Below are positions 1-64,000 of a stretch of DNA of 64,000 nucleotides, one piece after another (the first letter of the stretch is position 1; every line of letters starts with the position of its first letter). A model generated the notes under the pieces. The model had not been told where the DNA came from and did not search any database. It saw only the letters and a list, made by a program, of their open reading frames with translations. A program made the translations under genes and the position numbers. Source of the DNA: Pristiophorus japonicus (taxonomy: Eukaryota); contig NC_091999.1 of the NCBI RefSeq assembly GCF_044704955.1, positions 49,166,001 through 49,230,000 of the forward strand, in the 5' to 3' direction.

Positions 1-456
1 TCGGGCACCCTGTGCGGAGGGGAGACGGTAGGTCCGAGGGCCTCCTCGTAGGACTGCTCCTGGGCACGGCCAAGGGTGCCATCAGCCGGTCCAGGCATCG
101 GGCGGTCGAGGGGATCGTTCAGCCAGACTGCCTGCCTCTCTTCCGCGCATACATCTGGTTCAGGGTGCCTTCCGCGAGAGGTGGGCACCGGAGGGACTGG
201 AGTGCATCATCACGCCTGGCAACCAAATTTTAAATTCATTTTATGTTTTTAAGTTAATTTGTTTTAATTGCCGGTGCTTTTAGTGTCCCCCTCCCCTTTT
301 ATAGGGTGCACTTGAAGAAAAAAATATGTTTTTTGTGCCCACAAAACCACCCCAAAAAAACAACAATAAAATAAAAAAAAGGGCATTGTAAATGTTGGTG
401 TTTCCTCCAGATCGGGGGGCACGTTTTAATGTTATTTGTTTACTCCTAAAAGAGTT
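1..456 (+). mobile_element. 3' end of a Tx1-like (L1 clade) non-LTR retrotransposon, inserted into a CR1
   Basis: ORF 12..233 reads LLLGTAKGAISRSR..DCLPLFRAYI, typical of a Tx1 ORF2 C-terminus. An AT-rich 3' UTR ends ...aaaagagtt directly against CR1 sequence. A related piece lies at 17236-17529. Confidence 0.65.
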
Positions 457-1480
457 TAATGCACAAGGATCCCCAGGTCCCTCTGCACTGCTGCATTTTG
501 TAATTTCCCCCCCTTCAAATAATATTCCCTTTTACTGTTTTTTTTTCCCCCAGGGTGGATGACCTCATATTTTTCGACATCTGCCAAACCTTTGCCCATT
601 TGCTTAACCTATCTAAATCTCTTTGCAGCCTCTCTGTGTCCTCTACACAACCCGCTTTCCCACTAATCTTTGTGTCATCTGCAAATTTTGTTACTCTGCA
701 CTCTGTCCCCTCTTCCAGATCATCTATGTATATTGTAAGCAGTTGTGGTTGCAACACCGATCCCTGTGGCACACCACTAACCACCTATTTCCAACCCGAA
801 AAGTACCCATTTATTCCGACTCTCTGCTTTCTGTTAGCCAGCCAATTCTCTATCCATGCTAATACATTTCCTCTGACTCCACGTACCTTTATCTTCTGCA
901 GTAACCTTTTGTGTGGCACCTTATCGAATGACTTTTGGAAATCTAAATACACCACATCCATCGGTACACCTCTATCCACCATGCTCATTATCTCTTCAAG
1001 GAATTCCAGTAAATTAGTTAAACATGATTTCCCCTTCATGAATCCATGTTGCGTCTGCTTGATTTCACTATTCCTATCCAGATGTCCCGCTATTTCTTCC
1101 TTAACGATAGCTTCAAGCATTTCCCCCACTACAGATGTTAAACTAACCGGCCGAGAGTTACCTGCCTTTTGTCTGCCCCCTTTTTTAAACAGAGGCATTA
1201 CATTAGATGTTTTCCAATCCGATGGCACCTCCCCAGAGTCCAGAGAGTTTTGGTAGATTATAACGAATGCATCTGCTTTCACTTCCGCCATCTCTTTTAA
1301 TACGCTGGAATGCATTTCATCAGGACCAGGGGACTTGTCCACCTTGAGTCGCATTAGCCTGTCCAGCATTACCCCCAAAGTGATAGTGATTTTCTCAAGG
1401 TCATCCCTTCCCACATTCCCGTCACCAGCAATTTTTGGCATGGTTTTTTTGTTTTCCACTGTGAAGGCCGAAGCAAAATA
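457..1480 (-). mobile_element. CR1 LINE ORF2 fragment (RT domain), frameshifted
   Basis: ORFs 785..1459 and 515..784 contain KSPGPD, QHGFMKGKSCLTNL, DVVYLDFQKSFDKVPH, SGVPQGSVL and FADD. Very similar to 24580-25620. Confidence 0.95.
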
Positions 1481-1489
1481 AAATTATTC

Positions 1490-1988
1490 AACACTCACTG
1501 GTTCCCCTCCCCTGAAGGTACTGACTCTGGCGAGGTTCAATACCAGTGACATCATTTATTTTGTTCCTGCACCAAGATGGCCGCGCATGCGCTGTGCTAC
1601 TCACTGAATTAAGATGGTGGAGCGCTGAACCTGCCTTCCTGCACAAACATGGCCGGCGTTAGCCTGGGGCTGTGACCGGGAGAAAGCCACAAGCTGCAAC
1701 CGCCGATATTCCGGTTATTATTCCAGGCTTGCGGCGGGCACCGGTTGTTTATGAAGCCTCCCCAACTCCCGCAGGTCCATTACATCCCTCCGTCCGGCTG
1801 AAAAGGACACTTCTGAGAGACTGTCCAAAACACGTCTTCTCCGCCATTACACGCGTCGCGCATGCTCCAAACAGAGCCAGGGCCCGCGCCTGCGCACTGA
1901 GCTCCTGTAGTCTGCGTGCGGCACATTCTCCCCCGCTGGGCGTGCTGGATACATAAGTCCATGAGAAATAGGAGCAAGAGTGGGCCAC
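1490..1988. promoter_or_regulatory. CpG-rich promoter-like module, copy A (paralogous to ~16020-16526)
   Basis: YY1-type CAAGATGGC at 1573-1581, NRF1 palindrome GCGCATGCGC at 1583-1592, locally high CpG; colinear with copy B. Confidence 0.6.
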
Positions 1989-2024
1989 CCGGACCCCTGA
2001 GCCTGCTCCTCTTTCAATAACATT

Positions 2025-4085
2025 TGACTGGACAGTCGAGGGGGAGCCTCACTCAGTATCTCACCCGTGCTGTACCTGCCCTCAGAGTATTTTTGGGACA
2101 GCTGCATGGAGATTAACTCTGTATCTAACCGATGCTGTACATGTTCTGCAGTGTTTGATGGGACAGCGTACAGGGAGATTAATTCTATCTAACCAATGCA
2201 GTACCTAACCTGGGAGAATTAGGGACAGGCTAGAGGGAGATTTAATCTTTATGTAACCCGTGCTGTATCTGCCTTTGAATGTCTGGTGAGACCATGTAGA
2301 GGGACCTTTACTCTGCATCTAACCTGCGTTGCAAGTGCCCTGGAATAGTTGAATGGACAATGTGTAATTAATTGTGTATTTAACCTGTGCTGTCCTGCCA
2401 TGGGAGTGTTTGATAGGTCAGCTTGAAGGGGGCTTTAAATTGTGACTAACCCTTGCTGTACCTGACCTGGGATTCTTTAGGACAGTGCAGGAGGAGCTTT
2501 ACTCTGTATGTAACCCGTGCTGTATCTGCCGTTGGACTGTGTAGAGAGAGATTTACTCTGTGTTTAAACCGTGCTGTACTTCACCTCAGAGTGTTTGATG
2601 GGACAGTGTAGAGGGAGCTTTACTCTGTTTCGAACCCGTGATGGACCTGCCCTAGTTGTGTTTGATGGGTTAATGTAGACGAAGCTTTTCTTTGAATCTG
2701 AGTCGGGATAAATGGGCCATTTTCCAGTTGGCAAACAGTGATAAGTGGGGTACTACAGTGTCGGTGCTCGGTCCTCAACTATTTACAATCTATATTAATG
2801 ACTTGGATGAAGGGACTGCGTGTAATGTAGCAAAGATTGCTGATGATCCAAAGATGGATTGGAAAACAGATAAGATAATGAGAGGGCTCGAAAAGGTGAA
2901 TGCAGCGAAGATATTTGCACTCATTGGGGAAACTAAAACTCGGGGACCTAGTCTCAGAATAAGAGATCGCTCATTTAAAACTGAAATGAGGAGAAATTTC
3001 TTCTCCCAAGGGTTGTAAATCTATGGAATTTCTGCCCCAGAGAGCAGTAGAGGCTGGGTCATTGAATATATTAAAGGCGGAGATAGACAGATTTTTGAGT
3101 GATAAGCGAATAAGGTGTATGGGGAGCAGGCAGGAAAGTGGAGCTGAGCCCAAGATCAATCAGCCATAATCTTATTAAATGGCGGAGCAGTCTTGAGGCG
3201 CAAGTGGCCTACTCCTGCTCCTATTTCTTATATTATAGACTACCCTGTTCTATCCTTCGCCGGGAGTGTTTGATGGGACAATGTAGATAGAGCTTTACTC
3301 TGTATCTAACCCGTGCTGTACCTGCCTCAGAATTTTTGTTGGGGTATTGTAGAGTGAGAGATTACTCTCTATTTATGCCGTGCTGTATCTGTCCTGGGAG
3401 TGTTTGATGGGAAAATGTAGACGGATCTTTACTCTATATCTAACCCCGTGTTGTACCTGCCCTTGGAATGTCTGGTGGGACAGTGTCGAGGGAGCTTTAC
3501 TCGGTATCTAAGCAAGGCAAGGTATATCATTTCTTCGATAAGGAGACGAAAACTGTGCACAGTACTCCAAGTATGGTCTCATGAAGGCCCTGTACAATTG
3601 TAGGGAGAGATTAGAGAGAGAATTACACTGTATCTAACTTATGCTGTACCTGCCCTTGGAATGTGTATTTGGACAGTGCAAAGGGAGCTTTACTTAGTAT
3701 CGAACCAATGCAGTAGCTGCTCTGGGAATGTCCAGTGGAACAGTATAGACGGAGATATAGTCTATATCTAATCCATGCTGTACTTGCCCTGGAATGGTTG
3801 GGACAGGGTAGTGGGAGATGTACCACGTGTCTAACCCATGCTGTAACTGCCCTGGGAGTGTTTGATGGAACAGTGTAGAGGGAGCTTTACTCTGTATCAA
3901 CCTAGTGCTGTACCTGCCCTGGTGCTGTTTGATGGGACCGTGTTGAGGGAGCTTTACTGTGTATCGGACCCATGTTGTACCTCCCCTGGGAGTGTTTGGG
4001 ATATTGTAGACTGTAATTTAATCTGAATCAACCCCAGTAGTGTTTGGGACAAGATGGAGTGAGATTTACTCTGTATCTAACCCGT
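2025..4085 (+). repeat. 67-bp satellite array, interrupted by CR1 fragments (~2700-3235 and ~3520-3605)
   Basis: Diverged copies of aacccgtgctgtacctgccctgggagtgtttgatgggacagtgtagagggagctttactctgtatct. Confidence 0.9.
2700..3235 (+). mobile_element. CR1 LINE 3' fragment with internal deletion
   Basis: SVLGPQLFTIYINDLDEG joined to KTEMRRNFFSQ, followed by the CR1 3' UTR (ggcctactcctgctcctatttctta). Confidence 0.85.
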
Positions 4086-4089
4086 GCAT

Positions 4090-5070
4090 TAATGGTCGTC
4101 CTGACATCAGTTGTAGCAAAAATGCTAAAATCTACTATTAAGCATGTTGTAAGTACTAACAGGATTGGGCAGAATCAGCATGGATTTATTAAGGTAAATT
4201 GTACATGACAAATCTGTGAGCATTTTTTGAGGTTGTAACTAGCAGGATAGATAACGGCGAACCACTGGATATGGTGTATTTAGATTTACAGAAGGCATTC
4301 GATGAGGTGCCACACAAGAGGTTATAAAACAAAATTAGGGCTCATGGGATTGAAGGTAATATACGAGCAAGGATTAAGGATTGGTTAATGGACAGAAAAC
4401 AGAGAGTAGGAATAAACGGGTGATTTTCGGGTTCGCAGGATGTAACTGGTGGGGTGCTGCAAGGATCGGTGCTTGGGCCCCAGCTATTCACAATCTATAT
4501 CAATAATTTGGACCAAATGTAATATATCGAAGTTTGCTGAGTATACAAAGCTAGTTGGGAATGTAAGTTGTGAGGAGGATAAAAAGAGTTTTCAAAGGGA
4601 TATATACAGTCTCAGTGAGTGGGCAAGAACATGGCAAATGGAATATAATGTGAAGAAATGTTAAGTTTTAGGCACTCATAGTAAAAATAGAAAGGCAGAG
4701 TATTTATTTTAAATGGTGAGAGATTGGGAAACATTGTGTTCAGAGGGACCTGGATGTTCTTGTACACAAATCGCCAAAAGTTAATATGCAGGTGCAGCAA
4801 GCAATTAAGAAATCAAATGGTATATTGGTCTTTATTACAAAAAGATTTGAGTATTTACGTCTTAATGCAATTATACAGGGCCCTGGTGAGACCACACCAG
4901 GAGTATTGTGTACTCTTTTGGTCTCCTTAGCTAAGGAAAGATAAACTTGCTATAGAGGGACAGCAATGAAGGTTCACCAGATTGATTCCTGGGATGGGGG
5001 GATTGTCCTATGAGAGATTGAATAGACCAGGCCTATATTCTCCAGCGTTTAGAAGAATGAGAGGTGAGAG
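4090..5070 (+). mobile_element. Degenerate CR1 LINE RT fragment
   Basis: QHGF, DMVYLDLQKAFD and LYRALVRPHQEYCV motifs with stops and frameshifts. Confidence 0.9.
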
Positions 5071-6879
5071 GCGACACACATATTCCATGAACACATTTTT
5101 AAAAAGATATGAGATGTTTAAATTTGATGAAGGACGCCAGCCACATTATTAGAGAAACTCCCTGCCCTTAAGGACATGTATTCAGGGGAGAAGCTGATGG
5201 GTTTATTTAATCATCTTTGGGTTAAATGTTGTGCTCCTCGAGCTGAGCAGCCCATGTCAGCATCAAACACTCTCCAGTCGGGCACAGCACAGGTCAGATA
5301 CAGAGTGAACCCATCGGTCGCTCTCCGACACAGATACTGAGGGACAGGCAGTTTCCGGGACACTGACATTTCTCACTCGATAAGGTATACATTGATCCTG
5401 TACCTCTCCCCATTAATCCTGGGTTCCATACGGCTCGAATCCTGCTCCTGTTTCCCTTCCTGTAACAGCACTGAGCTCAACCCAGCCAATAATGAGCAGG
5501 GCTCAGGGAGGGTGGTTGCGAGGCGCTGCAGTGATGTCATAAAGCAGGGCCATTCATCCCAGCTGGTCCTCTCCTTGTCCCTTTAAAGATGGAGAGCTGG
5601 GACATCCTGTCTCAACACACATCCCCCTGTTCATACCGAGAATCCCCGGGGAAGGCCCAAGGCCCAGAGTGTGGAACACAATCAAGGGGGAAAGAGGAGG
5701 AGAGAAGGGGAGGTAAATCAAGGAGTGGGGACTGAGGGCCACCAAGCTTCAGTTTTAGAGCCTGTAGATTTCAGGAGGGACCAGTGAGTTCTGTAGCTTC
5801 AGGATCCAAGGAGAGAACAAGGAGAAGATGGAGAGTCTGGTGTGGGTTCCAGCACAGTGATGATGTAGTGGGTGGGAGATTTTGTCGGGTCGTGTATTAG
5901 GGGTATAGGAGGAACGAGACAGGAAAGGTCAGAGGAGCAAATACTGCAGCAGTGTCCATCAATAGTGAGAGAGAGAAGGTGGGGGTCAGAGTGGGCCCTG
6001 GACAGGCCGGTAAACTGTTTGTTTGCTGTGACCAGCTTTCCTTCTGTCACAAATAGCCTCCTGTAGCCCAGTGACATAAACAGCCAACTAAACGCCACCA
6101 ATGTCCTTTAGTCTGGTGAGGTCTCCGTTTATGAAACATCGGCTGTTGTTAAAGCTTCTCATTCTGAGTAGCTCACAGTGAGACAGTATACACTGTCCCT
6201 TTTATTCCAGGGGCTTCATCTTTGCTGGTATTGGTAACACGCCCGGGATCACTAAACACAAAACCCAGTCTGTTAATCACTTTCAGCTACTGGACTTAGC
6301 GTGTGCCCCGTAGCATCTCTCTCACCTTCAATGTGTGAATAGAGCATCACGCCTGCAAAGCTGGTTTAAGTTTGTATCGATGCAGCAAATCTATTTAAGA
6401 AAAGCCTGTAGGCCAATGAGACACTGTTCAGGGGCCAGTGTGCTGCTGATTTGTCCGGCATTTTGCCTGGAATGGAAAATAACTGAACATTTCTCCCAGT
6501 GTAACTTTTGCTCTATTGAAATGTGTCTTTTAATAAGCCTCATGTCCTTGCTCATTTCTGCTGCAATTGTGTAGAAAGAGGATGTGTGAAGTGATGATGT
6601 TTGTATGGAGATGTGAAACAAGAAAACGGTATCTGTGTGTGGGAGTGACACAGTCTTGTGGTCACAGGCAGAACCATGCACCGATATCCTTGTGGTTATG
6701 GTTTGAACAGGGTCAGCTCATGAATGCTCAGCTAAGAGGTACCAGGGATCGGGAGCAGATGCAGTAAATAAAATCTAAATGTAATTTCCGATGTAATTTA
6801 TCTTCATTTATTCCTATTTTAATAGCTTTTGCTGAATGTGGCCCATGCCAAGTGCCAGAATATTGGATCAGGCCCACCA

Positions 6880-7270
6880 TAGAAAATGAGTTTGACAATG
6901 TCAACTGGATTCCCCCATCCACCAATCTAACAACTTCTTTACAAACTCAATCTAGTTTGTAAGACGTGACCATATTTACCGGAATCCATGTTCAGTATCT
7001 GTAATGGCCCCTTCCCTTTCCCCATGATTGAAAACAGAATCTCTCAGGATCCCTTCAAGCACCTTCCCGGTGATCGAGGTCACGTTGATGGGCCTTCTGT
7101 TACCGAGCTCTGACTGGTGCCCAAGTTGAAAAATGGGAACTACATGTGCTACCTTCCAATCTCAGGGAACAACCCATGACTCTACTGAACTGTTGGAGAT
7201 CTAGGCAAGGGGCTGGCAGAGCACCCGTCCCATGTCTTTAAACACCCTTGAGTGGATATCATCCACACCT
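6880..7270 (-). mobile_element. Old, diverged CR1-type RT fragment
   Basis: Minus strand reads DWKVAHVVPIF...RRPINVTSITGKVLEGILRD, corresponding to CR1 DWK.ANV.P.FKKG..NYRPVSLTSV.GK.LE. Confidence 0.6.
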
Positions 7271-7599
7271 TACACGTCAAGATTAACCCGCACGGTGACT
7301 TTGCTGACAGTGAAGAGAGATGGTAAAGACCAAAGTGCCATTTGCCCCTCTCAGTGTGACCCTGAAGGACTGTGTCCAGGCTGAAGTTCTCCCCCCATTC
7401 GATCCTCCCCCAGATTGTCCTCACTGAGCTCCAGCCAGGTGATGCTAAACACTCGGGAAAGACAAAAATCTACAGCAATGTGTTGAAAGCAACACGAATT
7501 TATTTCTCTATATTCCAAATATTAAACTCCAGTCCAGTTACAGGAGTTATTAACATCAGCGGAAACAAACCCCAACTGTCAGAATGAACATGGTACAAT

Positions 7600-8110
7600 C
7601 AGGATGTGATTAACAGCAGCAATAAGAGCAGATCCCAACCCTTACAGTCACTTGTGAACTTGCTGGTGTCTCAATAGATGCAATGACTGAATAAATCCCT
7701 TCAGATACACAGAGCAGGTGAATGACCTCTCCCCACTGTGAACTCGCTGGTGCCTCAACAGATGGAATGACCGAGTGAATCACTTCCCACATTCAGATCA
7801 GGTGCACGGCCTCTTCCCGGTGTGAACTCGCTGGTGTGTTTCCAGCTGCGATGGGTAGTTGAAACGTTTCCCAGAGTCTCCACATTTGCACAATTTCTCC
7901 CCAGTGTGACTGCACTTGTGCCTCTCCAGGTTGAAGCATTGTCCACACACAGAGCACGTGTACCGTTTCTCCCCGCTGTGAACGGTGCTTTTTGCTTCCA
8001 TGGTCAAAGGCCAATGATATTCCATTTCCGATGTATCGAGTAACTCTGTCAGATCTTAATGTGATGTTTGGTTTGAGTCTCCATTCGACAAATCGTCTCC
8101 TTTTAATACC
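7600..8110 (-). pseudogene. Degenerate C2H2 zinc-finger gene, last exon
   Basis: ORF 7798..8025 contains HSGEKRYTCSVCG, HTGEKLCKC and HQRVHTGKRP, with frameshifts and broken fingers. Acceptor ctttacag at 8112-8111. 3' UTR homologous to 11780-11890. Confidence 0.8.
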
Positions 8111-8189
8111 CTGTAAAGTGAATTTCAGACAGGAAAAAGGGTGGGTGAGAGAGAATCCACAAAAACACAAAGGCAGGTTGAGAAATTGA

Positions 8190-8290
8190 ATTTAATGAAC
8201 TTGGTCATTTGTGGGGCCAGCACTAGAAGTAGTAACCAAGAAAGCTGCCAGTTTGTGGTAAAACCCAACTGGTTCATTAATGTCCTGGGG
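8190..8290 (+). mobile_element. Short SINE fragment (shark HE1/V-SINE-like)
   Basis: gaaagctgccagtttgtggtaaaacccaactggttcattaatgtcc resembles the shark SINE core as recalled, not searched. Confidence 0.4.
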
Positions 8291-8559
8291 TTGTCATCAG
8301 GGAAGGGAACCCACCTCCATTGATAGCCCCACATGGGGAGTTGTTGGTCCCACTGTGCGCAGATTTACTGGGGGTGAAACCCAGCAGCTTCTCCTCCATC
8401 TCCGCTCCAGCTCAAACTGATGCAACAAACAGACCCACACAGGAGGCCAGGTATCCAAAGCATCTTTCTAAAATTTGCAGCATAGTTGAGAGTCGAACTA
8501 CTCTAAATTGCCCGAGATTTGGAGATTTGAGAATCTAGAGTTTGCTTTGTACCGGAATC

Positions 8560-9175
8560 CAGGTCACCGATTGGAGCATGGGCAGGACCATCGGAACGGC
8601 CCAGGTACAGCAGGCGATGCTGCAAGCAGCAGAAGATTGGTGAGGTCGGGGTGTAGTACCGCTGAGAGATTGGGGCCCTCAAGTGGAGCGAATTCGGGGC
8701 AGAGAGATTGGGGCCAAGGGGAAGCGATAGTTCGGAGCAGAGAGATTGGGGCCAAGGAGAGGCGAGAGTTTGGAGCGGAGAGATTGGGGCCACAAGAGGC
8801 GAGAGTTCGGGGCGGAGAGATTGGGGCCCATGAGAGGCGAGAGTTCGGCGCCTGGAAGAGGCAAGGGCCCAGGGACAGAATCGGCCAGACCACACTTCGA
8901 TCTATGGGCAGTCGGAGCATGTGCAACAGAGATTGGTCTCCAGTCGTCTTGATTAACACTTGCCACTGGACCAAGACCTCGCTCTGTCCAGCCCGTGTGG
9001 TTGTTGGTGTGCAATGGACACATACATTAAAATAATCCACGCACGGGCTTCTCCCACCCTTCAATATGTAGTTCGGGACCGGAATATCAGGTCTTATATT
9101 GAAACATCTTTGAAATCATCCCTTTTTGGTGTGGAAGTGGGTCATCCTCCATTCAAGGGACTGCCTAATACTATA
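8560..9175 (+). mobile_element. Non-autonomous retroelement with an RTE-derived 3' tail and an internal ~37-bp repeat (8660-8850)
   Basis: 9128-9168 ggtgtggaagtgggtcatcctccattcaagggactgccta matches the RTE end at ~27006-27047 ggtgtggaagcaagtcttcctcgattcaaagggactgccta. The 5' boundary is uncertain. Confidence 0.55.
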
Positions 9176-9334
9176 CTGTAAAGGAGGACTGGGAGTGACT
9201 TCGCATCCAGCACCCACCCTGATACAGAGCGTCTGGGAATTGCTGGGTCTGCTGTATAAATGCAAGTAGTTGTTTTCATGGTTTGGGGGAGGCACTGCCC
9301 CCGGGGTTTGCTGCTGCAAGGCCCGGCTCTCCGA

Positions 9335-9750
9335 CTCGGGGCCTGAGAGCCACAGTCGGTGTTGCCCGCGGCCTGAGGGCCGCACTCGGTGTTGTCCGGG
9401 GCCTGAGAGCCGCATTCGGTGTTGTCTGGGGCCTGAGAGCCGCACTCGGTGTTGCCCGAGGCCTGAGGGCCGCACTCGGTGTTGTCCGGGGCCTGAGGGC
9501 CGCACTCGGTGTTGCCCGGGGCCTGAGGGCCGCACTTGGTGTTGCCCGGGGCCTGAGGACCGCACTCGGTGTTGTCCGGGGCCTGAGAGCCGCACTCGGT
9601 GTTGTCGGGGGCCTGAGGGCCGCACTCGGTGATGCCAGGGGCCTGAGAGCTGCACTCGATGTTGTCCGGGGCCTGAGAGCCACACTCGGTGTTGCCTGGG
9701 GCCTGAGGGCCGCACTGGGTGTTGCACGGGTCCTGAGAGCTTCACTCGGC
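9335..9750. repeat. GC-rich 30-bp minisatellite, ~14 copies
   Basis: Unit gggcctgagggccgcactcggtgttgcccg; gives 10-aa periodic ORFs in several frames. Confidence 0.95.
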
Positions 9751-9914
9751 ATTGTCCGGCGCCGTGCTCGCTCCGCTCATTGGCGGGGAGCCTCTTCGCA
9801 CAGGGAGGTGCTCTCTGGGAACCAGCCCTTCACGCGTGTTGCCTCGCTGCTGATGGAGATAGGGCATATTCCCCGGGTGGTTCACTCTGGGAAACAATCA
9901 TTCGCCATTGTCAG

Positions 9915-10470
9915 GGAGTGGTACAGCACAGAAGGCCATGCAGCCCATCGTTTCTGTGCCAGTTCTTTGGTGGAGCTGTTCATTCAGTCTCACTGCTCTG
10001 CTCTTTACCCATAGCTCGGTATATTTTTCCCGGCAAGTATTTATCCAATTCCCTTTTAAAAGTTACAATTGAATCTGCTTCCACCACCCTTTCAGAGAGT
10101 GCATTCCGGATCGTCACAATTCGCTGGGTAATAAATGATCCTGCATCTCATCTCTCGTCATTTTGCCAATCATCGGAAGTCTGACTCCTCTGGTTACCTA
10201 ACCTAATGCCACTGGAAAGAATTTCCATATTTACTCAATCTTCTAAATCATTCATAATTTTGTACATCTCCGTCGAAACTCCTTTTACTCTTTCCTACAC
10301 TCTGGAGAAAACTTCACCAGGTTCTCCTCATCTAGAATGTCCCACATCCCTGGCACTGTCCCTTCTGCACCTTCTCTAAAAGCTGAGCATCATATCGAAA
10401 GTTTGGAGCCCAAACTTGAACACAATTCTCCAGCTGAAGCCTAACCAGTTTTATATAAAGGTTTGGCAAA
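9915..10470 (-). mobile_element. CR1 3' fragment
   Basis: Similar to 28950-29680 and to the reverse complement of 14310-15010. Confidence 0.6.
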
Positions 10471-10809
10471 CTAAACATCAAATGCTGATATTTCTGTGAG
10501 GCGGTTTAAAGGGCGAGGTCCATCCAGTCAGTTGGATGTGTCAATGAGAATGCGAACCTAAGGAAGTGCATTTGGAGTGGAGAGCCATGGACATGCTGTG
10601 TAACTGGGCGCAAACTCTCCTGCGCTCACCACACATCACTTGTTTCCCATTTGGCATGAAAGGAACGTGTTAGTTGCAACAATTCATTTGATTTGATTTC
10701 AAATTGTTTAGTATAGAAATTGAATTATGTTTCTATGATTTTTTTTCCCAACTCAGATTTAAGGCCTCAATATTTTCTCTTCGACTGTGTACAGTCACAG
10801 CATTCCAAC

Positions 10810-11290
10810 TCTGAAACTGTACATTGCGATTCCAACCCTGGGAGAGTACATGGTGATTCTAACCCTGGCACTGTACATGGGGATTCTAACCCTGGCACTG
10901 TACATGGGGATTCTAACCCTGGCACTGTACATGGGGATTCTAATCCTGGGACTGTACCTGGGGATTCCAACCCTGTGACTGTACATGGGGATTCTAACCC
11001 AGGGACTGTACATGGAGATTCTAACCCTGGGAGAGCACATGGGCATTCTAACCCTGGGACAGTACATGGGGTTTCTAAACCTGGGAGAGTACATGGGGAT
11101 TCTAAACCTGGGGGAGTAAATGGGGATTCTAAACCTGGGAATGCATACGGGAATTCGAACCCTGGAATTGTACATGGAGATTCTAAACCTGGCACTATAC
11201 ACGGGGATTCTAAACCTGGGAGAGCACATGGGGATACTCAACCTTGCACTGTACACGGAGATTCTAACCATGGAACTGTATATGGTGTCC
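10810..11290. repeat. 27-bp minisatellite, ~17 copies
   Basis: Unit ggcactgtacatggggattctaaccct, giving 9-aa periodicity (HGDSNPGTV) in ORF 10720..11358. Confidence 0.95.
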
Positions 11291-11897
11291 AGGCATTCGG
11301 GCCCCCTTCGGAGACGACCAGGCCTCTACTTCCCCGCAGTACTCCAGATGTGGTCTAGCCAGGGCTTTGTGCAGCTGCAGAGGGCTGGCAGCGCCCATGG
11401 AATAGTATCAAAGGAGGTAGCTTAGTACTGACTTTCATTTTAAACTTTAAATCAACTTGGGAAACTTATAAATAACTTGCAAAAACTTTTTAAAAACTCC
11501 ACAAGAAACTTGTAAAACTTCTGAAAAAACGTTTAACCAACGTGGAAGAGCATTCAAGAATAAATTTCTTTTAATTTTTTATTTATTGAGGAATTGACTA
11601 CTGTACCCCAATCTAACTAGAAAATAGTTTGGTGTGTTTTATTAGCATCATTTTCAGTCATTTGAAACCGGGTTACTCACGACAACGCTTGGCGAGTAGG
11701 TGTGCATCCGACCAGGAGACTGGGCAACAACCCCCTACCTCCTGCATCCCTCCATTTATTTATTTATTCATTTTTATATATCCCAAATATTAAACTCCAG
11801 TCCAGTTACTGGAGTTATCATCAGAAACAAACCTCAATTGTCAGAATGAACATGGTTCAGTCAGGATGTGATTAAAAGCAGATTCCAGCACCTGCAG

Positions 11898-12683
11898 TCA
11901 GTTGGGAACTCGCTGGTGTCTCAGCAGTGTGGAATACTGAGTTAATCCCTTACTACACACAGAGCTGGGGAACGGCCTCTCCGCCGTGTGAACTCGCTGG
12001 TGGCCCAGCAGTTGGGATGATCGAAATAATGCCTTCCCACACTCAGAGCAGGTGAATGGCCACTCACCAGTGTGAACTCGCTGGTGTGTCGTCAGGGCGG
12101 ATGACCGAGTGAATCCCTTCCCACACTCCGAGCAGGTGAACGGCCTCTCCCCAGTGTGAACTCGCTGGTGTGCCAGCAGGTCAGATGACAGAAAGAATCC
12201 CTTCCCACACCCAGAGCAGGTGAACGGCCTCTCGCCAGTTTGAACTCGCTGGTTTGACTGCAGGTGGGATGACTGAGTGAATCCCTTCCCACACGTAGAG
12301 CAGGTGAACGGCCTCTCCCCAGTGGGAACTCGCTCCTGTGTCAGCAGGGTGAATGAAGTAATGAATCTCTTCCCACACTCTGAGCAGGAAAACGACCTCT
12401 CCCCAGTGTGAACTCCCTGGTGTGTCAGCAGGTGGGATGACTGAGTGAATCCCTTCCCACACACGGAGCAGTTGAACGGCCTCTCCCCCGTGTGAACTCG
12501 CTGTTGAACTACAAGGTCGGATGAACCAGTGAATCCCTTCCCACACATGGGGCAGGTAACTGGCCACTCCCCACTGTGACTGCGTCGATTAATTTCAAGA
12601 TCTGATGCCGATCTGAATCCCTTCCCACAGCCGCCACATTTCCATGGTTTCTCCATGGTGCGGCTGTCCTTGTGATCCTCCAT
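11898..12683 (-). CDS. C2H2 (Kruppel-type) zinc-finger ORF, 261 aa, 9 fingers of which 4 are intact; probably a pseudogene
   Basis: CxxC...HxxxH repeats with TGERP linkers. Fingers 1, 2, 4, 5 and 9 lack a Cys or His ligand. Frameshifted finger remnants lie upstream to ~12900. The homologous acceptor reads TG at 13018-13017. Confidence 0.8.
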   Translation of the reverse strand: MEDHKDSRTMEKPWKCGGCGKGFRSASDLEINRRSHSGEWPVTCPMCGKGFTGSSDLVVQQRVHTGERPFNCSVCGKGFTQSSHLLTHQGVHTGERSFSCSECGKRFITSFTLLTQERVPTGERPFTCSTCGKGFTQSSHLQSNQRVQTGERPFTCSGCGKGFFLSSDLLAHQRVHTGERPFTCSECGKGFTRSSALTTHQRVHTGEWPFTCSECGKALFRSSQLLGHQRVHTAERPFPSSVCSKGLTQYSTLLRHQRVPN

Positions 12684-13084
12684 GGTTGGACGATCAGTTG
12701 AAGCCTAACCCACACACACAACACATTTGCAGTTTCTCCGCTCTGTGAATGGAGCAATGTTTCTTCAGGCTGTGTAACTGATTAAAGCTCTTTCCACAGG
12801 CAGTGCACTGGAACACTCACTCGGGTGTGTTAGTCTCGGTGCCTTTCCAGTCACACTGTTAATTGCAATATTTTCTCTCAGGCAGGACAGACAAACATTT
12901 CTCCTTCCACTTTCAAAGGCTGATGATATTATGTCCCGATGAATGATTGACTCCGTCAGATCTTGACACGATGTTTGGTTTGTATTTCCTGTCTGAAAAT
13001 CTCCCCTTTTAATACGCAGTAAAAGGAGATAACATAACTCATCACTGTCAGTACAAGACACAAATTCAGGATAGACACATCTAG

Positions 13085-13720
13085 AGTCCAAGTTTCGACA
13101 GGAGTTACTCCTATTGTTTTGGAGTATCGAATAAATCACAATTGTCCACGTTTAGTTTGTTCCACTTTCAGTCAGTTAGTTCAGTTTCTTTTTCCAGCCA
13201 CTTACGCCCATTTTGGCCAGTTAAGCAAGTTTAGACAGCGAACAGTTACTCCAAACTAACTTAGGCCTGAGTCAGTGCTCCCTTTTGTACGCTCAGAAAA
13301 ACCTTGCGAACACTATAGAAATCAGGCGCCGGTAGCCAGAAATAGTGTGCGGCGGAGGGGTTGTGGAGGGATGGGAAGTTGGAGGATTTTCCAAAACAGT
13401 AAGCACTTCACTTGTGAAAATCCAGAAGCATTATCAATAATAAATGGTCAATAACTCAATCAATAAATAAAATTTAAATATAAATTACAAATCAATCAAT
13501 AAATAAAAAATTAAACGTTGCCACCTCACCTACTGCAGCACCTAACCGTTCCGGAACACTTCGAGCCCTCCAGCAGCAAACACAGCCCTGCCTGTCCGAT
13601 TACATTTTCAAGGTTGAAGAGTTCGGGCGGGGTCCCGCCGTGGAAGAGTTCGGGCAGGGCCCGCTGCCAGGGAAGAGTTCGGGAGGGGCGCTCCACCAGG
13701 GAGATGGATGCGTGGGGCCG
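13085..13720. repeat. Dispersed non-coding repeat, probably a non-autonomous element
   Basis: Starts gagtccaagtttcgacaggagttactcc, with an AT-rich core and a GC-rich end. No TIR or TSD was resolved. Confidence 0.3.
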
Positions 13721-14092
13721 CCGAAGAGATAGGGAAGGACGAGACCCTGGAGAGATTTGAACAAGAGAATGCGTATTTTAAAGGCTGATGCCACCAGCCA
13801 TCTCGGCCAGCACAGAATGTAACTCACTACCAAGAGGAAGGATGTTACTTCACCTACGAATGCATAATGCGGGGAAATCAATATCTATCCCTTTAACTAA
13901 CAGCGACATGGAAAGAGGGAAATGAATGACCTTGAAACACCTGATTAACTTGGCACTGAAGTGTCTGAAACTCATAATAGGAACTCCAGGAAAACAAAAT
14001 ACTGACAAATGTTAAATTGTTTTGTTAACAAAAGAAATCTCGATTTAAATTTTAAAAGATGAATTCTTTAACAGGGATTCATATGGACTCAC

Positions 14093-14281
14093 CTGACAGG
14101 CTGACTCAGGATCCACCCCTCAAGCACCACGATTGTTTGTAGAACACGCTGCTCTCTGGGCCCACCGACCCCTGACCTCTCTTCCTGTTGGTTCCCAGGG
14201 CAATCAATCACCACTCGACAACATTATGCTGCCACATTAAGTTGAGAGGCTCGGAGAAAGAAATAAAACAAGGCTGTGAAC
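14093..14281 (-). other. Candidate 189-nt (probably 5' UTR) exon upstream of the ZNF ORF
   Basis: Acceptor tttcttaactcag (AG at 14283-14282) and donor cag|GTGAGT (14092-14087). The inverted copy at 29717-29905 has the same length and both sites. Confidence 0.45.
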
Positions 14282-14309
14282 CTGAGTTAAGAAATACAAT
14301 TAGAAAAGC

Positions 14310-15010
14310 ATGATTAAATAAACAAGGAGAGACAATATAAACTGAAGGGTACAATCCGAAAGGGGTGCATGAAGATTGAGACCTGCGGGTATATGTGCAC
14401 AAATCGCTGAAGGTGGCAGGACAGGTTGAGAAAGCAATTAAAAAAGCTTACAGTATCCTGGGCACCACAGAGTACAAAAGCAAGGAGATTATGATGAACC
14501 TTTGTAAAACACTGGTTCGGTCTCAACTGGAGCATTGTGTCCAATTCTGGGCACCGCAGATTTGGATGTGATGGCCTTAGAGAGGGTGCAGAAAAGATTG
14601 ACAAGAATGATTCACGAGATGAGGGACTTTGGTTACGTGGATAGACTGGAGAAGCTGGGGATGTTCTCCTTGGAGCAGAGAAGGTTGAGAGGAGAATTGA
14701 TAGAAGTGTTCAAAATCATGATGGGTCCGGATATAGTAGATAGAGAGATACTGTTCCCACTGGCAGAAGGGTAGAGAATCAGAGGAGATGGATTTAAGGT
14801 GAATGGCAAAAGAACCAATGGTGACATCACAAAATCTATTTTACACAGCGAGTGGTTAGGATCCGGAATGCATGGCCTGAAAGGGTGGTGAAGACACTCT
14901 CAATCACATCTTTCAAAAAATAAATCTGGATAAGTATCTGAAAAAAATCATTTGCAGGGCCGGGGGAGAGGGTGGGCAGTTGGATTAACTGGCCTTCCGT
15001 GCTGTAACCA
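14310..15010 (+). mobile_element. CR1 3' fragment
   Basis: LVRSQLEHCVQFWAP and ALERVQKRLTRMI..LFPL motifs plus CR1 3' UTR. Confidence 0.85.
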
Positions 15011-15269
15011 TTCTGTGATTGTGTGAGCAGGACCACTCTGTTGCCTGACTCAGTCGAAAGCCGTCCTGATTGTGAGCGCCTCTGTTAAGCCTACCCTGCA
15101 CCTTCACTGCTGCAAGGAAAACCACCCCAGGTGCTGCAGCCATCAACTTATTGAATGGCGGCAGGCTCGAGGGGCCAAAGAGCCGAATCATCTCCTATTT
15201 CTGATGTTCTCATGTATTCATGTCACTGGTCCCCATCCTGCATCTGCCCTGCAGCGGGACAATGGAAAG

Positions 15270-15680
15270 TATTGTGACGTCGAGGAAGCCCCGCCCCTGC
15301 TGCTCCCTGCTCCCCGTGGCGGGCGGACCCGTGCTGCCCAAAGATGGCGGTCGAACTCCCGGCAACCCCCGACAGTAACCAAGGCCCGTCCCCGCCCGAA
15401 GGTGCCGCTCCCGCCGACTCGGCGGCCAAATCTCACCGCCCGTGCATGTCCGTGAGTATGTGAGTCCTCAGCGAGGCTGGGCGCACTGCCTGGGCTGCTC
15501 ATCCATCCTCCGCGGGGCGGGGGGGGGGCAAAACGTCGTCCGTCCACAGCTAATCTCCCACAGTTGACTGGCCCCGAGCCTGTGCAGAACTCCGCCTCAC
15601 CTCACCCGGACCCCGAGCTCAAAGGCTGCGAGGAGAGCCCACCCACAAACCCCGCAACCGCCCGCCCGCAACACTCAGCT
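15270..15680. promoter_or_regulatory. CpG island promoter
   Basis: CRE-like TGACGTC (~15275), GC box GCCCCGCCCC (~15288), YY1 AAGATGGCGG at 15341-15350, and GTGAGT donor-like sites at 15452 and 15460. Confidence 0.65.
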
Positions 15681-16078
15681 CTGGCTGGGTTCATTTCTAC
15701 ACTCACTGGTTCCTCTCCCCTGAAGGTATTGACTCTGGCTGGGTTCAGCTCGACACTCACTGGTTCCCCTCCCCTGAAGGTGCTGACTCTGGCTGGGTTT
15801 AGATCTACACTCACTGGTTCCCTTCCCCTGAAGGTACTGACTCTGGCTGGGTTCAGTTCTACACTCACTGGTTCCCCTCCCCTGAAGGTACTGACTGTGG
15901 CTGGGTTCAGTTCTACACTCACAGGGTCCCCTCCACTGAAGGTACTGACTTTGGCTGCGTTCAGTTCTACACTCACTGGTTTCCCTCCCCTGAAGGTACT
16001 GACTCTGGCTGGGTTTAGTTCGACATTCACTGGTTCTCCTCCCCTGAAGTTACTGACTCCAGCTGGGTTCAGTTCCAG
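15678..16078. repeat. 54-bp minisatellite, ~7 copies
   Basis: Unit ctctggctgggttcagttctacactcactggttcccctcccctgaaggtactga, giving 18-aa periodicity in ORFs 15564..16085 and 15602..16030. Confidence 0.95.
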
Positions 16079-16526
16079 ACATTGACATCATTCACGTTGT
16101 TCCTGCACCGAGATGGCCGCGCATGCGCTGTGCTACTCACTGAATCAAGATTTTGGGGCGCTGAACCTGCCTTCCTGCACGAAGATGGCCGCCGTCAGCC
16201 TGGGCCTGTGACCAGTAGAAAGCCCCGAAGCTGCAACCGCCGATATTCCGGTTATTATTCCGGGCTTGCGGCGAGCACCGGTTGTTTATCAAGCCTCCAC
16301 GACTCCCTGCTGGTCGATTACTCCCCTCCGCCCCGCCGATATGGACACTTCCCATGAACCTCTCAAAAACATGTCTCCTCCGCCATTAAAAACACTGCGC
16401 ATGCACCAAACACTGCCTGGGCCCACGCCTGCGCACTGAGCTCCTGTAGTCTGGGTGCGGCACATTCTCCCCCGCCGGGCATGCTGGGTACATAGGACCA
16501 TGATAAATAGGAGCAGGAGTGGGCCA
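16020..16526. promoter_or_regulatory. CpG-rich promoter-like module, copy B
   Basis: AGATGGC plus GCGCATGCGC at 16119-16128; colinear with 1490-1988. Confidence 0.6.
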
Positions 16527-16815
16527 GAAACTGCACGGTAATATACAGTGTAAAGCTACCTCTACACTGTCCCATCTAACACTGCCAGGATATGTACTGC
16601 ACCGGTTAGATACGGAGTAAAGCTCCCTCGACACTGTCCCATTAAACACTCCCAGTGCAGGTACAGCATGGATTACATACAGAGTGAAGCTCCGTCTACA
16701 CTGTCCCATCAAACACTGCCAGGGCATGTACAGTATCATTTAGATGCAGGGTAAACGTCTCTCTTAACAGCCAATCCAAAAATGCACAGGACAGGCACAA
16801 CACAGATTAGGAACA

Positions 16816-17602
16816 CATCATCATCATCACAGGCAGTCCGTCAAAATCGAGGAAAACTTGCTTATAATCGAAAGGTGAGTTCTTACGTGACTAAACAGTC
16901 CAGTACGGGAATTACATCCTCTGTCACAGGTGGGACAGAAGTCGTTGAACGAAAGGTTGGGTGGGAGTGGTTTGCCGCATGCTCCTCCGCTTGGTTTCTG
17001 CATGCTCTCGGCAATGAGACTCGAGGTGCTCAGAGCCCTCCCGGATGCACTTACTCAACTTAGGGTGAACGTTTGTCAGGGACTCCCAGGTATCGGGGGG
17101 TTGCTGAATTTTATCAAGGGGGCTTGAGGGTGTTGTTGAAAGGTTTCCTCTGCCCATTGTAGGCTCGCTTGCCGTGTAGGAGTTCCGAGAAGAGCCTTGC
17201 TTTGGGAGTCTTGTGTCAGGCATGTGAACAATGTGTCGAGCCAGGGTATCCCTGGAGATTGAGCATGCAGTGTCCACCGGTAGACTCGTGGCCTTCCATG
17301 AGAGGTGAGCACCAGAGAGACTGGAGTGCATCATTCCAGAGGGAACAGAATTGTAATTTTAATTCATTTGATTTGATTTGACAAAAGTTACCTTTATGTT
17401 GAATTGTTAATTTGTATTTTTGGTTCCCTAAAAAAAACCAAGGGGGCACTTTAATGAAAGTTTCTGGAGTGTGAACCCCCTCCACCCTTTAATCATGGGG
17501 AACTTGATTATTGTTCTACTTAAAATAGTTGTGAACAATGTGGCCCACCCAATGAAGCTGGTCGAGTGTGGTCAGTGCTTCGATGCTGGGGATGTTGGCC
17601 TG
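16816..17602 (-). mobile_element. RTE-clade LINE 3' end with (GAT)n tail
   Basis: (cat)n on the + strand at 16816-16829; HIVHMPDTRLPKQ and LDQANIPSIEALTT motifs; homologous to 26411-27065. Confidence 0.85.
17236..17529 (+). mobile_element. 5'-truncated Tx1-like insertion with a 13-bp TSD inside the RTE
   Basis: TSD tgtgaacaatgtg at 17223-17235 and 17530-17542; shares gagaggtg..caccg..g.gactggagtgcatcat with 176-210. Confidence 0.75.
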
Positions 17603-18420
17603 ATCGAGGAAACACCAGGACTGGTTTGATGAGAATGACCAGGAGATGCAAGAGCTAATTAATCGCAAGCACAAGGTATTTCTGAACCTAAAACAACAAC
17701 CCAACTCGGGAGCAGTAAAGCAGCATTACAGACAGCTTAAGGCGGAGGTCCAAGAAAAAAACTGTGAGCGAAAGCATAGATGGTGGCTGGAGAAATCACA
17801 GGAGTTTCAGCAGCTGGCTGACAGTCACGATGTGCGAGGATTCTTCATCGCATTCAAGGCCACCTATGGCCCAAGCACCCAAGGCACCGCCCCACTGCTG
17901 GCCAAGAATGGGGAAACACTCATCAAGGACACTGTGGCAGTCAGGACCCGCTGGAAGGAGCACTTCGAAGATGTCCATAACCGAGACTCTGCCTTTGACT
18001 CGAGTGTCCTCGACTCCATCCAGCAGCATGCTACCCGCCAACATCTCAGCAAAACCTCAGCCCTGCACGAGATAGAAAAGGCCATCCGCCAGCTCAAGAA
18101 CACCAAGGCAATGGGAGCGGATGGAATCCCCGCTGAGGCACTAAAGTATGGTGGAGAGGCAATATTGACATGCATGCATGACCTCATCTCTCTCATCTGG
18201 AAGGAGGAGAGCAGGCCTGGAGATCTCAGAGATGCAGTAATCGTGACCATCTTTAAGAATGGAGACAAGTCCGACTGTGGCAATTACAGATGAGTCTCCC
18301 TGTTACCAGTCACTGGGAAAGTCATCACGAGAATCCTCCTCAACCGTCTTCCCCTGTGGCTGAGGAGCTCCTCCTGAAGTCACAATGTGGATTTCGTCCT
18401 CTACGGAGTACAACGGACAT
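17603..18420 (+). mobile_element. RTE-clade LINE ORF fragment (pre-RT and start of RT), opposite orientation to the adjacent 3' end
   Basis: ORF 17646..18293: RWKEHFED, KAMGADGIPAEALK, IVTIFKNGDKSDCGNYR; continues to QCGFRP. Confidence 0.9.
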
Positions 18421-18493
18421 GGAGTAGATATAGATCAAAGCTCCCTCTACACTGTCCCATCAGACATTCCCAGGGCAAGTACAACATGGGTTA

Positions 18494-21400
18494 TGTTATG
18501 TATGCAACCCAATGTAACCAGCAATCTACTGCGATCAGAGGGCATATCTGTTGGAGTCCCAAGGGATCCCAGCATCCATTAGGAACACTGTATATTAGCA
18601 GGCCTCCCATGCTGTACGTGCACTCTGGAGTTAGAAAAAAGAGACCAAGATCACATTTACTCATGTCTACAGTACTCATTCACATTAATTTATTCTGGAC
18701 ATAACAATTGGCGACGAGATAATGAACCATCATGTGAAAATGCAGAGAACTGTTGATATCCTGGAACAATTCTCAGAAGGGGACGATTGGGAGGTCTTCA
18801 TGCAGCGACTCGACTAATACTTCATGACCATCGAGCTGGCAGGGAATGTGAACGCTGCCAAACAAAGGGCGATCCTCCTCACTCTCTGCGGGGCAACAAC
18901 CTATGGATCATGAAGAATTTTCTTGCTCCGGTGAAACCAACAACCAAATGGTATGAAGAACTGTGTCGGCTGGTCCAGGAGCACCGAAATCCGAAGGAGA
19001 GCATTCTGATGGCAAGGTATCGGTTTTACACATGTCAACGGTCTCAAGGCCAGGAAGTGGTGAGCTACGTCGGCGAAATAACGCACCTTGCAGGACATTG
19101 CGAATTTGATGGATGCCTGGAGTAAATGCTAAGAGATTTTTTGTGCTTAGCATTGGGCATTAGGATATCCTTCGCAAACTGTTGACTGTTGAAACACTGC
19201 ACCTGAGCAAAGGCATAATGATAACCTAGGCATTTATTCCACCAGCGATAACACCAAACAAATTTCGCAACAATCAGATGTTTCGGCAAGTATTGTACAC
19301 AAAGTAACATCGTTTTCAGGCAGGAATGCATATGGCAGAATGTACACGCCTGCAGCTGCATGATCTCAGATGACTCAGAATCTGCCATCAAGCGTTAATG
19401 CGAGGCAGTTAACAGCTTGTTGGCACTGCGGAGCTGATCATCGAGCCCATCAATGCAGCTTCAAACACTATGCGTGCAAAAGCTGTGAAACAATGGGACA
19501 CCTCCAGCGAATGTGCAGATAAGCTGCAAACACTGCACAGCACCACATTGCAGTGGAAGACCGATCCATGGTAGATCAAACAGAACTAGAGACTCAAACC
19601 GAGGAGGCAGAAGTGTACGGGGTACACACCTTCACCACGAAATGTCCACCGATCATGTTAAATGTTGAACTGAACGGAATTCCAGTATCCATAGAATTGG
19701 ACATGGGTACGAGTCAGTCCATCATGAGAAAAGAGCCTTCGACAGGCCCAAGCTGAGCCCCATCACACCAAGCTGAAAACTTACATGAAAGAGCTGATCC
19801 CTGTAATTAACAGCACCGTATTAAAAGTCTGTTATGATGGAACAGTACATGAACTACCACTAAGGATAGTGTCAGGAGATGCCCCCACATTGTTCGGCAG
19901 AAGCTGGCTGCGAAAAATACGCTGGAACTGGGATGACATCCGAGCGCTTTCATCCATCGATGACGCCTCATGTGCCCAGGTTCTGAGCAAGAGTCCATCA
20001 TTGTTTGAGCCAGGGATCGGAAGTTGCTTGAGGGGAAAGGTGCAGATCCACTTGATTCCCGGTACATGACCCATCCATCACAAGGCACGGGGAGTGACAT
20101 ATATGATGCGAGAGAAAGTGGAGATCGAGTGAGACAGACTGCAATGGGAGGACATCATCGCACTGGTGGAGTTCAACGAATGGGCCAGTCAGATTGCTCT
20201 GGTTTTCAAGGGCAATGTCACGGTCAGAATAGGCGGGGACTATAAATTAACGATTAACCATTTTTTGCTGCAGGACCAGTACCAGCAACCCAAGGCAAAC
20301 AAACTATTTGCGACACTGGCAGGAGGAAAGATATTTACCAAATTGGATCTGACCTCGGCCTACATGACACAGGAGCTGGCGGAATCTTAAAAAAAGACCT
20401 CACCTGCATCAACACGCACAAAGGTGTGTTCATCGACATTAGATGCCCATTTGGAATTCGATCGACCGCGGCTATTATTCAAAGGGACATGGAGAATCTG
20501 CTACATTCGGTTCTGCACATCGTGGTTTTCAGGATGATATACTGATCACAGGTTGGGACAACATCGAGCACTTGCAGAACGTGGAAGAGGTTCTAAGTCA
20601 GCGAGATCATGTGGGACTCAGGTTGAAACGCTCGCAGTGTCTTTTCCTGGCGCCAAAGGTCGAGTTCTTAGGGAGAAGAATTGTGGCAGATGGCATCAGA
20701 CTCACTGACGCCAAGATGGAGGCCATGAAGAACGCGCCGAGACCACAGAATGTGACGGAGTTGTGGTCGTTCCTGGGGCTCCTCAATTATTTTGGTAATT
20801 TCCTACCCGGGTTAAGCACCTTGCTAGAACCTCTACACATGTGGCTGCGCAAAGGAAATTATTAGGCACGGGGGAAATCAAAAGATACTGCTTTTGAGAA
20901 AGCCCGAAATCTGTTATATTCCAACAAACTGGTTGTCCTGTATGATCCATGTAAACGTTTAGTGCTAGCTTGCGATGCAACTTTGTACAGGGCCGGGCGG
21001 GTGTTACAATTAGCAAACGAATTGGGAACATTGCAACCGGTCGCCTATGCGACCAGGAGTTTGTCCAAGGCCGAAAGGACCTACAGCATGATTGAAAAAG
21101 TAGCTCTGGCATGCGTTTACGAGGTGAAAAAATGCACCAGTATCTGTTTGGGCTTTAGTTCGAGTTAGAAACTCACCATAAGCCGCTCATATCGCTATTC
21201 ACAGAGAGCAAAGGTATTAAAACCAATGCTTCTGCTCGCATTCAAAGATGGGCGCTCACGCTGTATGCATATAAGTATGTAATTAACCACTGGTCAGGCA
21301 CAGAGAACAGCGCTGATGCCCTCAGTCGGCTACTTTTCCCACCACCGGGATGGAAATGGCGCAGCCTGCAGACTTGCTCTTGATGATGGATGCAATTGAA

Positions 21401-22961
21401 AATGAAAAGTCACCCGTTACAGCCGCCAGATCAGGTCCAGGACCAGCCAGGATCCTTTACTGTCCCTTGTAAAAAGTGTATCCTCCATGGGAGCTGGTCC
21501 AGCGTCCCAGCGGAGATGCATGAAGAGATCAAGCTGTTCCAGCGGAGTAAAGACGAAATGTCCAGACAGACGGACTGTCTTTTGTGGGGTAATCACGTGG
21601 TTTTGCCCAAGAAAGGCAGGGAAATGTTCAAACGCGACCTATACTGTGCCCACCAAGGCATAGTAATGATGAAAGCTATAGCCAGACACTATGTGTGGTG
21701 GCCCAATATAGACTCAGATTTGGAGTCTTGTGTGCGCCAATGCACCACTTGCTCGCAACTGAGCAGTGCACCCAGGGCACCCAAGTTTGTGGTCATGGCC
21801 CTCCAAACCGTGGTCTAGGATTCACGTTAACTTTGCTGGCCCATTTCTAGGCAAAATGTTCTTCGTTCTTGTGGATGTTTATTCTAACTGGATTGAGTGT
21901 GTAATAATGTCTGTAAGCACGTCCACTGCCATCCTCGAAAACCTACCAGCCACGCACGGCCTGCCTGATGTCCTTGTCAGCGACAATGGGCCATGATTCA
22001 CCAGCGCTGAATTCAAGGAATTCATGACACGCAATGGGATCAAGCACATCACATCTGCCCCGTTCAAGCCCGCATCCAATGGCCAGACAGAACGTGCAGT
22101 CCAAACCATCAAGCAAAGCTTGAAACACATGTCAAAAGGCTGCCTGCAGACCCACCTGTCCGAGTCCTGCTCAGCCACTGCATCAGACACCATGCTCTCA
22201 CCGGGGTTCCCCAGCTGAGCTGCTCCTGAAAAGGGTGCTCAAAACAAGGCTTTCTCTCGTTCACCCTGATCTCCATGATCAAGTCGAGGGCAGGAGGCAT
22301 CAACAAAGCATGTTCTGTGGTCTCACAAATTTGTAACGCAATATTGATGTCAATGACCCTGTATTTGTACTCAACTATGGACATGGTCCCAAATAGCTTG
22401 CTGGCACTGTCATAACCAAAGAAGGGAGGAGGGTGTTTCAGGTCAAACTCGCAAATGGAATAACTTGCAGAAAGCATTTGGACCAAACAAAACTGCGATT
22501 CACAGACAGCCACAAGCAACCAACTTCGGCCCTCCGAAGCACACACAAGTTGCAACCAACATCATTGCAGACCACGAAGCTGAACTCATCATCCCCAGCA
22601 GCCCAGCAAGGTCAGCTGCGCAGCAGCCCAGCGAAGAATCAACCAACTCACCTGCATCTGCATTTGTACTGAGATGATCGGCTCAGGAGCAAAAAGCCCC
22701 AGATCGTCTCAACTTGCAAATAAGTGTCCTGTTGACTTTTGGAGGGAGTGATATTATGTATGCAACCCTATGTAACCAGAATTCTACCACCACCACAGGG
22801 CGTATCTGTTGGAGTCCCAAGAGATCCCAGCGTCCCTTGGGAGCACTGTATATAAGCAGACCTTCCATGTTGTACGTGCACTCTGAAGTTAGAATAAAGA
22901 GACAGGTCACACTTACTCACATCGACAGTACTCAATCATATTACTTTTTCTGGACTTAACA
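18494..22961 (+). mobile_element. Full-length but degenerate Gypsy/Ty3 (Mag-like) LTR retrotransposon, 4468 bp
   Basis: LTRs at 18494-18706 (TG..CA) and 22752-22961; TSD GGTTA at 18489-18493 and 22962-22966. PBS TGGCGACGAG at 18709-18718 (tRNA-Ser GCU 3' end); PPT ggagggagtga. Gag with CCHC knuckles (~19420-19520), protease (ELDMG), RT (FQDD), RNase H (LACDA) and integrase (WSRIHVNFAGP, VSDNGP, SNGQTER). Many stops. Confidence 0.95.
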
Positions 22962-23196
22962 GGTTAAATATAGAATAAAGCTCCCTCTATACTGTGACAC
23001 CAAACGTTTCCAGTGCAAGTACAGCACAGGGTAGACACAGACTACATCTGCCTCTAACTTGTCCCAGCCATTCCAGGGCAGATACAGATCTGTTAGATGT
23101 CGAGAAAATCTCCCTCTATACTGTTCCAGCGGATATTCGCAGTACAGGTGCAGCACGGGTGAGATACAGAGTAAAGCTCCCTCTACACTGTACCAC

Positions 23197-26100
23197 TATA
23201 ATAAAAAGGCAAGCATGAACGCTCGGTGCCTCAATGCGAGGAGTATTCGGAACCCAAAAGAGGGCTCTGAGCTAGTTAGATTGGGGGAGAGCTCAGATGA
23301 ACAGGACCCCAATAAATAATGCAAAAGGCAGGAGGCAACAGAGCAGAGCAGCACGCGGGTCAGTGTAAACCACAAGGTGATAGGAAGGGACAATATGTAT
23401 AAATATAAAGGGGCTGCAGGATGGGTCAAAACTAAAAATTATGGTTCAAAAACTAGCATTAAAGCACTCTACCTAAACGCACGCAGCATTCGAAATAAAG
23501 TAAATGAGTTGACGGCACAAATCATTACAAATGGGTATGATTTGGTGGCCATTACAGAAACGTGGTTGCAGGGGTCTGCAAGACTGGGAATTAAACATAC
23601 AGGGGTATCTGACAATTCGGAAAGATAGACAAGAAGGGAAAGGAGGTGGGGTAGCTCTATTAATAAAGGATGATATCAGGGCAGTTTTGAGAGATTAGAG
23701 ATAATAAGGGGAAAAAGTCACTGGTGTGCGTAGTTTATAGGCCCCCAAATAATAACTTCACGGTGGGGCGGACAGTAATCAAGGGAACAATGGAGGCATG
23801 TGAAAAAGGAACGGTAGTAATCATGGAGATTTTAACCTACATTTCGACTGGTCAAATCAAATCGGACAGGGTAGCCTTCAGGAGGAATTAATAGCATGCA
23901 TACGGGATTGCTTCTTAGTACAGTATGTTACAAAACCTGCAAGGGAGAAAGCTATCTTAGATCTGGCCCTGTGTAATGAGACAGGAATAATAAACGATCT
24001 CCTCGTAAAAGATCCTCTCGGAATGAGTGAGCACAGTATGGTTGAATTTGTAATACAGATTGAGGGTGAGGAAGTAGTGTCTCAAACAAGCGTACAATGC
24101 TTAAACAAAGGGGACCACAGTGAGATGAGGGCAGAGATGGCTAAAGTCGACTGGAAACACAGCTAAACGGTTGCACAATTGAGAAACAGTAGAGGACTTT
24201 TAAAGAGCTCTTTCATAGTGCTCAGCAAAAGTATATTCCAGTGAAAAAGAAGGGTGGAAAGAGAAGGGATAACCAGCGGTGGATAACCAAGGAAATAAAG
24301 GAGAGTATCAAATTAAAATCCAATGCCTATAAGTTGGCCAAGGTTAGTGGGAAACCAGAAGATTGGGAAAAGTTTAAACGACAGCAAAGAATGACAAAGA
24401 AAGCAATAAAGAACGGAAAGATAGATTACGACAGTAAACTTGCACAAAACATAAAAACGGAAAAAAAAGGTTTTACCGATATATAAAACGGAAAAGAGTG
24501 ACTAAACTAAATGTTCGTCCCTTAGAAGATGAGAAGGGGGATTTAATGGAGGGAAATGTGGAAATGGCTGAGACCTTCAACAATTATTTTGCTTCGGTTT
24601 TCACAGTGGAAGACAGAAAAACAATGCCAAAAATTGCTGGTCACGGGAATGTGGGAAGGGAGGCCTTTGAGATGATCTCTATCACTAAGAGGGTAGTGCT
24701 GGACAGGGTAATGGAACTCAAGGTAGACAAGTCCCCTGGTCCTGATGAAATGCATCCCAGGGTATTAAAAGAGATGGCGGAAGTTATAGCAGATGCATTT
24801 GTTATAATCTACCAAAATTCTCCGGACTCTGGGGAGGTACCAGCCGATTGGAAAGCAGCTAATATAACGCCTCTGTTTAAGAAAGGGGGCAGACAAAAGG
24901 CAGTTAACGAAAGGCCGGTTAGTTTAACATCTGTAGTGGGGAAAATGCTTGAAGCTATCATTAAGGAAGAAATAGCGGGACATCTAGATAGAAATAGTGC
25001 AATCAAGCAGACGCAACATGGATTCATGAAGGGGAAATCATGTTTAACTAATCTACTGGAATTCATTGAGGATATAACGAGCATGGTGGATAGAGGTGTA
25101 CCGATGGATGTGGTGTATTTAGATTTCCAAAAGGCATTCGATAAGGTGCCACACAAAAGGTTACTGCAGAAGATAGAGGTACACGGAGTCAGAGAAAATG
25201 TATTAGCATGGATCAAGAATTGGCCGGCGAGCAGAAAGCAGAGAGTTGGGATAAATGGGTCCTTTTCTGGTTGGAAATCGGTGGTTAGCTATGTGCCACA
25301 TGGATCGGTGCTGGGACCACAACTGTTTACAATATACATACATGACCTGGAAGAGGGGACAGAGTGTAGTGCAACAACATTTGCAGATGACACAAAGATT
25401 AGTGGAAAAGCGGGTTGTGTAGACGACAAAGAGAGGCTGCAAAGAGATTTAGATAGGTTAAGCGAATGGGCTAAGGTTTTGCAGATGGAATACAATGTCG
25501 GAAAATGTGAGGTCATTCTTCTTGGAAAAAAAACAGGAAAAGGGAATATTATTTGAATGGGAAGAAATTACAACATGCTACGGTGCAGAGGAACCTGGGG
25601 GTCCTTGTGCATGAATCCCATAAAGTTAGTTTGCAGGTGCAGCAAGTAATCAGGAAGGCGAATGGAATGTTGGCCTTCATTGCGAGAGGGATGGAGTACA
25701 AAAGCAGGGAGGTCCTGCTGCAGCTGTACAGGGTATTGGTGAGGCCGCACCTGGAGTACTGCGTGCAGTTTTGGTCACCTTACTTAAGGAAGGATACACT
25801 AGCTTTGGAGGGAGTACCGAAACGATTCACTCGGCTGATTCCGGAGATGAGGGTGTTATCTTATGATGATAGATTGAGCAGACTGGGTCTTTTCTCGTTG
25901 GGGACCAGAAGGATGAGGGTTGATCTTATAGAAAAATTTAAAATAATGAAAGGGATAGACAAGATAGAAGCAGTGAGGTTGTTTCCACTGGTCGGGGAGA
26001 CGAGACCTAGGGGGCACAGCCTCAAAATACGGGGGAGCCAATTTAAAACCGAGTTGAGAAGGAATTTCTTCTCCCAGAGAATTGTGAATCTGTGGAATTC

Positions 26101-26319
26101 TCTGCCCAAGGAAACAGTTGAGGCAAGCTCATTGAATATATTCAAATCACAGATAGATAGATATTTAACTAATAAGGTAATTAAGGATTATGGGGAGCTG
26201 GCGGGTAAGTGGAGCTGAGTACACGGCCAGATCAGCCGTGATCTTGTTAAATGGCGGAGCATGCTCGAGGGGCTCGATGGCCTACTCCTGTTCCTAATTC
26301 TTATGTTCTTATGTTCTTA
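23197..26319 (+). mobile_element. Near full-length CR1 ORF2 (endonuclease + RT) with 3' UTR, disrupted
   Basis: YLNARSIRNKVNEL..VAITETWL endonuclease start; ORFs 24498..25556 (FADD) and 25553..26218; (ttcttatg)n tail. Confidence 0.95.
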
Positions 26320-26410
26320 TCAAACACTCCCAGGACAAATACAGCGTGGGTTGGAGACAGAGATAAGTTTCCTCTTCACTGTCTCATTAACCATTCACTG
26401 GGCAGGTACG

Positions 26411-27065
26411 ACCAAGCTCATGGTCTACAGGGCTGTAGTAATACCCGCCCTCCTGTATGTCTCAGAGGCATGGACAATGTACAGTAGACACTTTTTCTCA
26501 TTGGAGATATATCACCATCAATGTCTCCGCAAAATCCTACAAATCACCTGGCAGTACAGGCACACCAACATTAGCTTCCTAGACCAGGCTAACAGCCCCA
26601 GCATTGAAGCACTGACCACACTCAATTAGCTCCGCTGCGCAGACCACATAGTTCGCATGCCAGACACGAGACTCCCAAAGCAAGTCCTCTATGCGGAACT
26701 TCTTCACGGAAAATGAGCCAAAGGTGGGCAGCGGAAACGTTACAAGAACACCCTCAAAGCCTCCCTGATAAAATGCGAGATCCCCACTGACATCTGGGAG
26801 TCCCTGGCCAAAGACCACCCTTAGTGGAGGAAGTACATCCGGGAGTCTCATCGCCAAGCGCATGCAGAAAACATGTGTAGGCAGTGGAAAGAGCGTGCTG
26901 CAAACCAGTCCCACTCACCCCTTCCTTCAACGACTATCTGTCCCACCTGTGGCAGAGTCTGTGGCTCTCGTATTAGACTGTTCAGTCACCAAATTAATCA
27001 CTTCAGGTGTGGAAGCAAGTCTTCCTCGATTCAAAGGGACTGCCTATGATGATGATGATGATGAT
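26411..27065 (+). mobile_element. RTE-clade LINE 3' fragment with (GAT)n tail
   Basis: TKLMVYRAVVIPALLY, HHQCLRKIL and PDTRLPKQVLY motifs; ends gggactgcctatgatgatgatgat. Confidence 0.9.
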
Positions 27066-27699
27066 TTCACAGGTTAGATGCAGAGTAAAGCTCCCTCTAC
27101 AATGTCTCACCAGACATTCCCAGGCAGATGCAGCTTTGGTTATTGAAGGTTAAATCTCCCTCTCGCCTGTCCCAAACACTCCCAGGGTAGGTACAACATT
27201 GGTTAGATACAGAATTCAACTCCCGCTGCACTGTCCCATCAAACACTCGCACAATAGGCGCAGCAGGGGTTAGTCAGACAGTAAAGCTCCCCATAGACTG
27301 ATCCATCAAACACTCCCATCGCAGTTACGGCATGGGTTAAATATAGAGTACAACTCCTGCAACACTGACCCATCAAATACTCCCAGCGCAGGTATAGCAC
27401 GGGTTACATACAATGTAAAGCTCCCTGACACTATCCATCAAACACACCCAGGGGAGAAACAACACGGGTTAGATACTGAGTAAAGCTCACCCTGCATTCT
27501 CCTGTTAAACACTCTGTGGAAAGATGCAGCACGGAGTAGATAGAGAGAAAAACTTGCTCTCCACTATCCAATCAATAACTGCTAGGGCAGGTACAGCACG
27601 GGTTAGACAGAAAGGTATAGGCTGGGTTTTCCAGAACTTGGGGCCTTGGCAACACAAGGCACAGCCACCAAAGCCATCAATGGTTGAACAATTATAATC

Positions 27700-28200
27700 A
27701 GGGATGCTCAGGAAGACAGATATCTCATGGGTGGGCGGTGTGGTGCTGGTTGGGGCTGGAGGAGTTTACAGAGCTCGGGAGGGGCGAGGCTATGGAGAGT
27801 TTTGAAAATGCATTAGAATGTTGAAATCAAGGCGTTGCTGAACCAGAATCGAATGTAGTTCAGCGAGCAGAGGGCTGATGTGTGAGTTGGACTTGGTGAG
27901 AGTTCGGACATGGGCAACCGAATTTTGGATCAACACTAATTTATGCAGGTGAGAATGTGGCAGGAATGCGTTGGAATAGTCAAGTCCAGAAGAAACAAAG
28001 GCAGGGATGACGGGTCAGCAGCGGATGAGCTGAGGCAACGGCGATGTTACAGAGGTGGAAATATGCATTCTTAATTATGCTGTGGATATGTGGTCAAACA
28101 CATACTTCAGAGTTAAGTATGGCACCAAGTTTGCAAACAGTCCGGTTCAGGCACAGACACAAGTTGGGGAGAGGGATTGAGTCAGTGGCTAGGGAGCTGC
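27700..28200 (-). mobile_element. L2-clade LINE ORF2 3' fragment
   Basis: Minus strand reads SGLDYSNAFL and HSLAPPR, matching the L2 motifs SRLDYCNSLL and LHGLAPPY. Confidence 0.6.
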
Positions 28201-28599
28201 GTTTGTGGAAATGACAATTACAAATATCAGAATATTTAACAGGCTATCACGTGCAAAATGTGTGGATGCATTTTAAAATTCACTTGGTTCCAAAACCAGG
28301 TTACAGAAAGCAACGGATTTCAAATCTTATGCAAGGCAGTTCAATAAAGGGGCGCTTCAAAGGATTTCAGCTGAGTTTAAAGTAAGACTCTGCAATTAAG
28401 TCTACTACAACTACAACTCGTGTACTCAAACGGAACAAGTTTGGAGTTTGATATAATAGAAGGTGAACTAGCTGAGGAGTGATGTAAGTGAGATTAAGAA
28501 AAAGCACTAAAATGGAACAGTCGGTAACAGAACATCAATTAGTCTCCTCTGATCATGGAGCAATCAAATATTCGACACACTGTGTTTGAAACGAAGAGA

Positions 28600-28750
28600 A
28601 TTTGTTCAACATTTATACAAGATATTAATCTCCATCTCATATATAGGCGTTATTAAGATAATCAGAAACAAACAAGAGCTGCCAGAATGAACATGGTTCA
28701 GTTCCCAAAGCAATCCCAGTAAATCCAGTTCTGTTTACAAATGCAGTTTT
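28600..28750 (-). pseudogene. Orphan ZNF-gene 3' UTR remnant without a finger array
   Basis: atcagaaacaaac...gccagaatgaacatggttcag matches 11820-11860 and 7555-7595. Confidence 0.5.
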
Positions 28751-28919
28751 TCTCCTCAGACCATTTAAAACAAAGATGAGAAGGAATTTCTTCTCTCAGA
28801 GGGTTGTAATCTATGGCATTCTCTGCCCCAGCGAGCTGTGGAGGCTGGGTCATTGAATTTAATTAAGGCTGAGGTAGACAGGTTTAACAGAGGTGCTCAA
28901 ACTTAGGAAGGCGTTAGAT

Positions 28920-30160
28920 TGAGTCAGCGAACAGAATGGTTCTGCTCACACAATCAGAGAATGGTTACAGCACGGAAGGCCATTCGGCTCGTCGAGCTTT
29001 TGCCGGCTCCTAGCTAGTCCCATTGCCCGCCCTTTACCCCCGGTCGGCAAATGTTTTCTTTCAGATACTTATCCAATTGGCTTTTGAAAGCTGTGATTGA
29101 GTTTGCCTCCACCAACCAGGCCGTGCTTTCCAGATCCTAAAGACTCACTGCATAAAATAGATTTTATTTCATTGTCTTTGGTTCTTCTGCTCATCCACTT
29201 TAAATCCGTCTCCTCTGGTTCTCGACCCCTCCACCAATGCGAACAGTATCTCTCTATCTACTCTGTCCGTACCCCTCATGATTTTGAACACCACGATCAA
29301 CTCTCCTCGCAAACTTCTCTGCTCCAACGAGAACAACCCAAGCTTCTCCAGTCAATCCACGGAACTGAAGTCCCTCAACTCGTGAATCATTCTTGTCAAT
29401 CTTTTCTGCACCCTCTCTCAGGCCATCACATCCTAATCTGCGGTGCCCAGAATTGGAAATAATGCTCCAGTTGAGACCCAACCAGTGTTTTACAAAGGTT
29501 CATCATAACATCCTTGCTTTTGTACTCTGTGATGCCCAGGATCCTGCAAGCTTTTTAAACTGCTTTCCCAACCTGTTCTGCCATTTTCAGCGATTTGTCC
29601 ACATATACCCGCAGATCACCCTGTTCATGCATACTCTTTAGGATTGTATCCTTTAGTTTATATTGTCTCTCCTTGTTCATTTAATCATGCTTTTCTAATT
29701 TTATTTCTCAACTCAGATTCACGGCCTCATTTTATTTCTTCCTCCGAGCCCCTCAACTTAATGTGGCAGTGTCATGTTGGCGAGTGGTGATTGATTGCCC
29801 TGGGAACCAACAGGAAGAGAGGCCAGAGTCCGGAGGGTCCAGGGAGCAACGTATTCTGCAACCAATCACGGTGCTTGAGGGGTGGATCCTGAGTCGGCCT
29901 ATCGCGTGAGTATCTGTCAACAGACACTTCAGTGCCAAGTGGACCAGGTATTTAAAGATCATTAATTCCCTCTTTCCATGTCGCTGTTAGTTAATGGACA
30001 GAGATTGATTTCCTCTCATTATGCATTTGTAGTAGTAAATATAACATCCTTCCTGTTGGTAGTGGTGTAAATTCTGTGCTGGGCGAGATGGCTGGTGGCA
30101 TCAACCTTTAAAATACACATTCTCGTTTTCAAATCTCTCCAGGGTCTCACCCTTCCCTAT
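28920..30160. repeat. Inverted copy of 13730-15060, including a CR1 3' fragment (-) and candidate exon 29717-29905 (+)
   Basis: Colinear reverse-complement similarity throughout. Confidence 0.9.
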
Positions 30161-30189
30161 CTCTGTAACATTCTCCAGCACACCAATCC

Positions 30190-31717
30190 TCTTAATAGTT
30201 TGTTTTCTTTGGAACAGAGGAGGCTGAGCTCAGACGTTAATGAGGTATATAAAATAATGAGGGGCCTAGATGGAATGGATAGGAAGGACCTATTTCCATT
30301 CGCAGAGGGGTCAGCAACCAGCTGAACCTTTTAGTCAGTATGTAGCAAGCCCAGCAAGAGAGGGGGAAGTTCTGTACTTAGTATTAGGGACTTAAGCTGG
30401 GCAGGTGTAAGGGGTATCAGTGGGAGAGCATTGGTGCTATTGATCGTAATTCTCCTAGATTTAGCGTAGTTATGGAAAATGACAATGATAGACCAGGAAA
30501 AGAGACTGGTAACAGCTACTTGAAATGGTGAGATATTGGGAAATGTTGCTGTTCAGAGGGACCTTGGTGTCCTTGTACACGAATCAATGAAAGTTAACAT
30601 GCAGGCACAGCAAGCAATTAAGAAAAGAAATGGTATGTCGGCCTTTAGTACAAGAGTAGTTGAGGATAATAGTAAACATAAGAACAGGAAAATAAGAAAT
30701 AGGAACTGGAGAAGGCCATACGGCCCCTCGAGCCTGCTCCGCCATTCAATGAGATCATGGCTTATCTGATCATAGACTCAGCTCCACTCAACCGCCCGCT
30801 CTCCATAACCCCTTATCCCCTTATCATTGAAAGAAATTATTTCTGTCTCAAATTTATTTAATGTCCCAGCTTCCACAGCTCTCTCAGGCAGCGAGTTCGA
30901 CAGATTTACAATCCTCCGAGAGAAGAAATTGATCCTCTTCTGTTTTAAATGGGCGGCCCCTTCTTCTAAGATCATGCCCTCTTGTTCGAGTCATCCCCCA
31001 TCAGTGGAAACATCAGCTCTGCATCCAACTTGTCAAGGCCCCTCATAATCTTATACGTTTCGATAAGATCACTTCTCATTCTTCGGAATTCCAATGAGTA
31101 GAGGCCCAAAGTACTCAACCTTTCCTCATAAGTCAACCTGCTGATCCCTTGTATCAACCTAGTGCACCTTCTCTGAACTGCCTCCAAAGCAATTATATCC
31201 TTTCGTAAATATGGAAAACAAAACTGCATGCAGTATTCCAGGTGTGGCCTCACCAAAACCTTATATAGCTGCAGCAAGACTTCCCCGCTTTTATACTCCA
31301 TCTCCTTTGCAAAAAAGGTCAAAATACCATTGGCCCTCCTGATCACTTGCTATACCTGCATACTATCCATTAGTGTTTCATGCACAAGTAACCCCAGGGC
31401 CTGCTCTATTGCGGCACATTGCAATATTTCTCCATTTAAATAATAACTTGCTCCTCGACATCTTACTGCAATTATATAGGGCCCTCGTCAGACTACACCT
31501 GGAGTATTGTGTACAGTTTTGATTGCTTACGTAAGGAAGGATGTACTTACCATTGAGGATGGCAACGAAGGTTCGCCAGACTGATTCCTGGGATGGAGGG
31601 ATTGTCCTGTGAGGAGAGATTGAGTAGACGAGGCCTATATTCTGTACAGGTTAGAAGAATGAGAGGTGATCTCTATTTAAAACATACACAATTCTTACAG
31701 GGCTTGACAGTGTAGAT
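30190..31717. mobile_element. Nested CR1 fragments (+ strand pieces interrupted by a - strand 3' fragment at ~30676-31455)
   Basis: ORF 30972..31346 (-) LVRPHLEYCMQF, plus + strand VQRDLGVLVH and RLHLEYCVQF pieces. Confidence 0.85.
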
Positions 31718-31790
31718 CAGGGGTGTCAAACATACGGCCCGCGGGCCGGACATGGTCCCGCAAGCCCCTTCCTCCGGCCGCCACATGTTT
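31718..31790 (+). mobile_element. One end of a hAT (Charlie-type) DNA transposon or MITE
   Basis: CAGGGGTGTCAAACATACGGCCCGCGGGCCG terminus preceded by gtgtagat (NTCTAGAN-like target). The other terminus is not seen. Confidence 0.6.
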
Positions 31791-32149
31791 TAATTTATAT
31801 GACTCCTCCCCACCGACCCCCCACCCCCGCCCCGATCTTTCACTTGCTGACTGAAACACAACCTGAATTTGTCAGCCATCATAGAACAGGAGGAGGGCGG
31901 CGGAGGTACGGGGAAGGTCAGTCGGTGTCCACGGGGAGCAATTCTGGGACAACGAGGGCACTCACATGGACTGTCAATGGGAGATAAGTTTTGAGTGAGG
32001 CAGTGAGTGGATAAATACCAAGAGAGAGGGTGAGGAGTGTCGCTGGAACTCCAGGTGATGTAACAGATGATGGGTATTAGTGCAGGGTAGGTAGTGAGGG
32101 GGTTGTGTTCCTGCACATCTCCCCCCTCCTCGGCCCCAGTGAGGCGCTG

Positions 32150-32580
32150 ATTTTAAAATTCTCAGCTTCCTGTTCACATCCCTCGATGGCCCCGCCCCTC
32201 CCTATCTCTGTAACCTCCTCCAGCCCCTACACCCTCCCTATCTCTGTAACCACCTCCAGACCCTACACCCCTCCCTATCTCTGTTACCTCCTCCAGCCCC
32301 TACACCCCTCCCTATCACTGTGACCTCCTCCAGCCCTACAGCCCTCCCTATCTCTGTCACCTCCTCCAGCCCTACAGCCCTCCCTATCTCTGTAACCTCC
32401 TCCAGCCCTACACCCCTCCCTATCTCTCTAACCTCCTTGAGCCACTACACCTCTCCATATCTTTGTAACATCCTCCAGCCCTACACCCTTCCCTATCTCT
32501 GTACCCTCCTCCAGCCCGACACCCCTCCCTATCTCTCTAACCTCGTCGAGCCCCTCCACCTCTCCCTTTCTCTCTAACAT
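32150..32580 (+). repeat. 36-bp minisatellite (~11 copies) amplified from an L2 ORF2 segment
   Basis: Unit ccctccctatctctgtaacctcctccagcccctaca, preceded by L2-like tttaaaattctc..gttcacatccctcgatggccccgcc. Confidence 0.85.
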
Positions 32581-33107
32581 TGTTAGGGTTAACTTCAACC
32601 CACCACAAGGATTCTGTTAGCCTTAAAGTAAATGCAAATTTTATTAATACAAGCCGGCAGGGAAGCTATTCTTGAAGGAACGCTCGAACTAGAGCCAGAG
32701 ACATCTTACTTTATACAGTTTCAGATGATAGCATTCAGTAATTACGAAAGTTACATTTAATACATGCTGATTGATTAATACATGATTGATTGGTACAGCG
32801 CCTCCTCCAATCTGGCTTCTATATGCCTTAATTGGCAATTCCAAATACATGTTGTGATGATTCTTTTTATTTAACTCTTATTTTGTTATACAATTGAAAT
32901 TCTATGTTATTTGTGTCCGTGCCCAGCTCCCAAGGCCTTTGGTCTATGAATTGGAACATCTGCTCCTCTGTGGAAGGCATCCCACACATGCTTCCCACAG
33001 TCTGAAAAACAGGCTGTGGTTTCCAATTTAAAAACCTGTTAATTCCATTTTAAAATATCGCAATTATTATTATTAATTGAAATTACAATTTGTAATCTGC
33101 CCTTTTA
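32581..33107 (-). mobile_element. Retroviral 3' LTR
   Basis: On the minus strand: PPT aacaggaggga (33119-33109), CCAAT (~32790), TATAAA (32715-32710), AATAAA (32645-32640) and terminal CA (32582-32581). Confidence 0.65.
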
Positions 33108-34533
33108 GTCCCTCCTGTTGATCCCTGATTATTTCTAAATAATCTGCTGACCATATATATGTTCTGAGCCATCTGCTCGAAATGATGATATCAAGTCCAT
33201 ATCTCTGGGATCAATTGTCGTTCCATCTTTTGCGGAGTCTTTACATACTGCCCCAGACCATTTCCCTGGGATATTGGCACGCCACTCATCTTTCTTTTTG
33301 TACAGACAGTGCATAAGCTCTGGGGTCTAGGTTGTTTCCCTAACGCGTTCCAAAGTCACTCGCCTCCCTATCATGCCTACATTACAGAATTAACAAAGCT
33401 GTTTGCTTTTCATATAGTTGGATCACGATACATATCCCTTCCACGACCATTACTACCTCAATTAAATGCCACATCGATTTGAGGACTGCGTAGGCTTCAG
33501 GTGACCAGACCTTAAAAATATCCCACCATGAACAACAATCTCCCTTTCCTTGCCTTATCCTGTCCTGATTCCTATGTCTCCCGCCTCGGTTTCGTTTATC
33601 AGGCGATAGGATTGGGACACTCACGACTCAGATCATGTGTTCATGCCGTCTTTTTGTTTGATTAACCCTCTTTGGTTTAAGCAAAGGCTTTCTGCATTCT
33701 TGGTTACGGGCCTTGGCCAAACTCTTCTTCCTGTATCTCTTGTATCTGCCTGCACAATCTCCCAGGAGCATCAACACCACTATCAGCAGCACTAGGACTA
33801 ACACATGGGATATAATTCTAATCCCTATCTTGTAACTTTGCTCGGCTAAGCCTTGCCTATCTTTGCACTTGTTAGATAACATCACCAACCAACTCAAGGC
33901 TATTACTATCTTTACTGACACTAGGGTAAGGGAAAGGATCCTTATCCAGGGATGTATAATCTCATGTACCAAGGCGGGTTTTTCAAGTTTTCCTTTATTT
34001 CACTGTCCAGATCTTTTGCTTTATCCTTCAGCTCTTGATATCTTTTAATGTTATTTCTTGAGCTCAGTTAAATCTTCAAATAACAGGGGATTTGCTCTTC
34101 CATGTAAACATCAATATCTTGCTCAATCTCATCGCTTATATTTCATGTCATTTTCTTCCTGGCATGTCATGTTTGCTCTTCTCACTGCCACCGACATTCC
34201 TGGAGTAACATAAGATCCCAGGCTAGTTATCACACAATATTCTCCTCGCACTTCAGAGGTGTAATGTGTGGGTTTGGTTCGGGCATGGTTTATTCCAATG
34301 ACACATCCTTTCGTAGTATTGTCAAACCCGCAGCTATCCTTGCTACCGTCTCCCACTGGGTGAGGGCCTATAGTTAGGCTTCCTTCTCTCCAGCACACGG
34401 ATAAAGATATTCCCCTTATATTTCCATTCTTTTTGATCTCGTACTGGTCCATCGCGGATGTACTCTTCCCCTTGTATTATGTTTGTTTCCCCTCACATCC
34501 TCCTGTAACAGCATACACTCTTGTCATTCCTTT
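33108..34533 (-). pseudogene. Degenerate env 3' half with class I fusion (pneumo/paramyxo F-like) features; lokiretrovirus-like
   Basis: Cys-rich ectodomain (LSVCWREG..DSCGFDNTTKGCVI..YCVITSLGSY), heptad NIKRYQELKDKAKDLDSEIKENL, hydrophobic segments in ORF 33628..33972 and WWDIFKVWSP in ORF 33382..33624. Confidence 0.6.
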
Positions 34534-34534
34534 C

Positions 34535-35010
34535 AAAAAGGGCCACATTACAGCAAAAGTCTCAAGGGACAAAGTTGTTAAAAAGACAAGCCTGAAGTCT
34601 CTGTGCCTCAATGCGAGGAGTATTCGTAATAAGGTGGACGAATTAACTGCACAGGCAGCAATTAATGAATATGATATAATTTGCACCACGTTGACATGGC
34701 TGTCCTAAGGCTCTGTCCCCTGGTTCTGGACTTCCCCAACATCGGGACAAGCTACCTGCATCTAACCTGTCCCGTCCCGTCAGAATCTTTATGTTTCTAT
34801 GAAATCCCCTCTCATCCTTCTAAGCTCCAATGTATAAAAATCCAGTTGATCCAGTCTCTCCTCACATGACAGTCCAGCCATCCCGGGAATCAGTCTGGTG
34901 AACCTTCGCTGCACTCTCTCAATAGCAAGAACGTCGTTCCTCACATTAGGAGATCAAAACAGAACACAATATTCCAAGTGAGGCCTCACCAAGGCCCTGT
35001 ACAACTACAG
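34535..35010. mobile_element. CR1 fragments: endonuclease start (+, to ~34700) fused to a 3' piece (-)
   Basis: SLCLNARSIRNKVDEL followed by reverse-complement LVRPHLEYCV sequence. Confidence 0.8.
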
Positions 35011-35778
35011 GAAGAATCTGTTGAATCTGCATTTTACTGTAACTCTGTGACATTCTGAACCGATAAAGAAATGGAATCGTGAAATGTATCTGTGTCTTTC
35101 AGTCTCTGCCTCACTCTCTATCTCTGTCTCTTTAGAGATCTGTGCATGTGTTTGCGTGTTTGAGTCTTTGTCTCCCTCACTCTGCCTCTCTCTGACTCAC
35201 TCTGTCTCTCCCTGTTTTTCTGTTTGTCTCGGTCTCTCAATCTGCCTGTGTCTTTCTCACAGTGTCCAGTTCTGTTCCAATGGGATTCTCTCAGTCTCTC
35301 TGTCTGACTGTCTCTATCTTTCCCATCATCACTGTCTGTCTATGTCTCTGCCTGTCTGTCTCTCTTTGCCTGTCTCTGTTCGACCCTGTCTCTAACCTGT
35401 TGAGTATTTCCATCATTTTCTGTTTTTATCTCTCTCTCTCTCTCTATCTTATGTCTCATTATTTCTCTCTCTCTCTCTTTGTCGCTCTCTTTGTCCATAG
35501 CTTTGTCTTTGTCTCTGGCTTTCCATTACTATTTGACTCCCTCTCTTTATGGAGCACACACACAGTAATCTCTGTGTATGTGTCTGTTTGAGTCTTTGTC
35601 TCACTCAGTCTGCCTATCTCTCTTGGTCTCACACTTGCTCTCTATATCTCTAGCTCGCTGTCTGTCTCTCCCTGTTTCTGTTTTTGTGTCTGTATCTCAA
35701 TGTGTCTGTCTCTTTCTCATGGTGTCAAGTTCTTTTCACAGCTCAATTCCTGCTGACTCAAAATCCACACCCGTCAGT

Positions 35779-35823
35779 ACCTCGTTAATATAGTCGTGAG
35801 TATCCCCACCTGTCAGGCGGGAG
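35779..35823 (+). pseudogene. tRNA-Asp(GUC) pseudogene, 3' half deleted
   Basis: acctcgttaatatagtcgtgagtatccccacctgtcaggcgggag matches the 5' part of vertebrate tRNA-Asp. Confidence 0.8.
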
Positions 35824-36039
35824 GAAGCATTTTCGAAATGTAGAATTGTACTTATGTTATTCGGTATAGATTCATATTAAAAGTTCAAATGCAACATAGA
35901 AGAGTAAAAATACAGCAAGAGGATATTGGCTCTTCCAGATTTTTAGGAATCGGAGACTTTTTCAGGACTCTGATGTTCTGATGCAGAGAAATGAATGATT
36001 GAGTTTTGTCTGAGTAACATTTAAAAACGTGCCAACGCA

Positions 36040-36121
36040 GTAGTCGTGGCCGAGTGGTTAAGGAGATTGACTCGATATCCATTGGCGTTTACCCGCGCAG
36101 GTTCGAATCCTGCCAACTACG
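36040..36121 (+). tRNA. tRNA-Ser, anticodon CGA, with several stem mismatches (likely pseudogene)
   Basis: 82 nt gtagtcgtggccgagtggttaagg...ggttcgaatcctgccaactacg with intact A and B boxes and a T-run downstream. Confidence 0.75.
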
Positions 36122-36858
36122 AATCTCAAAATTTTTCATTCCATTTCAAACTTTAACCAGATCCCTGCAAAACGGTTGGGTGGAATAACGTCCCACACCT
36201 TTCAACACTGAAATTTTTTTCTCATTTTGATTAATCTGCAATATTCACGATACATACGGATAGAAAAACGCAAATATCAGCTAAATTAGCGACAGTGATT
36301 CAGCCTGTCTATCCCTCTATATGTCTAAGGCACTCTGTGTATGCCCATTGGTGCATCTATATTTTTGGTTATGTATGCGTCTCTGTCTCTGTGTCTGTCT
36401 ATCTGTGTATATGCCACTGTGTATGCGCAACTGTCTGTGGATATCATCACCATGAATTTGGTATGTCCTGGAAGTTTTAAAAAAGATTTGGGGAAAATAA
36501 TACGGTTGTGACATTTGATATCGGCTTTGCTACAGCGACAGCATTTTCGACTTCAAGTCCCACTCCTGAGACTTGAGCTTGTAATCTTGGTTGACACTCA
36601 AGTGCAGTACTTGCGGAATTTTGCATTGTTGAAGCTGTTGACTTTCGGATGAAATGTTAAATTGAAGCTCCGTCTGCTCTCTCGGGTGAATTTGAAAGTT
36701 CCCACAGCATTATTCGAAAAAGAGTAATGAGTTGTCCCCGTGTCACTTTTATATGAATATTCTGAAATGCTCACTGAAAACCTGTGTGTATGCGTGTGTC
36801 TGTGAGGGTGGAGCTCAAGCCCAGATTCTCACAGAGACAGAATGTGATGGTTCACAAG

Positions 36859-36941
36859 TGCAGAATGGCCGAGTGTATAAGTCGTTGCATTTAAGATCAA
36901 ATGGTTTTATACCCACGTAGATTCGAACCCCACTTCTAGTA
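36859..36941 (+). pseudogene. tRNA-Leu(UAA) pseudogene
   Basis: 83 nt; aatggccgagtg..ttaagatcaaatgg..ttcgaaccccacttctagta. Confidence 0.75.
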
Positions 36942-37127
36942 ACTGTTGAATTTAACACCGATTTTCTCCCATCCTGCTCAGTGATACCCGAATGCCTTCT
37001 GTTGAAACTGTAACTCTGTCACACTCTCAACTGACCAAGAAATGTAATTGTGAAGTGCCTCTCACTCTCTGTCTTTAGAGCGCTCTATATATCTTTACGT
37101 GTTTGAGTCTCTGACTCACTGTGTCTG

Positions 37128-40100
37128 AGGATCAACAAGCTGAATTCAGGGAGCTTGGAGTTAAATTAAAAAGTAGGACTTCATAGGTCACAAACTCAGC
37201 ATTGCTGCCAGTGCCACCTGCTAGTCGGAGCAGGAATCACAGGAGAGCTCAGTTGAATGTGTGGTGCAGATGGGAGGGATTCAAGTTCCTGGGACTTTGG
37301 AGCCGGTTCTGTGGGAGGTGGGACCAGAACGAAACCGGACGGTCTGCACCTGGGCAGGACCAGAACCAAATTTCAAGGGGGAGTGTTTGCTCGAGTTTCT
37401 GGGGAGGGTTTACAGTAATATGGCAGGGCGACGGGAGACAGAGGGAAGTAGAATGGGCGCAGAAGTGAAAGAATAAAAGTAAAGTTGGAGGGCAAATATC
37501 AAATAGGGCCACTTTACAGCAAAATTCTAAAGGGTCCAAGTGTGTTAAAATAACAAGCCTGGAGGCTCTGTGCCTCATTGCGAGGAGTATTCGTAATTAG
37601 GTGGACGAATTAACTGCACAAGCAGCAATTACTGAATATGAAATAATTGGCATCACGGAGACATGACTCCAGGGTGACCAAGGCTGGGAATTCAACATTC
37701 AGGAAGCATAGACAGAAATGAAAAGGTGATCGGGTAGTGTTGCTGGTTAAAGAGGAAATTAAGGCAATAGTAAGGAACGACATTAGCTTGGATGATGTGG
37801 AATATGAATAGGTGGAGCTGCGGAATACCAAAGGGAAGAAAACGCAAGAGGAGTTGTGTACAGATCCGCAGAGAGTAGTAGTGAGGTTGGGGACAGCATC
37901 AAACAAGAAATTAGGGATGCGTGCCATAAAGATACAGCAGTTATCAAGGGCGACTTTACTTTACATGTAAATTGGGCTAACCAAAAAGGTAGCAATACGG
38001 TGCAGGAGGACTTCCTCGAGCGTATTAGGGATGGTTTTCTCACTCAATATAGCGAGGGACCATCTAGAGGGCTGGCCATCCTAGACTGGGTGATGTGTAA
38101 TGAGAAAGGACTAATTAGCAATCTTGTTGTGCGAGGCCCCTTGGGGAAGAGTGACCATAATAAGGTAGAATTCTTTATTAAGGTGGCGAGTGACACAGTT
38201 AATTCAGAGACTAGGGTCTTGAACTTAAGGAAAGGTAACTTCGATGGTATGTGACGTGAATTTGCTAGAATAGACTGGTGAATGATATTTAAAGGGTTTG
38301 AATTTGGATTGGCAATGGCAAACATTTAAAGATCACATGGATGAACTTCAACAATTATATTTCCCTGTCTGGAGTAAAAATAAAACGGTGAATGTGGCTC
38401 AACCGTGGCTAACAAAGGAAATTAAGGATAGTGTTAAATCCAGGGAATAGGCATATAAATTGTCCAGAAAAAGCCGCAACCTGAGGACTGGAAGAAATTT
38501 ACAATTCAGCTGAGGAGGACAAAGGGTTTAATTAGCAGGGGGGAAATAGATTATGAGAGGAAGCTTGCTGGGGACCTAATAAAGTTCTATAGATATGTGA
38601 AGACAAAAAGATTAGAGAAGACAAACGTAGGTCCCTTGCAATCAGATTCAGGTGAATTTATAATGGGGAAGAAGGAAATTGTAGAGCAGTTGAACAATAA
38701 CTTTGGTTGTGTCTTCACGAAGGAAGGAACGCATAACCTTCCAGAAATACTAGGGCACCGAGGATCTAGCGAGAAGGAGGAACTGAAGGAAATCCTTATT
38801 AGTCAGGTAATTGTGTTCGGGAAATTGATGGGATTGAAGGCCGATTAATCCCCGGGGCCTGATAGTCTGCATTGGAAAGTACTTAAGGAAGTGGCCCTAG
38901 AAATAGCGGATGCATTGGTGATCATTTTCGAACAGTCTATCGAATCTAGATCAGTTCGTATGAACTGAAGGGTAAATAATGTAAAACCACATTTTTGAAA
39001 AAGGAGGGAGATTGAAAACGGATAATTATAGACCGGTTAGCCTGACATCAGTAGTGGGGAAAATGTAGGAATCAATTATTAAAGATGAATTTGCAGCGCA
39101 TTTGGAAAGCAGTGACAGGATTGGTCAAAGCTGCATGAATTTATGAAAGGAAAATCAAGCTCGACAAATCTTCTGAAATTATTTGAGGATGTAGCTAGTA
39201 TAGTGTACAAGGGGAACCAGTGGATGTGGTGTATTTGGACTTTCAAAAGGCTTTCAACAAGGTCGCACAGACGTATTGGTGTGCAAAGTTAAAGCACATG
39301 GTATTGGGTATAATGTACTGACGTGGATAGAGAACTGGTTGGCAGACAGGAAGCAGAGAGTCGGAATAAACGGGTCCTTTTCAGAAAAGCAGGCAGTGAC
39401 TAGTGGGGTGCCACAGGGCTCAGTGCTGGTATCCCAGCAATTTACAATATACATTAATGATTTAGATTAAGGAATTGAGTGTAATATCTTCAAGTTTGCA
39501 GATGATGCCAACAGGGTGGCGATGTGAGCTGTGAGGAGGACGCTAAGAGGCTGCAGACTGACTTGGACCGGTTAGGTGAGTTGGCAAATGCATGGAAGAT
39601 GCAGAATAATGTGGATAAATGTGAGGTTATCCACTTTAGTGGCAAAAACACGAAGGCAGAATATTGTCTGTATGGCAACAGATTAGGAAAAGGGGAGGTG
39701 CAACGAGACCTTGGCGTCATGGTACATCAGTCATTGAAAGCTGACATGCAGTTACAGCAGGCAGTGAAGAAGGCAAAAGGAATGTTGACCTTCATAGCTA
39801 GGGGATTTGAGTATCGGAGCAGGGAGGCCATACTGCAGTTGTACAGGGCCTTTGTGAGACCTCACCTGGAATATTGTGTTCAGTTTTGGTCTCGTAATCT
39901 GAGGAAGGACTTTCATGCTATTGAGGGAGTGCAGCGAAGGTTCACCAGACTGATTCCCGGGATGACAGGACTGACATATGAGGAGAGACTGGATCTACAG
40001 TGGCTTGTAGTCACTGGAGTTTAGAAGCATGAGAGGGGATCTCATAGAATCATGAACAATTCTGACGGGACTTAACAGGTTAGATGCAGCAAGAAAATTC

Positions 40101-40420
40101 CCGATGTTGGGGAAGTCCAGAATTAGGGGACACAGTCTAATGATAAGGGGCAGGTCATTTAGGACCGAGATGAGGAGAAACTTCTTCACCCAGAGAGTTG
40201 TTAACCTCTAGAATTACCTACCGCAGAGAGTTGTTGATGCCAGTTCATTGGATATGTTGAAGAGGGAGTTAGATATTGCCGATATGGCCAAAGGCATCAA
40301 GAGGTATGGAGAGAAAGCAGGAAAGTGTTACTGAGGTGAATGATCAGCCATGATCTTATTGAATGGTGGTGCAGACTCGAAAGCCCGAATGGCCTACTCC
40401 TGCACCTATTTTCTATGTTT
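37128..40420 (+). mobile_element. Long CR1 (ORF1 esterase remnant, ORF2 endonuclease/RT, 3' UTR) inserted in the tRNA-unit spacer
   Basis: ORF 37202..37468 LLPVPPASRSRN..LNVWCRWEGFKFL (SGNH esterase-type CR1 ORF1); GDF and LGKSDH endonuclease motifs; SGVPQGSVL; tttctatgtttct tail. Confidence 0.92.
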
Positions 40421-41108
40421 CTCTGTTTGTCTCTGTCTCTCATTCTTTTTCTTTCTTTCGGTGTCAAAGTTCTGCTCCAATGGGATTCTCTCAGTCTCTT
40501 TGTCTATTTGGCTCTCTCTTTCCCATCATCCCTCTCTGTCTGACTGTCTCTCTCTTTCCCATCGTCTCTTTCTATTTGTCTATGTCTGTGCCTGTCTGCC
40601 TTTCTTTTCCTGTCTCTGTTCGTACCTGTCTCTAACCTGCTGAGTATTTCCATAATTTTCTCTTTTTATCTCTATCTCTCTTTCTATCTGTCTCTCTCTC
40701 TATCTGGCTATCTCTGTGTCTCTCTTTGTCCCTGTCTTCATCTCTGTATTGCTATCACTCTTTCCCTCTCTCTCTTTATAGAGCATGCACATATCTCTGT
40801 GTATGTGTGTGCTTGAGTTATTTTCTCACTGTGTCTGTCTCTCCCTCTCAGTCTCACACTTTATCTGTCTCTTTGTCTCTATCTCGCTGTCTGTCTCTCC
40901 CTGTTTCTCTGTTTGTCTCTGTCTCTCAGTGTTTCTGTCGACTTCTCATGGTGTCCAGTTCTGTTCACAGCTCGATTCCTGCTCTGAGAGAGCACATACC
41001 CGTCAGTTCCTCTGTTTGACTGTCTCTCATTGTGTCTGTCTCTTTTTCATGGTGCCCAGTTCTTTTCACAGCTCGATTCCTGCTGTCTAAAAAGCTGCAC
41101 CTGTCAGT

Positions 41109-41180
41109 ACCTCTTTAGTACAATGGTGAATATCACCGCCTGACACGCGGGAGACCAGAGTTGAATTTCCCGATGGGGAG
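41109..41180 (+). pseudogene. tRNA-Asp-derived pseudogene, anticodon mutated to GAC
   Basis: 72 nt acctctttagtacaatggtgaatatcaccgcctGACacgcgggagaccagagttgaatttcccgatggggag; B box damaged. Confidence 0.8.
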
Positions 41181-41397
41181 AAGGCTTTTTCAAAATGTAG
41201 AATTTTACTTTTGTTTCTTGGTATAGATTCATGTTAAAAAGTTCGAGAGCAATATAGAAGAGTAAAAATACTGAAAAAGAAGATTGCCTTCCAGATTTTT
41301 TAGCAAACGGAAACTTATTCAGGATTCTGTGGCCGGCTGCTGCACAGAGATAGATGACTGAGTTTTATCTGAGTAAAATTTAAAATGCAGCAAACCA

Positions 41398-41480
41398 GCA
41401 GTCGTAGCCGACTGGTTAAGGTGATGAGCTCGATAATCTATTGGGGTTTCCCCGCACAGGTTCGAAACCTACTGATTGCA
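41398..41480 (+). pseudogene. tRNA-Ser(CGA) pseudogene
   Basis: Homologous to 36040-36121 with more substitutions. Confidence 0.75.
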
Positions 41481-42244
41481 ATTCTTGGCATTTTTCATTC
41501 CATTTCACAATTTAACCAGGTCTTGCAAAACACATACCGAAATAGGTGGAATAATATCCCACAGCTGTAAAGACTGACATTTATTTTTCATTTCTATTAA
41601 TCTGCAATATTGACGATACATAAGGATAGAAAAACGCAAAAATCAGCCAAAGTAGCGAGAGTGATACAGCCTGCTTCTCCCTCTATATGTCTGAGGCATC
41701 GGTGCATGTCCGTTGGTGCGTATATATTTTTGGTTATGTGTTTGTCTGTGTCTCTGTGTCTGTCTATCTCTATATATGTCTCTGTGTATGTGCAACTGTC
41801 TGTGGAAATCATCACCATGAATTTGGTATGTCCTGGAACTTATTAAAAAGACTTAGGGAAAAATAATACGATTGTGAACTTTGGTATCGGCTTTGGTTCA
41901 TGGGCAGCATTCTCGACTGAATCAGGAGTTTGTGTGTTCAAGTCGCATTCCTGAGACTGGAGCATATACATTTTGGCTAACACCCAACTGCAGCACTTGG
42001 GGAATTTTGCATTTTGAAGCTGTTGACTTTCGGATGAAATGTTAAATTGAAGCTCCGTCTGCACCCTCGGCTTGATGGAAAAGTTCCCAGAGCATTACAC
42101 GAAAAAGAAAAGGAGAGTTGCCACCTTGTCATTATTACTAAAAATGTTCGGAAATGCTCCCTGAAACCCACGTGTGTGTGTTTGTCTATGGGGGTGGAGT
42201 TGAAGCCCAGATTCTCGGAGAGACAGAGTCGAACTGATGACAGG

Positions 42245-42326
42245 ACCCGGATGGCCGAGTGGTTAAAGCGTTGGCCTTAAAATTCCGTGGCTTTTTCCCG
42301 CGTGGGTTCGTATACCATTCCTTAAT
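42245..42326 (+). pseudogene. tRNA-Leu(UAA) pseudogene
   Basis: acccggatggccgagtggttaaagcgttggccttaaa...cgcgtgggttcg. Confidence 0.75.
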
Positions 42327-43552
42327 AAAACAGAGATTTTTCCCATCCTGCTCAGTGACACCCGATTTTCATGTGTTGCAGTTGCATTTTTCTGTAACTC
42401 TGTGAAACTCTGAGCAGATGATGAAATGAATTGTGAAATGTATCTGTTTCGCTGTATTTGTATCTGTCTATGCCTCTCTCTCTCTCTTTAGAGAGATGTG
42501 TATGTATTTCTGTGTTTGAGTCTTTGTCTCTCTCAGTCCGCCTCTCTCTGATTCACTCTGTCTATCCCTATTTTTCTGTTTGTCTCTGTCTCTCAATCTG
42601 TATTCTTCTCACGGTGTCCAGTTCTGTTCGAAAGGGATTCTCTCAGACTCTCTGTCTGACTGTCTCTCTCTTTCCCATCATCTCTGTCTGCCCATGTCTT
42701 TGCCTGTCTCTGTTCGTCCTTGTCTCTAACCTGATGAGTATTTCCATAATTTTCTGTTTTTGTCTACTTGTTTCTCTCTCTATCTGTCTTTCTCTCTGTT
42801 TGTCTCCCTCTTTTTCTCTCTCTTTGTCCCTGGCTTTTTCTTGTCATTCCATCACTATTTCCCTCCCTCTCTTTATGTAGCACGCAAACACATTTCTGTG
42901 TATGTATGTATTTGAGTCTTTGTCTCATTCAGTCTGACCCTCCCTCTCAGTCTCAAACTTTCTGTCTCTCTTTGTCTCTATCTCGCTGTCTGTCACTCCC
43001 TGTTTCCATGTTTGTCTCTGTTTCTCAATGTGTCTGTTTCTTTCTCACGGTGTCCAGTTCTGTTCCAATGGGATTCTCTTAGTCTCTCTGTCTGACTGAC
43101 TCACTCTTTCCCATCATCTCTGTCTGTCTATGTCTCTGCCTGTCTGTCTCTCTTTGCCTGTCGCTGGTAGTTCCTGTCTCTAACCTGCTGAGTATTTCCA
43201 TAATTTTCTGTTTATATCTTTGTCTCTCTCTCTCTCTACCTGCCGCTCTCTCTCTATCTGTCTCTCTCCTTGTTACTGTCTTTATCACTGTCTTTCTCTC
43301 AATCTTTCCCTCTCTCTCTTTATGGATCACACACACACACACACACACATCTCTGTATATGTCTGCGTTTGAGTCTTTTTCTCAAGCTGTCTGCCTCTCA
43401 TTCTCAGTCTCACACTTTCCGTCTCTTGTTGTCTCTATCTCGTTGCCTGTCTCTCCTTGTTTGTCGGTTTGTCTCTGTCCCTCAATGTGCCTGTCTACTT
43501 CTCATGGTGTCCATTTCTGTTCACAGCTCGATTCCTGCTCTGATAGAATTCA

Positions 43553-43624
43553 TATTTGTTAATTTCGTGGTCAGTATCCCTGCTTGTCAAGCGTGAGATG
43601 TGGGGTTCAATGCCCCGATAGGAT
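43553..43624 (+). pseudogene. tRNA-Asp(GUC) pseudogene, highly diverged
   Basis: gtggtcagtatccctgcttgtcaagcgtgaga..ggggttcaatgccccga. Confidence 0.65.
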
Positions 43625-43830
43625 GAAACTTTTTCAAAATGTTGAATCTTACTTCTGTTTCCTGGTATAGATTAATGTTAAAAAGTTGAAGAGCAATTTC
43701 GAACACGAAAAATACAGCAAGAGGGGATTGCCTCTTCCAGATCTTTCACAAACGGAGACTGTTTCAGGATTCTGTGGCCGTCAGTTGCACAGAGTTTTAT
43801 CTGAGTAACATTTAACAAGCCAGTTAGCCA

Positions 43831-43913
43831 GTAGCCGTGGCCGAGATTTTAAGGCAATAGACGAGATAATCCATTGGGTTTTCATCACGAAGGATCGAAC
43901 CTTGCCGACTATG
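43831..43913 (+). pseudogene. tRNA-Ser pseudogene (AGA at the anticodon position)
   Basis: gtagccgtggccgag...cttgccgactatg. Confidence 0.7.
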
Positions 43914-44668
43914 GTTCTAAGCATTTTTCATTCCATTTCACAATTTAACCAGGTCTTTGCAAAACTGATCCTGTGATAGATGGAATAATGTGCCACACCT
44001 TTCAACACTGACACATTTTTACTCATTGTTATTAATCTGCAATATTCACGATACATACGGATAGAAAAACGCAAAAGTCAGCCAAATTTGCGACATTGCT
44101 TCAGCCTGTCTTTCCCTCGAAATGTCGAAGGCACTCTGTGCATGTCCGTTGGTGCGTGTATATTTTTGGTTGTGTGTGTGTGTCTCTCTCTGTCTGTCTA
44201 TCTATATGTATGTCTCTGCGTATGTGCAACTGTCTGTGGAAATCATCACCATGAATTTGGTATGTGCTTGAACATTTTTAAAAAACTTGCGGAAAATAAT
44301 AGGGTTGTGAACTTTGGTATCGGCTTTGGTTCAGTGGCAGCATTCTCGACTGAATCTGGAGTTTGTGTGTTCAAGTCGCACTCCTGAGACTTGAGCATAT
44401 AATCTTTGCTGATTTTCAATTGCAGTACTTGGGGAATTTTGCATTCTCGAAGCTGTTGACTTTCGGATGAAATGTTAAATTGAAGCTCCGTCTGCAACCT
44501 CGGGTGGATGTGAACGTTCCCAGAGCATTACTCGAAAAAGAATAGGAGAGCTGCCCCCGTGTCACTATTACTAAAAATGTTCGTAAATGCGCACTGAATC
44601 CCTTTGTGTCCGTGAGGGTGGGGTTCCACCCCAGATTCTCACAGAGACAGAATCCGAATGCTGACAGG

Positions 44669-44751
44669 ACCAGGATTGCCGAGTGGTTAAGGCATTGGAT
44701 TTAAAATGTAATTGATTTAAACCCGCGTGGGTTCGAACTCAACTCCTTAGT
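44669..44751 (+). pseudogene. tRNA-Leu(UAA) pseudogene
   Basis: accaggattgccgagtggttaaggcattggatttaaa...ccgcgtgggttcgaactc. Confidence 0.75.
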
Positions 44752-45347
44752 TTAACACAGATTTCCTCCCATCCTGTTCAGTGGTACCCGATTTTCACCT
44801 GTTGAATCAGCATTTTTCTATGACACTCTGAGCCGATTGTGAAATGTATCTGCGTCGCTCAGTCTCTGCCTCTTTCTCTCTTCAGAGAATTGTTTGTGTG
44901 TTTGAGTCTCTGACTCACTCTGTTTGTCTCTGTCTCTTTCTCACTCTGTCCAGTTCTGTTCCAATGGGATTCTCTCAGTCTCTCTGTCTGACTGGCTCTC
45001 TCTTTGCCATGATCTGCCTGTCCATGTAGCTGTTATTCCCTGTCTCCAACCTGATGAGTATTTTCATCATTTTCTGTTTTTGTCTCTATGCCTCTCTCTC
45101 TATCTGTCTTTCTCTCTATCTGTCTCCGTCTTTGTCTCTATCTTTGTCCCTGTGTTTTTCTCTGTCATTCCATCACCATTTGCCTCCCTCTCTTTCTGGA
45201 GCACGCAAACACATCTCTGTGTATGTCTCATTCAGTCTGAACCCCCCTCTCAGTCTCACACTTTATGTCTCTCGTTGTCTCTATCTCGCTCTCTGTCTCT
45301 CCCTGTTTGTCGGTTTGTCTCTGTCTCTCAATGTGTCTGTCGACTTC

Positions 45348-45882
45348 CCCTAATCTGAGGAAGGACGTCCTTGCTATTGAGGGAGTACAGTGAAGGTTCA
45401 CCAGCTTGATTCCCGGGATGGCAGGACTGAGATATGAGGAGAGACTGGATCAACTTGGCTGGTATCCACTGGAGTTTAGAAGAATGAGAGGCGCTCCCAT
45501 AGAAATATATAAAATTCTGAAGAGATTGGACAGGTTAGAGGCGGGTAGAATGTTCCCATTGCTGGTGAGTTCGAGAACCATGGGTCACAGTCTAAGAATA
45601 AGTTGTAAGGCATTTAGGACCGAGATGAGGAGAAACTTCTTCACTCAGAGAGAGGTTAACCTGTGGCATTCTCTACCACAGAAAGTTCTTGAGGCCAGTT
45701 CGTTAGTTATATTCAAAAGGGAGTTAGATATGGCCCTTACGGCTAAAGGGATCAAGGGGTATGGAGAGAAAGCAGGAAAGGGGTACTGAGGTTGAATGTT
45801 CAGCCATGATCTTATTGAATGATGCTGCAGGCTCGAAGCACCGAATGGCCTACTCCTGCAAATATTCTTTTTGTTTCTATGT
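45348..45882 (+). mobile_element. CR1 3' fragment replacing the Asp-Ser part of tRNA unit 4
   Basis: ORF 45406..45789 is a CR1 C-terminus; its flanks match non-adjacent parts of the unit. Confidence 0.85.
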
Positions 45883-46407
45883 TGATGCGTGTATATTTTT
45901 GGTTATTGTGTGTGTGTCTGTGTATGTCTACCTGTATGTATGTCTCTGTGTATGTGCAGTTGTCTATGGAAATCATCACCATGAATTTGGTGCGTCCTGG
46001 AAATTTTAAAAAGCTTGGGGAAAATAATACGGTTGTGATCTTTGGTATCGGCTTTCTTTCAGTGGCTCCATTCTCGACTGAATCAGGAGGTTGTGTTTTT
46101 AAGTCGCACTCTGTGACTTGGTAACGTCATCTTGGCTGACACTCAAATGCAGTACCTGGGGAATTTGGGATTGTTGAAGCAGTTGACTTTCGGATGAAAT
46201 GTTAAATTGAAGCTTCATCTCCACCCTCGGGTGGATGTGAAAGGTCCCAGAGCCTTACTCGAAAAAGAATAGGAGAGTTGCGCCCGTGTCAATATTAGGA
46301 AAAATGTTCGAAAATGCTCCCTGAAAACCTATGTGTCTGTGTGTGTCTGTGGGGGTGGAGTTCAAGCACAGATTAATACAGAGACAGAATCCAATCTCTG
46401 ACGGGAC

Positions 46408-47622
46408 ATAGACATAGAAAATAGGTGCAGGAGTAGGCCATTCGGCCCTTCCAGCCTGCACCGCCATTCAATGAGTTCATGACTGAACATGCAACTTCAG
46501 TACCCCATTCCTGCTTTCTCGCCATACCCCTTGATCCACCTAGTAGCAAGGACTTCATCTAACTCCTTTTTGAATATATTTAGTGAATTGGCCTCAAATA
46601 CTTTCTGTGGTAGATAATTCCACAGGTTCACCACTCTCTGGGTGAAGAGGTTCCTCCTCATCTCGGTACTAAATGGCTTGCCCCTTATCCTGAGACTGTG
46701 TCACCTGGTTCTGGACTTTCCCAACATTGGGAGCATTCTTCCTGCATCTAACCTGTCTAACTCCGTCAGAATTTCAAACGTTTCTATGAGGTCCCCTCTC
46801 ATTCTTCTGAACTCCAGTGAATACAAGCCCAGTTGACCCAGTTATTCTTGATAGGTCAGTCCCGCCATCCCGGGAATTAATCTGGTGAACCTTCGCTGCA
46901 CTCCCTCAATAGCGAGAATGTCCTTCCGCAGGTTAGTAGAACAAAACTGTACACAATACTCGTGGTGTGGCCTCACCAAGACCCTGTACAACTGTATCAA
47001 CACCTCCCTGCCCCTGTACTGAAATCCCCTCGCTATGAAGGCCAACATGCCCTTTGCTTTCTTAACTGCCTGCTGTACCTGCATGCCAATCTTCAATGAC
47101 TGATGTACCATGATACCCAGGTATCGTTGCACCTCCCCTTTTCCTAATCTGTCTCCATTCAGATTGTAGTCTGTCTCTCTGTTTTTACCACCAATGTGGA
47201 TAACCTCACATTTATCCACATTATACGTCATCTGCCATGCATTTGCCCATTCATCCAAGCTATCCAAGTCACTCTGCAGCCTCATAGCATCCTCCTCGCA
47301 GCTCACACTGCTACCCAACTTCGTGTAATCCGCAAATTTGGAGATACTACATTTAATCCTCTCATCCAAATCATTAATGTACAATGTAAACAGCTGGGGC
47401 CCCAGCAAAGAATCTTGCGGTACCCCACTAGTCACTGCATGCCATTCTGAAAAGTCCCCATTTACTCCTACTCATTGCTTCCTGACTGACAACCAGTTCT
47501 CAATCCATGTCAGCATAGTACCCCCAATCCCATGTGCTTTAACTTTGCACATATAATCTCTTGCGTGGGATTCCTGTTTGATGCCCTCCCCAACATCACT
47601 ACTACTGTTTGGAGGTCTGTAC
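46408..47622 (-). mobile_element. CR1 RT/3' fragment with internal deletion
   Basis: ORF 46842..47435 SGVPQDSLLGP..FADY; catagacatagaaa tail at 46408. Confidence 0.9.
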
Positions 47623-47624
47623 AT

Positions 47625-49320
47625 TTGAGTTATACCTACATCAGCAAGTATTACATACATAAGCAATTCACTACCTTCATCATAATTCTGAGCCCCTATG
47701 TGCAACCTTATAATTTATCCTTTACAGGGGTCGATGCAAAGCCTCCCTCAGTGCTCTCTATGAGTCCTCTAATTGTTTGGTGAGACGGTTATCCACTCTG
47801 CTTAGATCTTCGTTTTAAATCTGAAGATTTCCTAATTTTTCCATTGCAGTGCCTACGTGAATTGCATTGATACTCAGCTGTTGCATTACTCAGTAGCTAA
47901 TGCAAATTGACTCTGCAAAATCTCAGTTTTCTGTTTACTGTCTGAATCTATTTTTTGCAAATCTTCATTCTTAGCCGAATTTTGTTTTTCCAATCCGATA
48001 TTTTATCCTCTAATTCTTTCTTGACCTTTGATTCATGTTCTGCGAAGTATGAAGGTGCATAGGTAACTAGACTCAGCGCCTTACCAAGCTTCTTTTTCTT
48101 AGCTTTAATCTGTTCATCAGTAAAAGTGACCGTATCCTTAAGCGACACATTCGGGTTTTCCCCTAGGCAATCTACCAACAGTGTCTGCACTTGCGTATCG
48201 TCACATCTTTTTTCTAACTTTTTCTGATGCACTTCCCAAAGACACTCCTCTGGCAATTTAAAATTAATTATTTTAATTAAGCTTCCTTATCGAAAATAAT
48301 AGTCATTATCGGTTGATGTAAATTAACCCACCATAAGGTTTGATCGGTGATCAAACTATCTGCCTTGCGTCTGCTGTTTATACACAACAACCTGATTTTA
48401 AATGGAGAGAAAAAATTACAAGAGTCCCCAATGAAATTGGAAAAGAATATATTGTATTTTGTTTTAAATATCTCTTTGTTTTGTCCCTTCGTGGTTGCCA
48501 GATGTAGTTTTTAAATACTGACCAGCTTTTTGCCGCTTGCTAACTATAGCAATTCAACTATTCTCAGGGTTTATCTTTAATTCAAACTGGGAGACTTTGT
48601 TCAAATCATAACAAATGCTTTTACTACAGGTATAATGGATAAAAAAACAGAGCTTTATAAAGTTAATTATGTTCTGTTACAAAAAGTAATACTTAACAAA
48701 TTATAGTCACAGCCTACTTCTCGATAGTGACCTCTCGAGCTGACCGTGGTGCCGACTCCTTATCTCCTGTTCTCTTGATTCGCACTGCATTCTGAGTAGA
48801 ATAGCTGTTAATTTATACCATTTTTTTGTCCCATTCAAATGCTATGAAAATCTGCTGCTGCTTCACCCTTACAATAGATCATATTGTCTACTGCCTTTGA
48901 CCTTTAATGTTATCTCTATCTCCCCTCCATCTCTGCGGCAGGAATCATTTCTCTGAGAACAGTTATACGGACCATGTCACACAGAATGCATTACAAAGCT
49001 TGGCTTTAAAAAATTATGATAAGAACTGGTACATGCTGCATACCTTTATCTGATTGATTAATAATTTTGGCCTCCATCCTTCTAGTTCTAAATTAAGTTC
49101 TATCAGCAGTTACAAAAATGGATAACATAATAATGGCTCAGTTTAGCATGATGCTTTGCTTCTCAGCCTTTGGTCACTTTAAAACGCGTTTTAAGCTATA
49201 CGGCCATTTTCTATCATTTATAAACTAATTTTCCAGACTTTTACTGGAAATTACAAACATAAAAATTATTCATTAATTAAAGACGTGTAAAATAAGCTTC
49301 TTAACTCTAACTTCGAACAT
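47625..49320 (-). mobile_element. Endogenous retrovirus-like 5' fragment: LTR (~48503-49320), PBS and degenerate coiled-coil gag-like ORF
   Basis: + strand gtcccttcgtggttgcca at 48483-48500 equals the 3' 18 nt of vertebrate tRNA-Arg(UCG)+CCA, i.e. a PBS on the - strand, 2 nt from the LTR-terminal CA (48504-48503). TATAAA at ~48815. ORF 47948..48256 is K/E-rich. Confidence 0.7.
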
Positions 49321-49624
49321 CTGTCAATAGGAGGTATATTAGATTAGGCAGCAACTCCATCCATTCCCAAACTAACTTCCAAGCCCCTTCAGTAGCGCCG
49401 ATGAATCTTCTCTCCCGCCAACGCTAAGTGTCATTCTACTGCAGGAGGCTTCAGGCCTAGACCGCATGGGTTTAGAGAAAGAGCAGCGCGGCAACAGAAG
49501 GAACACGGGGGAAGATATTCTGGTGTGACCACAAACCGTGGGAGGTGTTTTTTGGTCGGGGGGCTCCGAATGAAAGTTCAGACGGTAAAGGACAGTGTAC
49601 ACAAAGTTCAGCGAAACAGGGAGC

Positions 49625-49980
49625 GAATATCACTGGTAGAACTCTGCGTAATCATCAGTGAGTTCAGGGAGATGGTATCAGAGGGAATGGACTAGAGCAG
49701 GGAGACAGAATCCCTGGGATGATGACCAATGAGTTAAGGGAGATGGTAACAGAGCGAATGCAGTTGAGCAGCGAGGCAGGATCCCCGGGGTGATGATCAG
49801 TGAGTTCGTGGAGATGGTATCAGGGGGAAAGGAGCAGAGAAGGCAGACAGGATCCCCAGTTGATTATTAGTGAGTTCAGGGAGATGGTATCAGAGGGAAT
49901 GGAGCAGGGCAGCGAGACAGGATCCCTGGGGTGATGATCACTGAGTTTGGGGTTATGGTATCAGAGGGAATGGAGCAGAG
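49625..49980. repeat. 71-bp minisatellite, ~5 copies
   Basis: tgagtt recurs at 49659, 49730, 49801, 49871 and 49942. Confidence 0.9.
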
Positions 49981-49982
49981 TA

Positions 49983-51750
49983 GAACATAAGAACATAAGA
50001 ACATAAGAAATAGGAACAGGAGTAGACACAACGGTCCCTCGAGCCTGCTCCATCTTTCAATAGGATCAGTGCTGATCTGTTCATGGATTCAGCTCCACTT
50101 TCCTGCCCGCTGCCCATAACCCCTTATCCCCTTATCGTTTAAGAAACCGTCTATTTCTGCCTTAAATTTATTCAATGTCCCAGCTTCCAGAACTCTCTGA
50201 GGCAGCGATTTCCACAGATTTACAACCCTCTGAGAGAAGAGATTTCTGCTCATCTCTGTTTTAAATGGGCGGCCCCTGATTCTAAGATCATGCCCTCTAG
50301 TTCAGTGGAAACATGCTCGTTAAATCCATCCTGACAAGCCCCCTAAGATTATACTCTTCGATAAGATCACCTCTCATTCTTCTGAATTCCAATGAGTGGA
50401 GGCCCAACCTACTCGACCGTTCCTCATAACTCACCCCCCTCATTCCCGGAATCAACCTAGTGAATCTTCTCTGAACTGCTTCCAAAGCAAGTATATCCTT
50501 TCGTAAATATGGAAATCAAAACGTCACGTCGTATTCCAGGTTTGGCCTCACCAATATCTTATATAGCATTAGCAAGACATCCCTGCTTTTATAGTCCATC
50601 CCCTTTGCAATAAAAGTCAAGATACCATTGGCCTTCCTGATCACTTGCTCTACCTGCATACTCTCCTTTTGTGTTTCATGCACAAATACCCCAGGTCCTG
50701 CTGTGCTGCGGCATTTTACAATTTTTCTCCATTTAAATAATAACGTGCTCTTCGATTTTTTTCTGCAAAAGTGCATGACCTCACACTTTCTAACATTATA
50801 CTCCATCTGACAAATTTTGACCCACTCACTTAGCCTGTCTACGTCCTTTTGCAGATTTTTTGTGTCCTCCTCACACATTGCTTTTCCTCCCATCTTTGTA
50901 ACGTCATCAAACTTGAATATGTTTCACTCAGTCCCTTCTTCCAAGTCGTTAATATAGATAGTAAATAGTTGGGGTCACAGCACTGATCCCTGCGGCGCCC
51001 CACTAGTTACTGGTTGCCAATGAGAGAATTACCCATTTATCCCTACTCTCTGTTTATGTTCGTTAGCCACTTTTCTATCCATGCTACTATATTACCCCCA
51101 ACCCCGTGAACGTTTATCTTGTGCATTAACCGTTTATGTCGCACCTTGTCAAATGCCTCCATAAGTCCAAATACACCACTTCCACTGTTTCTGGTTTATC
51201 CACCCTGTTCGTTACATCCTCAAAGAACTCCATCAAATTTGTCAAACCTGACTTCCACTTCATAAGTCCATGCTGATTCTGCCAGACCGAATTTTGCTTT
51301 TCAAAATGTCCTGCTACAGCTTCTTTAATAATGTACTCCAACATTTTCCCAACCACAGATTTTAGTCTAACTGATCTATAGTTTTCTGCTTTTTGTCTAC
51401 TTCCTTTTTTAAATAGGCACATTACATTTGCAATTTCCAAATCTCCTGGGATCTCCCCAGAATCCAGAGAATTTTGGTAAATTAAAACCAATACATCCAC
51501 AATCCCTATCACTACATCTTTTAAGACCCGAGGATGCAATCCCTCATGTCTAGGGGATTTATCCGCCTTTATTCCCATTATCTTACTGAGTACCATCGCC
51601 TTAGTGATTGTGATTGTGTTAAGTTCCACCCGTCCTATTGGCCCTTTACTATCCACTGTCGGAATATTGCTAGCGTCCTCGACTGTAAAGACTAATACGA
51701 AATATTGTTCAGAGTTTCTGCCATCTCCATGTTCCCCATTACTAATTCCA
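49983..51750 (-). mobile_element. CR1 RT + 3' UTR
   Basis: ORFs 51126..51656, 50516..50893 and 50297..50485; (aacataag)n tail. Confidence 0.93.
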
Positions 51751-52249
51751 GTAGGGCTAACTGCATTCTGGAAACAGGAGACAGAGTGCCAGTGTTAATG
51801 GGTGTTGCTGAGATTAGAGCAGGATTGCAGGTGGTTATTTTGCTCCTCGTTCTGTTTAAAACGTTTGGACTCGGGAGTCATTTAAAGAGGACAGTCCAAA
51901 ACCAAAATTCATTGTACAAATGCTCTCCCCGAGAGGAGGGCTCCACTCGCATACTTAGCCTGGTCAAAACTAAAATGGTATTAGATCAGAATTGGATTTT
52001 CCCCGGCGATCACACACTCTGCCCCCACCTAGCACACCGGCGGAGAGGGCTCCATAATACCCATGGGCACCGTGCCGTGCCGGAACTTATCTGCCTGAAA
52101 TACTGTCTAAAAGCTGTTCAACTGGAAAATTGAGAGAGTCGCGGTGTATAACAGAAAAAGGTCGAGAGAGCGTGTGTATGTCTGAAAACCACCGAGCTCT
52201 GGGAATGATTCCCCAAGGTTGTGCACGGTGTTTGTGTCAGATTTCGAAC

Positions 52250-52842
52250 CAGTGCTATCCCTGCCCTGCGACTTTTGCTGGGACACTGTAGAGGGAGTTT
52301 TACTCTATATCTAACCCGTGCTGTACCTGCCCTGGGAGAGTTTGATTCGTCAGGGTAGAGGGAGCTTTACACTGTATCTAACCCGTGCTGTCCCTGCCCT
52401 GGGAGAGTTTGATGGGTCAGTGTAGAGGGAGCTTTACTCTGTATCTAACCCATGCTGTCCCTGCACTGGGAGAGTTTGATGGGTCAGTGTAGAGGGAGCT
52501 TTACACTGTATCCAACCCGTGCTGTCCCTGCCCTGGGAGAGTTTGATGGATCAGTGTAGAGGGAGCTTTACTCTGTATCTAACCCATGCTTTCCCTGCCC
52601 TGGGAGAGTTTGATGGGTCAGTGTAGAGGGAGCATTACTCTATATCTAACCGTGCTCTCCCTGCACTTGGAATGTTTGATGGGTCGGTGTAGAGGGAGCT
52701 GTACTCTGTATCTAATGCGTGCTTTACCTGCCCTGTGAGTATTTGATTGGACAGTGTATAGGGGCATTTACCTTATATCAATCCCATGCTGTACCTGCCC
52801 TAGGAGATTTGTATGGGACACTGTAGAGGGAAACTTACTCTG
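52250..52842 (+). repeat. 67-bp satellite, ~9 well-conserved copies
   Basis: aacccgtgctg/aacccatgctg at 52313, 52380, 52447 and onward. Confidence 0.95.
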
Positions 52843-53294
52843 TCGTGTACTGAAATATGACAAGCTGTGATGGAGCAGAGTCCTGCTCTTTGATAGAACC
52901 TGCCATGTGACTGCGACAGACCATAATATTCGAGGAGGCTGCATGGTGCATCTGGTCGCTGTGCAGTAATTGCGCCTCTGGGACCGGATACAACAAGGCA
53001 GCGGTAGAGGTGTCTTTACTCCAGGGACACTGGGTGGCGCAGTGGGTCTTTCACCAATGAGACTTGGTTTCAATCACAACCCAGACAGGACGGGTGAAAC
53101 ATACCTGTCAGGTAAATAAAACACAGTGTGACAGGGAAAATGGAGCCATGGAGAAATAAACAGAGCAAATTCCAAGTTAGTTTATTTGTGATTCCAGATT
53201 TATTAACAATGTCATAGAAAACAATTTACAGGGAAGTTTAAAAAAGTGAACACAAAGTGAATACAACTGAGCAGAACATTGAGAACCGAACTCA

Positions 53295-53725
53295 GATGGA
53301 TTGGGCCTGTACTCTCTGGAGTTTAGAATAATGAGAGGTGATCGGATTGAAACATAAGATTCTGAGAGCGATTGACAGGATAAATGCTGAAGCGTTGTTT
53401 CTCCCTGGCTGGAGAGTCCAGAACTAGGGAGGCACTATCTAAAGATAAAGGATCGGCCAGTTAAAACAGAGACGAGGAGGAATTCCTCCACTCAGAGGGT
53501 TCTGAACCTTTGGAATTCTCTACCCCAGAGGGCTGTGGATGCTGAGTCTCTAAATATATTCAAGACCCAAATAGATAGATTTTTGGCTCAAGCAGAACTA
53601 GGGATATGGCTATCGGGCGGGAAAGTGGAGTTGAGGTCGATTATCAGCCCTGAATGTATTGAATTGCGCAGAAAACTCGAGGGGCCATTAGGTCTACTCC
53701 TGCTCCTATTTCTTATGTTCTTATG
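53295..53725 (+). mobile_element. CR1 3' fragment
   Basis: LGLYSLEFR..RGD motif and ttcttatgttcttatg tail. Confidence 0.85.
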
Positions 53726-54080
53726 TCGGAGCTGCCAGCTATCTGTACTGTTGTGACAGACACCAGAGGGAGAGAAAACAGGGGTTCAGCATAAAGGGAA
53801 GGGAAAAATTGTGAATAAAATGAGTAAAGTTACTTATTTGCACACGAAATATTCAAGGCACGGTGAAATCCCGAGATACAGTTACATTACAGCCACAATT
53901 ATCGTACATATTTCAAACTCAAAGACGGAAATCCCAGTTATATATTTCTCAGCTACTGATTCGGATCTAGTAACTTGAGGCATTTTACTCTGAGAATCAC
54001 CAAGAGGACATAGTTTATTTTTAGTGACACAGAGATGATAAACAGATGAAGAAAATCCACGGCGGCCGAAAGTCAGACCA

Positions 54081-54088
54081 TCACTTGA
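54081..54088 (-). CDS. IGHM: IgM TM2 exon coding part (expected VK*), apparently lacking one G after the acceptor
   Basis: Minus strand tctctattacag|TCAAGTGA versus expected cag|GTCAAGTGA. AATAAA at 54019-54014. Confidence 0.65.
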
Positions 54089-54203
54089 CTGTAATAGAGA
54101 GATAAAAGAATGAAGCTGAGGTTTAGTGCTCTAGGGCATTTATCTCAGGATTTGTCAAACGGCTTCCGTCAGATGGAAGTGTGAGCGGATTGAATCTTCC
54201 CAC

Positions 54204-54331
54204 CTTCACCAGAGTGATGGCAGTGCTGTAGGAAATGCTCAGGAAGAACAGGATGATGAATGTGGAAGCGGTTGTCCAGATTTTGTCGCTCTCGTCCTCG
54301 TACTCTTCACTCCAGATGTGGTCTGAGGAAT
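54204..54331 (-). CDS. IGHM: IgM heavy chain transmembrane exon TM1
   Basis: ag|AT TCC...GTG AAG|gt, 128 nt: (D)SSDHIWSEEYEDESDKIWTTASTFIILFFLSISYSTAITLVK, with the conserved antigen-receptor TM motif. Phase matches the CH4 internal donor. Confidence 0.93.
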
Positions 54332-55019
54332 CTACGGGGATGTAGGGGAGGAAATATATTCAGATCGTTTTTAATGCGGGTTGTTATACTATTAATTTAT
54401 TTCCTCTTTTCTTTCCCGTAAGGTATTAGTTTATACTCTAATTTAACTTTGAATGTATACCTTGTGTTAAGTTAATCACTCTCAGCAACCTCTCTCTGTG
54501 CCTCACTCCACAGTCGTTCTTTCTTTATGATCCTCTTTTCGTCCGTTTTGGAAAATATGATAGTTTTTCTTCAATCTCAGAGGCTAATTGATTTTGGATG
54601 ACTTCGTTACGCTTGATCATTCCAGAATAATATGATGAAATATCGAGTGAGGATTACAGCTGGATCTCTATTGCTTTACCGGTAGGTTAAGGTAGTTAAT
54701 TATTTGGAGCCTGCCAAAGGGGCTATTTAAGAGATCAGTTGTGAGTTTTTACCTTGTTTATTTATTTGTTAAGACAATGCTCTGTCCATAATTAACATAT
54801 CGGTTTGCAAGAACTATATTGATCCAGTGTATGTGTAAGGATAGAATAGTGAAATGTGAGATATTATGGTATCAGGTATTATTTATTCTGGCCAAGCATT
54901 GGTACTTTGTCCGGCCAAAAACTGCATTTTAATTGACATTCGTCTATAGCCGGACGTTTTTGTTTGTGCTCTTTACTGTTTATGTGAGTGCATGACTATC
55001 TCTTGTTCTGGATTAGTTC

Positions 55020-57985
55020 ATGTTTCCGTGTCTCTGTGAGGGTGTTACTGTGTGTGTTTATGTAATTGTGTGCGTGCTTTTCTCTGTGTGTGTACGTTTA
55101 TGTGTAAAAGTGTGTGTGTGTGTGTGTTTATGTGTAACTGTGTTTGTTGATGTGTAAGTTTGTGCACGTGTGCAGTTGTAAGATTGAGTATGCCTGTGTA
55201 AATCTTTGTGTTATTTTGTGTAAGTGGGCCTGTGTCTATATGGAAGCGTGTGTTTATCTGTAATTATGAGTGTGCGATTTGGTGTAGTTGGGTGCAGGTA
55301 AGTTTATGTATAAGCACGTCCATGTCTAAGGGTTTGTGTATTGATGTTTGTGTGTGTATGTTTGTGTGCAAGTGTGTTCACGTGTGTGCATTTGTGTAAG
55401 TGTATGTGTATCCTTGTGTATATGTATGTAAGTTCATGTGTGTGTTTGTCTGTAAGTGTAAGTGTGTGATTATGTCTGAGTGTTCGTTTATGTTTAGGTG
55501 TAAGCGTGTGCGTGTTTACATGTAACAGTGGGTTTGCAGGTAAGTTTGTGTGTGTTTGTGTGTGTGTGTTTTATGTTAGTGTGTGTGTGGATTGATGTGT
55601 GTGTTTATGTGTGTGTGTAAGTGTGTGTAAGTGTGTTTTTGTAAGTGAGTGTTTGGATTGATGTATGTGGAAGTGTGTGTTTGTAAGTGGGTGTTTGGAT
55701 TGACGTGTGTGAAAATGTGTGTGTGTAAGTGTGTATAAGTGTGCTTTTTGTAAGTGTGTTTGGATTGATTTTTGTGTTTATGTGTATTTAAGTGTGTGTA
55801 CGTGTGTTTTGTGTAAGTGCATGTGTGGATTCATGTGTGCGTTTATGTGTTTGTAAGTGTGTTTTGTGTAAGTGTGTATAAGTGTTTGCACGTGTGTTTT
55901 GTGTAAAGTGTGTGTGTGGATTGACGTGTGTGTTTATGTGTGTGTAGTGTGTGTGTGTGTGTATTTTGGGTAAGTGCGTGTGTGGATTGATGTGTACGTT
56001 TATGTGTGTGTAAGTGTGCTTTGCGTAAGTGCGTGTGTGGATTGATGTGTATGTTTATGTGTGAGTAAGTGTGTTTTGTGTAAGTGTGTGTGTGGATTGA
56101 TGTGTGTGTTAATGTGTGTGTAAGTGTGTGTACCTGTGTTTTGTGTAAGTGTATGTGTGGATTGATGTGTGTGTGTATGTGTGTGAAAGTGTGTTTTGTG
56201 TAAGTGCGTGTATGGATTGATGTGTCTATTTATGTGTGTGCAAGTGTGCTTTTTGTAAGTGTGTTTGGATTGGTATGTGTGTGTTTATGTGTGTGTAAGT
56301 GTGTTCCGTGTAAGTGTGTGTAAGTGTGCTTTGTGTAATTGTGTGTTTGGATTGATGTGTGTGTGTAAGTGTGTGTAAGTGTATTTTGTGTAAGTGTATG
56401 TGTGGATTGATGTGAAGTAATTATGGGTGTGTTAGTGCGTGTCAGTATGTTTTGTGAAATGTGTGTGTGGATTGAAGTGTGTCTTTATGTGTGTGTAACT
56501 GTGTTTTGTGTAGTGTGTGTTTGGATTATTGTCTATTATTGCTAATGTTCGAAGTTTCAGAGAGTATCAATAACTGGATTTTACAATGATGGTTTTCATT
56601 ATATTCTAGTTATGTGTAATATTGTGTGTCAGAGTGTTAACGTATGTCATTATATATAAGTCTATGTGTGTTTATGTGTAATTGTGCACTTACACAAAAA
56701 CACAAACACTTACACAAAATCATCAACACACTGTCATGTGAACACACACAACCTCACTTTCATATTTATTCTCCCGACTCTGTAAATGTGTTCTGTTTGA
56801 GGAATAATGTGACGTCAGCCGAAAGAATGCAACAATTCAACCGATGGGCCTCAGAAACATCAGGGACACTGTGAGAAACCCGCAGAGGATTAATTCACCA
56901 GTTTAGATATGGCCCGTTAGAATTCAACATGTTCGTTTACAATTAACAGGGACAATTTCACCACAACACTATTTAAAAATATTACGTGGAATAAATAGTT
57001 ATTTCAGAATAGAATACTCATGTGGCAAGTTTAAAATCTTTACACCATGGGTTAGAATCTCACATTGTACACAGTGTGTTTATGTGTGTGTAAATGTGAT
57101 TTTTGTAAATGTGTATAAGTGTTTGTAAGTGTGTGTAAGTGTTTGCACCTGTGTTTTGTGTAAGTGTGTGTGTAGATTGACGTGTGTGTTTATGTGTGTG
57201 TGCGTGTGTGGATTGATGTGTATGTTTGTGTGTGTAAGTGTGTTTTGTGTAAGTGCGTGTGTGGATTGATATGTGTATTTATGTGTGCGTAAGTGTGTTT
57301 TGTGTAAGTGTGTCTGTGGATTGATGTGAGTATTTATGTGTGTGTAAGTGTGTTTGGTGTAAGTACGTGTGTGGATTGATGTGTGTGTTTATGTGTGTGA
57401 AAGTATCTTTTTTGTAAGTGCGTGTATGGATTGATGTGTGTATTTATGTGTGTGTAAGTATATGCAAGTGTGTTTTTTGTAAGTGTGTGTTTGGATTGGT
57501 GTGTGTGTGTTTATGTGTGTGTAAGTGTGTTTGGTGTAAGTGTGTGTGTGGATTGATGTGTGTGTTTATGTGTGAAAGTATGTTTTATGTAAGTGCGTGT
57601 ATGGATTGATGTGTGTATTTATGTGTGTGTAAGTATATGCAAGTGTGGTTTTTGTAAGTGTGTGTTTGGATTGGTGTCTGTGTGTTTATGTGTGTGTAAC
57701 TGTGTTTGGTGTAAGTGTGTGTGTGGATTGATGTGTGTGTTTATGTGTGTGAAAGTATGTTTTATGTAAGTGCGTGTATGGATTGATGTGTGTATTTATG
57801 TGTGTGTAAGTGTGTGCAAGTGTGCATTTTGTAAGTGTGTGTTTGGATTGTTGTGTGTGTTTATGCGTGTGTAAGTGTGTTTTGTGTAAGTGTGCTTTGT
57901 GTAAGTGTGTGTCTGGATTGACGTGTGTTTTTATGTGTGTAAGTGTGTGTAACTGTGTTTTGTGTAGTGTGTGTTTGGATTGATA
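55020..57985. repeat. TG-rich (CA-rich on the transcribed strand) satellite, ~50-bp subunit, in two blocks (55020-56530 and 57070-57985)
   Basis: gtgtggattgatgtgtgtgtttatgtgtgtgtaagtgtgttttgtgtaa repeats. Confidence 0.95.
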
Positions 57986-58531
57986 TCTATTATTGCTACT
58001 GTTCGAAGTTTCAGAGAGTATCAATAACTGGATTTTACAAAGATGGTTTTCATTATATTCTAGTTATGTATAATATTATGTGTCAGAGTGTTAATGTATG
58101 TCTTTATATGTAAGTCTATGTGTGTTTATGTGTAATTGTGCACTTACACAAAAACACACACACTTACACAAAGTCATCAACATACTTCCATGTGAACACA
58201 CACAAACTCACTTTCACATTTATTCTCCCTGGCTCTGTGTAAATGTGTTCTGTTTGAGGAATTATGTGACGTCAGCTGAAAGAATGCAACGATTCAACCG
58301 ATGGGCCTCAGAAACATCAGGGACACAACTGTGAGAAACCCGCAGTGGATTCAATCACCAGTTTAGATATGGCCCATTAGAATTCAACATGTTTGTTTAC
58401 AATTAACAGGGACTGCTGCACCCCCAACCCTATTTAAAAATATTACGTGGAATAAATAGTTATTTCAGAATATAATACTCATGTGCCAAATTTAAAATAT
58501 TTAGACCATGGTTTAGAATCTCACATTGTAC
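56530..58531. repeat. Direct duplication of a ~540-bp non-satellite block (56530-57069 and ~57985-58531; offset ~1454 bp)
   Basis: gttcgaagtttcagagagtatcaataactgg at 56547 and 58001; both copies end agaatctcacattgtac. Confidence 0.93.
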
Positions 58532-58604
58532 TGATGCCAACTTAGTCCATATAAAATAGGGTGGTTCACTTCCCATGTCCCTGCAGGGGGCGTAGTGGTG
58601 ATTA

Positions 58605-58975
58605 CATGAATTACACATTGCCCTTTCCCCTCTCGCTGGTGGATGTGATAGGTCCAGTAAGCTAATAATTACCCTTTACTCTCTCACAGCTGGGGGAGTG
58701 GGGAGCGACAGTAGATTACCAATTACCCATCACAATCTCTGCTGGGGGAGTGCCTGATACAATGGGTTAACTATTGCCCATTTCCCTATCTCTGGTGGAG
58801 GAGGGAGTGTACAGTGGGTTAACAATTGCTGTTCCTCTCACTCGCTGTTGGGGGAATGGTATTAAAGTGGCCCAACAATTACCGTTCCCCCCCCCCTCTC
58901 TCTAGTTAGGGAAGTGGTTCTAAAGTTGGTTAACAATTACCCTTTCCCCTCTCTCAGGTGGGGAGTGGAGGTACA
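58605..58975. repeat. Diverged ~54-bp tandem repeat, ~7 copies
   Basis: caattacc(c/t tract)ctctcgctgggggagtgg..agtgggtt units. Confidence 0.7.
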
Positions 58976-59332
58976 GTTCGTGTTCGTGTGTGGCACTCAC
59001 TTCAGTTCCCCGTGGCTGCAATATGAAACTGACTTCAATTCTGAATTTGCGGTAGACAACCCGAGAAATAGGGACACCGAGATATAAATGTGCTGCCTTT
59101 ATTTATCGGAAATAGGAAAGGTAGGAAGTTTGTGAAGTTACTTTCATGAATCCTGTAAAGATAGAGCTTCACGCTGTCTCTAGCCCATGGTGTTTCTGCA
59201 CTGGGAGCTCTGGCTGTACAAGCCTTGGACCAGAGAACAGCAAACCCCCTACTTCGCCCTCACATTGGCCAAAATAGGAAACACAATTAATTGAGCGGCA
59301 GTGTGTTTAGCTCACTGTTGGAAGGAGAACAC

Positions 59333-59338
59333 TTTATT
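59333..59338 (-). terminator. Polyadenylation signal of secreted IgM mRNA
   Basis: AATAAA ~40 nt after the stop codon. Confidence 0.75.
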
Positions 59339-59376
59339 GGTTTCTATTTAAGAACTGAAAGGCAATCGAGAGATTG

Positions 59377-59768
59377 TCATTGACAAGAATTGACGGTGTC
59401 CATCAGAACAAGGGAAATGTTCACAAAACTGGGTTTACCGCTGGATTTATTGACGATTCTGTTGGTGATCTTCAAGGGGATCGCTTCATGTCCCACCACA
59501 CAGGAGTAAGAAGCGCCGCTGGCCCACTCCTCGGCTGCAATGGATAGCAGGCTGTACATGAAGAAGGAGCTGCTGCCGTTCTCCGCCATCACCTCGGTGT
59601 TCTTGTAGTTGCCGGAATCCACCGGCTTGTCATTGACGGTCCATTTGACGAAGATCTCTCGGGGGGAGAAACCTCTCACTAAGCAGGTGAGGCTGACCAA
59701 CCTCGGAGCGGAGACTTCTTCTACCGAGGGCAGGAGGACAGACACGGCCGGTTCCCGCCGATCTTTCG
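59377..59768 (-). CDS. IGHM: IgM heavy chain CH4 + secretory tailpiece exon (internal donor after 59439 for the membrane form)
   Basis: ag|CG AAA GAT..; [21 protein letters not shown]1-set domain; tail [20 protein letters not shown] with N-glycan sequon and penultimate Cys; AGC G|GTAAAC donor. Confidence 0.96.
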
Positions 59769-60681
59769 CTGTAGAACAGTTAGAATAAAGGTCAATGAAC
59801 TGGACAGTTCCAGAGACAATGGGGGTGAACTTTAACCTAACGGAGCGGGCGGATTGTGGTCGTGGAGGTGGGTAAATTGGTAAAAATCGATATCCCGACC
59901 TCAACGCGCCCACTCCCGGTTGTAATATTATAGTTGAGTAAAATATTTAAATGAGAATGGAATCTTCAATTTTAACCACCATTTGGTGTTTAACAGTCGC
60001 TGGTCCAGTTTGACACACTGTGTAAATCCCTGCAGTTACAGCGAGGCGGGGACTGCTGCACCCAGGTGGTAATTGCCCTTACACCTACCCCTGGATCCAG
60101 GGTCCCTACCTAACCCACCCCCCGCGATCCGAGACCTCCTGACTCGGCTTCCAATCCTCCCGTTCTCCCGGGTGGCCTGTGAGACCACCGCCCACAACTC
60201 GCCTTCCTTATTTAAATTTAGCCAATTTCAGGTGGTTAGATGTGAGAGAAATGGACACTGCGTTGAATTTTAACGCTTTTCCTTTTCCCCTCTGGGGCCT
60301 TTCTGGTTTTTCATCCCGCAGCAGAGGGAACACAATCTTTCTCTCTGAAATCTTGAAGGATTGGTCTGGAAAATTACATAGAATTTACTGCACAGAATGA
60401 GGAGATTTGGCCAACTGGTCTATGCCGGTGTGTATGTTCCACACAAGCCACCTCCTAGCTCACTTAATTTAATCCTAATAACATACCCTTCTATTCCTTT
60501 CTCACTCATGGACTTATCCACTTTCCCCTAAAATACATAATGTCAGGTCACAGAGTGCAGAGTTCGTGGAATTACCAAACTGAATGATCAAAGTAGCCCA
60601 TTAAACATTTTATATAATGATTGGCTCTTGCACATGCCTTAGTCACAGTATCTCACTTATTGCAACAATCGCCCCGCTCAC

Positions 60682-60990
60682 CCTTTTCCTTGTGGATGGA
60701 ATCTCTGATCGGAGTCGGCATATCCTGATGGCTCACAACGCAGTAGAACTTATCCCCACTCAGCCAGTCTTGTGTCGAGATGTTTAAGTTGCTGATCACG
60801 CTGTTGGGATCCTCTCCCGGTTGGACGGCAATCTCTGATTTCAAAGCCTCCTTTTCTCGGGTCCAGGACACGGTGAGCCCATAAGGAGCGTCAGACACGA
60901 CGCAGGTTAAGGTCACCGTCGCCTCCAGTAAGACCTGTTCCAGTGACGGTGGGCGAAGAGTGATTTTTGAATCACTGCATGGGACATCCA
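60682..60990 (-). CDS. IGHM: IgM heavy chain CH3 exon
   Basis: 309 nt, phase 1/1, ag|TGGAT...AAGG|gtgagc; [22 protein letters not shown]. Confidence 0.96.
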
Positions 60991-61696
60991 CTGCGAAACA
61001 GGAATGAAAGTCAGGAAAAGCTGCAGCTTCAGAATCAGGACACCAATATTTAGCCTTAACTCTTTCAAGGGGAATATATCACATTTGAGGTATCAACCTC
61101 CCGCTGTTGCTTTAACACCGTTATTGGAAGGACAATTAATTGGCAACGATTCCAGGAGAACTGTAACATTTCCTGTGTATTTGCAGCCAGAGACACCTGT
61201 AACGGGCTGTGAAGCAAATACCCGGAGTAAAATGGGAATTCTTTGGGGCGCAATTATGTTAGGCATTGAATAGCGCTCTTCCTGAAATCCCTTGCTCCTT
61301 TACACCCGTCTATAGATACTTGCACCCAAATTCATCTCTGCTGGTTATAATAGCTGAAGCCCGAATAGCCCGAGGTTCAAGAGGTCGACACCAGCATTAT
61401 ACTGGTTCAAAACCAGTGTCAAATTAATTTCAAGATTTATGGGACAACAGGAAACAATGTTAAGTTTCTGGTATCTTGCTGCGTTTTTTGTTGCGGTGAA
61501 AATGTGCAGTAACCAGTCACAGCCCACGTCTGAGGAGAAGTGCAAGGTCGGGAGAATGGAGTTCCAAGGAATCTTTATGGTGGGGCATCATTTGTAATGG
61601 TGTGAAGTAGTTTTTTTAATTTCTGTAAGTACTGAATATTTATCATGTCTGGTGAGAGAAAGTCAGAGTGAAATATGACCTCAGGGCATTAATAGC

Positions 61697-62200
61697 AACA
61701 TAGGAACAGTAGGTGGCCATTCAGCCTATCCATCCTATCCCGCCATCCAGTTAGATCATGGCTGATCAACACTCAACACCATCTTCCCGCCTTGATAACC
61801 TTGCCTGACAAAAATCTATCAATCTCAATTTTCAACTTTTCAATTGAAAGCAAGCATCAGCAGCTTTTGGGGAGGGAAATCCCGACTTGCACTATTCTTC
61901 CTGTGAGGAAATCCTTTGTGACATTACCTCTGCGAGGCCTAACTCTAATGTTAAGGTTCTGCTACTTGTTCTGGACTCTCCCATCAAACTAAATAAATGT
62001 TTCTATATCTACTCGATCAATTCCATTGATAAACTTAAACACCTCAATTGGATCATCTCTTAACGTTCTATACTCGTCTCCAGATCATTTTACATTATAG
62101 GCCCGGTTTAATTCGGGTAAACGTGCAGTTTAGCGCATCTACGTATATCCTTCCTGAGGTGCGGAGCGCAGAACTGGGCTCAGTGCTCTGAATAGGGTAG
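61697..62200 (-). mobile_element. CR1 3' fragment in the CH2-CH3 intron
   Basis: aacataggaacag..ggccattcagcc..agatcatggctgat is the reverse complement of the CR1 3' UTR. Confidence 0.7.
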
Positions 62201-62369
62201 ATGCTCATTCTAGCAGGGTTCCTGGACAGTTGGCAGGAAAGGATTCCAGACTCCTACTGCCACTCCGTATATGATCAGCCAACTCAGGATAAACCTGTGA
62301 CTAAGGACACTTCACTCACTGCCTGACATCAGAGCAAGGGGAAAACTTCTTTGGCGAGGTTAATAAAGC

Positions 62370-62810
62370 TGAGCAATGAGGAATCCTGAACCAGAAGATA
62401 GTGGATTGAATTCACACTCCAGATACTTGATCACAAAATGTAAGCTGAGTCTCCCAGTGCAGTACTGGGAGCATGGCGCAATGTCGGAGGTGCCGTCAGT
62501 TGGATCAGGTGTTAAACCGTGGATCCATCTGGCCTCTCAGGTGGAGGTAAAAGATACCTTGGCATTATTTCAATGAAAAGCAGAGGAGTTCTCCCTGGTA
62601 GCCTGGGAATATTTATCCCTCAAGAAATATCACTCAACAAAAAAAAATGGTCATTATCACACTGTTGTTTTTGGGAGCTTGCTGTGCACTAAATGACTGC
62701 CGAACTTTGTACATTACAACTATGACAACATTTCACAACTTAATTCATTGGCTGGCAAGCGCTTTGGTTCAGTCTGTGGTCGCTGAAGGCGCTGTATAAA
62801 GGCAAGTTTG
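62370..62810 (+). mobile_element. DeuSINE (SacSINE1/AmnSINE1-like) with L2-type 3' tail
   Basis: gtgcagtactgggag..tgtcggaggtgccgtc..ctctcaggtgga..ggagttctccc..tggtcattatcac..gggagcttgctgtgc..gaaggcgctgtataaa. Diverged 5' halves occur in each tRNA unit (e.g. 44320-44560). Confidence 0.8.
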
Positions 62811-62941
62811 TATCGCAAGAATACACAGACTGCATGATTGGAAATTTGGAACAGTCCTCTGCTTTTTACTAATTCCAATGAAACACCTGACTAGGTCAGC
62901 GCTCAGAATGGTCTGGAACCTCCCGGGATTGTGCCTCTTAC

Positions 62942-63259
62942 CCTGAGATCTGCTGAAGTTACGGCTTTGCGTGACCCCTTCATGAGTGACTTGGCAGGTG
63001 TAGACCGAGCCGGTGAACCATTCCTCGGCGGGGACCGTCAGCCGACTGGCCGTCGAGAAGTTCCCGTTCACCTCAAAGACGGGAGAGGTGACGAAGCCCG
63101 AATCCAGGAGTTGTCCACTCTTCAGCCAATTCACGGTCAGTGACTTTGGCCGGAAATCGATGATTGAACACACGGCGCTTGCATATCTGCTGGTGGTGAT
63201 TTGTTCAGTGGAACTCAGCGTGAGGAGAACAGTTGGAGGACCGATGTCCGGTTCAGGAT
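62942..63259 (-). CDS. IGHM: IgM heavy chain CH2 exon
   Basis: 318 nt, ag|ATCCT...CAGG|gtaaga; [26 protein letters not shown]. Confidence 0.95.
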
Positions 63260-63379
63260 CTTCAAAAAAAAACATATTACTGACATTGCTTGTAAAATAA
63301 ATGATTAAGAAATGCAAAGTGTCCTTATATTTTAACAGGTTCTTTGCTATCAGACTAACACTAACCAGGCCTTTACAGA

Positions 63380-63865
63380 GAGCAGAACTGTGCACTGTAT
63401 TCTCAGTGTAATATGCAGACCAGAACTGTGCATAATATTCTAAGTGCGATATGAGGTCCAGAACCATGCACAGTATTCTAAGCATGATATGGAGACCACA
63501 ACTTTATGCCGTATTCTAAGTATGAGATCGAAACCAGAACTTTAAAGAATATTCTAACTGTGATATGGAGACCGGAACTGTGCATAATATTCTTAGTATG
63601 ATATGGAGACCAGAACTTTAGACACTAATCTAAGTATGAGATGGAAACCAGAATTGTGACCAATATTCTAAATGTGATAAGGAAACTAGAACTGTGCTCA
63701 GTATTCTAAGTATTATGTGGAAATCATAACTGTACACAATACTCTAAGTGTGATTTGGAGACGAGAACTTTACACAGTATTCTAAGTATGATAGGGAGAG
63801 CAGAACTGTACACAGTACTCTAGGTGTTGTCTTACCAAATTGCTATACAAGTTGAGCATAATTTG
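63380..63865. repeat. 38-bp minisatellite (~12 copies) derived from a CR1 segment
   Basis: Unit tattctaagtatgatatggagaccagaactgtgcacag; the last copy runs into minus-strand CR1 sequence (..LYSNLVRQHLEYCVQF). Confidence 0.8.
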
Positions 63866-64000
63866 TCATCTTATCATTGTTTGCCCTGTAACCCACATCA
63901 CTAACCTGGCATTGTGATGGCCCAGACCGACACACCACGTCGAACCTCACAGAAGATTGTGCTGCTCCCCACATCTGACTTGGTGATGGTTAACTGGCTG

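Follow-up and report, generated by a model that had tools for sequence, protein, structure and literature searches.

The env remnant in the window (the whole stretch of 64,000 nucleotides of Pristiophorus japonicus DNA that was analysed) very probably belongs to an endogenous retrovirus whose envelope has a predicted fold resembling that of the fusion (F) proteins of pneumo- and paramyxoviruses, and whose reverse transcriptase (RT) lies among canonical retroviruses, outside the lokiretroviruses. What the window retains of such an element is a dead 3′ end (half an env gene, a polypurine tract and an LTR) that encodes nothing functional. We read its env as F-type because relatives in the same genome model or match as F proteins. 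The RT linked to F-type env in those relatives groups with canonical retroviruses, and F-type env is therefore not confined to lokiretroviruses.

All viral features of the window copy lie on the minus strand. Alignment to the family placed the cysteine-rich beta region (predicted F domains I/II) at 34132..34535, the 5′ part of the gene being gone, followed by a linker, an HRB-like C-terminal heptad helix and a first transmembrane segment at 33892..34131. ISLSVCWREGSLTIGPHP, DSCGFDNTTKGCVI and EYCVITSLGSYV fall in a single open stretch of 115 aa (34476-34132), NIKRYQELKDKAKDLDSEIKENL is read in a different frame, and two hydrophobic segments lie within 33999-33631. The remnant is broken by stops and small deletions near 34208, 34165, 34097 and 34059. 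A second transmembrane segment with a basic tail (33628..33824) resembles the end of the L068/L073/L086-type F env subfamily. Copy comparison defined the 3′ untranslated region (33120..33627), the part below ~33516 being present in the short-LTR subfamily only. The polypurine tract (33108..33119), which also precedes the 3′ LTR in L037, L050 and L051, adjoins a 3′ LTR of 527 bp (32581..33107) with a terminal CA, TATAAA at 32715 and AATAAA at 32645. The env peptides quoted in the earlier note were thus recovered at 34535-33628, in two frames with stops, and the tract and LTR that it placed just downstream were found at 33119-33108 and 33107-32581. Non-viral LINE fragments (34536..35010), presumably CR1-like by their motifs, truncate the provirus on its 5′ side, where relatives run on into env; only the env end, polypurine tract and LTR are retained. 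One tRNA-Ser(CGA) gene (36040-36121) lies 1.5 kb upstream, inside repeated microsatellite-rich units (35000-46300).

A DNA search of the 5.9-Gb genome (40 of 961 candidates scored) returned at least 41 matches. All 30 window-like loci that were fetched carry ~1.5 kb of common flank on each side, 25 of them on the window's own contig, and they are therefore segmental duplicates of one broken insertion. The whole window neighbourhood is duplicated many times on this contig. Amplification of the copies together with tRNA arrays was considered but found no support: a tRNA was present in none of the 19 duplicate loci, though the loci end at the edge of the tRNA. A protein search (150 of 4529 candidates scored) gave dispersed copies at 65-81% identity among the matches listed. 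LTR pairs surround env in 9 of the 20 dispersed loci fetched, and in four dispersed proviruses (L037, L043, L050 and L051) each end shares 84-89% identity with the LTR stretch of the window. LTR divergence was 0.026-0.067 for the 7 pairs measured; this corresponds to ~6-15 My at a mammalian rate or to 58-153 My at the shark rate assumed in the available text of Han 2015 (PMC4422223), so that the insertion date is very uncertain.

The relatives have the layout of a canonical Retroviridae element: LTR, tRNA-Ser primer site, gag, pro-pol (protease, RT with YVDD, tether, second RNase H, integrase), env, polypurine tract and LTR. Deletions in gag and pol affect most elements of the window family. 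Compared with the 3′ end of the tRNA-Ser gene in the window, primer sites such as TGGCGTAGTCGGCAGGAT show one mismatch. The primer sites of L035, L037, L041, L050, L052 and L054 vary between copies, and we take the variants to resemble three tRNA-Ser isoacceptors. The same internal sequence is flanked by two unrelated LTR types of ~515 and ~700 bp. Among homologues with a species name, the nearest come from Mustelus, Chiloscyllium, Heterodontus, Scyliorhinus and Pristiophorus. Eight loci of a young sister family were fetched (L075-L081 and L090). LTR pairs 99.4-100% identical were present in 7 of these 8, and the gag, pol and env frames were unbroken in 6. In 4/4 loci checked, gag and pol occupy one frame split by a single TGA, and no additional forward ORF of ≥200 aa was found between the LTRs of the young family; some lokiretroviruses carry an extra gene, smc. 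The family is high-copy, with at least 103 matches of near-equal score, and its sequences suggest that it has likely been active recently. A second F-env provirus of this young type adjoins a window-family copy (L053:2773-4877).

A natural env frame of 560 aa from the relative L055 (P0002) matched the window at 34536-33892 with E 5e-46, and the env signal in the window is therefore not chance. Three further F-type env subfamilies are 28-52% identical to P0002. The order of elements in Env is an N-terminal module, a furin-type site (RQRR or RMKR), an apolar fusion-peptide-like segment, a long helix, the cysteine-rich beta region, a second helix, a membrane anchor and a basic tail; the elements from the furin-type site to the membrane anchor are present in all subfamilies. 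The N-terminal module precedes the F core in P0207, P0225 and L075 (6398-6890); UniRef names P0207 Ig-like, and P0225 gave a weak V-set match (E 0.045). Neither of the two long F-type frames that were searched for them (P0002 and the env of L075) holds a motif of the CX6CC, ISD or LQNR type, in agreement with the earlier note, which had seen no gamma-type ISD/CX6CC. The VITSLG word that the note pointed to in both the window and RSV F is not kept across the family, which conserves only C (45/58 rows), V (35/52) and T (36/52) columns, and the word-level likeness to RSV is therefore probably chance.

Sequence searches with the window fragment alone found no F-like match in Pfam or the PDB, and the 115-aa frame as query among longer proteins gave 0/41 candidate homologues. 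Pfam Fusion_gly produced no match at E≤1 on the natural env frames and placed no shark-family env above its cut-off, the best match from this genome reaching 26.4 bits against a cut-off of 29.8. At E≤0.1 it matched 3 of the 79 members of the modelling alignment, two loki rows being expected among them. Loki Env likewise stays under the Pfam PF00523 cut-off (16.8 and 24.3 bits). Profile searches of PDB sequences reached F0 at E 0.12 and 1.4 only. A profile built from 14 non-loki envs matched loki Env at 58 and 51 bits (E 5e-18), and its controls gave at most 3.3 bits for 200 shuffles and 6.6 bits for a gamma-type env. HHalign of shark env against loki Env (probability 91.5, E 8.8e-7) aligned cysteines and beta motifs over 300 columns. 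In the ESM Atlas the first match of P0002 was Fusion glycoprotein F0 (score 0.92, 204/256 features), a weak match in view of its low recognition value (1471). Searched with a profile, a set of 1.84 billion proteins yielded 61 matches at E≤0.001; 10 were looked up, and the 9 that were named came from four sharks, four frogs and one cyprinid. Full-length env homologues, several in multi-member clusters, occur in frogs (Pelodytes, Mantella, Bombina and Discoglossus) and the cyprinid (P0214, P0233, P0241, P0246 and P0252).

The env core of L075, a sister-family element, was modelled with AlphaFold2 on the 79-row alignment, which includes 2 loki rows (pLDDT 74.7, pTM 0.57); the L075 env is 42% identical to the window family over 520 aa. 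In Foldseek searches of the PDB with this model, post-fusion F of RSV (E 1.3e-11) and of hPIV3 (E 2.8e-11, TM 0.47/0.53) ranked at the top of 244 matches at E≤0.001, which cover ~500 columns including the beta region. Matches in a viral structure library included baculovirus F, lispi- and arlivirus glycoproteins, the Env of WEHV-1 and WDSV, and foamy Env. An earlier model from 19 rows had a pLDDT of 38 and no structural match at E≤0.001. We predict from the model that env has a class Ib (F-type) fusogen architecture with a furin site, fusion peptide, HRA, beta domains, HRB and TM. The relationship to pneumo- and paramyxovirus F proposed in the earlier note is thus supported by the ESM Atlas, HHalign, the 14-env profile and the L075 model.

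The RT phylogeny used as references P0025 (a stored pol with the published SnRV motif), P0053 (Rauscher MLV) and three natural loki elements, L092-L094, which were located by the published loki RT motif and whose Env gives PF00523 matches. These three lie on contigs filed as metagenomes, two of them with gag, pol and env, and are probably fish host DNA. The careful tree had 42 rows, drawing on 24 of the 120 listed RT homologues with one outgroup, and held no foamy virus, ERV-L, class II element, WDSV or any named epsilon virus. In this tree the loki rows formed a single clade (97/96) that fell outside the remaining retroviral rows (94/94), a topology that agrees with Wang and Han (PMC7947760, available text). 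L035, L062 and L063, which carry window-type env and are 76-89% identical to the window in DNA, fell in a shark clade (98/96) within the canonical group (94/94). A clade of shark and loki RTs was rejected (p-AU 0.0076, and 0.0022 with an earlier row set); the lokiretrovirus identity favoured in the earlier note is therefore not borne out, a linked RT inside a non-loki clade being one of the outcomes that the note itself named as refuting it. The class I group that holds MLV (100/99) excluded the shark RT rows. SnRV lay outside the 94/97 branch that unites shark and fish rows with class I, and was not the sister group. Quick trees attached loki near SnRV with weak support. The exact loki RT motif pattern had 0 matches in the genome, which need not mean that loki is absent from it, and scans of viral contigs gave no useful RT or loki locus. 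Furthermore, the L075 pol scored 405 bits to XMRV/MLV RT versus 205 to foamy, its RNase H was 45% identical to MLV, 41% to SnRV and 25% to loki in pairwise comparison, and its protease-to-YVDD distance was 311 aa, compared with 315 in MLV and 712 in loki.

Three other explanations were weighed against a canonical retrovirus with an F-folding envelope. That env is not F-like at all, but a divergent retroviral env whose matches come from generic coiled coils, would fit the lack of Pfam F matches for the shark sequences and the uninformative first model. We consider this highly improbable: the structural matches extend through the beta region over ~500 columns, cysteines and beta motifs align to loki Env, and the shuffled controls were near zero. 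Scarcely better is the prospect that the element is a true lokiretrovirus, the first in cartilaginous fish. Its Env is homologous to loki Env, and BLAST of the integrase core puts loki first (50% identity, 172 bits), followed by MLV with 117 and SnRV with 107. A tether plus RNase H (dual RNase H) was found on L064, L065 and L075; this arrangement is common to all retroviruses and so is not diagnostic of loki. The RT test refutes a loki identity unless a fuller reference set overturns it, the shark RT reads QYTWTRLPQGFH where the published loki rows mostly read RCPFGY, and Env is only 16-19% identical to that of loki. Loki was reported in 0/6 chondrichthyan genomes in the available text of Wang and Han (PMC7947760), which fits our data because Chiloscyllium has this env and, by their screen, no loki RT.

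A recombinant, in which the 3′ half (integrase and env) of a canonical retrovirus came from a donor resembling loki, is somewhat easier to entertain but still improbable. It would account for the integrase core identity, the one signal at odds with the RT placement, and for the env homology to loki, and env swapping is visible in the same pol clade. However, in an integrase tree that lacked CGIN1 the shark rows stood apart from loki (87/96), which paired instead with frog and coelacanth rows (97/90), and the env tree sets loki Env apart on a long branch of its own. An F-type fold is likewise seen in foamy Env and in models of walleye epsilon Env, and a loki donor is therefore unnecessary.

Within the canonical shark clade, env genes appear to have been exchanged among closely related pol genes. 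Gamma-type env was found at L064:5718-6709, L069:2961-3917 and L071:5896-6888 (TLV_coat E 9e-15), with ISD and CX6CC present in the L071 env; L069 and L071 each lie between paired LTRs. The RTs of these three elements nest among those of F-env elements (100/99). Window-family RTs are also intermixed with the RTs of L068 and L073 (99/92), which bear a different F env subfamily; over 33824-33516 the window shows 79-85% identity to these two elements. Because the second membrane segment and tail in the window match the env end of that other subfamily, 33824-33628 is likely the scar of one F-type env replaced by another.

By analogy with gamma, epsilon and SnRV readthrough (PMC13517186, available text), pol of these elements would be expressed through stop-codon readthrough. 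As in class I fusogens, Env would be cleaved at its furin-type site; the predicted fold suggests that the trimer could then drive membrane fusion by F-type refolding, and the N-terminal module may bind the cell. A LINE cut the window provirus, and segmental duplication later copied the remnant together with its flanks, for the most part on a single contig. We tentatively propose, with rather less than even confidence, that a large and still-spreading clade of canonical shark retroviruses, with env relatives in frogs and a cyprinid fish, enters cells via a paramyxovirus-type F fusogen, that the F-type envelope is ancestral in retroviruses, and that the gamma type is a later replacement caught here mid-change. 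The ancestral reading is suggested because the Env of foamy, loki and walleye epsilon viruses joins the shark F type.

The pairing of an F-type Env with a pol that is canonical and not foamy bears directly on the four scenarios of env origin left open in the available text of Wang and Han (PMC7947760). An F-like env is not a loki marker, and such elements would escape screens that look for gamma- or beta-type TM. F-type and gamma-type envs occur on near-identical pol in one genome, so the direction of env replacement is testable by phylogeny. As far as the available texts go, in published work F-like Env is tied to lokiretroviruses and to foamy viruses, and orthoretroviral Env is classed apart (PMC7947760, PMC11468914). 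An F-type shark Env is less surprising given that F-like foamy Env is already published and that walleye Env models match as well. In literature that did not extend to subscription journals or bioRxiv supplements, we found no prior report of an F-type Env on an SnRV-like or shark element. In their available parts, Chen et al. (bioRxiv 2021.11.23.469661) screened gamma- and beta-type Env only and recorded gamma Env in combination with class III pol, Henzy and Johnson (PMC3758190) called epsilon Env structurally distinct, and Viro3D (PMC12583693) expected more retroviral cases and made no mention of walleye or snakehead viruses in its main text.

Lokiretroviruses are described (PMC7947760, available text) as having gag-pol-env between LTRs and an F-type Env in which a furin site, a fusion peptide, a coiled coil and a TM are present. 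The shark element shares this Env anatomy and gene order, and the tether plus RNase H. It differs in the position of its RT outside the loki clade, the low RNase H and Env identities given above, a pol of 1181 aa versus 1745 aa, a longer N-terminal module in Env and zinc knuckles in gag. With SnRV the shark RT shares the motifs QYTWTRLPQGFH, LQYVDD and GLFNxCR and 42-43% identity (to P0025). SnRV (clade Huo; PMC6001957, PMC12193657 and PMC4977317, available text) is not the sister group of the shark rows in our tree, its gag-pol junction, for which stop readthrough has been reported (PMC13517186), is UAG where that of the shark element is TGA, and no accessory ORFs were seen in the shark element. 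An elephant shark lineage clusters with SnRV, and an F-like Env is not described for it in the available text (Han 2015, PMC4422223).

Foamy Env is a class Ib fusogen with the core of paramyxo- and pneumovirus F, and orthoretrovirus Env was filed as class Ia (Fernandez et al., PMC11468914, available text). The shark element resembles foamy viruses in having a retroviral Env with an F core, 8rm0 being among the matches of the L075 model (E 1.6e-6), but it pairs a canonical RT with a class Ib-like Env, and the foamy pol is the more distant one by bit score. The walleye epsilonretroviruses are alike in their gag-pol readthrough layout and in Env, as models of WEHV-1 and WDSV Env (BFVD Q9WHI8 and A4GTG3) match the L075 model at E 1.3e-10 and 2e-8; a likeness of walleye Env to the F type was not found stated in the parts of the literature available. 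Their Env is far longer (1159-1317 aa), and the shark RTs fall outside the class I group that holds MLV in our tree, which lacked WDSV. Finally, the F proteins of RSV, hPIV3, NDV, henipaviruses and baculoviruses and the F-type Env of errantiviruses (bioRxiv 10.1101/2023.10.26.564294, available text) share the predicted fold and order of elements with the shark Env, whereas identity to them is 10-15% and the shark version is carried on an integrating retrovirus.
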